In this document: in pieces, positions 1 to 41,826 of the stretch | Layout: each line of letters begins with the position of its first letter | Position numbering within the stretch: position 1 is the stretch's first letter | The notes under the pieces: model-generated | Databases searched by the model: none | What the model was told of the DNA's origin: nothing | Seen by the model: only the letters and a program-made list of their open reading frames with translations | Position numbers and translations under genes: made by a program | From: a virus | Virus record (IMG/VR): IMGVR_UViG_3300029743_000011 | Strand: one strand, 5' to 3' | Length of the DNA: 41,826 bases

Positions 1-99
1 GCTGTTTGACGAGGAAAGACATGGAAACCGTCATCTATCAGGCAAATCTCGGAAGGGAGAACGCAAAAATCGCGCAACTGTATTTTGTGGATAAGTTAC
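1..99. repeat. Terminal direct repeat, copy 1 (assembly overlap of a circular molecule)
   Basis: gctgtttgacgaggaaagacatggaaacc...ttttgtggataagttac is identical to 41728-41826. Confidence 0.9.
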
Positions 100-209
100 C
101 ACAGGTAGACGTTGCCACAGAGCTGTATCTTGGACGCGCTACGGTGCAACGCCGCCTGCCGGGTATCGTGCGGGAGATGCAGCGCACATCCAAAAAACTG
201 TATAACTGA
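6..209 (+). CDS. Sigma-70 region-4-like HTH protein, C-terminal part (same gene as 41688..41826)
   Basis: NAKIAQLYFVDKLPQVDVATELYLGRATVQRRLPGIVREM resembles a sigma region 4 / phage late-regulator HTH. The stop at 207-209 is followed by a terminator. Confidence 0.65.
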   Translation: MTRKDMETVIYQANLGRENAKIAQLYFVDKLPQVDVATELYLGRATVQRRLPGIVREMQRTSKKLYN

Positions 210-210
210 G

Positions 211-242
211 ATAAGCGCCGGTTTCTCGGCGCTTATTTTTTT
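211..242 (+). terminator. Rho-independent terminator
   Basis: 10-bp stem ataagcgccg / cggcgcttat, 6-nt loop, then T6. Confidence 0.8.
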
Positions 243-262
243 ATATTTTTGCAAAAAAGTAC

Positions 263-291
263 TTGACATATAGTGTTTAATACTATATAAT
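263..291 (+). promoter_or_regulatory. Consensus sigma-70/SigA-type promoter
   Basis: TTGACA (263-268), exactly 17 nt spacer, TATAAT (286-291). Sits 45 nt upstream of the first accessory gene. Confidence 0.75.
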
Positions 292-335
292 AAGGCCATA
301 AGATAAAGCAAGGCGAAAGCCGGGAGGGAATAAAA

Positions 336-704
336 ATGGAAACCAAGAAAATCGATACGAAGAAACTTTACTACGCCTCGAATAAACTCAGTACTTTCGA
401 AAGCAGGATTTATGCGGAGGTGGAAACGGCGCACAAGTTTATGTGCGAAGGGTTTATCACGGAAACTGAATTCGCGGCGATCAGAGCAGACCGCGAAAAG
501 AAAATGGCACCGTATAAAGACGGAGCCGATCTGCTGACCCGCTTCGCGAATGCCGTGAACGCGCAGGTTTACATGGACGAAACCGGCGATATCATGGCAG
601 AGATGATGGTTGCGAATTCGGAGCCCGTTGAGAGTTTCGACCTTGAGGCTGTAAAAGCAGCCTTGCGCCGCGCGGCGGACCTCGACGACCCCATGCCTTG
701 CTGA
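336..704 (+). CDS. Hypothetical acidic protein (accessory operon gene 1)
   Basis: ATG follows a GGGAGGG RBS. 122 aa. No motif recognised. Confidence 0.6.
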   Translation: METKKIDTKKLYYASNKLSTFESRIYAEVETAHKFMCEGFITETEFAAIRADREKKMAPYKDGADLLTRFANAVNAQVYMDETGDIMAEMMVANSEPVESFDLEAVKAALRRAADLDDPMPC

Positions 705-718
705 TTGGAGGCGGAACT

Positions 719-1201
719 ATGCAGAGCGATTCGCAGCGCCGCGCCACTGCAAAGTGGCAGGCCGAAAACATGACAAACGTCGCCGCTAGAGTGCGGCGTG
801 AGCTTGCTGAAGAATTTAAGGCGGCAGCAAAAGAGGACGGGACAACACCCAATGAGCTCCTGCGGGGCTGGATTGGTGAGTATATAAACAGGGAGGTGAC
901 GACTATGACAACCGAGCAGATTCAGGCGCTCGCCGTGATCTTTGCGATCTGCCGCAAGGCCACAAATACAAGGAGCCAGAGCGACATCGACAACGCGCAG
1001 AGATTCCCCATCAAGTGGGCGACCATTATGGTCCGCAAGCTCCACGCGATGGGCAAGGCAACGGACGATATCGACCGCGCAATCGCCGAGCAGTACGGCA
1101 AAATCGACATCGATACGTTTACGGCCAACTTTGACAAATGCCTCACACTCGAGCAGCAAGGCGTTTGGAGCATAGCATATTTTAAAGAGATGACGAGATA
1201 A
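719..1201 (+). CDS. Ribbon-helix-helix (CopG/Arc-like) N-terminal domain protein (accessory gene 2)
   Basis: ATG 719 follows GGAGG (706-710). RRATAKWQAENMTNVAARVRRELAEEFKAAAKEDGTTPNELLRGWI fits a strand-helix-helix pattern. The C-terminal ~100 aa are unassigned. Confidence 0.5.
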   Translation: MQSDSQRRATAKWQAENMTNVAARVRRELAEEFKAAAKEDGTTPNELLRGWIGEYINREVTTMTTEQIQALAVIFAICRKATNTRSQSDIDNAQRFPIKWATIMVRKLHAMGKATDDIDRAIAEQYGKIDIDTFTANFDKCLTLEQQGVWSIAYFKEMTR

Positions 1202-1243
1202 GCAAAATTGAGGCACAACTGAGGCACACGAAAATACGAAAAA

Positions 1244-1282
1244 GCCCATACTGGACACATCAAAGGAGTGTTCGGTATGGGC
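1244..1282 (+). promoter_or_regulatory. Hairpin enclosing the RBS and start codon of the next gene
   Basis: gcccatac (1244-1251) pairs with gtatgggc (1275-1282). The loop holds AAAGGAG and the right arm holds ATG 1277. Flanked by an A-run and a T-run. Confidence 0.45.
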
Positions 1283-1660
1283 TTTTCTTATTTCAATCCG
1301 AATCCGGAAGGCAAGCAGGTCGGAGACTGTACCGTCCGGGCGATCTCAAAAGCAACGGGCAAGAGCTGGGATGAAACATACGTTGGGCTTTGCCTACAAG
1401 GGTTGAAGATGGGAGACATGCCATCGTCAAACAGTGTCTGGGGCGCGTACCTCCGGCAACAGGGATTTACCCGGAACGTTGTGCCGAACACATGCCCAGA
1501 CTGCTATACGGTCGAGGAATTCGCAAGAGACCATCCGCGCGGCGTGTATGTACTCGCTCTATCGAGCCACGTAGTGTGCGTAGAGGACGGAAAGTATTTC
1601 GATAGCTGGAATTCCGGGAACGAAATCCCGCTGTTCTACTGGGAAAAGGAGGATAAATGA
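1277..1660 (+). CDS. Papain-like (C39-like) Cys-His fold protein, putative peptidase (accessory gene 3)
   Basis: GDCTVRAISKATG (Cys), then about 80 aa later SSHVVCVEDGKYFDSWNSG (His, Asp). This resembles the C39 pattern DCG...H[YF]VV...D. Confidence 0.5.
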   Translation: MGFSYFNPNPEGKQVGDCTVRAISKATGKSWDETYVGLCLQGLKMGDMPSSNSVWGAYLRQQGFTRNVVPNTCPDCYTVEEFARDHPRGVYVLALSSHVVCVEDGKYFDSWNSGNEIPLFYWEKEDK

Positions 1661-2127
1661 TGTTTGGACAACAGCCTTATGTGTATCAGCAGCCGATTTA
1701 CAATCAACCGCCCATGATGCAGGAACCAATGATGCGTCCACAGTATCAGCCTGCGCCGTCGATGCAGTATCCGACTCCACAACCTCAGCCACAGCAACCG
1801 AGCGGTGGACAGTCTATCATCTGGGTTCCGAACGAAAAGGCGGCAAACGAATTTATCGTCGCGCCGAATAACGCCGTCACGCTCTGGGACATGAATGCGC
1901 CGGTTGTGTACGTGAAGAAAGCCGACGCAAGCGGTAAACCAGCAATGACAACGTATGACCTCGTGGAGCGCTCTACAGCCCCCGTGAGCCCCACAGCGCC
2001 GCAAACAGTGCCTACAGTGGAATACGTGACCCGCAAGGACTTTGACGAACTGGCGGCAAAGGTGGCGGCTCTGAGCGTCAAGCCCGTTAGAAAGGTGAAG
2101 GAGGCAGAAAATGAATCCACTGTTTAA
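1657..2127 (+). CDS. Gln/Pro-rich low-complexity N-terminus plus small beta-rich domain protein (accessory gene 4)
   Basis: ATGA overlap with the previous stop, RBS AAAGGAGG. First 50 aa are QQPYVYQQPIYNQPPMMQEPMM...PQPQPQQP. Confidence 0.6.
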   Translation: MMFGQQPYVYQQPIYNQPPMMQEPMMRPQYQPAPSMQYPTPQPQPQQPSGGQSIIWVPNEKAANEFIVAPNNAVTLWDMNAPVVYVKKADASGKPAMTTYDLVERSTAPVSPTAPQTVPTVEYVTRKDFDELAAKVAALSVKPVRKVKEAENESTV

Positions 2128-2323
2128 TGCACTCGGCGGCGGGCGAATGCAGGGGCTGGCCGGACAGTTTCAAGGCATGGTGCAGCAGCTGCAGCAATTC
2201 GCACAGACGTTTCAGGGAGACCCGAAAGCGGAGGTTCAAAAACTTCTGCAGAGCGGGGCAATGAGTCAGCAGCAGCTAAACCAGCTGCAATCTATGGCGT
2301 ATCAGGTTAGAAACCTGATGTAA
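2111..2323 (+). CDS. Small Gln-rich helical protein (accessory gene 5)
   Basis: ATG follows a GGAGG RBS. 70 aa: MNPLFNALGGGRMQGLAGQFQGMVQQLQQF... Confidence 0.55.
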   Translation: MNPLFNALGGGRMQGLAGQFQGMVQQLQQFAQTFQGDPKAEVQKLLQSGAMSQQQLNQLQSMAYQVRNLM

Positions 2324-2386
2324 TGATTGGTTTCAATTCGTGGCCACGATTGAGATAAATTCAAATCTACGAAAGGAGAAAAAAGT

Positions 2387-3172
2387 ATGAGTCTTTCCGA
2401 TGGCGGTATCCAGCCGACCATGCCCGTTCAGCCCGCCGGAAACTATAGCGGCGGTATGGGAATGTGGGGGGATAACTGGATCTGGATTATTGTGCTCTTC
2501 CTCTTCGGCTGGGGCCGGAATGGCTGGGGCGGCAATGGTAATGGCAACGGTTCCGGCGTTGTTGACGGCTATGTCCTCGCATCCGACTTCTCGAATATCG
2601 AACGCAAGCTCGACGGCGTGAACAACGGCATCTGTGACGGCTTCTACGCCATGAACACAGGCATGCTCAATGGTTTCGCCGGCGTGACGCAGGCCGTGAC
2701 AAGCGGGTTCTCGCAGGCCGAACTTTCTCGCTGCAACCAGCAGGCGGCCTTGATGCAGATGCTCTTCCAGATGCAGATGCAGTCGCAGAACTGCTGCTGC
2801 GAGACGCGCGAAGCAATCCAGGGCGTGAACTACAACATGGCGACGCAGGCCTGTGACACGCGCAACCAGGTGCAGAACAGCACTCGCGACATCATCGACG
2901 CGATGAACTGCGGCTTCCGCAGCATCGACCAGAGATTGACGGCGCAGGAACTGGCTGCGAAGGACGCGAAGATTGCCGAGCAGAACCAGCAGCTCTTTGC
3001 GGCGCAGCTGGCGGCTTCTCAGGCGGCACAGAACGACACGCTCAAGTCCTACGTAAGTGGGCAGCTGGCGTATTACAACCCGCGCCCGGTTCCTGCATTT
3101 GAGGTTCCAGCCCCGTACCAGTATTCCGGATGTAATAACGGCTACAACTACGGTTGCAGAAACTGCGCGTAA
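2387..3172 (+). CDS. Single-pass membrane protein with Gly/Asn-rich segment, Cys-rich helical region and Gln-rich coiled coil (accessory gene 6)
   Basis: RBS AAAGGAG. Hydrophobic WIWIIVLFLFGW, then GRNGWGGNGNGNGSG. 11 Cys including NCCCE and a C-terminal CNNGYNYGCRNCA. Confidence 0.65.
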   Translation: MSLSDGGIQPTMPVQPAGNYSGGMGMWGDNWIWIIVLFLFGWGRNGWGGNGNGNGSGVVDGYVLASDFSNIERKLDGVNNGICDGFYAMNTGMLNGFAGVTQAVTSGFSQAELSRCNQQAALMQMLFQMQMQSQNCCCETREAIQGVNYNMATQACDTRNQVQNSTRDIIDAMNCGFRSIDQRLTAQELAAKDAKIAEQNQQLFAAQLAASQAAQNDTLKSYVSGQLAYYNPRPVPAFEVPAPYQYSGCNNGYNYGCRNCA

Positions 3173-3253
3173 CAACTCCACATCGTAGAGCTTTTTGTGA
3201 TGTTTTGTTGGCATCAACAAAATGTTCGGCTTACCGCCGATGCTCAAGAAACG

Positions 3254-3283
3254 CGGCGGGGCAATCGTCCCGCCGTTATTTTT
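3254..3283 (+). terminator. Rho-independent terminator inside the accessory operon
   Basis: Stem cggcggg / cccgccg, 8-nt loop, followed by ttattttt. Confidence 0.55.
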
Positions 3284-3289
3284 AACCGT

Positions 3290-3301
3290 GTCGAATTCGA
3301 C
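3290..3301. promoter_or_regulatory. Perfect 12-bp palindrome GTCGAATTCGAC
   Basis: Read directly from the sequence. Lies between the internal terminator and the RBS of the next gene. Confidence 0.35.
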
Positions 3302-3323
3302 GCATTTAGAAAGGATTGATTTT

Positions 3324-3746
3324 ATGGCAGAATTTACGAATGTAAACATTCAGACAATTGCCGCCGGGCAGAACGTGCCTCTGACGGAAACGGCGATCAG
3401 CAGCAAGCCGTGCATTGTGCATCGAGAGGGAAGCGGGCTTGTGACGCTTCGCGGGCTGACAAACCAGTGTAGGGCAGTTTTCAAAATTTCCTACGGCGGC
3501 AACATCGCCATCCCGACCGGCGGCACGGTCGAAGCGATTACCGCAGCGCTTTCCATCAACGGCGAAGCACTGGCAAGCGCTACGGCTACGGTCACTCCGG
3601 CAGCAGTCGAGAATTATTTTAATATCTACGTCTCTGCACAGGTCTGCGTACCGAAGGGCTGCTGTGTGACGGTAGGTATGCGTAATACAAGTACGCAGGC
3701 GGTCAATTTCGCGAACAGCAATTTGACCGTCGAGAGAGTAGCATGA
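3324..3746 (+). CDS. BclA C-terminal / C1q-TNF-like beta-sandwich protein, putative (accessory gene 7)
   Basis: ATG 3324 follows AAAGGA. The upstream in-frame ATG 3222 would read through a terminator. The strand-rich pattern (VTLRG...FKISYGGNIAIP...ALSINGEAL...VCVPKGCCVTVGMRNTS...NLTVERV) resembles exosporium BclA-C/BxpB-type domains. Confidence 0.45.
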   Translation: MAEFTNVNIQTIAAGQNVPLTETAISSKPCIVHREGSGLVTLRGLTNQCRAVFKISYGGNIAIPTGGTVEAITAALSINGEALASATATVTPAAVENYFNIYVSAQVCVPKGCCVTVGMRNTSTQAVNFANSNLTVERVA

Positions 3747-3760
3747 AGGGAGGAAGGAAT

Positions 3761-4132
3761 ATGTACGATTTAAGAAATCTTCGGGAAATGCTCTGCAAGG
3801 AGCTGGACGATATCGCCGACAAGCGCGAAATGTCCGCTGGCGATCTGGATGCCATCCAGAAGCTTACCAGTTCCATCAAGAACACCTACAAAATCGAAAT
3901 GCTCGAGGACGGCGGGTACTCCCGTGACGGCGAGTGGGAAGCGGACATGCGTGGCACGTATGGGCGTGGCAGCTCCTACCGTGGCAGGCATCGCGATTCT
4001 ATGGGGCGGTATAGCCGGACAGATGCTCGGGAACATATGCGCTCGACGCTGGAAGACATGATGCGCGACGCGGACGATGATAAGACGCGCGATGCTATCC
4101 GCCGCTGCATGGAGCAGATTGACAGAGCATAA
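3761..4132 (+). CDS. Charged Arg/Ser/Tyr/Gly/Asp-rich protein (accessory gene 8)
   Basis: ATG 3761 lies 7 nt after GGGAGG. An alternative ATG at 3743 overlaps the previous stop. Central GTYGRGSSYRGRHRDSMGRYSR. Confidence 0.6.
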   Translation: MYDLRNLREMLCKELDDIADKREMSAGDLDAIQKLTSSIKNTYKIEMLEDGGYSRDGEWEADMRGTYGRGSSYRGRHRDSMGRYSRTDAREHMRSTLEDMMRDADDDKTRDAIRRCMEQIDRA

Positions 4133-4144
4133 GGAGGGAAAGAC

Positions 4145-4492
4145 ATGCTGGATGAAGCCGAAATCCGAAAGGAAATAGCACGGCTGGAATACGAAGAATC
4201 CAGCTATCCCAATTATGCCAAACTGGCGAACCTATATGTGATACGCGACAAGATGCAGGAAGAGGAACGGGGCGACGGCGGTAGGTATGTGGGTTACTAC
4301 TCCGGCGCTCCCGCTCCTGTTACCGCGCAACCGGCTACCGTGGGCGAGTACGGGGACAGTGAGTTTTTGCTTTCGGTAGCTGGTAAAGACCCGGCAAAGG
4401 CTTGGACGGTCGTTGATGAACTTATGGACACATTATCGCTTGTGAACCGAAAAGTCTATGATTCCGTGCTTCGGAAAATAAAGTCCATGTAG
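4145..4492 (+). CDS. Hypothetical protein (accessory gene 9)
   Basis: ATG follows an AAGGAGGG RBS. 115 aa. Confidence 0.6.
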   Translation: MLDEAEIRKEIARLEYEESSYPNYAKLANLYVIRDKMQEEERGDGGRYVGYYSGAPAPVTAQPATVGEYGDSEFLLSVAGKDPAKAWTVVDELMDTLSLVNRKVYDSVLRKIKSM

Positions 4493-4529
4493 CAAAAAAC
4501 AGGGGAGTCCCCTCGCATTGTACTTAATT

Positions 4530-4551
4530 TGTAGCATACAATGTAGCATAC
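4530..4551. repeat. Two direct TGTAGCATAC repeats (putative integrase arm-type sites)
   Basis: Copies at 4530-4539 and 4542-4551. The same 10-mer recurs at 4792-4801 on the other side of the attP core. Confidence 0.6.
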
Positions 4552-4635
4552 GGGAAATGATTTTATGTTACATAGCGTTCCATAACGTGATTTTTCGCTT
4601 TTTGAAAATACGCAGAAAACAGGGTGAAAAGCATA

Positions 4636-4680
4636 AAAAAGTACCGATTTTAGCTTGAAAACAGCTAAAATCGGTACTTT
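4636..4680. terminator. Strong bidirectional rho-independent terminator
   Basis: Perfect 15-bp stem gtaccgattttagct / agctaaaatcggtac, A-run on the left and T-run on the right. Confidence 0.8.
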
Positions 4681-4744
4681 GGCGCGGAAGGAGAGATTCG
4701 AACTCTCGCTCGCTTTTTAGACGACTACTCCCTTAGCAGGGGAG
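4680..4744 (-). mobile_element. attP core: 3' portion of a tRNA-Ser(GCU) gene
   Basis: The minus strand reads CTCCC-CTGCTAA-GGGAG (anticodon arm, GCT), a long variable arm, GAGAG-TTCGAAT-CTCTC (T arm), then CTTCCGC-G-CCA. There is no D arm or 5' acceptor strand upstream. Confidence 0.75.
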
Positions 4745-4779
4745 AAAAAACCATTGAAAACACTGGGGAAATTGGCATT

Positions 4780-4801
4780 TGTAACATATTTTGTAGCATA
4801 C
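4780..4801. repeat. Arm-type repeat TGTAGCATAC plus degenerate copy TGTAACATAT
   Basis: 4792-4801 is an exact copy. 4780-4789 matches 8/10. An inverted degenerate copy (atgttacata) lies near 4564. Confidence 0.5.
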
Positions 4802-4806
4802 ATAAT

Positions 4807-5910
4807 TCACTCTGGCGAGTCGTTTTGCAACTGATTTACGGCATCGACCATGCCTTTCATGTCCGGGTGTACGTACCGTTGGGTAGTCGTTATCTTCGTG
4901 TGGCGCATGATTTCCTTGATCGTAAACGGGTCGATGTTTTTCATCGCGAGGGCTGTAGCAGTTGTATGGCGGCATGAGTAAGGGGGCAGCTTTTGCACTC
5001 CGGCAAGCTCCAAACACTCATAATATCTCTTGTAAAAATTATCTTTGTTTATGCAGCAGATATTTCCGACGCGCGACTTGCTTTCTTCGCATAGTTCATG
5101 CAGCACCGGCGCAACGAAATCCGGGAAGACCATAGGCGTTTCCTTCCGCTTCTTTGTCTTTATGCCGCCTCGGACGATCTCATTTTTCTCAAAGTCAATC
5201 ATGTCCTTCTTGAGCTTCAGAAGCTCACCAGGCATCATACCGGTATAGATCATCGTAAGGATAAAACCGACAAAGTGGTCTTTTGCATACGCTTCCCATA
5301 GCTTTTTTACGTCGGCGTCGGTGAACGGCTCCGGCGTTTTTTCTTCAAGCTCCGGAAGCTTTATGTACTTTGCAAGATTCACGGTAGTCTGCTTTTCGGC
5401 AATCGCGAGATTGTAGCAATGGGAAAGGACTGTTTTCATGTCCTTCCGCGTGTAATAGGTGCTGGCATTGCGGTCAACAATGTCCTGTATCTGCGCGATG
5501 GTAAGCGCGTCGATCTCACGGTCGGCGATTTCTCTCATGCGATCGAAAGCCTTTTCCGCCGCTCCCTGACGGTCAGCCGATAAGGATAAATAATCCCCAC
5601 GCAGATACGTTTTGTAGTATTCCCTGAGTGTAGGGCTACGCCGCTCTTCCTTCGGCGGGTTGGCGGCATATTGGAGCGCGGCACGCTTTGACGTAAAGCC
5701 TCCCTTTGTCTTCATCTTTTGATGGAGCTTGTCATTTTCGTCAAGGTACGTCTTTTCAGTCCACCGGGCAGTCCACGTCTTCCCACGCTGGTAGGCGCTT
5801 CCTTGCCCGTTCCCGCGTGTCCGGTTTCGATGCGCTTCTTGTTTTTTGCCGCACCAGCAACAGTAAGGCGCGCCGTCAGGAATTTCTTTTTTACACTTTA
5901 TGCACTCCAT
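4807..5910 (-). CDS. int: Tyrosine integrase with N-terminal zinc ribbon
   Basis: ATG 5910 follows GGAGGG. N-terminal CIKCKK...CCWCG. C-terminal ...YSCRHTTAT...MRHTKITTTQRYVH carries the R/H-x-x-R/Y catalytic signature. Confidence 0.9.
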   Translation of the reverse strand: MECIKCKKEIPDGAPYCCWCGKKQEAHRNRTRGNGQGSAYQRGKTWTARWTEKTYLDENDKLHQKMKTKGGFTSKRAALQYAANPPKEERRSPTLREYYKTYLRGDYLSLSADRQGAAEKAFDRMREIADREIDALTIAQIQDIVDRNASTYYTRKDMKTVLSHCYNLAIAEKQTTVNLAKYIKLPELEEKTPEPFTDADVKKLWEAYAKDHFVGFILTMIYTGMMPGELLKLKKDMIDFEKNEIVRGGIKTKKRKETPMVFPDFVAPVLHELCEESKSRVGNICCINKDNFYKRYYECLELAGVQKLPPYSCRHTTATALAMKNIDPFTIKEIMRHTKITTTQRYVHPDMKGMVDAVNQLQNDSPE

Positions 5911-6466
5911 GTTTCCCTCCACGTTCTTTCCGGATTGCATAGAAAGTAATCGCCGAAGCCAGCGCTGAACCTACGATCAGGGCAATGCAAACCCATGCGG
6001 CCACGGACAAATCTCCATCGCGAATGAGACCTGTGCTTCGAATCTGCGCATCCGTCACAAGGCAGGCAATCAAAGAAAAGGAGAGCAGCATACAAAACAG
6101 GGCGAGGACGTAACACATTGTATGTGTAGACCTTATCTGTGCGCTCTGCACTGCCGCTGTTGCCTCCAGCTTGGCGTTTTCAATCTCGACATGATGGATC
6201 TGCTCGGTCAGCTCTTCCGGGCTTTCTGCGGGCTGAACAAGCCCGAACAGTTCATCCAGCGACAGCCCGAGAACGCGGCACAGCGCGGCAGAATTGTACA
6301 GTTTCGGGTCTTGCTGTGTTCCTGCGCAGAGCTTCGTCACAGCCGATCTGGAAACGCCGGATTCCTCGACAAGTCTGTCGATGGTGTAATGCTGATCTTC
6401 TTTCGCCCGCTTGATGTTCCCCTGATATGCAGAAATATATGGGGCGAGTTCCTGAATTGCTGACAT
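5891..6466 (-). CDS. XRE-family HTH protein with coiled coil and two C-terminal transmembrane helices (repressor-like)
   Basis: GGAGG RBS. HTH region IDRLVEESGVSRSAVTKLCAG. TM segments CYVLALFCMLLSFSLIACLV and AAWVCIALIVGSALASAITFYAI. The 3' end overlaps the int start by 20 nt. Confidence 0.8.
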   Translation of the reverse strand: MSAIQELAPYISAYQGNIKRAKEDQHYTIDRLVEESGVSRSAVTKLCAGTQQDPKLYNSAALCRVLGLSLDELFGLVQPAESPEELTEQIHHVEIENAKLEATAAVQSAQIRSTHTMCYVLALFCMLLSFSLIACLVTDAQIRSTGLIRDGDLSVAAWVCIALIVGSALASAITFYAIRKERGGKHGVHKV

Positions 6467-6762
6467 GATATACCTCCGTTTTCACATATATTTCGCTGAT
6501 TTTTCCGCCACTGGTATGATTTTACCAATTTGAGGGTGGACATTTCTGCCGCTTTTGCTATGCTGGTTGCAGGCGCGTGAGAAAGCCCCACCGCCGGGGG
6601 AGCGACGGTGGGGCGATCTTAAACATTCCATTATACAAAATAGTCTGTCCCATAATTGCCGCTTACGAGGGTTGCCGGACGAAGAAAATGCAAGGTGTTC
6701 TTTGTGGAAGATTCCAAATTGAAATTACTGAACGAACGTTCTAAAATATGGAGGTACACCAA

Positions 6763-6948
6763 ATGCAGAGCATCAATATTCGCTTTGAAAACGGGAAAGT
6801 AAACATCATCGTAGACGGGGCGCTTTTCAAAGACGTCCACAGTCTAAGCCTGGACTACATCAAGGGCGCACCCATGCTCTTTGCTTGCGTCTCAGATGTA
6901 GGCGGCGAGAAGCGGGAGCAGTGGAACCAATGCCCGCTGCCGAACTGA
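6763..6948 (+). CDS. Small hypothetical protein
   Basis: ATG 6763 lies 8 nt after GGAGG. 61 aa. An antisense ORF (6631..6840) competes, so it is uncertain. Confidence 0.35.
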   Translation: MQSINIRFENGKVNIIVDGALFKDVHSLSLDYIKGAPMLFACVSDVGGEKREQWNQCPLPN

Positions 6949-6956
6949 TAACGCCT

Positions 6957-7541
6957 TTACTTTGGGTGGCAGCCTCCGCAAGGTGAATACCCAGAGTTCT
7001 GTGCATCTTCTGCACTATCAAACCAGATTTCATTCTCTGGGAGGATTTCCTTCGCGAAGCGGCAACCCGGATTATGGTATTTATCCGAGTCAACACTTCC
7101 GACGTATACACCTGATGATTTCGGTGACGTTGTTTCCGTAACTGGCTCAGAGACCTGGGAAGCAATAGCTTCCGAAACAGGCCGCTCGGTTGGTTCGGAT
7201 GCTTCGATCGGAGCGTCCGGCGCAGCGGGGGCGATATCGGATGCAGCGGAATTGATTGGGGATGTTTGCACGGACTCCGCCGGAACGGAAACCTCTGACT
7301 TCTCTTCGATTGTATCAGTGGAAGACTGCGATACGCTAGAAATATCAGTGTTTGGTGTCTCTGCTGTTTTCGGTGCAATGAACGCCGCAAATATCAAAAC
7401 GCAGAACGATATCAAAATACATTTCCAATATGTTTTTCTGTGAGGACTCAAACGCTTGATGAACAGTAAAATGATAAGCACCGATAGTGCGCATGACGAT
7501 ATCAAAGCCAATGTTACAGATATGAATTCCAAAAGCACCAC
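6957..7541 (-). CDS. Membrane-anchored protein with Ser/Thr/Pro/Glu-rich linker and C-terminal Ada-like ('sunset'-type) Cys motif domain
   Basis: Two N-terminal hydrophobic helices. C-terminus YVGSVDSDKYHNPGCRFAKEILPENEIWFDSAEDAQNSGYSPCGGCHP. Confidence 0.7.
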   Translation of the reverse strand: MVLLEFISVTLALISSCALSVLIILLFIKRLSPHRKTYWKCILISFCVLIFAAFIAPKTAETPNTDISSVSQSSTDTIEEKSEVSVPAESVQTSPINSAASDIAPAAPDAPIEASEPTERPVSEAIASQVSEPVTETTSPKSSGVYVGSVDSDKYHNPGCRFAKEILPENEIWFDSAEDAQNSGYSPCGGCHPK

Positions 7542-7598
7542 CCCTTTTTTGAAATCACTATAATTTTAGCATCAAATCTGGACGCCGGCAACGAAATC

Positions 7599-7820
7599 AT
7601 GTACGAAAATGAAACCGAAATTTTGACAGAAATGGAGAAAATTATGGATGAAATTAAAAAGCAGGAAGAGCAATCATGGGAATTATACATATTGTCAGAT
7701 GAAGACAGAAATTTCCTGTCGATAGTTCATAATAAGAACATTAGAAAAGCCCTTTTGGAGCGCCTCCGAGATTTAGGAGAGCTTCCCGCTTTTCTTGAGG
7801 TAGAGAATGGAACCAAGTAA
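7599..7820 (+). CDS. Hypothetical acidic protein (doubtful)
   Basis: AT-rich ORF with no clear RBS. Its last 80 nt overlap the 3' end of the convergent gene 7741..8151. Confidence 0.3.
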   Translation: MYENETEILTEMEKIMDEIKKQEEQSWELYILSDEDRNFLSIVHNKNIRKALLERLRDLGELPAFLEVENGTK

Positions 7821-8151
7821 GAAGGGCTTTGTCTTTAGGCGTTAGCGCTTCGCCATCGGCGGGGCGCTCTTTTTTTATGCCCTTTTCCCGTTCCCGCTCG
7901 ATCAGGCTGCGCACTAACTCGATATCTGCCTCTTCTACAAGAATCTCCTCCGGCGTGGTTTGCAGCAGAACGCACATACGGGCGGCTTCTTCGGGGGAAG
8001 GGAGGTTTCTGCCACGCTTGAGATCAGAAACCCACGAAGGGCGGTCTTCGAAACCCATAGCTAAGCAAAATACAACATTGCTCCGAAAGTGCTTGTCAAT
8101 CTGCACTTTTACAGAGTCGTATATGATTTTTACGGTCTTCTTTCTGGACAT
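7741..8151 (-). CDS. XRE-like HTH DNA-binding protein (CI-like candidate)
   Basis: AAGAGG RBS. SWVSDLKRGRNLPSPEEAARMCVLLQTTPEEIL. The start lies 13 nt downstream of the nuclease gene stop, suggesting an operon. Confidence 0.7.
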   Translation of the reverse strand: MSRKKTVKIIYDSVKVQIDKHFRSNVVFCLAMGFEDRPSWVSDLKRGRNLPSPEEAARMCVLLQTTPEEILVEEADIELVRSLIEREREKGIKKERPADGEALTPKDKALLTWFHSLPQEKREALLNLGGAPKGLF

Positions 8152-8164
8152 AGCAAACCTCTTA

Positions 8165-8917
8165 TTACTGATTATTAAGCATTTCGATTATTTTTTCTCT
8201 ATCCCACAGTAAAACGCGCGTTTTTTCGGCGAGAGCTTTTGCACCACTCGTAAAGTGCCGGTTTGTCATTACCACAGCAACTTGGCAGTTATACATTTCT
8301 TTTCCGGCAAAAACTTCTTGTACGGGCTTATTTCCTAAATCCGAAGAAAAACATTTGCACTGAATGGCATAGTGTATTTCTTCCTTTTGCGCGACTATAT
8401 CGACGCCCTGATCATTGCTGCCCGGAGTGACAGACACGTTGTAAAACCCATTGCTTCTAAGCAAATTCGCGCACCAGAATTCAAATGCATGGCCATCCAT
8501 TACGTCAATTTTATATAACTCATTTTCGATCTTGGACAATCCGCGCTGTTCTCTTCTCCAATCCTCTTCTTCTTGAAGAATTGATCGAACATCAATCTCT
8601 GCGTGAGGCTGTTCCCTTTGAACAGGTTGAGCCGCTACCGGCTTAACGGGAAGAATCGGTTCAACCACGTCTGCATCCTTATCAAATTTAAGCGACCTAC
8701 TCTTCCTCTTTTTTCGGCCCAGTTTGCAGGAAAAATAAAATGCTGCGGCTATTCCGACAAATGGATACCATGTAGGAGCAAGCAATGTGTTTGTTGTTTC
8801 ATCCACTGGGAACACGGCACAGCCGATTAAATGATAAGCAAGAAATACGCCGAAGAAAATGAGCACGCGCTTTGCAAATCCTAGAACGGGACGTATTGGT
8901 TTGTTCATTCTACCCAT
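8165..8917 (-). CDS. Membrane-anchored Mrr_cat-type (PD-(D/E)xK) restriction endonuclease-like protein
   Basis: Two N-terminal TM helices. C-terminal GHAFEFWCANLLRSNGF...GSNDQGVDIVAQ...YAIQCK...VVMTNRHFTSGAKALA. The DNA is AT-richer than its surroundings. Confidence 0.75.
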   Translation of the reverse strand: MGRMNKPIRPVLGFAKRVLIFFGVFLAYHLIGCAVFPVDETTNTLLAPTWYPFVGIAAAFYFSCKLGRKKRKSRSLKFDKDADVVEPILPVKPVAAQPVQREQPHAEIDVRSILQEEEDWRREQRGLSKIENELYKIDVMDGHAFEFWCANLLRSNGFYNVSVTPGSNDQGVDIVAQKEEIHYAIQCKCFSSDLGNKPVQEVFAGKEMYNCQVAVVMTNRHFTSGAKALAEKTRVLLWDREKIIEMLNNQ

Positions 8918-8948
8918 AAAGCATAAGCATTTCTTGTTCAGATTTGAA

Positions 8949-8993
8949 CCGGAATATTTCTGGCATTACCCTTGACAGCCAGAAATATTCTGG
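8949..8993. promoter_or_regulatory. Two operator-like sites CC(A/G)GAA-N3-TTCTGG, centres 30 bp apart
   Basis: ccggaatatttctgg (8949-8963) and ccagaaatattctgg (8979-8993) are inverted copies of each other (14/15). The second fills the spacer of the consensus promoter. Confidence 0.6.
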
Positions 8994-9000
8994 TTATAAT
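8972..9000 (+). promoter_or_regulatory. Consensus rightward promoter (early lytic, PR-like)
   Basis: TTGACA (8972-8977), 17 nt spacer, TATAAT (8995-9000). Confidence 0.65.
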
Positions 9001-9027
9001 ATACCCATGATAAATCAAAACAGGCAA
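8998..9027 (-). promoter_or_regulatory. Candidate leftward promoter (PRM-like), back-to-back with the rightward one
   Basis: The minus strand reads TTGCCT, 18 nt spacer, TATATT. Confidence 0.3.
9008..9017. promoter_or_regulatory. Operator-like palindrome TGATAAATCA
   Basis: Reverse complement of the site at 9132-9141. Both are followed by AAA. Confidence 0.4.
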
Positions 9028-9113
9028 AGCTAACGCCAACCCACAAGCATTTTTTCGGTTTGCGGGCTTATTACCGATATTTTGTTGGCTGACACTTACA
9101 TAATAAAGGCTTT

Positions 9114-9142
9114 TTGACGTTTTGTCAACGCTGATTTATCAA
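9114..9142 (+). promoter_or_regulatory. Second candidate rightward promoter
   Basis: TTGACG, 17 nt spacer, TATCAA. Lies 25 nt upstream of the cro-like start. Confidence 0.35.
9132..9141. promoter_or_regulatory. Operator-like palindrome TGATTTATCA
   Basis: Inverted copy of 9008-9017. Overlaps the -10 of the second rightward promoter. Confidence 0.4.
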
Positions 9143-9166
9143 AATTACCGAATAAGGAGGGTAGAC

Positions 9167-9391
9167 GTGGAGACTTTGAAAGAAATGCGTCTGCGGTGCG
9201 GCTATTCCCGCCCGCAGGTCGCGAACAAACTAAACGTCTCGGATACGGCAATCGCGCACTGGGAGGCGGAGGACTGGACACCTTCTACGAAGTATCACAA
9301 GCCGCTTGCGCGTATCTACGGTGTGCCGCTCGATGTTTTCCGGGCAACAATAGAGGAAACGAAGAAGCGGAAACAGGGAGCGGGCGTATGA
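9167..9391 (+). CDS. Cro-like XRE HTH protein
   Basis: GTG 9167 lies 6 nt after AAGGAGGG. LKEMRLRCGYSRPQVANKLNVSDTAIAHWE. Confidence 0.75.
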   Translation: METLKEMRLRCGYSRPQVANKLNVSDTAIAHWEAEDWTPSTKYHKPLARIYGVPLDVFRATIEETKKRKQGAGV

Positions 9392-9816
9392 AACGCAAAG
9401 AGGAAACGGCGATTATCCTTTCCGCGCTTGCAACCGCAGGTGTGCCGGAAAGCAATCAGGTAAAATCGGCAGTTGATTACGGGTTGAAACTGATCCGCAT
9501 AAGGAAATTTGAAGAACGGGCAGAACCCAAAGAAGGGTTGCCAATGTTGGAAAAATGGACAGGCGACCTGATCGGGAAGATGCACAACAGCAAGGTCACA
9601 TACGACGAAGCGCAAGGAGAAGGAGGGCTGACAATGTGCAAACAGGGAATAGTTTCAGCGAAAGTTGAGATTTTAGGAAGCTACGCAATCGTCGATGCGA
9701 CAGGAGAAGCAAAGGCTGTGGCTTTGTTTATCAAAGAACTTGGCTTGGCTGATAACGTTGGGGCAAAAACCTTGAGCCTTGTAAAAGAGGCTCAGACGGA
9801 AAAGGAGGAAGTCTGA
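9388..9816 (+). CDS. Hypothetical early protein
   Basis: ATGA overlap with the cro-like stop. 142 aa. The longer out-of-frame ORF from 9196 was rejected. Confidence 0.6.
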   Translation: MKRKEETAIILSALATAGVPESNQVKSAVDYGLKLIRIRKFEERAEPKEGLPMLEKWTGDLIGKMHNSKVTYDEAQGEGGLTMCKQGIVSAKVEILGSYAIVDATGEAKAVALFIKELGLADNVGAKTLSLVKEAQTEKEEV

Positions 9817-9844
9817 ACCACATCGATAGTGTGGTAACACTTCC

Positions 9845-9867
9845 GGTAATACCACGGTATTACCTTT
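9845..9867 (+). terminator. Weak terminator-like hairpin
   Basis: ggtaatac / gtattacc, 4-nt loop, then TTT. Confidence 0.3.
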
Positions 9868-9931
9868 AGGAAATGGAAATGGAATAGATAGTATTTCTGA
9901 AAAATTATTAAACAGAAATGGAGGGAGAACG

Positions 9932-10156
9932 ATGGCAACGCAAAATCTGGCGGAGCTGATGTCTTCGGAATCGGACATGATCAACGCGGACGTTGCGGCA
10001 AAGATTCTCGGTTGCAGCCCACAGCGTCTGCGGATGATGGCGCGGGAGAGACCGGAGCGGCTTGGCTTTCCAGTCTGCTGCCCGACACCGCACCGGGTAA
10101 AAATCCCGAGAATCCCATTTATGCGATTCCTCGGATTGGAGGTACAGGATGAGTGA
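9932..10156 (+). CDS. Excisionase-like / MerR-type HTH DNA-binding protein
   Basis: GGAGGG RBS. INADVAAKILGCSPQRLRMMAR...RVKIPRIPFMRFLG. Confidence 0.55.
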   Translation: MATQNLAELMSSESDMINADVAAKILGCSPQRLRMMARERPERLGFPVCCPTPHRVKIPRIPFMRFLGLEVQDE

Positions 10157-10412
10157 CGTTGAATATATCCTTGAGGCGAATCACCGGCGCGCAAGAGAGC
10201 GTGAACTCGGCGAGCGGTGGGACAAGATTATCCGGCAGCGGAAAAGGAAGTCGGAGCTTTTGAAGGCTTCGGAAGCATTTTGCTTTTCGATTGGCTGCGT
10301 CCTTCTGGGCGGCACAGCGACCCTGCTGGGCTTCGGGCTGTTCAAGGCGGCGCTTACGCTCGGCGGCGCGGCGGTGATCTTCTTCGGCGGCGCGGTTCTG
10401 ATGGAGGCGTGA
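10149..10412 (+). CDS. Small membrane protein
   Basis: Basic N-terminus followed by two hydrophobic Gly/Ala-rich helices. Confidence 0.6.
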   Translation: MSDVEYILEANHRRARERELGERWDKIIRQRKRKSELLKASEAFCFSIGCVLLGGTATLLGFGLFKAALTLGGAAVIFFGGAVLMEA

Positions 10413-10413
10413 G

Positions 10414-10614
10414 ATGATTTACCCGTGCAAGAAATGCACACACGACACAGGCAAGTGCCGCTGCCTTGATTGGCAGAGATGGTTCTCCGTGGAGTTTGAG
10501 GCAGAAGCGGCGAAGGTGCTTGCTGCGACGCACGCAGAGCCGTTACCGGCGCCGCCGAAGATATTCTATCGCGAGATTGTTTTCAGTTCGATCTTCACGC
10601 AGCTTTGGAGGTAG
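10414..10614 (+). CDS. Small Cys-rich protein
   Basis: GGAGG RBS. PCKKCTHDTGKCRC. Confidence 0.5.
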   Translation: MIYPCKKCTHDTGKCRCLDWQRWFSVEFEAEAAKVLAATHAEPLPAPPKIFYREIVFSSIFTQLWR

Positions 10615-10616
10615 CT

Positions 10617-10835
10617 ATGACGCAGGCTGAACGTGTTTTGAAGTACATGCGCGACTTCGGCAGCATTACGCAGCTCGAAGCGATTCGGGATATCAGCTGT
10701 ATGCGTCTGGGAGCGAGGATTTTTGATCTCAAGCGTGAGGGTTACGCGATAAAGAAGGAAATGGAAACGAGCAAGAACCGGTATGGCGAGGATACGAGCT
10801 ATGCCAGATACAGGTTGGTGGATGATGAAGGATAA
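10617..10835 (+). CDS. Winged-helix DNA-binding protein
   Basis: ATG 10617 follows GGAGG. VLKYMRDFGSITQLEAIRDISCMRLGARIFDLKREGYAI. Confidence 0.6.
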   Translation: MTQAERVLKYMRDFGSITQLEAIRDISCMRLGARIFDLKREGYAIKKEMETSKNRYGEDTSYARYRLVDDEG

Positions 10836-11046
10836 ACAGCAAGCGCAATGTATGTTTGACCGGTTCGGCGCTGAGATTTACGAAGGCGAAGAATACTTCG
10901 CCGGAAACGATGGAGATATCTTCGTGTGCGATTCTGAGAACTTTGACCCGGGCAATCATATCGTTTGCGATCTGGTAGAGACGATGGGAACAAAGTGGAT
11001 ATTAGAACAGCTGGGGTATCAGAAGAAGACGTTCTGCCCCGGCTGA
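10822..11046 (+). CDS. Hypothetical protein
   Basis: ATG follows GGTGG. 74 aa. Confidence 0.5.
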   Translation: MMKDKQQAQCMFDRFGAEIYEGEEYFAGNDGDIFVCDSENFDPGNHIVCDLVETMGTKWILEQLGYQKKTFCPG

Positions 11047-11059
11047 GAAGGAGGGTAAT

Positions 11060-11704
11060 ATGCTGAAAGGATTTAACGAGCTTGTACAGATCGACGTTTT
11101 GCCGTTCTGTGACAAGCGGAAAGCGAAGGATGACAATGGGAAGCCGATCGAAGTTCCGTATCTTCCGTGGGCGAAATGTAAAATGCTGCTCCACGAAAAC
11201 GGGGCGAGCGAGGTCTACTTTGTGCCGCTGAAAAATGAGACTGGCGGGTACTTATTCCAGTCAAAGGAAGTCCATGACAAGAATGGCAGAACGACGGGGT
11301 GCTATTTCGTTTCCGTCGAAATCCACATCGACGATAAGACGTTCCGAATGGATATGCCGCTGATGAACGGTTCCTTAGTGGTTTACGATGACACGTTGAA
11401 TCAGCTTCGGATTTCCAATGCTCATGCGAGAGCGTTTGTGAAGGGCGTGGCCATTCACACGGGGCTTGGCTTCAAGCTCTGGCTAAACGACAAGGACACG
11501 GAACGCGCAGACGATGACCTATCCCAGCACAGCATTATGGCGATCAAGCAGAGAATCGAGCAGCTGATTACTTTGAAGCTGCAAAACGGGGCGGATATGA
11601 GCTATATCCTCTCGGGGCTTGGGCTGAATCAGAAGAAATTCGATCAGCTGATGGCGTCGTTCGGTAACATTCAGTATCTGGAAAATACGCTGAAACGCTT
11701 ATGA
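11060..11704 (+). CDS. Rad52-like single-strand annealing protein (Sak/DUF1071 type)
   Basis: PYLPWAKCKMLL...NAHARAFVKGVAIHTGLGFKLW matches the YLsWa...qRalvKa.A.hGLGl.LY pattern. Confidence 0.7.
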   Translation: MLKGFNELVQIDVLPFCDKRKAKDDNGKPIEVPYLPWAKCKMLLHENGASEVYFVPLKNETGGYLFQSKEVHDKNGRTTGCYFVSVEIHIDDKTFRMDMPLMNGSLVVYDDTLNQLRISNAHARAFVKGVAIHTGLGFKLWLNDKDTERADDDLSQHSIMAIKQRIEQLITLKLQNGADMSYILSGLGLNQKKFDQLMASFGNIQYLENTLKRL

Positions 11705-12261
11705 TACACGACCACGACAGAAGCGGGTGGTTCGGCGCGTCGGATACGGCGGCGATCATGGGCAGATGGGACACAAAGACGTTCCGCAGCTTTTGGCTGC
11801 AAAAGCTCGGCGTGAACCGCGACCACTTTTCGACACTGGAAATGGATACCGGAAGTGCTTACGAACACAGGATTCTGGAACATATCGGCATCCGAAAGAT
11901 GGACAGGCAGATTAAGATTCGGCGGCTTCGGCTTCGGGTGAACCTGGATGGCGAGGACGCGCAGGAAATATCAGAGGTAAAGACGCACAAGGGAGAATCC
12001 TTCAAGGTGCCCCGTGCGTACTGGATGCAAGCACAGGTTGAAATGTTCGCGGCGAAAAAGAATCTGCGTATCGTTGCGTACCATCTGGAACCGGAAGACT
12101 ACAGAAACTGGTTTCGGGAGATTGAGGACGATAGGTTGTCATATCATCCGATACCGTATGATCGGGATTGGATAGAAGGCGAGTATCTGCCACGGCTTCG
12201 GTATCTTGCGAAGTGTCTCAGAAAGGGGGTCATTCCGGTTGAGGGAGCTGAACATAGTTGA
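11701..12261 (+). CDS. YqaJ-like (lambda Exo-type PD-(D/E)xK) exonuclease
   Basis: GWFGASDTAAIMG...GSAYEHRILE...NLDGEDAQEISEVKT. Overlaps the SSAP stop. Confidence 0.7.
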   Translation: MIHDHDRSGWFGASDTAAIMGRWDTKTFRSFWLQKLGVNRDHFSTLEMDTGSAYEHRILEHIGIRKMDRQIKIRRLRLRVNLDGEDAQEISEVKTHKGESFKVPRAYWMQAQVEMFAAKKNLRIVAYHLEPEDYRNWFREIEDDRLSYHPIPYDRDWIEGEYLPRLRYLAKCLRKGVIPVEGAEHS

Positions 12262-12274
12262 AGCTTCGTGGAGC

Positions 12275-12808
12275 ATGGACGCGGCGGGAAGCTGGCTGAG
12301 ACTCCGGCCGGAGCTGCCAGGACAAGCCCAGATGGTAGCCGGGGAGATTGAACCGCAGAAGAAGTACACGGTCACGATCAAGGAATTTCGCCAGAAGCGG
12401 AGCTTGGATGCAAACCGATATCTATGGGTGCTTTGCAATAAGCTTTCGGTCAAGGTGGGTGCGCCGCCGGAAGAAATCTACCGGCACTATATCCCGGATG
12501 TTGGCGATAACTCCGATACGATCTGCATTCCGGACGCAGCGGTCAAGCGATTTCGGGAGGACTGGGAATCGCACGGACTCGGGCGCTGCACGGAGGTCAT
12601 GGCGTCAAAAATTCCTGGCTGCACGAACGTCATTTGCTACTACGGCTCAAGTACCTACGACACAAAGCAGATGGCGCGGCTCATTGATCTGGTCGTTGAG
12701 GACTGCAAACAGCAGGGCATTGAGACGCTCCCGCCGGAAGAACTCGAGCGTATGGCGCTGGAATGGAGGCAGGATGAGGAAAGAAACGAAGGCGACAAAG
12801 ATACCTGA
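12275..12808 (+). CDS. ninB: NinB/Orf-family recombination mediator
   Basis: KEFRQKRSLDANRYLWVLCNKLS parallels lambda NinB ERNRSLDQNRKLWACLGDVS. The start is uncertain (12275 or 12332). Confidence 0.6.
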   Translation: MDAAGSWLRLRPELPGQAQMVAGEIEPQKKYTVTIKEFRQKRSLDANRYLWVLCNKLSVKVGAPPEEIYRHYIPDVGDNSDTICIPDAAVKRFREDWESHGLGRCTEVMASKIPGCTNVICYYGSSTYDTKQMARLIDLVVEDCKQQGIETLPPEELERMALEWRQDEERNEGDKDT

Positions 12809-13073
12809 GAAGGTCAAGAAGGCCGTCTGGGCGCGCGACGGCGGGCGCTGCATCGTCTGCCTCCGCCCCGGCAATCCGTGGTGTCATTTCATCCCACGCT
12901 CGCAGGGTGGGCTTGGGATCGAAGAGAACATTGTGACGTTGTGCGATGGCTGCCACAAGCAGTTCGACCAGTCGGCGAAGCGCGAGCACATGAAAGCGTA
13001 TATCAGACGCTACTTAAAAATGAAATATCCCGGGTGGGATGAAGAAAAGCTTATTTACAAGAAAGGAATGTAG
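12774..13073 (+). CDS. HNH endonuclease
   Basis: ATG follows GGAGG. VWARDGGRCIVC...HFIPRSQGGLGIEENIVTLCDGCH. Confidence 0.75.
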   Translation: MRKETKATKIPEKVKKAVWARDGGRCIVCLRPGNPWCHFIPRSQGGLGIEENIVTLCDGCHKQFDQSAKREHMKAYIRRYLKMKYPGWDEEKLIYKKGM

Positions 13074-13076
13074 ATC

Positions 13077-13442
13077 ATGGAAGACACAAGGACAAGCATT
13101 CTCCAAATGGCTCGTGGAGCGATTATGGAGAGAATCGACTACGAAATGACAAAGGTCGTGGACAACATCCTTGACCCGAACACAGAGGCTACAGCAAAGC
13201 GGAAAGTGCAGCTTACCATTGAGTTCCGCCCAGACTCCAACCGGCAGACCGTATCGGTTGCCTGCGGCGTGAAAAGCGCTCTTTGCCCGACAAATCCGGT
13301 TGCGACATCACTTTATATCACCGGAAATGAATTTGGCGAGGTCACGGCGGTGGAAATGGTACCGAACGTGCCCGGCCAGCTGGATATGATGGGCGAAGAA
13401 CAGGAAGTAGCACCCGTCTTGAATTTGGTTAGAAATGCGTAA
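13077..13442 (+). CDS. Hypothetical early protein
   Basis: 121 aa, tightly packed in the operon. Confidence 0.6.
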   Translation: MEDTRTSILQMARGAIMERIDYEMTKVVDNILDPNTEATAKRKVQLTIEFRPDSNRQTVSVACGVKSALCPTNPVATSLYITGNEFGEVTAVEMVPNVPGQLDMMGEEQEVAPVLNLVRNA

Positions 13443-13455
13443 GGAGGAAAATGAA

Positions 13456-14193
13456 ATGATTAAGGAAGCTATCGAGAAAATTGAGGCTATGGCGAAGCCG
13501 CAGGTTTTGGAAATTGGAGACCACACGTTTGCTGTCCTGCCGAATGGAAACTACAAGGAAATCCACGAGGATGTTTACGGCGCGAAAACGCTTGAACTGA
13601 ACAGTCTCGACGCGCTGTGCAAGATGATCCTACGGGAGGGAACAGCTAATGCCGAAGACGGCCAGCTGTTTATCAAGATTCCATCGCATCTTTGCGTTGA
13701 GGCTTTCAGAACCCCGGATATGGATACTCCGTTTGAGCGGTTAACGCCGTATTTTGTTCGTGCGACGGACGTTCCCGGCTGGGATGCGGAAACAAAACTC
13801 ACGTTCGAACGGGCGGCAGTCGCGCTGCAAACCAGATTTCAAGACTCGGAAGATCGCGCGTATACGCTTCAGCTGCTTTCGCAGATCACGACCGGCGCAA
13901 AGATCACCTATAACGATATTGGCGTCGCTACGACGATTGTCACGCAGAAGGGTGTGAGCTTACAGGCCAACGCGACGATTCGCCCGCTGGTAAAACTTCG
14001 CCCGTACAGAACCTTCCAGGAAATTGAGCAGCCGCTTGGACTGTTCCTTATCCGAATTGACGAAAGAGGCATTTCGTTCGTTGAGGCAGACGGCGGTATG
14101 TGGAAGCTGGAAGCGCGGAAGACGATCAAGGAATACCTCGAGGAACATCTTGCCGACGAGATCGAAGCTGGGCGCGTAACAGTCATGCTGTAA
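13456..14193 (+). CDS. Conserved-looking early protein of unknown function
   Basis: ATG 13456 follows AAGGAGG. 245 aa. Confidence 0.6.
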   Translation: MIKEAIEKIEAMAKPQVLEIGDHTFAVLPNGNYKEIHEDVYGAKTLELNSLDALCKMILREGTANAEDGQLFIKIPSHLCVEAFRTPDMDTPFERLTPYFVRATDVPGWDAETKLTFERAAVALQTRFQDSEDRAYTLQLLSQITTGAKITYNDIGVATTIVTQKGVSLQANATIRPLVKLRPYRTFQEIEQPLGLFLIRIDERGISFVEADGGMWKLEARKTIKEYLEEHLADEIEAGRVTVML

Positions 14194-14237
14194 GGAGGAA
14201 GCATGCTGAACCACATTTATAAGAAAGGAACGTAATT

Positions 14238-14420
14238 ATGGAATCCTATGTAAAACTGAGTACGGAAAAGTATGAGGAATTGGCGAAGAAGTGCCTGACG
14301 CTCGACATGCTCGCTGAATCGTATAAGAAGATGCCCTCGTATCGTTTCGACGATGTTTTGAAAGTCATTTTTGGCGCTCCGGAAGAGAATGCGGCGGATA
14401 CGGAGGACGGCGAATGCTGA
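14238..14420 (+). CDS. Small hypothetical protein
   Basis: 60 aa. Overlaps the ssb start. Confidence 0.45.
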   Translation: MESYVKLSTEKYEELAKKCLTLDMLAESYKKMPSYRFDDVLKVIFGAPEENAADTEDGEC

Positions 14421-14809
14421 ACCGCATTGTTATTATGGGCAGAATGACTCGAGACCCGGAGTTGAGAAAGACGCCGAACGGAACGTCCGTTGCATCCTTC
14501 ACGCTGGCGGTTGACCGCGATTTTACGCCGGAGGGCGGAGAGAAAGAGACGGATTTCATTGATTGCGTCGCGTGGGCGGGAACCGCTGATTTTGTAAGCG
14601 GATACTTCTTCAAGGGCAGCATGGCGGTCGTAGATGGTCGGTTGCAGCTCAGAGACTGGAAGGACAAGGACGGCAACAAGCGCCGGTCTGCTGAGATCGT
14701 GGCGAACCGCGTTTACTTCGGAGAAGGAAAGAAATCTTCGGAGCCGAAGGACCCGGAAAACCCCGGCGGGTTTACGATGATGGACGACGATTCGGACCTG
14801 CTGTTCTAA
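14414..14809 (+). CDS. ssb: Single-stranded DNA-binding protein
   Basis: [33 protein letters not shown] OB-fold start. Acidic tail DDDSDLLF. Confidence 0.9.
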   Translation: [131 protein letters not shown]

Positions 14810-14821
14810 GGGGGCTGAAAT

Positions 14822-15574
14822 ATGCCGAACAGGATCATCAAAGAAAGCTTATGTGATTCGGAGCGGATCGCGTCTTTGACGGACTTTGAGTTTCGGCTTT
14901 GGGTTGGATTGATCACGCAAGCGGACGATGCAGGGCGGGGAGACGCCCGCCCTGCATACATAAAAGGCCACGTTTTCCCGTTTCGGGAACGGGTTACTGC
15001 AAAGGATATTGAGTCTGCGCTCCACGCGCTGGCGGCAAAAGGCTGCGTTGCCCTCTACACGGTAGGCGGGAAGCCCTACTTTTTGTTCCCAAGCTGGGCA
15101 AGACATCAGAGAATCCGAGAATGCAAACCGAAGTTCCCCGGACCGGAAAATGCGGACGCTTGCGGCGATGCGATGAATTCTGCGGCGAGTTGCGGCGAGT
15201 TGCCGCAAGATGCGGCGGATTGCGGCCTTAATCCGAATCCTAATCCGAATCCTAATCCGAATACGAATCTAGGTGTAGACGCGCGCGCGGCGCGCTTCAC
15301 GCCCCCGAGCGTCGAGGAAGTGGCGGCTTATTGCCAAGAACGCGGAAACGGCGTTGATGCGGCTCGATTTGTCGACTTTTACAGCTCAAAGGGCTGGATG
15401 GTAGGCAAAACGAGGATGAAAGACTGGAAAGCCGCTGTCCGGAACTGGGAGCGGAGCAGTGACGCAAAAGCCACGCCTGCTAAGAAGCCGGGATACAACG
15501 TGCAGCACCACGGGGACGAGCTGTCCGATGTGCAGCGGGCGGCGATCCGGCAGATGATGGAGGATGGGGCATGA
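14822..15574 (+). CDS. Phage replisome organizer (N-terminal organizer domain plus DnaD-like conserved phage C-terminus)
   Basis: FEFRLWVGLITQADDAGRGDARP. C-terminal VEEVAAYCQERGNGVDAARFVDFYSSKGWMVGKTRMKDWKAAVRNWE. Confidence 0.75.
   Translation: MPNRIIKESLCDSERIASLTDFEFRLWVGLITQADDAGRGDARPAYIKGHVFPFRERVTAKDIESALHALAAKGCVALYTVGGKPYFLFPSWARHQRIRECKPKFPGPENADACGDAMNSAASCGELPQDAADCGLNPNPNPNPNPNTNLGVDARAARFTPPSVEEVAAYCQERGNGVDAARFVDFYSSKGWMVGKTRMKDWKAAVRNWERSSDAKATPAKKPGYNVQHHGDELSDVQRAAIRQMMEDGA
15151..15228. repeat. Iteron-like TGCGGC repeats phased every 10 bp (putative origin)
   Basis: TGCGG(A/C) begins at 15151, 15161, 15181, 15191, 15211 and 15221. TGCCGC begins at 15201. Confidence 0.55.
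15230..15270. repeat. Hexanucleotide tandem repeat AATCCK x ~7 (encodes an NPNPNPNPNPNT linker)
   Basis: aatccg aatcct aatccg aatcct aatccg aatacg aatct. Confidence 0.85.
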
Positions 15575-15801
15575 ATACTTGGATCGTCATTCCGGATATC
15601 ATTTCCGGGCTCTATCCCCGGCTGATGCCGGAGCTGGGAAAGCCTATCCGGGCGAAGAAGTACCCGCAGAAGAACAAGAACATGACGTTTTATCTGGTCA
15701 GCGTCCGCGACCCGGAAGAAGGCAGAGACAAGAAGATCGTCATCCGCGCGCCGGAGTGCTGGGAGGCGGAAGCGACGGTGCAGGTCAGGAGGAAGACATG
15801 A
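15571..15801 (+). CDS. Hypothetical protein
   Basis: ATGA overlap with the organizer stop. 76 aa. Confidence 0.5.
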   Translation: MNTWIVIPDIISGLYPRLMPELGKPIRAKKYPQKNKNMTFYLVSVRDPEEGRDKKIVIRAPECWEAEATVQVRRKT

Positions 15802-16019
15802 TCAGGCAAAAATACGCCGGACCATGCGGCAGGGATTGCCCACATCGAGGGCCGGGATGTGGCGCTACCTGCGAGCCGTGGCTTGCCTATGAGGCTGAAC
15901 GGAACGCGGGCTACGACAAGCGCGCCGAGATCATCGACATAAGCCAAATGACCGATGGCGGGGCGAGAAACTGCCGGAGGGCGGCAAGAGGGAAACGGAA
16001 AATAGGATGGGAAATGTGA
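15798..16019 (+). CDS. Small Cys-rich protein
   Basis: ATG follows AGGAGG. GPCGRDCPHRGPGCGATCEPW. The stop lies 1 nt before the radical SAM start. Confidence 0.55.
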   Translation: MIRQKYAGPCGRDCPHRGPGCGATCEPWLAYEAERNAGYDKRAEIIDISQMTDGGARNCRRAARGKRKIGWEM

Positions 16020-16020
16020 C

Positions 16021-16893
16021 GTGAGCGATTTAGAGCAGACGGTGATTGCCCGCGTATTCCCGCGCAAAACTAACGCTTCGCCGACTGATGCGCTGGCGTT
16101 CTTCAGTGAGCCGACGATTGAGAACATCTCGGACTGCATCAAAGCAGGCGTGACGTCAGTACATATCTCCGTCACGTTTACATGGGATCTCGAAAAAGCC
16201 GAGGACTTATATTACGCATGGCAGATTCTCGGCGTACCGGTAGAAGTCGGCGGTCCGGCATTCGATGATCGCATGGGAGGCTTCACACCGGGGCTTTACC
16301 TGCGTGACGGTTTGATTTTTACCTCGCGGGGATGCACAAAGGACTGCTGGTTTTGTTCCGTACCGCGTTGCGCGCATGGCGTAATTCGGGAGCTTCCGAT
16401 CGTGGACGGCTGGAATATCCTTGACGACAACATTCTTGGAACGTCAGAAACGCATTTTCGGGCAGTTTGTGACATGCTTAAGAGGCAGAAACACAGGGCA
16501 ATTTTTACGGGAGGCTTAGAACCGGCACTATTGCAGCAATGGCAAGCGGACATTTTACATGAGGTAAAACCGGCGCGGCTCTACACGGCATATGACACTC
16601 GTGACGATCTGGAACCGCTGATCGAGATGGGCAAGAAGCTGCGGTCGGCAGGATTTCGCCCGGTAAGCCATACAATGTGCTGCTATGTGCTGTGCGGCTA
16701 CGGCGGAGACAGTTTTGAGGACGCTGAAAAGCGCCTGGCGCAGACCATGCGTGCTGGATTCGTGCCGTATGCCATGTTATTTCGCGGAGAGGATGGAAAG
16801 TACGATTCTGAGTGGCGGAGATTCCAGCGCGAATGGTGCCGCCCAATTATCACTGGGAAAAAGTTCAACGAATTTTGGAGGGAGACGACATGA
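16021..16893 (+). CDS. Radical SAM enzyme
   Basis: TSRGCTKDCWFCSV is a CxxxCxxC cluster motif. The preceding VEVGGPAF region resembles a reduced B12-binding-like N-domain. GTG start. Confidence 0.7.
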   Translation: MSDLEQTVIARVFPRKTNASPTDALAFFSEPTIENISDCIKAGVTSVHISVTFTWDLEKAEDLYYAWQILGVPVEVGGPAFDDRMGGFTPGLYLRDGLIFTSRGCTKDCWFCSVPRCAHGVIRELPIVDGWNILDDNILGTSETHFRAVCDMLKRQKHRAIFTGGLEPALLQQWQADILHEVKPARLYTAYDTRDDLEPLIEMGKKLRSAGFRPVSHTMCCYVLCGYGGDSFEDAEKRLAQTMRAGFVPYAMLFRGEDGKYDSEWRRFQREWCRPIITGKKFNEFWRETT

Positions 16894-17477
16894 CAGAAAA
16901 GGAAATTATACGGGCGCTGCGTATCTGCGCGACGCATGAGGACAAGGGTTGCGGGCTTTGCCCACAAAGGAAGTATGTGCGTTGCGCGGAGCGGCTGGCG
17001 GATGAGGCTATCACCATGATCGAGCGCCTGACCGCCGAGAACACGGCGCTGCGAGAAGGCGCAAGCCTTGGCAAAGCAAAACGCCCGCAGAAAAAAGCAT
17101 ATGAAAAATCCATTGAATTTCTGCGCGCGCTGACAGATGGGCAATCGGACGAGATAAAAAGTCTCAAAAGAGAACTTGAATGGAAGGACATGGTGATTAC
17201 CCTCGCACAGAGAAAGCAGGCGGAGGCAGAAGCCGAGAGGGACGCGCTACGGGAGAAGCAGCGGTGGATTCCGGTGACGGAGCGGATGCCAAACACGATA
17301 CCTTGCAACGCCGGGACGGAATACAGCGAGGCTGTAATTGTGTGGACAACTGGAAATAAGGCGATGATTGCTGTTTGGGACGGAATTGACTTTATTTGCC
17401 CGACTGATTTTTGGGAGGCATGGGGCGAGGAAATCACCCACTGGATGCCGCTGCCGGAAGCGCCGGAGGAGGAATGA
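16890..17477 (+). CDS. DUF551-type C-terminal domain protein with coiled coil
   Basis: ATGA overlap. C-terminus RWIPVTERMP...VIVW...ITHWMPLPEAP. Confidence 0.6.
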   Translation: MTEKEIIRALRICATHEDKGCGLCPQRKYVRCAERLADEAITMIERLTAENTALREGASLGKAKRPQKKAYEKSIEFLRALTDGQSDEIKSLKRELEWKDMVITLAQRKQAEAEAERDALREKQRWIPVTERMPNTIPCNAGTEYSEAVIVWTTGNKAMIAVWDGIDFICPTDFWEAWGEEITHWMPLPEAPEEE

Positions 17478-17722
17478 TGAAAGGTGCGTCGAACTTTGAC
17501 AAGCTGTGCCATCAGGTTTACAACGCCGACGGCAACAATCGTGACTACATCGGAAAGGCTACTGGAGTGACGTGCAGGCTCTGCAAAAGTCCGCTCTATG
17601 CGTATTACTGCGAGGAACGGTTGTATCTCGTTGAGTGCAAAACCTGCAAAATGAAAGCATTGGTGATGGCAGAAAACCCGCAGGCGGCAGCATACAGAGC
17701 TTTTGGAATTGAGGTGAAGTGA
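17474..17722 (+). CDS. Small zinc-ribbon-like protein
   Basis: CRLCKSP...ECKTCK. Confidence 0.5.
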   Translation: MMKGASNFDKLCHQVYNADGNNRDYIGKATGVTCRLCKSPLYAYYCEERLYLVECKTCKMKALVMAENPQAAAYRAFGIEVK

Positions 17723-18186
17723 TGGAAAGACTGACGTTTGAGGGAAACTTCTGCGACATCGCGCAGTGCCGCGAACTGCCGTGTAAGTATGACGGGAACT
17801 GCACGCAGAAGGAGGCATGGGAAAGGCTCAAGCAGTTCGAGGATGCGGGATTATCTCCGCAGGCGTGCGCAGAGGCGCGAGAGATAGAGGAAACACTTTC
17901 CCGATGGGATTACTCCATCTCACGAATGGTGGAGCTGATGAAAGCGGATGTTGAAGGGCGCGTCCTGATTCTGCCGTGCGCACCGGATGCGATTTACTGG
18001 GAGAAGGTAAGCGGCATTCTGGCGCAGTCTCGCTTTGAAGGTCTACACGTCTACGAAGACGGCACGATTAAGTACGCTGGTTACGGCATGGAAATCTGCG
18101 CAGAGGACATCGGCAAGACCGTATTTTTGAGCCGCGAAGAAGCCGAGAAGGCTTTGCAGGAAATGGAGGGCAAGAAGGATGGCTGA
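17719..18186 (+). CDS. Hypothetical protein
   Basis: 155 aa. Cys-containing N-terminus. Confidence 0.55.
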   Translation: MMERLTFEGNFCDIAQCRELPCKYDGNCTQKEAWERLKQFEDAGLSPQACAEAREIEETLSRWDYSISRMVELMKADVEGRVLILPCAPDAIYWEKVSGILAQSRFEGLHVYEDGTIKYAGYGMEICAEDIGKTVFLSREEAEKALQEMEGKKDG

Positions 18187-18382
18187 TTATATCCGGCGCG
18201 ATGATGCGGTTAAAATCGCCGAAAAGTACGGGCTTGCGAACGGCTCTGTATTGGGGCGGCATACCGGACTGGCGGATTGCATTGCAAGCGAGATTTCGGG
18301 CTTGCCCGCCGCCGACGTTGCACCGGTGGAGGCCATTGTGCAGATGCATAAAGATGACTCTGAGGAGGGACTCCTTAAATGA
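18179..18382 (+). CDS. Paralog family member 1 (short)
   Basis: Contains LPAADVAPVE, shared with the next two genes. Confidence 0.5.
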   Translation: MADYIRRDDAVKIAEKYGLANGSVLGRHTGLADCIASEISGLPAADVAPVEAIVQMHKDDSEEGLLK

Positions 18383-18693
18383 CCGCTGAGTATCTTGATA
18401 GGAGCAGTTTAGTCGCGCGAATGAAGTATTACGAGAAGCACACCACAGAAGAATCTGGTGAGCATTATGCGTATTCAGTTGCACTAAGAGAGATAAGAAA
18501 CGCTCCCGCCGCCGACGTTGCGGAGGTGGTGCATGGGCGGTGGATTAAAGATGATTTTCTTTCCGATGATGTAAACAACGCCGAAAAATGTAGTCAGTGC
18601 GGCGAACTGATTGGATGGTTCGGGAATCTACCGAACTATTGCCCCAACTGCGGGGCGCGTATGGATGGAGGTGAAGATCGTGCGGTTAGTTGA
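18379..18693 (+). CDS. Paralog family member 2 with C-terminal zinc ribbon
   Basis: APAADVAEVVHGRWI ... CSQCG...YCPNCGARMDG. Confidence 0.6.
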   Translation: MTAEYLDRSSLVARMKYYEKHTTEESGEHYAYSVALREIRNAPAADVAEVVHGRWIKDDFLSDDVNNAEKCSQCGELIGWFGNLPNYCPNCGARMDGGEDRAVS

Positions 18694-18946
18694 TTTAGAT
18701 GCAGTAATTGATTGTATCGAAATGGAGTGGGGATACGAGGGGATACGTGAGGACTTATACAGTCTGCCAGTCGTAGACGCTGTGCCGGTGGTTCACGCGA
18801 AGTGGATTCCGTTCCATAGCGAAGCGGCAGGAGATATCCAGTATTGCTCGGCGTGCGACATCGGATTTGACGCGCGAATGGATTACTGCCCGCACTGCGG
18901 GGCACGCATGGACGGCTGGATGGAGGACGCAGACAATGGAGAGTGA
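18680..18946 (+). CDS. Paralog family member 3 with C-terminal zinc ribbon
   Basis: GTG 18680 lies 8 nt after GGAGG (ATG 18665 is an alternative). VVDAVPVVHAKWI ... CSACD...YCPHCGARMDG. Confidence 0.55.
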   Translation: MRLVDLDAVIDCIEMEWGYEGIREDLYSLPVVDAVPVVHAKWIPFHSEAAGDIQYCSACDIGFDARMDYCPHCGARMDGWMEDADNGE

Positions 18947-19226
18947 AAAACTGGTTTCTGCCGATGGTCTGAGGGAATGGTTGAAGAAGATCCCGCTTCA
19001 TGATTTGAGCGATGGTCGCGGGCTTTGCCGCATAATTTTCGCGGAAGACTTTGAAAGGGCGATGGCGTCATTTCCGGGCGATGCTATACAAATAGTGCGC
19101 TGCAAGGACTGCAAGCATAAGTTGCGAACGCTTGCAAATGGGGTTGTGATCTGCAGGGAGAAGCACAGCATGGTTCAGCCAAGTCTGGATGATTTTTGCA
19201 GCTACGGAGAACGGAGGGAAGAATAA
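18936..19226 (+). CDS. Hypothetical Cys-containing protein
   Basis: 96 aa. CKDCKH... Confidence 0.5.
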   Translation: MESEKLVSADGLREWLKKIPLHDLSDGRGLCRIIFAEDFERAMASFPGDAIQIVRCKDCKHKLRTLANGVVICREKHSMVQPSLDDFCSYGERREE

Positions 19227-19229
19227 AGG

Positions 19230-19967
19230 ATGAGCCTAACAGACGCTGCCAGATACACCACAATGATTATGGCGCAGAATCCAGACTGGTGCGCCAAAAG
19301 AATGGAAAATTTCGAGAAGTACATCACGGAAAATAGTGCTGGTGCTGCCGAGGTGTATAATGAAAGGAAAGACAACTCCGCGATGAACACACACATTACA
19401 AACATCAAGGGCGACTGGCAGGAGGTCGTGGACACCTGCCGCGCCACCTCCGGCAAAGGCCCTCTTGGGCATGAGCCGAGCGAGGACTTTAAGCGCCGAA
19501 TTCTGATTGCCGAACACTCGCCGATTCGGCGGATCTCGGTATCGTGGGTCTGGAAAGGCATTAAGAGCTGGATTGCGACGCACTGGTCGAGGCACAAATG
19601 GGAGTGCTTTATCTCCACGCAGAGAACCGACCGAACCGGAACGCCGAGGGACAAGCTGCCGCAGGACGCGCCGGTGATCTTCGAGGGAGAAGCGAACGTA
19701 CAAGCTTTGATTGACTCCATGCGCAAGCGGTTATGCCGTCAGGCAGCCCCGGAGACGCGCGAGTATGCCGAGGATTTCAAAGCAGCTCTGCATGAGGTGC
19801 AGCCGGAGATTTCAGACGTTCTGGTACCTAACTGCGTTTATCGGTGCGGCTGCCCGGAGATGCAGACATGCGGGATGTACGAATGGTGGCTGAAATTTCA
19901 CCCTGACATTGCAAACACGGACATCCAGAAGGGTATAACACTTACAACGAACTGTTTTGGAAAGTGA
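19230..19967 (+). CDS. ThyX-like (flavin-dependent thymidylate synthase fold) protein with divergent signature
   Basis: AEHSPIRRISVSWVWKGIKSWIATHWSRHKWECFISTQRTDR aligns to ThyX HETPFEH..FTF.....ARQW.RHRxxSxxxxSxRY. Here the motif reads RHK..C...S.QR. Confidence 0.55.
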   Translation: MSLTDAARYTTMIMAQNPDWCAKRMENFEKYITENSAGAAEVYNERKDNSAMNTHITNIKGDWQEVVDTCRATSGKGPLGHEPSEDFKRRILIAEHSPIRRISVSWVWKGIKSWIATHWSRHKWECFISTQRTDRTGTPRDKLPQDAPVIFEGEANVQALIDSMRKRLCRQAAPETREYAEDFKAALHEVQPEISDVLVPNCVYRCGCPEMQTCGMYEWWLKFHPDIANTDIQKGITLTTNCFGK

Positions 19968-19976
19968 GGGTGAAGC

Positions 19977-20477
19977 GTGGGAACGATTCTGGCGATTGAC
20001 CCGGGAAATATGGAATCCGGGTATGTCCTCGTAGAGCACGACGGGAAGGAAATCCGGAAGGTGCTGGACGTTGGTAAAGTTCCGAACGGGGAGATGTACA
20101 GCGTTTTTTTCAGCACGTATGATCATCTGGCAATCGAAATGGTGGCGGGTATGGGTATGCCGGTCGGGCAGGAGGTGTTCGACACCTGCTTCTGGATTGG
20201 ACGGTTCTGGGAATTTGCGACGTTATACGGCGTGAGCTATCCGCCGCAGAAAATCTTCCGCCGGGAAGAAAAGCTTTACTTATGTGGCAGAGCGTCGGCA
20301 AAGGATGCGAACATCAGGCAAGCTCTCGTCGACCGCTACGCGCCCGGTCAACCGAATTTCGGGAAAGGGGCGAAGAAGAATCCAGGCTTTTTCTACGGCT
20401 TCTCGGCGGACATGTGGGCGGCGATGGCGGTAGCTGTGACGTATTTTGACAAGTACATAAGGGGGATAAAGCTATGA
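19977..20477 (+). CDS. RuvC-like Holliday junction resolvase
   Basis: GTG start. ILAIDPGNMESGYVLV is an RNase H-fold first-Asp motif. Typical size and position. Confidence 0.6.
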   Translation: MGTILAIDPGNMESGYVLVEHDGKEIRKVLDVGKVPNGEMYSVFFSTYDHLAIEMVAGMGMPVGQEVFDTCFWIGRFWEFATLYGVSYPPQKIFRREEKLYLCGRASAKDANIRQALVDRYAPGQPNFGKGAKKNPGFFYGFSADMWAAMAVAVTYFDKYIRGIKL

Positions 20478-20707
20478 TCTGCGGCTGCGGTCACAAATGC
20501 CGCGTGATCGACTCCCGGAACACATGGGAGCAGGAAGAAGAAAAGCTCAGAAGACGGCGGTATGAATGCCAGGACTGCCACAGGCGGTTTTCGACCGTCG
20601 AGGTCGAGGAAGATGTGTTTGACAGCTACAGAAAGCGTGCTGTCAACGCAGAAGTGGAATTGTATGCGATGAAGAAGGAGTTGAAGAAGTTACTTGGAAA
20701 AGATTAA
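20474..20707 (+). CDS. NrdR-like zinc-ribbon protein
   Basis: CGCGHKCRVIDSR...RRRRYECQDCHRRFSTVE resembles the NrdR N-terminal ribbon. Confidence 0.5.
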   Translation: MICGCGHKCRVIDSRNTWEQEEEKLRRRRYECQDCHRRFSTVEVEEDVFDSYRKRAVNAEVELYAMKKELKKLLGKD

Positions 20708-21011
20708 GGGCGCAAAGTACGACGACAAAAAGCCCCGCCCATCGACCGTGCCTGTAGAGGCGATAGAGGCGATCATGGCGACGCGGGAATACGGGCTTCA
20801 AAATTACAAAGACGCGGAGGACTGGCGCAGCATTGCGCCGGAGAGATGGCACGAGGCGCTGTTACGGCACGTCCTCGCAATCTGGGATGACCCGACGCAC
20901 ATTGACGAAGAATCCGGGCTGCCGTCTATTTGGCACGTGATGACAAACGGGGCGTTTTTGTGTGCGTGCTTGAAGGATGTCGTAGACGAGAAAATGAAAC
21001 GAGGAGGCTGA
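20694..21011 (+). CDS. DUF5664-like protein (N-terminal domain type of dATP/dGTP diphosphohydrolases)
   Basis: GAKYDDKKPR...EYGLQNYKDAEDW...ALLRHV...DEESGLPSIWHVMTNGAFL. TTG start, uncertain. Confidence 0.45.
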   Translation: MEKIKGAKYDDKKPRPSTVPVEAIEAIMATREYGLQNYKDAEDWRSIAPERWHEALLRHVLAIWDDPTHIDEESGLPSIWHVMTNGAFLCACLKDVVDEKMKRGG

Positions 21012-21015
21012 TACG

Positions 21016-21330
21016 GTGAGCAAACCGCGCTATGGATGGTGGGGGTATGCGAAGTGGATGATACGAAGTTACAAAAGCGGTACGCTTATGACACGGGATG
21101 AAGTCGCTGCTGTCGAAGCTGCAATCGAGGAAACAAAACAGCTTATCGACGGGACGGAACGCCTCCGGCTCATAGATTTGGTCCTTTGGAAGCGCACACA
21201 CACCTTACAGGGCGCTGCTATGGTTGTATATGTTTCGGAGCGTACCGCTCAAGAATGGCATAGGCAGTTTATCTACTTAGTGGCAGAAAAACGTGGTTTA
21301 TATTCAAAAGTTTGCGTAAGAGAGCCTTAA
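21016..21330 (+). CDS. RinA-like / sigma region-4-like late transcriptional activator
   Basis: GTG start. LIDLVLWKRTHTLQGAAMVVYVSERTAQEWHRQFIYLVAEKRG. Positioned immediately before the packaging genes. Confidence 0.6.
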   Translation: MSKPRYGWWGYAKWMIRSYKSGTLMTRDEVAAVEAAIEETKQLIDGTERLRLIDLVLWKRTHTLQGAAMVVYVSERTAQEWHRQFIYLVAEKRGLYSKVCVREP

Positions 21331-21341
21331 ACATAGTGTAT
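21307..21341 (+). repeat. Conserved 35-nt element, copy A
   Basis: aaagtttgcgtaagagagcct is identical to 26975-26995. 30/35 identity over the full length with the same spacing. Confidence 0.8.
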
Positions 21342-21345
21342 CGTT

Positions 21346-21376
21346 GAGAGCGTAGAGGTGTATCCTCTGCGCTTTC
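21346..21376 (+). terminator. Strong hairpin / probable terminator after the activator gene
   Basis: 13-bp stem gagagcgtagagg / cctctgcgctttc with 5-nt loop, followed by catccttttc. Confidence 0.5.
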
Positions 21377-21424
21377 ATCCTTTTCAACGGCTACGCAGCG
21401 TACTGCGGAACCTCCTTTTTCTTA

Positions 21425-21454
21425 GCTCCACCGGAAACCGCAATCCGGTGGAGC
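21425..21454 (+). other. Stable hairpin in the untranslated leader
   Basis: gctccaccgga / tccggtggagc, 11-bp stem, 8-nt loop, no T-run. Confidence 0.5.
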
Positions 21455-21534
21455 GTGAAAAGGATAAGCAGACGGACTTCCAGCGCGATATGCAGCTTCT
21501 CAGCGCAGGCATTGTGAACGACTGGGAGGTCCGC

Positions 21535-21627
21535 ATGCGCTGGATGAATGAGGACGAGGCGACAGCAAAGGATGCACTCCAAAAGGCGCAGGACATGGTA
21601 ACTGAACAGCAACAGGAGGTAGAGTGA
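21535..21627 (+). CDS. Possible 30-aa peptide translationally coupled to the next gene
   Basis: ATG lies 5 nt after GGGAGG. The stop TGA overlaps ATG 21627 (TGATG). The longer 89-aa ORF would begin inside a hairpin. Confidence 0.3.
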   Translation: MRWMNEDEATAKDALQKAQDMVTEQQQEVE

Positions 21628-22013
21628 TGGGCGGTAGAGGTGGAGCTGGTGGAGGCTCTGGAGGCGAGAGGGTGGGTATTAAGCTCCCACAAATCTTAGG
21701 CAGCGAGAAACAGATAAACTGGGCGAAAGACATATTGACAGACCCATACAAAACATTTGACATGAATGAAAAATTGCGTCGGAGCCAAAGCATTGGACGC
21801 CCTAAAACTGATGGAATAAGGATGTGGGCAGATGCGTACAACGCAGCAAAAAAACGCTACGCGGATGAAATCACAAACTTGTCAAAAATGTTTCCGAGCG
21901 GGATGAAGGCACGAGACATTATTGACAGGAGAGACGGACTGAGTTCAATGGCGAAAGCTATTTATAAAGATGAGCTTGACAAGTTGAGGAGAAAATACGG
22001 GTTTAAAGTATGA
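21627..22013 (+). CDS. Hypothetical protein with Gly-rich N-terminus
   Basis: ATG lies 7 nt after AGGAGG. MGGRGGAGGGSGGER... then GSEKQINWAKDIL. Confidence 0.6.
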   Translation: MGGRGGAGGGSGGERVGIKLPQILGSEKQINWAKDILTDPYKTFDMNEKLRRSQSIGRPKTDGIRMWADAYNAAKKRYADEITNLSKMFPSGMKARDIIDRRDGLSSMAKAIYKDELDKLRRKYGFKV

Positions 22014-22627
22014 TCAATTTTGAAAACTTAGACAAGTGCGTATTCCTCGGCGTAGGAAAATATGGCGTTCCGCAAATTGAACCGGTCAAAGCGTATCCAC
22101 AAGGGGAATTTGTCCCGGGGAACTATCTTCTTTCGACAAAGAACCCAGAAGATAAAATCGTGCATTTCTTTCTTGACGATTATCAATTTGTAAGGCACTG
22201 GAACACGCCGGACAAGTACATTCCGAAACTGTCGCAGTTTGCGGCGGTATGCGCGCCGGATTTTTCCACATATACAGATATGCCGCTTGCCATGCAGATA
22301 TACAACCATTACCGCAAGCATTGGATGGCGGCATACTGGCAGCTGCACGGGATGACGGTTTACCCGACGATCTCATGGAGCGATGAGAGGAGCTATGATT
22401 GGTGCTTCGATGGCGAGCCTGTCGGCGGCATAGTAGCGGTTTCTTCGGTTGGGACACAGGCAAACAAGGATAGCAAACGCCTGTTCCTGCGCGGCTACGA
22501 GGAAATGACGAAGCGGCTATCGCCGGAATGGGTGATATTTTACGGCAGAGTGCCGGAAGAATGCGATTGGAACATTATCCGCGTGAAGCCGCACTATGAC
22601 GAAATCGTGAAACGGAGGAAAGCATAA
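22010..22627 (+). CDS. DUF4417-like protein
   Basis: HFFLDDYQFVRHWNTPDKY...CAPDFSTYTDMPLAMQIYNHYRKHWMAAYWQLHGMTVYPT. Confidence 0.55.
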   Translation: MINFENLDKCVFLGVGKYGVPQIEPVKAYPQGEFVPGNYLLSTKNPEDKIVHFFLDDYQFVRHWNTPDKYIPKLSQFAAVCAPDFSTYTDMPLAMQIYNHYRKHWMAAYWQLHGMTVYPTISWSDERSYDWCFDGEPVGGIVAVSSVGTQANKDSKRLFLRGYEEMTKRLSPEWVIFYGRVPEECDWNIIRVKPHYDEIVKRRKA

Positions 22628-22646
22628 CTATTTCGAGGTGGTGATT

Positions 22647-23066
22647 ATGGCTGCGAGGTTGACAGATCGAAAAAAAAAGAAAATAGTTGCCGACTGGGTA
22701 GAAATGCAGTCATACAACGCTGTTGCGAAGAAACATGGCGTCACGCACCAGACTGTGAAGAGAGTTGTTGACGCATCACCAGATATCAGCGAAAAAGTAC
22801 AGCAGAAAAAAGAGGAAAACACGGCTGAGATGCTGGCTTTCATGGAATCGCAGAAAGGCGCGATGCAGGAAGCTATCGTTTTGCACCTGAAAGCGCTGAC
22901 TGACCCAGAAAAAATCTCTACAGCGACGCTGAGCCAGATCGCGACATCATTTGGTATTATCGTTGACAAGGCAACGAAGAACACGGCCAGCAGCAATGAC
23001 AGTCTGAATAAGCTGGATGGGCTGCTTAGGGAGTTTAGAGATGCTGTTAAGTCAGAAACAACTTGA
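22647..23066 (+). CDS. terS: Terminase small subunit (HTH type)
   Basis: ATG follows GAGGTGG. N-terminal HTH region YNAVAKKHGVTHQTVKRVV. Lies directly upstream of and overlapping TerL. Confidence 0.6.
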   Translation: MAARLTDRKKKKIVADWVEMQSYNAVAKKHGVTHQTVKRVVDASPDISEKVQQKKEENTAEMLAFMESQKGAMQEAIVLHLKALTDPEKISTATLSQIATSFGIIVDKATKNTASSNDSLNKLDGLLREFRDAVKSETT

Positions 23067-24240
23067 ATTTGCGAGGTACGCAAATCATCGCTGGAACTTT
23101 AAGGGCGGAGCAACTCGAAGTGGGAAGACGTATCTTGATTTTAAATGGATTATCCCACTTCGTATTCGGGAGCGTGCCGGTAAAGATGGGCTTGCCGTCA
23201 TCCTCGGTGTCACAAAATCAACAATCGAGCGAAACGTGCTCGAGCCGATGCGAAATCTTTACGGCGATAAGCTGGTAGGAACGATATCAAGCGATAACAC
23301 TGCTTGGATATTTGGCGAGAAGTGCTATTGCCTCGGTGCGGAAAAGGTATCTCAGGTCTCGAAAATCCGCGGTGCGTCAATCAAATATTGCTACGGTGAC
23401 GAGGTTGCAGATTGGTCGGAAGAAGTCTTTGCACTTCTAAAAAGTCGACTTGATAAAGAGTATTCCTGCTTTGACGGAACGTATAACCCGCAATATCCGA
23501 ACCATTGGTTGAAAAAGTTCTTGGACAGCAATGCCGATATTTTCAGCCAAGTTTATACAATTGATGATAATCCGTTCTTGCCTCCTTCCTTCGTAGAAAA
23601 CCTAAAGAAGGAATATGCCGGAACGGTTTTCTACGATAGATACATTCTTGGGAAATGGACGCTGGCAGAAGGACTTGTATACCCTATGTTCGGCGATTCC
23701 TGCATCGTGCAGGATATACCGGACACCGGCGATTATTACATTTCCATTGACTACGGCACGCACAATCCGTTTTCGGCTGGCTTGTGGTGCGTGACGAAAA
23801 CGGACGCGGTGCGAATCGGAGAGTATTATTACTGCGGGCGAGAAGAACGGAAAGAAAAAACGCCGGAAGAGTATTATTCAGAGATCAAGCGCCTTGCGGG
23901 CGGGAGGGATATAAAATGCCTGATTGTAGACCCTTCGGCGGACGCTTTTATTGCCACCGTAAAGAAGCACCATGAGTTCAAAGTCCGTGGGGCTGTGAAC
24001 GATGTACTGCCCGGCATACAGACAACGGCTGAGATGATCGCGTCCGGGAAGCTCAAAATCCATGAGAGCTGCGAGGACGCCATCCGCGAATTCGGGCTTT
24101 ACAGGTGGGACGAAAAAGCAGAATCTGACCGCGTCGTGAAGGAAAACGACCACGCTATGGACGAAATCAGGTACATGGTGATGACGGTCTTGAAAAAGCA
24201 CTTCAAAGAACATAGATTTGTGCCGGAACTGGCGCGGTGA
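23041..24240 (+). CDS. terL: Terminase large subunit (PBSX/XtmB-like)
   Basis: Walker A GGATRSGKT, then YGDEVADW. The nuclease half carries DHAMDEIRY. Confidence 0.9.
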   Translation: MLLSQKQLEFARYANHRWNFKGGATRSGKTYLDFKWIIPLRIRERAGKDGLAVILGVTKSTIERNVLEPMRNLYGDKLVGTISSDNTAWIFGEKCYCLGAEKVSQVSKIRGASIKYCYGDEVADWSEEVFALLKSRLDKEYSCFDGTYNPQYPNHWLKKFLDSNADIFSQVYTIDDNPFLPPSFVENLKKEYAGTVFYDRYILGKWTLAEGLVYPMFGDSCIVQDIPDTGDYYISIDYGTHNPFSAGLWCVTKTDAVRIGEYYYCGREERKEKTPEEYYSEIKRLAGGRDIKCLIVDPSADAFIATVKKHHEFKVRGAVNDVLPGIQTTAEMIASGKLKIHESCEDAIREFGLYRWDEKAESDRVVKENDHAMDEIRYMVMTVLKKHFKEHRFVPELAR

Positions 24241-24248
24241 GGTAAACG

Positions 24249-25607
24249 ATGAAAACATATCAGGATTTTTTAGAGGTTGCGGAAAAGTCTGACCGGGAGC
24301 GGATGGAATTTGTTCTGTCCGCGATAAATAATCACAAAGACTCGGATTTATACAAACAGGCGGTTATTGCGAAGGAGTATGACGCGCACAGGAATGTGAC
24401 GATTGCTAATTTTCAAAAGCTGCTTTATACACTCAACGGAAAAGTCATACCGGACAACTACAGTCCGAACTATAAGCTTCGGAGCAATTTCTTTGCAAAT
24501 TTCGTCACGCAGGAAACGCAGTATTTGCTTGGAAACGGCGTGACACTGAAAAAAGAGGAAAACAAAGCGAAGTTGGGCGCTGGGTTTGACACACGGCTCC
24601 AAGACGCAGCACACGACGCGCTTGTCGGCGGCGTTTCCTATGGTTTCTGGAATCTCGATCACCTTGAAGTGTTTGATGTGACAGAATTTGTTCCGCTTCT
24701 GGATGAGGAAAACGGAGCGCTTCGGTCGGGCATTCGTTTCTGGCAAGTATGCACAAGCAAGCCGCTGCGTGCTACGCTCTTCGAACCTGACGGATTTACA
24801 CAGTACATCCGACGGAACGGGGAAGAAATGATGATTTTTGAGCCGAAGCGCGGCTATGTGGCTGTGGAAGCGACTTCTGAGATTGACGGGACTGAACTTC
24901 TGGCGTATCAGAATTATCCTGGCTTCCCTATTATTCCTATGTACGGGAACCGCGCAAAGCAGTCTGAGCTGGTTGGTCAGCGCGAGGCAATTGACTGCTA
25001 CGATTTGATCAAATCCGGCTTTGCAAATACGGTTGATGACGCATCCGTTATTTACTGGACGATCTCCAATGCCGGTGGCATGGACGAGATTGATATGGCA
25101 CGTTTCAAAGAGTCCATGCGGCGAATTGGTGTAGGTCTTGTGGACGATGACGGCGCGAAGGCGGAGGCTCATACGCTCACAATCCCGGTTGAAGCTCGGG
25201 AAGCGCTTCTTTCCAGAATCAGCGACGATCTGTACCGAGATTTTCAGATGTTGGACGTTACAAAACTGCAAGGCGGGCAGAAAACAGCGACGGAGATCAA
25301 TGCGGCATATCAGTCGATGGATAACAAGGTCGATCAATTCGAATACTGCGTAATTGATTTCCTACAGGCGCTTTTTAAAATCGTTGGGATTGAGGATGAG
25401 CCATCTTTTACTCGCTCTAAGGTAACAAATCAGCTGGAACAAACGCAGATGGTGCTTCTTGCGGCAAACTACCTCGATGATGAGACAATTTTGAACAAGC
25501 TCCCGTGGCTGACGCAGGAAGAAGTTGCCGAAATTTTGAAGAGAAAAGCGGCAGAGGATATTGAGCGCAGCTTCGAGCCGCCGGAGATGGTGAACGATGA
25601 GACCTGA
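24249..25607 (+). CDS. Portal protein (SPP1 gp6-like)
   Basis: 452 aa immediately after TerL, with a family-typical N-terminus. Confidence 0.85.
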   Translation: MKTYQDFLEVAEKSDRERMEFVLSAINNHKDSDLYKQAVIAKEYDAHRNVTIANFQKLLYTLNGKVIPDNYSPNYKLRSNFFANFVTQETQYLLGNGVTLKKEENKAKLGAGFDTRLQDAAHDALVGGVSYGFWNLDHLEVFDVTEFVPLLDEENGALRSGIRFWQVCTSKPLRATLFEPDGFTQYIRRNGEEMMIFEPKRGYVAVEATSEIDGTELLAYQNYPGFPIIPMYGNRAKQSELVGQREAIDCYDLIKSGFANTVDDASVIYWTISNAGGMDEIDMARFKESMRRIGVGLVDDDGAKAEAHTLTIPVEAREALLSRISDDLYRDFQMLDVTKLQGGQKTATEINAAYQSMDNKVDQFEYCVIDFLQALFKIVGIEDEPSFTRSKVTNQLEQTQMVLLAANYLDDETILNKLPWLTQEEVAEILKRKAAEDIERSFEPPEMVNDET

Positions 25608-26580
25608 TAAGGGATACGACCTCACCGAAAAAGAGTTAAAGGCGCTCGAAAAGCGGATATATGATTCTTACAAAGAAGCGTATGACGGTCTGACGGATAT
25701 CATCAAGGAGTATTTCGCAAAGTTCGCAGACCGTGACGAAGCCGAAAAGGCACGGATGGACGCTGGCGATATCACAGAGGAACAATACAAGCAATGGCGG
25801 CTTGCACAGATCGGGCGTGGAAAGCGCTTTGAGTCGCTACGGGATAAGGTCGCAGAGCGCATGACAAATGCAAACGCTGCTGCTGTTGCGTATGTCAACG
25901 ATGCAACGCCGGGAATTTACAGTTTGAATCGGAATTTCGCGGCGTACACCATAGAGCAAGTGACCGGCGATGTCGGCTTTGATTTATGGGACGAACAGAC
26001 TGTAAAGCGCTTGATTGTGGAACAGCCGGAGCTTATGCCGTATTACCCGCCGAAAAGAGCGTTAAAGCGTGGAATTGATCTTGCATGGGGCAAAAAGCAG
26101 ATCACAGCCAGCGTCACAAGCTCCATTTTGCAGGGCAAGAGCATTAAGCACATGGCAGATGATCTACAATCTAGAATTGTCACCATGAGCCGCGATTCCG
26201 CTATCCGGACAGCTCGAACGGCAGTCACGGGTGCGCAGAACGCCGGACGGATGGATTCTTACTTTGCAGCTGAAAAGATGGGGATTAAATGCCGCAAAGA
26301 GTGGATGGCGACGCTGGACGGAAGGACGCGCCATTCTCACGCGGTGCTCGATGGTGAAGTCGTGGATAACGATAAGAAGTTTTCTAATGGTTGCCGTTTC
26401 CCAGGAGACCCGCAAGGAAGACCGGAAGAAATATACAACTGCCGCTGCACGCTGGTATCTGCGATAGAGGGAATTGACACTTCCAATGGGAAACGTCGAG
26501 ACAGATACGGAATTCTGCCGAATATGACATTTGCACAGTGGGAGAAATCAAAGCGTGGGGAAGGCTATTTACAAAGATGA
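25597..26580 (+). CDS. Minor head / head morphogenesis protein (Mu F / SPP1 gp7 family)
   Basis: TLDGRTRHSHAVLDGEVV...PGDPQGRPEEIYNCRCTLV. Confidence 0.85.
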   Translation: MRPDKGYDLTEKELKALEKRIYDSYKEAYDGLTDIIKEYFAKFADRDEAEKARMDAGDITEEQYKQWRLAQIGRGKRFESLRDKVAERMTNANAAAVAYVNDATPGIYSLNRNFAAYTIEQVTGDVGFDLWDEQTVKRLIVEQPELMPYYPPKRALKRGIDLAWGKKQITASVTSSILQGKSIKHMADDLQSRIVTMSRDSAIRTARTAVTGAQNAGRMDSYFAAEKMGIKCRKEWMATLDGRTRHSHAVLDGEVVDNDKKFSNGCRFPGDPQGRPEEIYNCRCTLVSAIEGIDTSNGKRRDRYGILPNMTFAQWEKSKRGEGYLQR

Positions 26581-26975
26581 ACGTTGAATTTATCGACAAT
26601 TCCGAACAAGTGAAGTCCGCTATGCACGACGCGCTGATTCGCGCCCTCGAAAAGATCGGCATGACGGCTGAAAAGTATGCAAAGCGGCTTTGCCCAGTCG
26701 ATACCGGCAATCTGAGGAACAGCATCACGCACCGTGTGAATGAAGAAGAGCCAGCGGCATACGTCGGAAGTGACACGGAATATGCCGCATACGTCGAACT
26801 CGGAACCGGTAAGTATTATCCGGGCGGAAGACCTACGCCGTGGGCGTATCAGGACGCAAATGGGAATTGGCACTGGACGGCGGGAAATAAAGCACAGCCG
26901 TATTTGAAGCCCGCAGCGGCTGACCATGCATCCGAATACCGGAAGATCGTGGAGGATGAATTCAAAAATGGCTGA
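26577..26975 (+). CDS. HK97 gp10-family protein
   Basis: ATGA overlap. CPVDTGNLRNSITH...YAAYVELGTG...AQPYLKPAA. Confidence 0.65.
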   Translation: MNVEFIDNSEQVKSAMHDALIRALEKIGMTAEKYAKRLCPVDTGNLRNSITHRVNEEEPAAYVGSDTEYAAYVELGTGKYYPGGRPTPWAYQDANGNWHWTAGNKAQPYLKPAAADHASEYRKIVEDEFKNG

Positions 26976-27009
26976 AAGTTTGCGTAAGAGAGCCTAAAAT
27001 ATGCGGTAT
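26975..27009 (+). repeat. Conserved 35-nt element, copy B
   Basis: Starts at the last base of the gp10-like stop codon. See copy A. Confidence 0.8.
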
Positions 27010-27010
27010 A

Positions 27011-27051
27011 AATGTGGTAACAGTGAAGAAACGACTGTTGCCACATTTTTT
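27011..27051 (+). terminator. Rho-independent terminator inside the structural operon
   Basis: 14-bp stem aatgtggtaacagt / actgttgccacatt, then T6. Confidence 0.7.
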
Positions 27052-27098
27052 GTTCTGTCGCGGCAAAGAACCGCCGACAAGGGAAAGGGAGATAGAAC

Positions 27099-27689
27099 AT
27101 GGCATTAACAAGGAAGCTCCTAAAGGGAATGGGGCTGACGGAAGAGCAGATGGACACGATCATTGAGGCGCACACCGATACCGTGGACGGGCTGAAAAGC
27201 GATCTCGCGCGGTATAAGGCAGACGCTGAAAAGCTCCCCGGAGTACAGGCGGAGCTGGAAAACCTGAAAGCCAAAGGCGACGATGGCTGGAAGGATAAGC
27301 ACGACAAGGTCAAAAAGGAATTTGATGACTACAAAAGAGAGCAGATGCAGAAGGAAACCAAAAGCGCGAAAGAATCTGCGTATCGGGAACTTTTGAAGTC
27401 TGCGGGTATCAGCGAAAAGCGCATTGATTCGGTTTTGAAGGTCACCGATCTTTCTTCGGTTGAATTGGAAGACGGCAAGATCAAGAACGCCGATGATTTG
27501 AAGAAGTCCATCAAGGAAGAGTGGGCAGATTTCGTTGTTACCACGAAACAGAAGGGCGCGGACACCAAAGACCCGCCCGCAAACAACGGCGGTGCTATGA
27601 GCCGGGACGACATCTTTAAAATCAGGGACGCGTCTGAACGGCAAGCAGCAATTGCCGCAAATCTCAATTTGTTCGGAAAGGAAGAATAA
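27099..27689 (+). CDS. Scaffolding protein (GP20-like)
   Basis: Highly charged helical 196 aa directly upstream of the capsid gene. Confidence 0.75.
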   Translation: MALTRKLLKGMGLTEEQMDTIIEAHTDTVDGLKSDLARYKADAEKLPGVQAELENLKAKGDDGWKDKHDKVKKEFDDYKREQMQKETKSAKESAYRELLKSAGISEKRIDSVLKVTDLSSVELEDGKIKNADDLKKSIKEEWADFVVTTKQKGADTKDPPANNGGAMSRDDIFKIRDASERQAAIAANLNLFGKEE

Positions 27690-27690
27690 T

Positions 27691-28854
27691 ATGGCAGCAA
27701 AAAACAACCTGACCATGACGAGCGACGTTCAGGTAACCGCTCGTGAAATCGATTTTGTAACCCGCTTTGCGCGGAACTGGCAGCACCTGCGCGACATTCT
27801 CGGCATTATGCGCCCCATCAAAAAGCAGCCTGGCACCGTCCTGAAATCCAAGACCGCAAGCGTGACGCTCGCGCAGAGCGTCGGCGAGGGCGAAGAGATC
27901 CCCTACTCCAAAGCGACTGTCATCGAGAAGGACTATGCAAACATCAACGTCGAAAAGTACGCGAAGGCGGTCTCTATCGAGGCAATCAAGGAATACGGCT
28001 ATGATGTCGCAGTCGCGATGACCGACGAAGCTTTCCTGTATGAGCTTCAGACCAACGTCACGAACCGGTTCTACGACTACCTGAATACCGGTCTTCTGAG
28101 CGTCAGCGAAACCAACTGGCAGCGTGCGCTTGCGATGGCGAAGGGTGCTGTTATCAACAAGTTCAAGCAGATGCACAGAACCGCGACAAACGTTGTCGGC
28201 TTTGTGAACGTCATGGACTTGTATGACTACCTCGGCGGCGCTGATATCACCATCCAGACTGAGTTCGGCTTCCAGTACATCAAGAACTTCATGGGCTACA
28301 GCACCGTGTTCCTGCTGTCTGACGAAGAAATCAAGCGTGGTCGTGTCATTGCGACTCCGGTTGAGAACATCGTTCTGTACTACATCGACCCGGCTGACAG
28401 CGATTTCGCCCGTGCCGGTCTTGACTACAGAACTGATGGCGAAACGAACCTGGTTGGTTTCCACGTGCAGGGCAACTACTCCACGGCGGTCTCCGAGTCC
28501 TTTGCAATCATGGGCATGACCCTGTTCGCGGAGTATCAGGACGGCATTGCCGTTGCTGACATTGACGAGACCCCGTCGCTCGGCACACTGACCGTTACTT
28601 CGGCAGCTGGAACCGCAACCGGCGACACGAAGATCACAGTCAACCCGGCGAAGGAAACGTCCGGGAATGTCTACAAGTACAAGGTAGGCGATTCGGCTGA
28701 GACTGTGACCTATGGTCAGAATGTCAGAACGTGGTCGACGTGGGACGGCAAGTCTGATATCACGGCGGCTCCGGGCAAGAAGATCACAGTCGTTGAGGCT
28801 GACGCGACTTATAAGGCGCAGAAGGCTGGCAATGCGACGGTAACGGCGAAGTAA
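27691..28854 (+). CDS. Major capsid protein with C-terminal Ig-like extension
   Basis: ATG 27691. 387 aa. The C-terminal ~90 aa are rich in T/V/G strands (LTVTSAAGTATGDTKITVNP...). Confidence 0.8.
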   Translation: MAAKNNLTMTSDVQVTAREIDFVTRFARNWQHLRDILGIMRPIKKQPGTVLKSKTASVTLAQSVGEGEEIPYSKATVIEKDYANINVEKYAKAVSIEAIKEYGYDVAVAMTDEAFLYELQTNVTNRFYDYLNTGLLSVSETNWQRALAMAKGAVINKFKQMHRTATNVVGFVNVMDLYDYLGGADITIQTEFGFQYIKNFMGYSTVFLLSDEEIKRGRVIATPVENIVLYYIDPADSDFARAGLDYRTDGETNLVGFHVQGNYSTAVSESFAIMGMTLFAEYQDGIAVADIDETPSLGTLTVTSAAGTATGDTKITVNPAKETSGNVYKYKVGDSAETVTYGQNVRTWSTWDGKSDITAAPGKKITVVEADATYKAQKAGNATVTAK

Positions 28855-28867
28855 TGGAGGTGGCGGT

Positions 28868-29290
28868 GTGATGCTGACTGAATTATGTGGCGTGCTTCGG
28901 AACTGGTTCGAAACTGACAGAATCAGTGGTACGTACACGGTCGAAAACGGCAGCATCACACTGCCGTTTTTGCAAAACGGACAGTTTTTCCGTGTGGTGG
29001 GCTCTGTTTTCAACGACGGAGTTCACCAATACCCGGATTACGCGATGGCAGACGAGACATTTGACGGCTCTATCTGGCCGATGTCTGTTCCTCCCGCACT
29101 TCTCTGCTTGGGAGAGGAAATCAAGGCGTGGCAGGAAAAGAACGGAGACATCGCCGCGAGCCCGTACACGTCGGAGAGTTTCGGCGGGTACAGCTATTCG
29201 AAATCGACGAGCGGGTCTGCAACCGGCGCTGGAATGGTAACATGGCAGTCTGTTTTTAAGTCGCGCCTGAACCAATGGAGGAAGATATGA
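28868..29290 (+). CDS. Head-tail connector/adaptor protein (putative)
   Basis: Position after the capsid gene. 140 aa. Confidence 0.5.
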   Translation: MMLTELCGVLRNWFETDRISGTYTVENGSITLPFLQNGQFFRVVGSVFNDGVHQYPDYAMADETFDGSIWPMSVPPALLCLGEEIKAWQEKNGDIAASPYTSESFGGYSYSKSTSGSATGAGMVTWQSVFKSRLNQWRKI

Positions 29291-29637
29291 GTTTACTTGA
29301 CGATTTTGCAAGACCGTGTGTCCTCTTGGACAAAAGCCGCGTGCCGGATGGAGCGGGCGGTTTCGAAACAACTTGGGTCGATGGCGTTGAGTTTTCCAAT
29401 TATCAGGCGCTTGATACGTCGATGGAGGCAAGGAGAGCTGAAAAAGAAGGCGTGACAAGCGTTTACTCGGTTCTGGTTCAGCAAAGCGTTCCTATCGAGT
29501 ATAACGACTTCTTCCGGGACAAAACGACCGGGGCGACGTACCGTGTGACATCGGAACCGACGGCAAAGAAAACCCCACGCTCGGCCAGCTTCGATCTCAA
29601 GTATTTCACGGCAGAAAAGAAGGCGTTACCGGCATGA
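29287..29637 (+). CDS. Head closure / head-tail joining protein (putative)
   Basis: ATGA overlap. Size and position are typical. Confidence 0.5.
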   Translation: MSLLDDFARPCVLLDKSRVPDGAGGFETTWVDGVEFSNYQALDTSMEARRAEKEGVTSVYSVLVQQSVPIEYNDFFRDKTTGATYRVTSEPTAKKTPRSASFDLKYFTAEKKALPA

Positions 29638-30002
29638 CAAAAGATAAGGCGCTGCACGCGTGGTTTTCACAGTTCCTGACGGCGTATCCGGCTTCTAGCG
29701 TGCCGGATGATGCTGTTTTCCCGTGGCTCACGTATGAGCTTATTACAGGCGCGTGGGACAGCGGAGAAATCGGGCTTACGGTGAATCTGTGGTACTACAC
29801 GGAAAAGGAAGCAGAACCGAATGCCAAAGCGCAGGAAATTTCGGACGCGATCGGCTTGGGCGGCGTGTTCGTTCCGTGCGACGGCGGCGCAATTTGGATT
29901 AAGCGCGGAACGCCGTGGTGCCAGAACATCGCGGACGATTCCGACAAATACATCAAGCGGCGGTATTTGAACGTAACGGTCGAATACATTACCGCGAACT
30001 GA
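29634..30002 (+). CDS. Tail completion protein (putative)
   Basis: Position before the major tail protein. Confidence 0.45.
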   Translation: MTKDKALHAWFSQFLTAYPASSVPDDAVFPWLTYELITGAWDSGEIGLTVNLWYYTEKEAEPNAKAQEISDAIGLGGVFVPCDGGAIWIKRGTPWCQNIADDSDKYIKRRYLNVTVEYITAN

Positions 30003-30015
30003 AAGGACTGATTTC

Positions 30016-30606
30016 ATGGCGAAATTTACAAAAATTCCGGCGGATACGTTTAAGCAGCTGCAAATCAACGCTGGCGTTGTTTTGAGCGAATTTACGCCTG
30101 CAACCGGAACGTTTGAACCGGAGAACCAGATCGGTGCAACTACCGGCGGCGTTACGTTTTCCGCGAAACCGACGTATTCCGACTACGGCTCGGATGTGGA
30201 CAATTGCCCCAAGAACACAATGGAACTGAAGCGGATGGACGATGTCGAAGTGAAGCTTGCTGGTACATATGTAACGGCTACGACTGCCTCCGCGAAATCT
30301 CTCATGGCGGCGGCTGACATCGACGGCACGGATACGACGAAGGTTGTTCCTCGGCGCGATCTTTCAACGGCTGACTTTGCGGACATCTGGCTTGTGGGCG
30401 ATTATTCCGACAAGAACGGTGCAACGAATGGCGGTTTCATTGCTATTCGCCTTATGAACGCGCTGTCGACTGGCGGTTTCCAGCTGAAAACGGCGGACAA
30501 AAACAAGGGGCAGATGGCGTTTGAGTACACGGCGCACTATTCGATTTCGAAGCAGGACGTTGTGCCGTATGAGCTTTATATCAAAGCAGGTACGGCTGAA
30601 ACGTAA
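30016..30606 (+). CDS. Major tail protein
   Basis: 196 aa directly upstream of the G/GT chaperone pair. Confidence 0.75.
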   Translation: MAKFTKIPADTFKQLQINAGVVLSEFTPATGTFEPENQIGATTGGVTFSAKPTYSDYGSDVDNCPKNTMELKRMDDVEVKLAGTYVTATTASAKSLMAAADIDGTDTTKVVPRRDLSTADFADIWLVGDYSDKNGATNGGFIAIRLMNALSTGGFQLKTADKNKGQMAFEYTAHYSISKQDVVPYELYIKAGTAET

Positions 30607-30618
30607 GGAGAAGAAAGT

Positions 30619-30987
30619 ATGAAATTTTCGGAACTTAGCACGGATAGGGCGGCTGATGTTCTTTGCGAGGTCAGCGCGTACGCGCTCAACATCCTGACGG
30701 ACGATGAGCTGCGGGAGAGTCTGAAAGCACAGATTGACGCAGAGAAGCCTCAGACAGCCGGTGAAAAATACGCGATCGGTGCGCAGAAGATCGGGCAGTG
30801 GATTCCCCTGATCCTGAAAAAGCACAGAGAGGACACACTCGGTATTCTGGCTGCGGTCAACGAAACGACCGTCGAGGCGGTCAAAAAGCAGAGCGTCCTA
30901 AAAACCATGCGGCAGATTCAGGAGATCGCCAAGGACAAGGATATGCTGGATTTTTTCAAATCGTGCGCGTCGGAGGCGAAAGCGTAA
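30619..30987 (+). CDS. Tail assembly chaperone (gpG-like)
   Basis: Sits between the major tail protein and the tape measure. Contains the slippery site. Confidence 0.75.
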   Translation: MKFSELSTDRAADVLCEVSAYALNILTDDELRESLKAQIDAEKPQTAGEKYAIGAQKIGQWIPLILKKHREDTLGILAAVNETTVEAVKKQSVLKTMRQIQEIAKDKDMLDFFKSCASEAKA

Positions 30988-31271
30988 CGCTTGCGCTTCT
31001 GGCAGCTCCAAAGATAAGCGTGGGAGGGCTGATTCGCCTTTTGCCGATTTTGGTAAAGCGGCAGCAGGAGGAATCAGCCTTCCGCATTTATACGACGGAG
31101 TGTTTGCGCACAATGACGGAAAACACAGCGAAATTCGCGGGCGGCAGCTTTGTTCAGGCGAAATATTCCGACCTGATAGACCCGAAGCCGCAGGACAACC
31201 GAACCTGCGAAGAAATCACCGCCGAGGTTGTTAAGCGGTGCGGACTGGTGGTGAAAGATGAATCTATTTGA
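30619..31271 (+). CDS. Tail assembly chaperone, -1 frameshift-extended form (gpGT-like)
   Basis: A slip at T TTT TTC (30951-30957) joins ...KDMLDFF to QIVRVGGESVTLALL... of ORF 30798..31271. Confidence 0.7.
30951..30957 (+). promoter_or_regulatory. Programmed -1 ribosomal frameshift slippery heptamer
   Basis: TTTTTTC in X XXY YYZ phase relative to the gpG frame. Confidence 0.7.
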
Positions 31272-33267
31272 ACTTTTTGTAAAAATCGGTGCGGATACAA
31301 CCGAAGCGAATAAAGGCATTGACGAAGTCGGGCAGAAAACATCCGGACTCGGGGAAAAACTGAAATCCGGACTTGCGACGGCTGGGAAAGTAGCTGTTGC
31401 TGGTGTTGCGGCTGGCGCTACTGCAATCGGAGCGCTCGGAACGAAAGCGGTTGCCGCTTACGCTGACTATGAACAGCTTGTGGGCGGTGTGGAAACACTT
31501 TTCAAGGACAGCCAAGATCAGGTTATGGATTATGCGAACAACGCATATAAGACCGCTGGCCTGTCCGCAAATGAATATATGGAGACGGTAACGAGCTTCT
31601 CGGCCTCTCTGCTGCAATCTCTCGATGGAGACACAAGCGCGGCAGCGGACAAGGCGAACTTGGCAATTACCGATATGTCCGATAACGCAAACAAGATGGG
31701 CACGGACATGACATCCATCCAAAATGCTTATCAAGGCTTTGCTAAATCGAACTATACAATGCTGGACAACTTAAAACTCGGCTACGGCGGCACGCAGGCG
31801 GAAATGGAGCGGATGCTTGCGGACGCAGAGAAGATTTCCGGCATCAAGTACGATATTTCAAGCTATGCGGACATCGTAGATGCTATCCACGTGGTGCAGA
31901 CAGAAATGGGCATCACGGGCACGACGGCAGAGGAAGCGGCAAGCACGATTCAGGGCTCGTTCGGTATGATGAAATCCGCATGGCAGAATCTTGTGACCGG
32001 CATGGCAGACCCCGACCAAGATTTGGGCGTTTTGGTAGGAAACTTTACGGATTCTGTGGTCATCGCGGGGAACAATCTGATTCCTCGGATTCAGGAGCTT
32101 TTGCCGCGTATCGTCGAAGCGACAACGTCCCTTATCGGAACGGTAAGCGAACAGTTACCGGCGATTCTGGGAACGGTACTGCCGTCTCTTGTAGAGGGCG
32201 CTACAAACCTTGTAACCGGTCTTATGGCGGCTTTGCCGTCTGTGCTGTCGGTTTTGGCGGACGTTGCGCCGACGGTCATCAACACACTCGTTCCGGCTCT
32301 CATTGAGCTTTTGCCGCAGATCACACAGACGGGTATTGATGTCATTGTATCGCTTGCACAGGGTATTGCAGACGCGCTCCCGCAGCTGATTCCCGCCGCA
32401 ACGGATGCAATTATCGAAATCGTAGAGGTTTTGACTAGCCCGGACAACCTCGGGAACCTGATTGACGCAGCGCTTGCTATCATTCTGGCTCTTGTTGATG
32501 GGCTTGTAGATGCGACTCCAAAACTGATTGCAGCAGTTCCGGACGTTATCGCGAACCTTGTCACGGCAATCATTGCAAATATGCCGAAAATTCTTGAAGC
32601 AGGCGTGGAAATCACGATGGCGCTTGCAGATGGGCTTATCAAGGCTCTGCCGGAGCTGATTGCGGCAATCCCGAACCTGATTCTCGGTATCGTGCAGGGC
32701 ATTATCGACAATCTGCCGGAGATCATCATGGCAGGTCCCAAAATCATTGCAGCCCTGGCTACCGGACTTGTTGAAGCGATTCCGGATATCGTCATGGTCA
32801 TTCCACAGTTGATTCGGTCTATCGTGGACACATTCCTTTCGTTTGACTGGGGAAGCATCGGCAAGAACATTGTCGAGGGCATTAAAAACGGTTTCGTGAA
32901 TATGTGGAACAGTTTCAAGCAGACGGTTGAAAACGTCTTCACGGGGCTTGTAGACGGTGTTAAAAGCTTCCTAGGCATCGCGTCCCCGTCTAAGGTCTTC
33001 GCCGGTATTGGCGGATATATGGCGGAAGGACTCGGGCAGGGCTTTGACAAAGAATTCTCAAATGTCAAGCGTGGAATTCAAAGCCAACTCGATTTCGGCA
33101 CGATGACCTTTGGAATGTCTTCCTTCGGTCATCTTCCGGCACTCGCCGGAGCAGGCACGACGAACAACTACTACAACATCAATGCCGACCGGGTGAAGCA
33201 GTTTAATGACATTATCCGAATTACAGAAAATGAGCGTTTGACTTCGCGGATGGGGGTATCTGCATGA
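31258..33267 (+). CDS. Tape measure protein
   Basis: 669 aa. Ala/Gly/Ile/Leu-rich helical repeats and a hydrophobic core. Confidence 0.85.
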   Translation: MNLFELFVKIGADTTEANKGIDEVGQKTSGLGEKLKSGLATAGKVAVAGVAAGATAIGALGTKAVAAYADYEQLVGGVETLFKDSQDQVMDYANNAYKTAGLSANEYMETVTSFSASLLQSLDGDTSAAADKANLAITDMSDNANKMGTDMTSIQNAYQGFAKSNYTMLDNLKLGYGGTQAEMERMLADAEKISGIKYDISSYADIVDAIHVVQTEMGITGTTAEEAASTIQGSFGMMKSAWQNLVTGMADPDQDLGVLVGNFTDSVVIAGNNLIPRIQELLPRIVEATTSLIGTVSEQLPAILGTVLPSLVEGATNLVTGLMAALPSVLSVLADVAPTVINTLVPALIELLPQITQTGIDVIVSLAQGIADALPQLIPAATDAIIEIVEVLTSPDNLGNLIDAALAIILALVDGLVDATPKLIAAVPDVIANLVTAIIANMPKILEAGVEITMALADGLIKALPELIAAIPNLILGIVQGIIDNLPEIIMAGPKIIAALATGLVEAIPDIVMVIPQLIRSIVDTFLSFDWGSIGKNIVEGIKNGFVNMWNSFKQTVENVFTGLVDGVKSFLGIASPSKVFAGIGGYMAEGLGQGFDKEFSNVKRGIQSQLDFGTMTFGMSSFGHLPALAGAGTTNNYYNINADRVKQFNDIIRITENERLTSRMGVSA

Positions 33268-33332
33268 GAATCGACGACTTCATTCGCCGCATGAAGAATC
33301 AAAGAAGAGTGGCCAGAATGGGGGTGACGTGA

Positions 33333-35306
33333 TTGAGCCTTACGGCTACAGTAAAAATCAAAGATTTCGCGTTTTTGGACGAATCTGCAAGAGGCGTGAA
33401 CGACCACACATCAAACCCTGTTACGCTAGAGGAAAAAGACTACTTGCTAATGTCCTTCCATGCCCTCCCCGAAAATATGCGTTTTAAGCGCATTACCAGC
33501 TCGAGTGCACATGCATATTTAAGCAAGGTAACAAATGAGGACCGGTCATACACAAAAGCACTGTACGACCAATTTAATGCGGAGTCTATTACGTACAACA
33601 CGAGACCAAATCACCTATCTTCTACGACGACCGCCACCAAGGCAACTATATCAAACGGTTGGAATGAAATTGACGATTATACAACTGTGTACGGGGTCAG
33701 GTACGGTCTTGCTTTCTTCCTCGGCGACTTCTCTGATGGCTCCGTCGCTGTAGTAACAAGCGGCGCTAATGCCCCATATTTAACAGTAACGGTTGATGAT
33801 AGCGACACGATAGGCTTGACATTAGACAGTCTAGCTCCAAAATCTGGCGCAATCATAAAAACGCAAGACAACACATTTACGTGGCGTGCACGCGATGCCG
33901 ACAACAAATGCGCACCTGAGGTCGAGCAAGCCTCCGCCGTCTTCCGCTGGCGCTCCGGGACGAACGGTACGATTCACACGATTGCAGTCTCTGGGAACAC
34001 GCAGAGCGTCACAGTCCCGGCGAACACCTTCGCGGGTACGACGAGCATCCAGTGGCAGGTAGCCGTCACGGCAAACAGCGGTGTGGTCACAACATCCGAC
34101 TGGGTGACGCTCTCGACCGCAGACGCAACGCCGACCGCCGCGCCTCTGAGCCCGGTCGACACGGTGATTGACGGCTCAAAGGACGTACTGTTCCAGTGGC
34201 AGCACTCCATTTCGACCGGCACGGCGCAGAGCAAGGCAGACCTGCAAAAAAGTACCGACGGCATCACATGGCAGACGCTTGCAACCGTGAATGGCGCGGC
34301 GCGGCAGTGGACGTGTCCTGCCGGGACGCTCACTTCCAGCATCAAATACTGGCGCGTGCGCACCTACAATGCCGACGGCATTGCGGGAGAATGGAGCGAT
34401 GCGGCACAGATCGTGGTCATCGCCGCGCCGACGGCTCCGAACATCCAGATCAAGAGCACGGGCCCGCGCCCGTCCATCAGCTGGCAGACCTCCGAGCAGG
34501 AGGCGTACCAGGTAGAGCTGGACGGAAAGCTTTCCGGCGGCACGCACTACGGCACGGACAAGACATGGACAAGCCCCGCGTATCTTTCGGACGGCAGCCA
34601 CACGGTGCGCGTGCGCGTGCAGAACCAGTACGGCATGTGGTCTGATTGGGGCGCAGCGGCTTTGCCTGTCACCAACACGCCGGGCGCGAGTATCACGCTG
34701 AGCGTACAGGCTTCCAGCGTCGCGGATCTCAGTTGGCAGACCTCCGGGGGCTATGACTTTTATCTTGTATACCGAAACGAAAAGCCGATCGCAAAGCTCA
34801 CCCAGACGCAGTACACCGACGAGCTGTCCTCCGGGGACGTCACCTATCAGGTGCGCGGCTGCTACGCAGATTCGAGCAACTACGGCTTGTCTGGCGCGGT
34901 CACAGTAACGATCACGACTGGACAGTATGTGACGCTCTACGGCATCGCGTCCGGGAAGAAAGTGACGCTCAAGCATTGCGGGCTCAAGAATCAGCCGGTG
35001 CAGAACGCGATCAACCGCGACATTCAGTACATTTTCATGTATGGCAGCACGTACCCGCACGCGGAAAGAAGCGAGTTTGTGACAAAGAAGGTCGGCGGCA
35101 CGGCGGTATTTTTACCGGACGAAGACAAAGCGGGATTTGACGCGCTGATTGGCGAATTGGTGTGCCTGAAAACGCAGTCCGGCGAGATGGTCATCGGATA
35201 CTTGAACGAGACAAGCGACACGTCGAGAGTGAACCCGGACAAATCCGTCGTCAACTTCTCAATTCAGCAGATCGACTACGCGGAGGTGATCGACATTGAT
35301 TCGTGA
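33333..35306 (+). CDS. Distal tail protein-like (by position) with multiple FN3-like repeats
   Basis: TTG start after GGGGGTGA. Repeated W..S/Y.V motifs (FTWRA, FRWRS, FQWQH, YWRVRTYN, ISWQT, LSWQT). Confidence 0.55.
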   Translation: MSLTATVKIKDFAFLDESARGVNDHTSNPVTLEEKDYLLMSFHALPENMRFKRITSSSAHAYLSKVTNEDRSYTKALYDQFNAESITYNTRPNHLSSTTTATKATISNGWNEIDDYTTVYGVRYGLAFFLGDFSDGSVAVVTSGANAPYLTVTVDDSDTIGLTLDSLAPKSGAIIKTQDNTFTWRARDADNKCAPEVEQASAVFRWRSGTNGTIHTIAVSGNTQSVTVPANTFAGTTSIQWQVAVTANSGVVTTSDWVTLSTADATPTAAPLSPVDTVIDGSKDVLFQWQHSISTGTAQSKADLQKSTDGITWQTLATVNGAARQWTCPAGTLTSSIKYWRVRTYNADGIAGEWSDAAQIVVIAAPTAPNIQIKSTGPRPSISWQTSEQEAYQVELDGKLSGGTHYGTDKTWTSPAYLSDGSHTVRVRVQNQYGMWSDWGAAALPVTNTPGASITLSVQASSVADLSWQTSGGYDFYLVYRNEKPIAKLTQTQYTDELSSGDVTYQVRGCYADSSNYGLSGAVTVTITTGQYVTLYGIASGKKVTLKHCGLKNQPVQNAINRDIQYIFMYGSTYPHAERSEFVTKKVGGTAVFLPDEDKAGFDALIGELVCLKTQSGEMVIGYLNETSDTSRVNPDKSVVNFSIQQIDYAEVIDIDS

Positions 35307-36333
35307 CGTATCCTACCGCGTGGCGGTTTTACGAAAGGGCGGCGAGGTATCGGCGCTTTCGTGGGCGGCGGGAAATGACCCAACGGTTTATTTCGATGCG
35401 TCCGGCGAGATCAAGTCGAGCTTTTCCGGCGAATTCTATGTGAATCCCATTGTCGACCTGCTGTCGGACGAAATTCAGCCGATTTTGACCGTGGACGGCA
35501 CGGAATATCCCCTCGGGGTGTTCCGCGCCGCGACGGTGACCACAGCGGTCACAAAATACGGAAAGACGGTCAAGGTAGAGGCGTATGACCGGTGCTGGCT
35601 GCTCAAAAGCAACAAAACGCAGACGCGGGTGCATTATGCAAAGGGCACGTCTTACTTGACGGTCGTTCAGCAGATTTTGACAACGTGCGGCGTGGCACTG
35701 GCTATCACGACAGCTTCTGCGGCAACGCTTGCCACAGACCGCGAGGACTGGGAGATCGGAACAGATTATCTGACGATCTGCAATGACCTTCTGGCGGAGA
35801 TCAACTACAAGCCTGTGTGGTTCGACGTGCAGGGCATTGCCCATATTGAGCCTTACACACAGGCGCTTGCGGCAAACATCAAGCACCGATACGGCGGGAC
35901 GGAGATTCTGAGACCGATTTCGGCAGACGCTTCAGAGGAAACGGACATCTTTTCTACGCCAAATGTTTTTGTGTGCGTCTGCTCGAACCCAGATTTGGAA
36001 GATGCGCTTGTGGCGACGGCGGTAAACGAATCGCCGACATCTGCGACCTCGACATTCAAACGGAATATGCGAATCGTTCAGGTGACAAAGGTCGACAATG
36101 TTGCATCTCAGGAAGAATTGCAGACCATCGCGAACCGGCTGATGAGCGAGTCGCAGCAGACGGTAAAAACAATCAGTTTCGAGACATTTTCTGAGGGGAA
36201 TCACGGCATCGGGGACGCGATCTCCATTGACCATCCGGATATCGGCGGAATCTATGAGGAAACCGCTTGGAGCATCACGCTTGGAGCGGGAGAGTTGATG
36301 AAGCACACAGCGAAAAGGACGGTGATTGCATGA
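35296..36333 (+). CDS. Tail-associated / baseplate hub-like protein
   Basis: TTG start after GGAGGTGA. Second gene after the tape measure. Confidence 0.5.
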   Translation: MIRDVSYRVAVLRKGGEVSALSWAAGNDPTVYFDASGEIKSSFSGEFYVNPIVDLLSDEIQPILTVDGTEYPLGVFRAATVTTAVTKYGKTVKVEAYDRCWLLKSNKTQTRVHYAKGTSYLTVVQQILTTCGVALAITTASAATLATDREDWEIGTDYLTICNDLLAEINYKPVWFDVQGIAHIEPYTQALAANIKHRYGGTEILRPISADASEETDIFSTPNVFVCVCSNPDLEDALVATAVNESPTSATSTFKRNMRIVQVTKVDNVASQEELQTIANRLMSESQQTVKTISFETFSEGNHGIGDAISIDHPDIGGIYEETAWSITLGAGELMKHTAKRTVIA

Positions 36334-36572
36334 TTCCGGGCTTATCGACGCAGAAAGAAAAGAAGGTAACAGCACCGACATTTGACCTTGCGACGGTCGG
36401 CGCGGTGTATTCCGACGGTTTGAGCCTGATTTTTGACGGCAGCACGACGGCAAGCGAAAAGCATTACAAATGCAACACGTCGATTTCGTTCAAGGCGGGC
36501 GACCGGGTGAAGATTTCGAAGATTTCCGGCTCTTACGTGGTGGATTACGTCGTCGGAATCCCAAAAACATAG
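36330..36572 (+). CDS. Small tail/baseplate protein
   Basis: ATGA overlap. 80 aa. Confidence 0.5.
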   Translation: MIPGLSTQKEKKVTAPTFDLATVGAVYSDGLSLIFDGSTTASEKHYKCNTSISFKAGDRVKISKISGSYVVDYVVGIPKT

Positions 36573-36584
36573 GGGGGTGATTAA

Positions 36585-36878
36585 GTGTTTCAGAAAATCG
36601 CGAACGCTTTATCGGTGGAAGTAGAGGGAACTGACCTGACGAAAGCGACGAAGATTGAGTTTTACGTAAGGCAGGGATGCTCCTTCTTCCAGTACGAACC
36701 TACAGTAGTCGACGAAACGCACCTGCTTGTAAAAATCCCGTATGCAGACGCGATGCGGCTGCAAGCAAGCACCGTAAGGCTACAGCTTGCCTTAACAGAT
36801 GGCGACGGAAACCCGATGGCGGCTGAAATCGTGCAGACGGACGCGAAAAAGTTCTTGAAGGAGGCGGGATATGATTAA
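36585..36878 (+). CDS. Hypothetical tail-module protein
   Basis: GTG start. 97 aa. Confidence 0.5.
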   Translation: MFQKIANALSVEVEGTDLTKATKIEFYVRQGCSFFQYEPTVVDETHLLVKIPYADAMRLQASTVRLQLALTDGDGNPMAAEIVQTDAKKFLKEAGYD

Positions 36879-37125
36879 AATGACGCTTTCCCAGCCGGAG
36901 ATCAAGATGAAGATCGCCCCGGCGAAGGTGGTTTACGCTGGAGATAGCAAGCCCTATGAGGGCGTATACGACGTAACGCCGAAGACTTACGAGCCGGTGG
37001 TCTTGCCGACCAGAAACCGGCTTTTGTCCCGCGACGTGAACGTTGCAAAGATTCCACAGTACGAAGTATCCAACGCCGCCGGTGGGCTGACGCTCATCAT
37101 GGGCGACGAGTATATGAACAGTTAG
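36871..37125 (+). CDS. Hypothetical tail-module protein
   Basis: 84 aa. Confidence 0.5.
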   Translation: MIKMTLSQPEIKMKIAPAKVVYAGDSKPYEGVYDVTPKTYEPVVLPTRNRLLSRDVNVAKIPQYEVSNAAGGLTLIMGDEYMNS

Positions 37126-37135
37126 GAGTGAGCAT

Positions 37136-37723
37136 ATGGCAAACAAGTATGTAAACAAACTGATCGTCGGAACGGAGGTAAAGCTCGACCTGTCGGGCGA
37201 CACCATTGTCGCGAGTGATCTCAAAAAGGGCGTCACCGCGCACGACAAGTCCGGCGCGCCGATCACCGGCACGAACGAATTTGACGTAAACTCGCAGGAC
37301 GCGGACGCTGCGGTTGCGGAGGTTCTGAAGGGCAAGACATTCTACGCGCGCGGCTCGAAGCTGACCGGCACCATGCCGGACAACGGCGCAAAGACGCTCG
37401 AGATTGCCGATGCGGAAGACGAGCCGACAATTGCAATGGGCTTCCACGACGGCTCCGGCAAAGCGCGCATCAAGGCGACAGAAAAAGCAAAAATCATTCC
37501 CGGCAATATCAAGTCCGGCATTACCATTCTCGGCGTGGTGGGCAGCTACGGCGGCGAGGCGGTCAAGGCACAGGCGAACAAGAACGTCACGCCGAGCTTT
37601 GCCGAGCAGGTCGTGACGCCGGATGAGACGTATGACTATCTGTCGCAGGTGACTGTCGCGGCGATTCCCGTCACCTACACCGACAACGCCGCAGGAGGGC
37701 AGACGCTCCAGATCGGAGGCTGA
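37136..37723 (+). CDS. Tail fibre-like protein, paralog 1
   Basis: The N-terminus VKLDLSGDTIVASDLKKGVTAHDKSGAPITGT is shared with the next gene. Confidence 0.55.
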   Translation: MANKYVNKLIVGTEVKLDLSGDTIVASDLKKGVTAHDKSGAPITGTNEFDVNSQDADAAVAEVLKGKTFYARGSKLTGTMPDNGAKTLEIADAEDEPTIAMGFHDGSGKARIKATEKAKIIPGNIKSGITILGVVGSYGGEAVKAQANKNVTPSFAEQVVTPDETYDYLSQVTVAAIPVTYTDNAAGGQTLQIGG

Positions 37724-37724
37724 G

Positions 37725-38150
37725 ATGGCAGTCAACAAAGTCGCCCTGAACGGCGAAATCAAGCTTGACCTGACCGCCGACACCGTAACGCCGGAGACAC
37801 TTCTCAAGGGCGCGACGGCGCACAACGCGGCGGGCGAGCTGATTACAGGAGTGTATGAGCCTATGAACATAAAACAGTACACCGGCACGCTTCTCGCCTC
37901 GGGCTGGGCTGCGGATTCGCACGGCTACCAGGCGCAGACGATCACGATAGATGGGCTAAAGGCATCCTACGATGTTGACCCGCAGTGGGACGTTGCACTT
38001 TCCGGGATGGACAAGGACGCAGACAGCGCACTTCTGACGGGGTTCTCCCGCGTCAGTAACTTTACGACAGGTGCGAACAGTCTGACCGCGCAGTGCATCG
38101 GCGCGCCACCGGAGATCAACATTCCAATTAAGGTGGTGGTATTTGGATGA
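37725..38150 (+). CDS. Tail fibre-like protein, paralog 2
   Basis: IKLDLTADTVTPETLLKGATAHNAAGELITGV. Confidence 0.55.
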   Translation: MAVNKVALNGEIKLDLTADTVTPETLLKGATAHNAAGELITGVYEPMNIKQYTGTLLASGWAADSHGYQAQTITIDGLKASYDVDPQWDVALSGMDKDADSALLTGFSRVSNFTTGANSLTAQCIGAPPEINIPIKVVVFG

Positions 38151-38809
38151 GCGGAAGAAGCCCTAGATGGATCGAAAAGCCGGTAGGGTTTGCCGGGTGG
38201 TCGTGGGCGCAGATCATAGCGGCCTGCCAGAGTAAGCAAATCCCGCAAGAGTGGAAGGTGCATGACTGGAAGAACATGACGATTAACGGCGCAGAATACC
38301 GAATCGACATTATCGGCATGAACCATGATGATTACGCGGATGGCTCGGGCAAGGCACCGCTGACACTCCAGCTGCACGACTGTTATGCGGCGGGACGATA
38401 CGGAATCACCGGCGGCTCTGCGTGGATCGATAGCATTATGCGGACGGAAACGCTTCCGGCGATCCTTGCGCTTATGCCGGCAGAGGTACAAAGCGGGATT
38501 CGAGAGGTAACCAAGCTGACGAAACACGGTTCAAGTATCGATACAACAGCAGATAAATTGTTTCTCCCGTCGGTAGTGGAGGTCGGACAACCTGGTAATT
38601 CCGGCGTAGACGCTGCCGAAGGTATGCAGTATGCGTACTATTCCCATCAGCTTTATAGCGTAAAGCAAATGGCGGGGGGAGAAGTAGCATGGTGGACACG
38701 GACACGCGCCGGCGGAAGTAATGTCTATGCGATTAGCATTTTGGGTACCCCATCCAGCAAAGGCATAACCTCCGAGGCGACTAGAACGGCGTTTTGCTTT
38801 TGCTTTTAG
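38147..38809 (+). CDS. Putative receptor-binding protein (DUF6273-like)
   Basis: KLFLPSVVEV...YYS...WWTRTRAGG resembles the FLLS..E...WWLRS pattern. Confidence 0.45.
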   Translation: MSGRSPRWIEKPVGFAGWSWAQIIAACQSKQIPQEWKVHDWKNMTINGAEYRIDIIGMNHDDYADGSGKAPLTLQLHDCYAAGRYGITGGSAWIDSIMRTETLPAILALMPAEVQSGIREVTKLTKHGSSIDTTADKLFLPSVVEVGQPGNSGVDAAEGMQYAYYSHQLYSVKQMAGGEVAWWTRTRAGGSNVYAISILGTPSSKGITSEATRTAFCFCF

Positions 38810-38818
38810 GAGGCCGTT

Positions 38819-39145
38819 ATGGGAATGTTTTTGAGAAGAGGTCTTCCGACCCCGGAACACTTCACAGTGGATATATCCGGCGATCTTAGTCCCCAAAACG
38901 CATATGCGACAATTGGAGAAACGAAATATACGGCGACGGCAACGGTAGAAGTGAAGCCGGACGCGACAGTTGACGTCTATGTAGGCGGTAATGAGACCCG
39001 CTGCAAGATAACTCTCAATGGGGAACTGGTGATGGCCGGGATCGGAACGTACGCACTGAAGGTGACCGGGAACGCAGCCATTGCATTCGATAGAAAAACC
39101 AATAACAGCGGCTCATACTATATTTGCGATATCACGATGGGATAG
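38819..39145 (+). CDS. Hypothetical tail-module protein
   Basis: 108 aa. Confidence 0.5.
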   Translation: MGMFLRRGLPTPEHFTVDISGDLSPQNAYATIGETKYTATATVEVKPDATVDVYVGGNETRCKITLNGELVMAGIGTYALKVTGNAAIAFDRKTNNSGSYYICDITMG

Positions 39146-39154
39146 GAGATCAGA

Positions 39155-39820
39155 ATGTACATTACAAATCAGTCTATACAGTACCCGAATATCCGCGTGA
39201 CGCGCACAGATGGGACGGTACGGTTTGAGGGTGCAAGCTTGGCTGGCGTTTCTGCTCTGTCCGGGTCTATTGCGGTCTACACGAACAATGGCTTCCAGAT
39301 GCAGACATTCGACACGGCAGATTATCTCCGGCAGGAAATTACAGATGGGCTCTGGGTGCTTACCAATATTCCACTGCCGCAGCCGATGGCGCAGGAGCCG
39401 GTAGAATACGACTTGGATGCGTCTATAGCATACGCGGTGCAGTTTTTGATGAAGGATGTGAAGCTGGAAACAGCAGACGAGATCATCCGGTGTTCCGCAC
39501 TGTACCCGGAATGGACGGCGGGAAAGCACACAGTGGGTGAAACGTTCCTTGTTGATGGAGAGCCGTGGACTTGTTTTCAGGCGTATGACAACGCGGTCTA
39601 TCCGGATATCGCGCCGGGGAAGACTGCCTGGTACACGTTCAACAAGCCATATCACGGGACATCGCGCGAGACGGCACGGCAGTTTGTCCATCCGACGGGC
39701 GCGCACGATATTTACAAGGCGGGAGAATGGGCAGTGCAGGGCGGAAAGTTCACCAAAGCTAACCAGGACACAGCATATAGTCTCGCGGAGTATCCGCAGG
39801 CATGGGATGTAGAAGGATAA
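39155..39820 (+). CDS. Tail fibre protein with carbohydrate-binding-like C-terminus
   Basis: YPEWTAGKHTVGETFLVDGEPWTCFQAYDNAVYPDIAPGKTAWYTF resembles CBM5/12-type aromatic motifs. Confidence 0.5.
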   Translation: MYITNQSIQYPNIRVTRTDGTVRFEGASLAGVSALSGSIAVYTNNGFQMQTFDTADYLRQEITDGLWVLTNIPLPQPMAQEPVEYDLDASIAYAVQFLMKDVKLETADEIIRCSALYPEWTAGKHTVGETFLVDGEPWTCFQAYDNAVYPDIAPGKTAWYTFNKPYHGTSRETARQFVHPTGAHDIYKAGEWAVQGGKFTKANQDTAYSLAEYPQAWDVEG

Positions 39821-39850
39821 CAGCCGCCCGAGGGCGAGAAAGGAGAACAC

Positions 39851-40195
39851 ATGGACACCAAGACCATCATCGTTACCCTCGTCTGCGCCGTGCTCGGCTC
39901 GTCCGCGCTGACGGCGGTCGTCAATGCCGTCGTCAGCGCGATACAGAAAAAGCGCGGGAAGACCACGACGCAGGATACGCACCTTGCAGAGATCGACAAG
40001 AAGCTTGGGAAAATGCAGGAGCATCAGGACGAGCAGTATCTTGCAATCCTGCGGCTGACGATCATGTCGGAGGAGATGCCAATGGCCGAGCGCCTGATCG
40101 CCGGACAGAAATACGTCAAGCTGGGCGGCAACGGCGATGTAAAAAAGTTTTTGCATCAGCTGGAGGCGCAGTGCGAGCATAGCAGCGCGCAATAA
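39851..40195 (+). CDS. N-terminally membrane-anchored protein (lysis-associated?)
   Basis: TM segment IIVTLVCAVLGSSALTAVVNAVV followed by a coiled coil. Confidence 0.5.
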   Translation: MDTKTIIVTLVCAVLGSSALTAVVNAVVSAIQKKRGKTTTQDTHLAEIDKKLGKMQEHQDEQYLAILRLTIMSEEMPMAERLIAGQKYVKLGGNGDVKKFLHQLEAQCEHSSAQ

Positions 40196-40209
40196 AACGG
40201 GAGGCAGAT

Positions 40210-40473
40210 ATGCGGGTAAAAGGCAAGTGGAGCAAAGGCGAGATGGCGCGCACCATCGTCATCTATCTGCTCAGACTCCTTACGATGGTGCTGATCTGGG
40301 CGTGCACGCTGAAAACCATCGCTGTCCTTATCGCAGTCGGGAGCAACCCGGAGCTAGGTACGTCTGTCGACCTGTCTGACGTGCTCGGCTACGCCGGGGG
40401 CGCAGCAGTAACAGAGCTGGGCTTGCTGGCTTTCAAGAGAGTATTCGCGAAGAAAAATGAACCGGTAGAATGA
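40210..40473 (+). CDS. Small multi-TM protein (holin/antiholin candidate)
   Basis: TIVIYLLRLLTMVLIWACTL and IAVLIAVG hydrophobic segments. Charged C-terminus. Confidence 0.5.
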   Translation: MRVKGKWSKGEMARTIVIYLLRLLTMVLIWACTLKTIAVLIAVGSNPELGTSVDLSDVLGYAGGAAVTELGLLAFKRVFAKKNEPVE

Positions 40474-40489
40474 AAGGGGTACATACAAA

Positions 40490-40759
40490 ATGACAGAAAA
40501 GACGTTTTTTGAGCTTGTGAAAAAGCTGGTGACTGTTTACACCAACGAACACTTAGACAAGAGCGACGGAAAGCAGATCGGCCCTGATGACGTTTACGTC
40601 GTGTGGTACTGCAAAACGTTGCAGAATTGGAAAGCGCTGGCTTCCACGACGCTGTTCGACGGCATGTACTACGAACTGACGCTCAACGGCGACAAGCAGG
40701 AAATCTATCTCGACGCTTACAAAAAGTTCGAGAACCGCGCAATCAAGGTGGAGGGCTGA
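40490..40759 (+). CDS. Hypothetical soluble protein
   Basis: 89 aa between the two membrane proteins. Confidence 0.55.
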   Translation: MTEKTFFELVKKLVTVYTNEHLDKSDGKQIGPDDVYVVWYCKTLQNWKALASTTLFDGMYYELTLNGDKQEIYLDAYKKFENRAIKVEG

Positions 40760-40761
40760 TT

Positions 40762-40986
40762 ATGGAAAACATTAAAAAGCGGCTGGGCAATTTGCTCAGC
40801 GTCAAATCTCTGGTCACACTGGTGCTGACCGGCGTGTTTGCGTACATGTCTGTAGCCGGTAAGATCTCGCAGGACTTTATGACGATCTACGCCGTGATCA
40901 TCGCGTTCTATTTCGGCAGTCAGTCTCAGAAGCTTCAGGACGCACTCGACGGTAGCAAAAATGCGCAGGAGGGCGAACAGAAATGA
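40762..40986 (+). CDS. Holin (two-TM, SPP1-holin-like)
   Basis: ATG follows GGAGGG. TM segments LVTLVLTGVFAYMSV and IYAVIIAFYFG. Charged tail. Overlaps the endolysin start. Confidence 0.6.
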   Translation: MENIKKRLGNLLSVKSLVTLVLTGVFAYMSVAGKISQDFMTIYAVIIAFYFGSQSQKLQDALDGSKNAQEGEQK

Positions 40987-41675
40987 TGAAAGCATCCGAG
41001 CTTGTGCGCAGGCACATTGACGTTGCGAAGAATTACAAGACCGTCTACATGTGGGGCTGCTTCGGCTCCCCCGTAGGCGAGACGATCATTGACGAGAAAT
41101 CCGCCCAGTACCCGGACTGGTACACCGGCGGCAGAGTCACGTATCTGCGCAATCTTATCGGCAAGGGCTATTTTGGCTTTGACTGTGTGAACCTCACGAA
41201 GGGCATTCTCTGGGGCTGGAACGGCAATAAAAACGCCTACTACGGCGGTGCAAGATACGCTTCGAACAGCGTGCCGGACGTTTCCGCCGACGGCATGATC
41301 GCAAAGTGTAAGGACGTGTCCGCCACCGGCTGGGACAAGCTCATTCCCGGCGAAGGCCTCTGGATGCCCGGCCACTGGGGTATGTACATCGGTGACGGTC
41401 TGGCGGTCGAATGCACCCCGATCTGGGACAACGGCGCACAGATCACCGCCGTCCAGAACATCGGCACGAAAGCAGGCTACCACGCCCGCAATTGGCAGAA
41501 GCACGGAAAGCTCCCGTGGGTCGAGTACGACACCGTGAAGGTCGACGAGGCCGTCGAGGAGGCGAAGAAGACCATCAAGCAGAAGGCCGGTCTTACAGAC
41601 AGCACGATCGATTACCTCGCCGGATACAAGTACGGTGACGATCTTCTCAAAAAACTCGCAGCTGCGATGAAGTAA
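40983..41675 (+). CDS. Endolysin, NlpC/P60-like cysteine peptidase type
   Basis: FGFDCVNLTKGILWGW (Cys) and GHWGMYIGDGLAVE (His). Lies directly after the holin. Confidence 0.65.
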   Translation: MMKASELVRRHIDVAKNYKTVYMWGCFGSPVGETIIDEKSAQYPDWYTGGRVTYLRNLIGKGYFGFDCVNLTKGILWGWNGNKNAYYGGARYASNSVPDVSADGMIAKCKDVSATGWDKLIPGEGLWMPGHWGMYIGDGLAVECTPIWDNGAQITAVQNIGTKAGYHARNWQKHGKLPWVEYDTVKVDEAVEEAKKTIKQKAGLTDSTIDYLAGYKYGDDLLKKLAAAMK

Positions 41676-41687
41676 GGTGGTGTTATT

Positions 41688-41826
41688 ATGGCACCGCAGG
41701 CGCGGGCAAAACTCCCGCCGGAGCTTGGCTGTTTGACGAGGAAAGACATGGAAACCGTCATCTATCAGGCAAATCTCGGAAGGGAGAACGCAAAAATCGC
41801 GCAACTGTATTTTGTGGATAAGTTAC
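41688..41826 (+). CDS. Sigma-70 region-4-like HTH protein, N-terminal part (gene crosses the circular junction and continues at base 100)
   Basis: ATG 41688 lies 7 nt after AGGTGG (41675-41680). The frame continues into ORF 6..209. Joined product is about 82 aa: MAPQARAKLPPELGCLTRKDMETVIYQ... Confidence 0.7.
   Translation, partial: MAPQARAKLPPELGCLTRKDMETVIYQANLGRENAKIAQLYFVDKL
41728..41826. repeat. Terminal direct repeat, copy 2
   Basis: Identical to bases 1-99. The reading frame of the junction gene is preserved across the repeat. Confidence 0.9.

Follow-up and report, generated by a model that had tools for sequence, protein, structure and literature searches.

The morons of lambdoid and HK97-like prophages, for example lom and bor, are promoter-gene-terminator units. 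Part of the locus analysed here is built in the same way: between positions 208 and 1286 of our window (a viral DNA stretch of 41,826 nucleotides) a terminator comes first, followed by a separate consensus promoter, by one or two genes and by a hairpin plus U-run, and close relatives either have or lack this segment at a single exact site. The genes that follow, g3-g9, differ from morons in that they are not polymorphic in close relatives, are without a sigma-A consensus promoter of their own and occur also in an apparently lytic phage. A sequence-only reading had described all nine genes as one insulated operon, a moron placed between the lysis module and attP. The placement was borne out: the window is a circular genome whose ends overlap by 99 bp (positions 1-99 repeat 41728-41826), and the block is thus flanked by holin and endolysin genes (40603-41675) on one side and by attP and the integrase on the other. 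The nine same-strand open reading frames were also recovered, with good ribosome-binding sites and with corrected starts for g2 (ATG 719), g3 (ATG 1277), g7 (ATG 3324) and g8 (ATG 3761). The single operon was not, as the hairpin and U-run at 1240-1286 separate g2 from g3 and a conserved terminator (3253-3276) separates g6 from g7; moreover, presence/absence behaviour is restricted to the promoter at 263-291 and g1-g2 (22 of 44 relatives), g3-g9 being kept in the relatives examined. The block is two units, a small promoter-bearing two-gene insert ahead of a conserved seven-gene cassette, g3-g9, and the gene directly upstream (41688->209, here sigl) belongs with the latter (Table 1).

Table 1. 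Positions of genes and sequence elements in and around the block.
Feature	Position	Strand	Description
sigl, 5' part	41688..41826	+	ATG 41688; gene wraps window ends
sigl, 3' part	1..209	+	stop at 209
Intrinsic terminator	208..239	+	closes late/lysis operon; 5' edge of insert
Sigma-A consensus promoter TTGACA-17-TATAAT	263..291	+	12/12 positions
g1	336..704	+	122 aa, variable cargo; no family match
g2	719..1201	+	RHH-like N-terminal region and ~100-aa domain; variable cargo
Two TGAGGCACA direct repeats	1209..1228	+	11 bp apart; unique in genome
Fold-back hairpin, 19 bp	1240..1286	+	ribosome-binding site in loop, g3 AUG in stem
g3	1277..1660	+	127 aa; predicted papain-like fold, invariant Cys18, His98, Asp109
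g4	1657..2127	+	156 aa; start overlaps g3 stop
g5	2111..2323	+	70 aa, 24% Gln; helical by sequence prediction; phrog_22984
Hairpin AATTCGTGGCCACGATT, then conserved TTGAGATAAAT / TTGTAAATA box	2330..2360	+	upstream of g6
g6	2387..3172	+	261 aa
Structured RNA element, g6/g7 junction	3173..3286	+	hairpins H1, H2, then terminator H3
g7	3324..3746	+	140 aa; predicted TNF/C1q-type jelly roll
g8	3761..4132	+	ORF opens at 3743
g9	4145..4492	+	115 aa; conserved GDSEF...DELMDTL...RVYDSV motifs
Two TGTAGCATAC repeats	4530..4551	+	third copy 4792-4801, opposite side of core
Perfect 18-bp hairpin	4638..4680	.	adjoins attP core; arms 4638-4655/4663-4680
attP core	~4678..4745	.	identical to 3' part of tRNA-Ser(GCT)

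The terminator claimed at 211-242 was found as a terminator-like hairpin and T-run at 208-239 (arms 211-220/227-236); it is absent in three loci (L003, L005 and L013), where sigl runs directly into g3 with no terminator between them. The promoter described as perfect is indeed so, being one of only two perfect TTGACA-17-TATAAT sites in the 41.8 kb, where chance alone would give some 0.1 sites even when one mismatch is allowed, and its spacer holds an operator-like inverted repeat (268-277/279-288). The insert is missing from 22 of 44 related viral contigs, and the gap from sigl to g3 is 60-77 nt in 22 of the 44 loci and 567-1880 nt in the other 22. The perfect promoter is found in 20 of the 22 insert-bearing relatives, with varying cargo, and in none of the 22 that do not carry the insert. 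As for the cargo, g1 was seen in just 6 of the 44 IMG/VR relatives, besides the integrated relative L004, and g2 in 17 of 44; g2 (open from TTG 698, ATG 719 being the likely start) matches RHH_10 below Pfam's cut-off (E=0.0015) and weakly AbiEii among the PADLOC models (E=5.8e-5). The segment 208-1201 is a small moron between the last late-operon gene and the cassette, comprising terminator, promoter, operator-like repeat and variable cargo. At the other end, the block abuts attP as had been proposed, the core being the 3' part of the tRNA-Ser(GCT) that flanks L004. The TGTAGCATAC repeats, judged by sequence and position, are likely integrase arm-type sites. The bidirectional terminator with a 15-bp stem claimed at 4636-4680 stood in part: the hairpin is there, but its stem is of 18 bp and a T-run is present on the minus strand only, which makes it canonical as a terminator in the integrase direction but not clearly bidirectional. 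In L004 a hairpin of different sequence occupies the equivalent place.

Gene-order maps (tblastn and HMM searches of 13 genome loci and 80 IMG/VR loci) gave a single order for g3-g8 wherever the locus was complete, and among the relatives examined the only exceptions to a fixed g3-g9 order were loci truncated at the end of a contig and one chromosomal remnant of three genes. Carriers number in the thousands among phages of Clostridia from gut and rumen, and in these the cassette adjoins the lysis genes; it is almost always beside holin/endolysin genes on the late strand, for instance directly after the endolysin, and in full, in Dulem virus 33 and Butyrivibrio phage Ceridwen. The genes g3-g9, usually with sigl, are a conserved fixed-order cassette of siphophages, both temperate and apparently lytic, that infect Clostridia of the gut and rumen. 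Partial sets exist as well: Dulem virus 39 has g6 and g7 homologues after its integrase gene (g3-g5, g8 and g9 were not detected), and L009 is a chromosomal remnant (truncated g6, g7, g8) among host genes, whose persistence could reflect a benefit to the host. The surroundings of the cassette are rich in homing endonucleases and variable cargo. The contiguity with holin and endolysin recalls the PBSX/SPbeta-type lysis cassettes (xhlA-xhlB-xlyA), as do a membrane-anchored, helical product and, in Dulem virus 35, an XhlA-type protein (phrog_937, E 2e-13) encoded between g3 and g4 together with a membrane protein and a sigma-like HTH protein. However, g3-g9 are not homologous to XhlA, XhlB or XlyA and, to our knowledge, seven extra genes are unprecedented for a lysis module.

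As the sequence-only reading had stated, no product falls in a recognisable virion, replication or lysis family: g1-g9 gave no family match in Pfam, NCBIfam or PADLOC (none significant in the first two), and their PHROG families are all 'unknown'. Most of its product descriptions also hold, namely g3 as papain-like Cys-His, g4/g5 as Gln/Pro-rich, g6 as Cys-rich with a single hydrophobic anchor, g7 as BclA-C/C1q-like (by Foldseek) and g8 as Arg/Ser/Tyr/Gly-rich. The g3 product (2652 50%-identity clusters) is modelled as a small papain-like Cys-His-Asp protein (AF2, pLDDT 91); its best PDB match is weak (Josephin-2, E 0.05, TM 0.51), with CHAP and Tae4 next at E ~1 or worse and TM ~0.3. In this respect, and in the layout of the natural g3-g4 fusion of some relatives (P0478 for one), where a Gln/Pro-rich linker joins the two domains in the manner of catalytic domain, linker and binding domain, it resembles two-component and modular endolysins (PlyC, or enzymes that combine a CHAP or NlpC/P60 domain with a cell-wall-binding domain). 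Unlike these, g3 has no sequence match to NlpC/P60, CHAP or C39 models or to solved peptidases, and the phage already has an endolysin. In g4 a Gln/Pro/Met/Tyr-rich N-terminus is followed by a conserved ~55-aa domain and an EYVTR...helix. The g6 product (at least 7995 90%-identity clusters) has a short N-tail, a Trp-flanked hydrophobic segment, a Gly/Asn-rich linker and a helical Gln-rich region; among its 10 Cys are an invariant CCC and a cluster at the C-terminus. The hydrophobic segment is single and membrane-anchor-like, of ambiguous orientation. No N-terminal hydrophobic leader or signal peptide was found in g3-g5 or g7-g9. The most conserved cassette product is g7 (at least 7969 clusters), which has stand-alone relatives in many uncultured phages and is predicted to form a BclA/ExsFA/TNF-like jelly roll (AF2, pLDDT 82), the closest folds being BclA-CTD, F-BclA and ExsFA/BxpB (Foldseek against PDB, E~1e-6, TM~0.75). 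In g8 a Tyr/Ser/Arg/Gly/Asp-rich low-complexity middle lies between conserved helical ends, and g9 is found in Ceridwen too.

In IS10 and IS50, fold-back inhibition protects the transposase start from outside transcription. A comparable design precedes g3, where the upstream segment pairs with the start codon and the 5' hairpin arm contains a -10-like CATACT; with such pairing only transcripts beginning inside or after the segment could be translated. This is an analogy of design only, and the g3 hairpin, unlike its counterpart, also has terminator features, being flanked by an A-run and a U-run (MFE -34 kcal/mol, z=-6.5). The L011/L012 clade, with a different sequence, likewise pairs the g3 start codon, and among 56 distinct g3 leaders 42 have the AUG entirely base-paired, the figure for other genes being 4-18 of 28-66. 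Together with a GGCACA -35, CATACT makes a poor sigma-A promoter. Just upstream, the TGAGGCACA repeats are candidate binding sites for a regulator, to judge from their recurrence as 2-3 copies at the equivalent site directly after sigl in L003, L005 and L013. The product of sigl is an 82-aa sigma-70-region-4/LuxR-like HTH protein (weak Sigma70_r4 and sigma70-ECF matches) whose ATG is 12 nt past the endolysin stop; the gene accompanies g3-g9 in most relatives, usually just after the endolysin, and a sigma-like HTH gene also precedes the cassette in Ceridwen. Since the window and half of the relatives have a strong promoter upstream and no classical short terminator ahead of g3, some expression of the cassette in lysogens may occur there. 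Further downstream, the AATTCGTGGCCACGATT hairpin does not reach significance when a single sequence is folded (z 0.24), yet both its arms covary across loci. The g6/g7 element, in which H3 (3253-3276 plus a T-run) is the terminator, shows compensatory changes in 11 of 21 pairs (RNAalifold, 17 loci); its covariance model finds one copy per locus, at this junction only, and no Rfam family matches it.

Based on these results, we propose, at a probability of roughly one half, that g3-g9 are a tightly gated, very-late lytic module whose site of action is the cell envelope, at the time of lysis or shortly thereafter, and not a lysogenic-conversion operon. The link to lysis draws on the nearness of sigl to the endolysin, on the cassette positions in Dulem virus 33 and Ceridwen, on the holin upstream of the g4 and g6 homologues in bajarodcaudo virus 5 and on the XhlA-type gene in Dulem virus 35. 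The poor match to a sigma-A promoter, the strong promoter upstream in half of the relatives, the L009 remnant, the Dulem virus 39 homologues after an integrase gene and the weak fold matches of g3 count against the proposal. The competing explanation that fares best, improbable as we judge it, is a virion accessory, in which trimers of g7, possibly carried by a coiled-coil stalk of g6, would decorate the capsid or form auxiliary fibres with the rest as assembly factors. Fibres and spikes of phages often bear TNF/C1q-like knobs, and the g7 fold matches include the phi812 central spike, the A-1(L) short tail fibre and collagen-plus-C1q proteins in BFVD. The genes are on the late strand throughout, with strong ribosome-binding sites; in Dulem virus 35 the cassette sits within the head-gene cluster, between minor head protein and scaffold, in Dulem virus 36 the g4 and g6 homologues come immediately after the receptor-binding protein, and in bajarodcaudo virus 5 these two homologues, the only ones detected there, lie further downstream, past the holin and a C39-like peptidase. 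Against this, the cassette is mostly outside the structural block, after the lysis genes and behind its own regulator and terminators, the membrane-anchor-like segment of g6 would be superfluous for a tailed virion, and g7 is 74-96% identical over the 13 bacterial-genome loci while the other cassette proteins there diverge much more.

The earlier idea of a conversion system, expressed in the lysogen and remodelling the spore coat, exosporium or cell surface, we consider unlikely. One argument for it is the likeness of g7 to the Bacillus cereus group exosporium proteins (BclA C-terminal domain, ExsFA/BxpB): a TNF-like jelly roll, standing alone like ExsFA/BxpB without a collagen stalk, and encoded beside a Cys-rich protein (compare ExsY/CotY). 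Gln-rich g4/g5 and Tyr/Ser/Arg-rich g8 add to a coat-like composition, a papain-like enzyme and a GerE/sigma-r4-like small regulator recall coat or exosporium components, and signal peptides are absent, as in mother-cell-made proteins. The position at a prophage end adjoining attP, the consensus promoter upstream in half of the relatives and the remnant retained in L009 are also in its favour. These resemblances, however, are of composition or fold: g7 shares 11-14% sequence identity with the exosporium proteins and has no Pfam BclA_C match, no match at E<=0.1 was found to BclA_C, GerQ or coat-protein families in Pfam, g6, a protein with a membrane anchor, shows no sequence relationship to ExsY/CotY, and the hairpin's anti-start-codon arm accounts for the CATA-type box ahead of g3. 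The lack of signal peptides makes remodelling of the vegetative cell surface unlikely. Ceridwen, in which an integrase is not annotated, carries the full cassette, has been observed in lytic growth only (PMC7372960) and infects Butyrivibrio, a non-spore-forming genus (PMC6249431), which, with the head-gene position in Dulem virus 35, argues against a spore-surface or lysogenic-conversion role. Superinfection exclusion, anti-phage defence or counter-defence, equally doubtful, would fit the accessory position near the prophage end, the shifts in genome position among distant phages, the neighbouring homing endonucleases and cargo, and a membrane protein under tight control, as is frequent for toxic effectors, but no core product (g3-g9) matches a known defence family (0 of 5027 PADLOC models, the weak AbiEii-like match being to cargo g2 only), nuclease, ATPase, NTase and sensor-type domains were not found, and both seven translationally coupled structural-looking proteins and retention by an apparently lytic phage are left unexplained.

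In the very-late lytic module that we favour, sigl would be made together with the lysis proteins and would activate a promoter at the TGAGGCACA repeats, with CATACT as -10 and a start near 1259. Transcripts starting there would not include the 5' arm of the hairpin at 1240-1286 and could hence be translated, while read-through RNA from the late operon or from the promoter at 263-291 would either end at this point or have its g3 start codon covered by the fold-back; the second terminator-containing element, at the g6/g7 junction, would gate g7-g9. Given the absence of signal peptides, the overlapping stop and start codons within the cassette, the natural g3-g4 fusion and the TNF/BclA-like predicted fold of g7, we would expect its products to assemble around the membrane-anchored, Cys-rich g6, with the g7 trimer as the head, g4, g5, g8 and g9 as low-complexity partners, and g3 as a papain-like enzyme that may act on or with g4.

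Comparison of the block at 263-4680 with related loci has allowed us to separate two units in it. A moron-type insert (208-1201) stands before a conserved, mobile, fixed-order cassette made of g3-g9 and of sigl, an 82-aa gene whose product resembles, weakly, the helix-turn-helix (HTH) of sigma-70 region 4. We have also shown that this cassette travels with the lysis genes, lies on the late strand and contains RNA structures that would gate it. Complete and circular, the phage genome in the window has 41,727 unique bp and a 99-bp repeat at its ends (1-99 = 41728-41826). The repeat implies an assembly that is circular or terminally redundant, and sigl, upstream of the block, wraps across the ends. 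On the circle, the tail genes are followed by small membrane proteins, the endolysin (40983-41675; phrog_3513) and sigl. The layout described by the sequence-only reading (terminator, perfect promoter, nine genes, hairpin and attP) and its coordinates are essentially correct, except for the closing hairpin, which had been given a 15-bp stem at 4636-4680 and taken for a bidirectional terminator; the measured stem and the strand of its T-run are listed in the table.

Features of the block and its surroundings in the window
Feature	Position	Strand	Remark
sigl	ATG 41688, stop at 209	+	start 12 nt past the endolysin stop
Terminator	208-239		3' of sigl
Promoter TTGACA-17-TATAAT	263-291		12/12 consensus
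g2	719	+	corrected likely start
g3	1277	+	corrected likely start
Three-hairpin RNA element (H1, H2, H3)	3173-3286		between g6 and g7; H3, the terminator, at 3253-3276
g7	3324	+	corrected likely start
g8	3761	+	corrected likely start
Perfect hairpin	4638-4680		18-bp stem; T-run on the minus strand only
attP core	~4678-4745		identical to the 3' part of the tRNA-Ser(GCT) gene flanking an integrated relative (L004)
Tyrosine integrase	4807-5940	-	beyond attP, where a repressor-like gene also lies

The genome holds two perfect TTGACA-17-TATAAT sites, the one ahead of g1 and an early promoter at 8972-9000. The early promoter (plus strand) carries the palindrome CCAGAAATATTCTGG in its spacer and is faced by an 11/12 promoter on the opposite strand (9128-9100), and the lysis-lysogeny switch is probably located here. 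TGTAGCATAC occurs in three exact copies, on both sides of the attP core (4530-4551 and 4792-4801), and these are likely to be integrase arm-type binding sites.

The boundary between the two units is drawn by the relatives. Among the 44 IMG/VR loci with both sigl and g3, the gap between these genes is 60-77 nt and lacks a consensus promoter in 22, and an insert of 567-1880 bp occupies this place in 22. A perfect TTGACA-17-TATAAT is found in 20 of the 22 inserts, whose cargo is g2 alone (11 loci), g1 with g2 (6) or other genes (5). In the window, the 77 nt preceding g3 are the sequence that directly follows sigl in insert-free relatives, and from this junction we infer that the terminator, the promoter, g1 and g2 form a small moron at a precise point. 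The segment 208-1201 thus looks like an ordinary, classical small moron, with its own sigma-70-type promoter (12/12 consensus) and with promoter and g1/g2 present or absent at one site in collinear relatives. No such presence/absence was seen for g3-g9, whose order is fixed in every related locus uncut by a contig end, and no promoter comparable to that at 263-291 lies ahead of g3, g6 or g7. The idea that all nine genes are one moron, and the expectation of a presence/absence cassette among related phages, therefore hold for the promoter with g1-g2 and fail for g3-g9. Downstream of g1-g2 there is a hairpin (1240-1286) with a U-run, yet it is not called by a simple terminator scan; at the end of the nine-gene block, the T-run of hairpin 4638-4680 is confined to the minus strand. 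An inverted repeat, ATATAGTGTT / AATACTATAT (268-277/279-288), lies in the spacer and -10 of promoter 263-291, which suggests an operator candidate, and g2 may bind it and regulate itself, as its N-terminus is ribbon-helix-helix (RHH)-like (Pfam RHH_10, E=0.0015, 19.2 bits, against a curated cut-off of 27). Behind this N-terminus, the C-terminal ~100 aa of g2 (719-1201) weakly match the abortive-infection toxin AbiEii (PADLOC E 5.8e-5). The variable cargo could be a small gene of toxin-antitoxin or defence type.

The cassette proper begins with an unusual leader. Upstream of g3 lie two copies of TGAGGCACA, 11 bp apart and unique in the genome; a role as a general late-gene motif was rejected, since they are found solely at this place. 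After them comes a 19-bp hairpin (1240-1258 / 1268-1286) that holds the ribosome-binding site in its loop and the g3 AUG in its stem, has an A-run and a U-run on its flanks, and folds at -34 kcal/mol (z = -6.5). In the clade of loci L011 and L012, where the sequence is different (L011 ~6060-6140), the g3 start codon is likewise paired with an upstream segment. Taking all loci together, 42 of 56 distinct g3 leaders have a fully paired AUG, as compared to 4-18 of 28-66 for g4-g9. A -10-like CATACT sits in the 5' arm of the hairpin, so that a transcript begun ~7 nt downstream would be without this arm. We rejected CATACT as a sporulation -10 of the sigma-E/K/G type, given that it is the anti-start-codon arm of the hairpin and that the host of one carrier phage does not sporulate. 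RNA started at the cassette's own predicted promoter, lacking the 5' arm, would be translatable, and read-through RNA, whether begun in the late operon or at 263-291, would stay untranslated or end at the g3 leader. The design would resemble the fold-back inhibition of IS10/IS50 and points to a protection against read-through. The g3 start is overlapped in several clades by a small (~45-70 aa) helical ORF (related loci L001 ~7077-7206, L006-L008 and L015, and L102, the Butyrivibrio virus Ceridwen, 6878-7084); translational coupling through this ORF could stand in for the fold-back leader seen in the window's clade. As for sigl, which precedes this leader, its matches in the window are weak (Sigma70_r4 E 0.062, sigma70-ECF E 0.005, both under curated cut-offs), and those of its counterpart in Dulem virus 35 (Sigma70_r4 8.5e-4, GerE 7.7e-3, phrog_1190 1.3e-4) are all under curated cut-offs too.

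A second RNA structure punctuates the cassette between g6 and g7. The three-hairpin element is common to 17 loci, with compensatory changes in 11 of 21 base pairs, and each locus has a single copy according to its covariance model, invariably at the g6|g7 junction. In some loci only ~12 nt separate the H3 terminator from the g7 ribosome-binding site, which means that g7-g9 must be transcribed through the terminator. Inspection by eye revealed no conserved alternative, antiterminator pairing, and the element could be an attenuator or a put-like element favouring read-through. Neither this element nor the g3 leader matched any of 4227 Rfam covariance models beyond chance level (E 0.2-1, far under gathering scores). 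Ahead of g6, at 2330-2360, there is a hairpin in which, from locus to locus, a change in one arm goes with a change in the other; as a single-sequence fold it is not significant (z 0.24), its support being these two-arm changes. Next comes a conserved TTGAGATAAAT / TTGTAAATA box, some 25 nt ahead of the g6 ribosome-binding site.

To place the cassette in other phages, the ten proteins were mapped on 13 bacterial-genome loci (Oscillospiraceae or other Clostridia assemblies, save one bin labelled Prevotella that is probably mis-binned), several GenBank phage records and 80 IMG/VR contigs. The order g3-g4-g5-g6-g7-g8 was the same in every locus reaching far enough, with g9 usually after and sigl usually before. 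The genes are abundant: g6 and g7 each form at least ~8000 clusters at 90% identity, and more than 540 IMG/VR contigs were found. Both Dulem virus 33 and the window's clade have the cassette 3' of the endolysin, and bajarodcaudo virus 5 has g4 and g6 homologues only, downstream of a holin and a C39-like peptidase. In Ceridwen, the order is endolysin, a 64-aa membrane protein, a sigl homologue, a terminator, a small ORF, g3-g7, an HNH endonuclease, g8 and g9. Dulem virus 39 has its g6 and g7 homologues after an integrase gene. Insertions are concentrated at the cassette's three regulatory junctions: the moron ahead of g3, a homing-type endonuclease at g5|g6 (Dulem virus 33; L001 8280-8831) and, in about a third of loci, an extra 109-aa ORF between the 3' end of the RNA element and g7 (L004 7679-8008). 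The Ceridwen HNH endonuclease (L102 9518-10312), likewise of homing type, is instead placed at g7|g8. A host chromosome has kept part of the cassette (L009 6628-8818), namely g6 truncated at its 5' end, the RNA element and intact copies of g7 and g8. This remnant lies on a 120-kb Oscillospiraceae contig, between sulfatase/aminotransferase and nucleoside hydrolase/AraC genes of the host, and its surroundings contain no further phage genes.

Scans of all ten proteins with Pfam, NCBIfam and PADLOC gave nothing informative, and the PHROGs families that cover g3-g8 are every one marked 'unknown function'; the sequence-only reading, which could place no product, is borne out here. Large protein searches returned thousands of relatives without names or Pfam domains, and sequence and profile searches of the PDB with g3, g4, g6 and g7 gave no significant match. 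Structure says more for g7 (140 aa), the cassette's most conserved product (66-96% identity among the bacterial-genome loci, vs 40-79% for g6). Its AF2 model is a TNF-like jelly roll (pLDDT 82) that starts at residue 2, with no collagen-like Gly-X-Y stalk N-terminal to it. The best Foldseek matches in the PDB are the F-BclA and BclA C-terminal domains and ExsFA/BxpB (9h38, 7r1m, 8d02, 1wck; E ~1e-6, TM ~0.75), followed by TNF ligands and C1q. The BclA-C/C1q-like assignment made from the sequence thus found support in the fold and none in profiles: g7 had no match to Pfam BclA_C or C1q, or in NCBIfam, at E<=0.1 to 1, and the PDB profile search did not recover BclA.

The other products can be described as follows. 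g3 (127 aa; AF2 pLDDT 91) is a small alpha+beta protein in which Cys18, His98 and Asp109 are invariant in 27 sequences; its PDB fold matches, papain-like without exception, are weak (Josephin-2, E 0.05, TM 0.51; CHAP and Tae4, E ~1 or worse), and it had no Pfam match to Peptidase_C39 or C39_2. A kinship with the C39-like (C39_2) endolysin-like protein of bajarodcaudo virus 5 was rejected, the two not being similar. The g3 family comprises 2652 clusters at 50% identity, nearly all of stand-alone proteins. Its long members (P0478, P0486, P0442, P0462, P0509) are g3-g3 tandems, some N-terminally membrane-anchored, and g3-g4 fusions, at least one of them full, with nothing further found by Pfam; the natural fusion ties g3 functionally to g4. 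The latter has a Gln/Pro/Met/Tyr-rich head (39 of the first 55 residues), then a conserved domain of ~55 aa, and g5 is 24% Gln. In g6, a single Trp-flanked hydrophobic segment is followed by a Gly/Asn linker and a long Gln-rich helical part, with 10 Cys including an invariant CCC, and g8 has a Tyr/Ser/Arg/Gly/Asp-rich middle between helical ends. A leader-like hydrophobic N-terminus is absent from g3-g5 and g7-g9. Stop and start codons overlap at several gene junctions.

Based on these results, we give about one chance in two to the reading that g3-g9 act at the envelope very late in the lytic cycle, at lysis or immediately afterwards; our confidence in any specific activity is much lower. As a possible course of events, sigl would be co-produced with the lysis proteins and would switch on the self-insulated promoter, g3 would act on or with g4, and g6, anchored in the membrane, would be the centre of an assembly of the products that includes g7 trimers and the low-complexity partners. 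A rather unlikely alternative is that g3-g9 encode virion accessory or fibre proteins. The observations nearest to it are that many uncultured sipho-, myo- and podoviruses encode g7-like stand-alone proteins, and that in Dulem virus 35 (L019 5675-9694) the whole cassette lies within the head-gene cluster, with a minor head protein on one side and the scaffold on the other. In that same locus, the g3|g4 interval holds an XhlA-type 'hemolysin' (phrog_937, E 2e-13), a membrane protein and a sigma-like HTH, and the window's clade keeps the cassette beside the endolysin.

The BclA-like fold of g7 would fit the earlier proposal of a spore-surface or lysogenic-conversion system, which we now regard as very unlikely. 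A spore coat or exosporium role would need a sporulating host, and the full cassette is carried by Ceridwen, a phage of Butyrivibrio fibrisolvens, whose genus is non-spore-forming (PMC6249431). This phage has been cultured, only lytic growth was observed, and those who described it regard it as probably virulent (PMC7372960); no integrase is annotated in it. The cassette's general role is therefore unlikely to need lysogeny or sporulation. Our search of the literature for phage-borne BclA or exosporium genes, and for links between Oscillospiraceae phages and sporulation, returned nothing relevant. An exclusion, defence or counter-defence cassette is highly improbable, as PADLOC gave no match at E<0.005 for g3-g9 and sigl, and g2, in the moron, is the only gene with such a match.

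The very-late reading can be extended to a fuller picture, which we regard as unlikely in its entirety: sigl and g3-g9 would be an undescribed 'very late' function in which a dedicated sigma-region-4-like factor, co-produced with holin and endolysin, a fold-back-insulated promoter and cis RNA punctuation would produce, in the final minutes ahead of lysis, a membrane-anchored, Cys-rich, self-assembling complex with a BclA/TNF-like trimer at its tip. If this were true, the complex could be a coat, matrix or adhesin made of protein, released together with the progeny and helping their survival or transmission in the gut.

In conclusion, our results emphasize that a gene block beside a perfect promoter need not be a single operon. 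The cassette is a self-regulated, fixed-order unit tied to lysis genes, rather than a lysogeny- or spore-specific moron, and g3-g9 are best described for now as a phage accessory module. These uncharacterised genes are among the most widespread entirely unannotated gene blocks of gut Clostridia phages. They carry two RNA-level controls without an Rfam family, namely a start-codon sequestration that would blind the cassette to read-through, and a covarying three-hairpin terminator element, the latter being new. With Ceridwen, a cultured phage-host pair makes the cassette experimentally tractable, and the focus moves to lysis timing, burst size and the stability of the progeny.

Follow-up and report, generated by a model that had tools for sequence, protein, structure and literature searches.

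A predicted membrane-tethered Mrr-type nuclease as exchangeable cargo in a putative phage repressor operon

A gene for a 250-aa protein that joins a predicted two-helix membrane anchor to an Mrr-type nuclease domain lies directly ahead of a putative immunity repressor gene in the window analysed here, the whole 41,826-nt viral sequence IMGVR_UViG_3300029743_000011 from IMG/VR, a prophage of gut bacteria. Comparison of related loci indicates that the nuclease gene is one exchangeable cargo (moron) gene in a fixed slot. We lean towards the view that this cargo of the repressor operon is a lysogen-expressed, membrane-sequestered DNase that acts on incoming DNA; it probably protects the lysogen from other phages. 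Sequestering a nuclease at the membrane has recently been recognised as a way for cells to discriminate self from incoming DNA by location alone. To our knowledge, the mechanism has so far been worked out for SNIPE only, and Epona is known by its phenotype only. The nuclease family described here is abundant, with hundreds of 90%-identity clusters, nearly all of them from gut Clostridia (Oscillospiraceae and others) or the phages of these bacteria. With this family, location-based discrimination would reach Gram-positive bacteria of the gut and include a second nuclease fold.

A preliminary description of this region had proposed a 250-aa and a 136-aa reading frame on the minus strand, separated by 13 nt. 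Both frames and the gap are present as claimed (Table 1), and the gap contains the AAGAGG ribosome-binding site of the second gene. Homologs of the 250-aa protein form 820 clusters, so its frame is no chance ORF; candidates for its true start are M1, M4 and V18. Public gene callers shorten the gene to 233 or 124 aa, and such calls often hide the membrane anchor. Pseudogenisation, which these shorter calls might suggest, was rejected: the calls differ by start choice alone, and the 250-codon frame is unbroken in all eight natural variants. The composition of the gene is unusual. Its GC content is 0.432, compared with 0.523 for the window, and is among the lowest 1.3% of 753-nt windows; its GC3 of 0.402 is the lowest in the whole sequence (ORFs of at least 200 aa: 0.603 ± 0.077). 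The AT-richness noticed earlier is therefore real, and it is limited to the nuclease gene, the adjoining HTH gene being backbone-like (GC 0.501, GC3 0.518). From this atypical composition, the nuclease gene looks like a recent horizontal acquisition.

Table 1 Coordinates of the features around the nuclease gene.
Feature	Position	Strand	Basis
136-aa immunity repressor (predicted)	7741..8151	-	944 homologs, alignment A2, weak HTH_31, PDB profile matches, operator covariation
13-nt spacer with AAGAGG ribosome-binding site of repressor gene	8152..8164	-	Sequence
Cargo gene, 250-aa membrane-tethered Mrr-type nuclease (predicted)	8165..8917	-	ORF, Pfam Mrr_cat, homologs
PD-(D/E)xK (Mrr_cat) catalytic domain, codons 138-247; E146, D169/D173, Q186-x-K188	8177..8506	-	Pfam, invariant columns, Foldseek
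Basic, then Pro-rich flexible linker, codons 66-109	8591..8722	-	pLDDT 49-66, alignment A1
Two-helix membrane hairpin, codons 9-65, conserved short outer loop FPVDExN..AP.WY	8723..8893	-	AF2, hydropathy, charges
Operator O2 (predicted), CCGGAATATTTCTGG, one mismatch vs O1	8949..8963	.	Just upstream of rightward -35
Rightward (lytic) promoter-like site TTGACA-17-TATAAT, 12/12	8972..9000	+	Consensus match; position conserved in related loci
Operator O1 (predicted), CCAGAAATATTCTGG	8979..8993	.	Within 17-nt spacer of rightward promoter
Conserved leftward leader (GTAAGTGTCAGCCAACAAAATATCGG) and hairpin (9035-9067)	9010..9099	-	Conservation, per-sequence folding
Leftward promoter-like site TTGACA-17-TATTAT, 11/12	9100..9128	-	Consensus match
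Cro-like XRE HTH, 89 aa, first rightward gene	9122..9391	+	HTH_31 34.3 bits, HTH_3 30.6 bits

The C-terminal part of the protein matches Mrr_cat (PF04471) over residues 138-247 with 96.8 bits (cut-off 21; E 1.1e-27), and all the motifs that had been quoted for this core are found in it. The catalytic residues, on whose conservation among homologs the preliminary description had staked its reading, are invariant: E146, D169, D173, Q186 and K188 are the same in all 21 sequences of alignment A1, which share 44-83% identity. The AF2 model (pLDDT 84) has the restriction-endonuclease-like alpha-beta-beta-beta-alpha-beta fold, and its best structural matches by Foldseek are MspJI (5.6e-05), AF1548 (9.8e-05) and AspBHI (8e-04). 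PD-(D/E)xK families are the only nuclease families that the protein matches in Pfam. NCBIfam gave no match for either the nuclease or the HTH protein. A PDB sequence search with the single nuclease protein likewise gave no match; with the nuclease profile, it found AF1548 alone (E 9e-4), plus a weak match to lambda Gam that is probably due to chance.

The N-terminal layout also agrees with what had been noticed from the sequence, two TM helices and a basic, Pro-rich linker ahead of the Mrr_cat domain being recovered by AF2, hydropathy and Pfam. AF2 places the helices at residues 9-35 and 51-65 (pLDDT 89-97); TM2 is weakly hydrophobic by Kyte-Doolittle. Because the charges obey the positive-inside rule (N-tail +5, loop -2, post-TM2 +5), we predict an N-in/C-in hairpin with the nuclease domain in the cytoplasm. 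Residues F36, P37, N43, A47, P48 and Y51 of the outer loop are invariant or nearly so among homologs. The linker that follows is probably disordered, judging from the low confidence of the model there. Among the 120 best homologs, about 54 have a winged-helix domain of the FtsK-gamma type (PF09397) at the linker position; the 250-aa protein itself has neither a DNA-binding nor an adaptor domain in the stretch from anchor to nuclease. Of the same 120 homologs, 102 have one or more TM segments ahead of the nuclease. These anchors are not all homologous, and include the FPVDE hairpin, multi-TM forms and, in Roseburia phage Jekyll, a Zn-ribbon and TM2 domain. The recurrence of membrane anchoring with non-homologous anchors argues that tethering itself is under selection. 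A search for other effectors on the same anchor, using a profile of the TM hairpin only (A4), returned four truncated fragments of the nuclease family and nothing else.

The recognition region of the 136-aa protein covaries with the operators in the rightward promoter, and because of this covariation we predict that the protein is the prophage immunity repressor and binds these operators. It consists of a variable N-terminal lambda-repressor-like HTH, a highly conserved middle (NLPSPEEAARMCVLLQTTPEEIL..DIELVR) and a mosaic C-terminal part of about 35 aa. The initial assignment of an XRE HTH is weak in Pfam, where HTH_31 scores 22.6 bits, under the cut-off of 27, but is supported by the operator covariation. 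Some homologs carry precomputed HTH_3/HTH_31 matches, and the profile matches HTH proteins in the PDB (2csf, E 0.005; 3bs3, E 0.03). Peptidase S24, the LexA/CI-type autocleavage domain, has no match in the 136-aa protein, whose C-terminus is the mosaic module, so induction must work by another route. The repressor gene is divergent from the cro-like gene, and the palindromic operators overlap the lytic promoter. Their covariation with the repressor HTH extends across at least eight types, and where loci share Cro but differ in the N-terminus of the partner, the repressor, the operators differ. The repressor would bind both CCAGAAATATTC(T/C)GG operators at the rightward promoter. Promoter assignments here are consensus matches only; the hexamers of the leftward promoter are kept among related phages, with a variable spacer.

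The cargo slot extends over approximately 8152..8953, bounded by operator O2 on one side and by the repressor gene's ribosome-binding site on the other, with homology breakpoints at 8954 (against locus L173) and 8152. In 68 of 72 related loci, a gene from one of at least eight unrelated families lies just ahead of the repressor gene, at -32 to +17 nt, and it is this range of partners that leads us to regard the nuclease gene as exchangeable cargo. In prophages whose integrase is near-identical (E 1e-253), the slot is occupied by an unrelated gene of 225 aa. The cargos include unrelated families whose nuclease motifs (Mrr_cat, HSDR_N) are intact, and most of the other cargo families are without defence annotation. 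The 13-nt gap is too short for a promoter or a terminator, and no promoter-like site was found on the minus strand inside 8165-8917. Because the genes are this close and no promoter was detected between them, production of the repressor would always bring production of the nuclease mRNA with it, which would mean expression in lysogens.

Members of the nuclease family are also found where the repressor is absent. The same full-length architecture appears as an opposite-strand moron in tail modules, most members have no HTH repressor partner, and one member lies in the lysogeny module of Roseburia phage Jekyll. In one other context, a gene with a HicB-like antitoxin fold follows the nuclease after 5 nt. 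One nuclease homolog adjoins a SNIPE/T5orf172-domain gene. We also rejected a C-terminal repressor module specific to the nuclease, since a 75%-identical nuclease (L005) is paired with a repressor of a different module. The preliminary idea of a two-gene Mrr plus HTH defence module is not upheld, because the HTH protein is predicted to be the constant phage repressor, its gene follows members of at least eight unrelated families, and the nuclease is also found without it. The related suggestion that the slot suits exclusion or defence genes fared better, as the nuclease gene sits in the repressor (lysogenic) operon. A more useful by-product is the map of the immunity region: the fixed slot yields a list of candidate lysogenic-conversion or defence genes, and the map also provides predicted repressor-operator pairs for uncultured gut phages.

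In the mechanism we propose, the N-in/C-in helical hairpin would insert the protein into the cytoplasmic membrane, and a flexible linker of about 45 residues would hold the active-looking Mrr-type DNase on the cytoplasmic side. The tether would keep the nuclease away from the nucleoid, and the nuclease would act on DNA that appears at the membrane, most plausibly a superinfecting phage genome. The conserved short outer loop is a candidate contact for the entry machinery, and the 136-aa repressor would play no part. The preliminary description had already suggested that DNA might be attacked on entry by a nuclease held at the membrane; SNIPE (PMC13190303) now provides an experimental precedent for this idea, and Epona (bioRxiv 10.1101/2024.07.02.601686) an architectural one.

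SNIPE (PD-lambda-1), a nuclease anchored in the membrane, defends directly by cutting the DNA of phages as it is injected (Saxton et al., Nature 2026, PMC13190303). Its nuclease is of the GIY-YIG (T5orf172) type and is the most conserved part of the protein, the N-terminus being variable; it requires a DUF4041 DNA/TMP-binding domain, and the form without the TM segment is toxic, tethering preventing self-cleavage (PMC13190303). The 250-aa protein resembles SNIPE in its N-terminal anchor, in its nuclease, here predicted to be cytoplasmic, and in the combination of a variable N-terminus with a conserved nuclease. It differs in having a PD-(D/E)xK domain in place of GIY-YIG and a hairpin of two TM helices whose ends are both predicted to face the cytoplasm. 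It has no match to DUF4041; some homologs have FtsK-gamma at the equivalent position. We take the resemblance to be a functional analogy only, with no family membership. Epona, a single gene of the Vibrio cholerae superintegron, is described as a fusion of Mrr_cat with a two-TM domain; its expression in E. coli revealed anti-phage activity (Darracq et al., bioRxiv 10.1101/2024.07.02.601686). Compared by domain description only, both proteins combine two TM segments with Mrr_cat on a mobile or accessory element. The TM part of Epona is annotated as a holin domain, however, whereas no holin family matched the 250-aa protein at E <= 0.1. The host phylum differs as well, as does the setting (integron cassette there, prophage repressor operon here).

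The preliminary description could name no matching defence system, and PADLOC agrees: its hits, to ZorD (E 2e-21) and PDC-S02 (E 6e-13), are at the level of the nuclease domain only and indicate no system. These alignments cover only the C-terminal ~115-145 residues. The ZorD alignment is limited to profile positions 918-1062 of 1071 and the best PDC-S02 match to model positions 193-307 of 334; the PDC-S02 models (324-390 positions) are unmatched over their N-terminal parts. Zorya shares the Mrr-like nuclease domain and couples a membrane complex to a nuclease, but there is neither an SNF2 helicase nor ZorABC here, and the neighbours are phage lysogeny genes. As an accessory gene in the repressor operon of a lysogen, presumably excluding other phages, the nuclease gene also resembles rexAB and sieB. 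The rexAB genes follow lambda cI and work by depolarising the membrane; here the cargo precedes the repressor gene and encodes a nuclease, and there is no homology. In the defence hotspots of P2 and P4, a fixed position is filled by one or another of a set of unrelated accessory genes, several of which encode nucleases (Rousset et al. 2022, PMC9122126). The slot is likewise a fixed site for swappable unrelated genes in related temperate elements, but lies within an immunity cassette, with the operators on one side and the repressor gene on the other, in Oscillospiraceae phages.

Several other explanations have to be set against a membrane-sequestered defence nuclease. The slot genes might serve the phage's own lysogeny control, as sensors or antirepressors through which a signal from membrane or DNA reaches the repressor, or the lytic cycle might employ the nuclease to degrade host DNA. 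The translational closeness of the gene to the repressor start in 68 of 72 related loci would fit, as would the location of the slot within the immunity cassette, flanked by the operators and by the recognition domain, and the lack of defence annotation for most other cargo families. Nevertheless, unrelated intact nuclease families (Mrr_cat, HSDR_N) are hard to fit to a shared regulatory role, the nuclease also occurs among tail genes, on the opposite strand and at a distance from any repressor, and its atypical composition suggests recent acquisition; such a role seems distinctly unlikely. We hold it to be distinctly unlikely that the protein performs Type IV (modification-dependent) restriction, with the Mrr-type domain cutting modified foreign DNA and the anchor incidental to the choice of target. 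The closest solved folds do belong to the modification-dependent enzymes MspJI and AspBHI, and the domain family takes its name from Mrr, a Type IV enzyme. But Pfam finds no Mrr_N, SRA or other modification-reading domain in the 250-aa protein, whose N-terminus is a TM hairpin, and the recurrent non-homologous anchors argue for selection on tethering.

Gene order and spacing recall toxin-antitoxin or abortive-infection systems, in which the membrane nuclease would be a toxin checked by the downstream HTH protein until infection frees it and the DNA of the cell is destroyed. A toxin gene precedes its antitoxin gene in higBA and mqsRA too, and the tight coupling across 13 nt, the HicB-like partner 5 nt after the nuclease elsewhere and the toxicity of SNIPE without its TM segment all point the same way. 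This reading is still very improbable in our judgement: the HTH gene pairs with at least eight unrelated upstream families and shows no dedicated co-inherited pairing, its recognition region follows the operators and not the cargo, the 75%-identical L005 nuclease is accompanied by a repressor of another C-terminal module, and most members of the nuclease family are without such a partner. The protein might, finally, be a catalytically dead, nuclease-like DNA-binding anchor, for example a DNA-to-membrane tether. A secondary match to NA-iREase1, an 'inactive restriction endonuclease' family, at 30.9 bits and the FtsK-gamma DNA-binding domain in many homologs speak for it. The Mrr_cat score is far above the NA-iREase1 score, however, and the complete E...D...QxK set is invariant, which makes a dead nuclease extremely improbable.

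The proposal of a membrane-sequestered DNase can be carried further into a joint reading. The nuclease would then be a Gram-positive, phage-borne counterpart of SNIPE on another nuclease fold, in which the conserved outer loop recognises the machinery by which competing siphoviruses bring in their DNA, and the Mrr domain on its tether cuts that DNA as it passes the membrane. The position between operator and repressor would be a previously unrecognised defence hotspot of this large group of Oscillospiraceae phages, driven by the lysogenic promoter via a conserved small-RNA-like leader, and the approximately seven other cargo families would be new anti-phage genes. We consider this combination, taken as a whole, unlikely.

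The nuclease and HTH genes had been called the first leftward transcript from the switch. They are leftward, but a promoter-leader-hairpin unit intervenes between the leftward promoter and the nuclease gene. Rfam has no match within 8700-9400, and the window's own leader, folded alone, is indistinguishable from shuffles. The leader-hairpin unit is found in 76 of 237 loci; it lies antisense to the cro leader and may act as a small RNA or attenuator. RNAalifold missed the hairpin because the alignment of the leader has indels; per-sequence folding recovers it in all 43 distinct leader variants (mean -11.4 kcal/mol, mean z -2.25), most of them with a U-tract.

The window looks like the complete genome of a temperate siphovirus-type phage: it encodes a large terminase, a portal, a head protein, a tape measure protein and tail proteins, and the contigs related to it come almost exclusively from Oscillospiraceae and other gut Clostridia. 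Leftward from a divergent switch, its genes encode a 250-aa nuclease, a 136-aa HTH protein, a 194-aa TM protein, a 191-aa HTH-TM protein and an integrase, in that order.

Features of the switch region and other loci of interest in the window
Feature	Position	Strand	Remarks
Tyrosine integrase	4807..5940	-	domain match
191-aa HTH-TM protein	5891-6466	-	XRE HTH_3 and C-terminal TM helices; 3' end overlaps integrase start by 50 nt
194-aa TM protein with Zn-binding domain	6957-7541	-	Pfam Ada_Zn_binding, E 3e-5; NCBIfam 'sunset'
73-aa ORF	7599..7820	+	80-nt overlap with repressor 3' end
Repressor (HTH) ORF, 136 aa	7741..8151	-	13 nt past nuclease; own AAGAGG ribosome-binding site
Repressor C-terminal module	7741-7850	-	codons ~100-136
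Terminator-like hairpin	7844-7868		strong, 11 pairs, then T-run
Nuclease ORF, 250 aa	8165..8917	-	first leftward gene at switch
Helix ahead of nuclease core	about 8438-8581	-	residues 113-160
Candidate operator O2	8949..8963		one mismatch to O1
Rightward promoter	8972-9000	+	TTGACA-17-TATAAT, perfect consensus; promoter-like by sequence
Candidate operator O1	8979..8993
Short palindrome pair	9008-9017, 9132-9141		flanks leftward promoter and leader
Leftward promoter, leader and hairpin	9010-9128	-	also in related loci L001, L009, L172, L179, L184 and ~70 others
Cro-like XRE gene, 89 aa	from 9122	+	rightward
290-aa early-region protein	16021-16893	+	phrog_9298, E 1e-15

The proposal that the first leftward gene encodes a membrane-anchored Mrr-type nuclease was borne out. 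Residues 138–247 matched Pfam Mrr_cat (E 1.1e-27), and in an alignment of 21 homologs (44–83% identity to the query) E146, D169, D173, Q186 and K188 were invariant; they make up the D...QxK core that characterises Mrr and MspJI enzymes. The AlphaFold2 model (mean pLDDT 84) begins with a pair of long, TM-type helices (residues 9–35 and 51–65; pLDDT 89–97) separated by a short beta-like loop, followed by a low-confidence linker (66–109), two helices with a conserved WRREQ motif, and a restriction-endonuclease-like core whose best matches among solved structures were MspJI, AF1548 and AspBHI. The charge distribution (+5 in the N-terminal tail, -2 in the loop and +5 past the second TM helix) predicts that both termini are inside, and hence that the nuclease domain is cytoplasmic. 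The outer loop stands out for its conservation: F36, P37, N43, A47, P48 and Y51 are invariant or almost so. The conserved helix ahead of the core (EEEDWRREQRGL...D.M.GH.FE.WC) weakly matched lambda Gam, a host-nuclease inhibitor, in a profile search (E 0.024), probably by chance.

The nuclease gene has the most deviant composition in the window (GC 0.432; GC3 0.402 versus 0.603 ± 0.077). The AT-rich island of the preliminary description therefore stands, but is confined to this gene; the repressor gene downstream is backbone-like. In eight public contigs of the same phage (L229–L236) the 250-codon ORF was intact, despite automatic calls of only 233 aa, from a GTG at codon 18, or 124 aa, from an internal start. 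As the membrane anchor is missing from the 124-aa calls, it is under-reported in database entries for this family.

On sequence grounds, the 136-aa HTH protein appears to be the phage repressor and no dedicated partner of the nuclease. Its 944 homologs (131–161 aa) have a variable N-terminal HTH region, a near-invariant middle (NLPSPEEAARMCVLLQTTPEEIL...DIELVR) and a mosaic C-terminal stretch of ~35 residues; a domain search of the 136-aa protein found no S24 autocleavage domain. A 15-bp palindrome, CCAGAAATATTCTGG (O1), lies within the spacer of the rightward promoter, with a second copy 30 bp off. In every related phage compared, the 17-mer at this position was a palindrome, and it varied together with the putative recognition helix: SWVSDLKRG paired with GCCAGA-N5-TCTGGC, SWFxEVLRG with ACTGCG...CGCAGT, RGWITEWKR with TACAAC...GTCGTA, and NNRWTSDLRRG with TCCTACGTAATGTAGGA. 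At least four further pairs obeyed the same rule. Related loci with a Cro near-identical to the window's but another N-terminus on the HTH protein had another palindrome. An immunity repressor would behave in this way.

The C-terminal module of the repressor occurred in at least four unrelated versions among otherwise near-identical proteins, and the version did not follow the upstream cargo; the module may serve oligomerisation or antirepressor contact. A 73-aa ORF, also called by public gene callers, converges on the repressor gene, and its overlap falls exactly on this module. Past it lies a terminator-like hairpin, antisense within the repressor coding sequence.

The preliminary description had joined the nuclease and the HTH gene in a two-gene module. 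Nearly all of the 54 partner-bearing ORFs from IMG/VR loci fetched through the 136-aa protein had a near upstream gene, which was an Mrr nuclease in only about eight. Across 72 loci, 68 of which had such a gene within -32 to +17 nt of the repressor gene, these upstream ORFs formed eight unrelated families: membrane-bound or soluble Mrr nucleases, an HSDR_N-type PD-(D/E)xK protein, a YidD-like membrane protein, zinc-ribbon proteins and four families without annotation. Of the 160 loci retrieved by way of the nuclease, most lacked a repressor-type partner. The two-gene module is therefore rejected; the nuclease is cargo carried by the repressor operon.

The limits of this cargo slot are sharp. 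Two related loci, L187 and L013, were 93–95% identical to the window on the cro side up to 8992/8993, the edge of O1, and again from 7997–8007, at about repressor codon 49. Homology to L173 ended at 8954, just beyond O2, and homology to L172 returned exactly at the repressor start, 8152. These breakpoints place the cargo at about 8152..8953, inside the immunity cassette. In prophages with a near-identical integrase (E 1e-253) and HTH-TM protein (E 1e-99), a 225-aa unknown protein replaces the nuclease. Exchange of the cargo can accompany a change in repressor specificity or happen on its own.

Promoter-like sites are absent from the minus strand of the nuclease gene, so the repressor would be transcribed through this gene and the nuclease would be expressed in lysogens. 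In related phages the leftward consensus promoter (TTGACA-17-TATTAT) has conserved hexamers and a variable spacer. Downstream are a highly conserved leader, GTAAGTGTCAGCCAACAAAATATCGG, and a hairpin whose stem sequence differs by phage, followed in most phages by UGGUUUUUUGUUG. Leader and hairpin look like an attenuator or a small RNA of ~70–85 nt, running antisense to the rightward (cro) transcript's leader; the leftward leader had no match in Rfam. The U-tract is degenerate in the window's own variant, which makes read-through into the nuclease-repressor operon plausible. The Cro-like protein may bind at the flanking palindrome pair (TGATAAATCA / TGATTTATCA).

Searches found 820 homolog clusters of the nuclease. 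Confirmed matches number 231 in IMG/VR and 302 among species-representative genomes. The homologs agree closely over the nuclease domain; the part N-terminal of it varies in content and length (24–308 residues). Among the 120 best homologs, 102 had at least one predicted TM segment and ~54 carried an FtsK-gamma winged-helix domain inside the linker. The homolog in Roseburia phage Jekyll, an isolated, inducible prophage, lies in the lysogeny module adjoining the integrase and is anchored by a zinc ribbon and TM2 domain, not by the hairpin of the window's nuclease. One conserved nuclease on non-homologous anchors suggests that membrane tethering itself is selected.

The best-supported reading is a lysogen-expressed, membrane-tethered DNase that acts on arriving DNA: the enzyme would be made in lysogens, and its tether would hold it away from the chromosome while it acts on DNA reaching the membrane. 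A defence role is plausible by analogy. Epona is described as Mrr_cat joined to two TM helices, an architecture like that of the nuclease here, and has anti-phage activity (bioRxiv 10.1101/2024.07.02.601686). SNIPE is always membrane-bound, is toxic once untethered, and cuts lambda DNA as it is injected, by contacting ManYZ and the tape measure protein; its homologs combine a variable anchor with a conserved nuclease, as in the family here (PMC13190303). The nuclease lacks GIY-YIG and DUF4041 and so falls outside the SNIPE family. Four rival explanations are each weaker than a tethered DNase: a toxin-antitoxin or abortive-infection function, ordinary Type IV restriction, involvement in lysogeny control or lytic growth, and an inactive anchor for DNA. 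The analysis yielded more original by-products in the cargo slot, the repressor-operator pairs and the conserved leader RNA.

Homologs with an FPVD(E/G) hairpin (41–43% identity) are opposite-strand morons amid tape-measure-region genes, one alone and one followed by a HicB-like protein. In the latter case, a tail-module moron (L225:5001-6274), the HicB-like antitoxin-fold protein begins 5 nt after the nuclease; at a prophage end (L227:5001-7446) a homolog beside a cro-like gene is followed by a SNIPE/T5orf172/MUG113-domain protein. Both arrangements suggest accessory or defence gene clusters.

The 194-aa protein starts with a TM segment, continues into a long low-complexity stretch rich in Pro, Ser and Ala, and ends in a small Zn-binding domain. 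Its gene was present in only ten related loci and is thus probably a second variable cargo, between repressor and integrase. The 191-aa HTH-TM gene is kept beside the integrase in ~70 related loci, next to tyrosine and serine recombinases alike; integration/excision control and a second repressor are candidate roles. The 290-aa early-region protein matched a phage radical-SAM-domain family, an unusual cargo.
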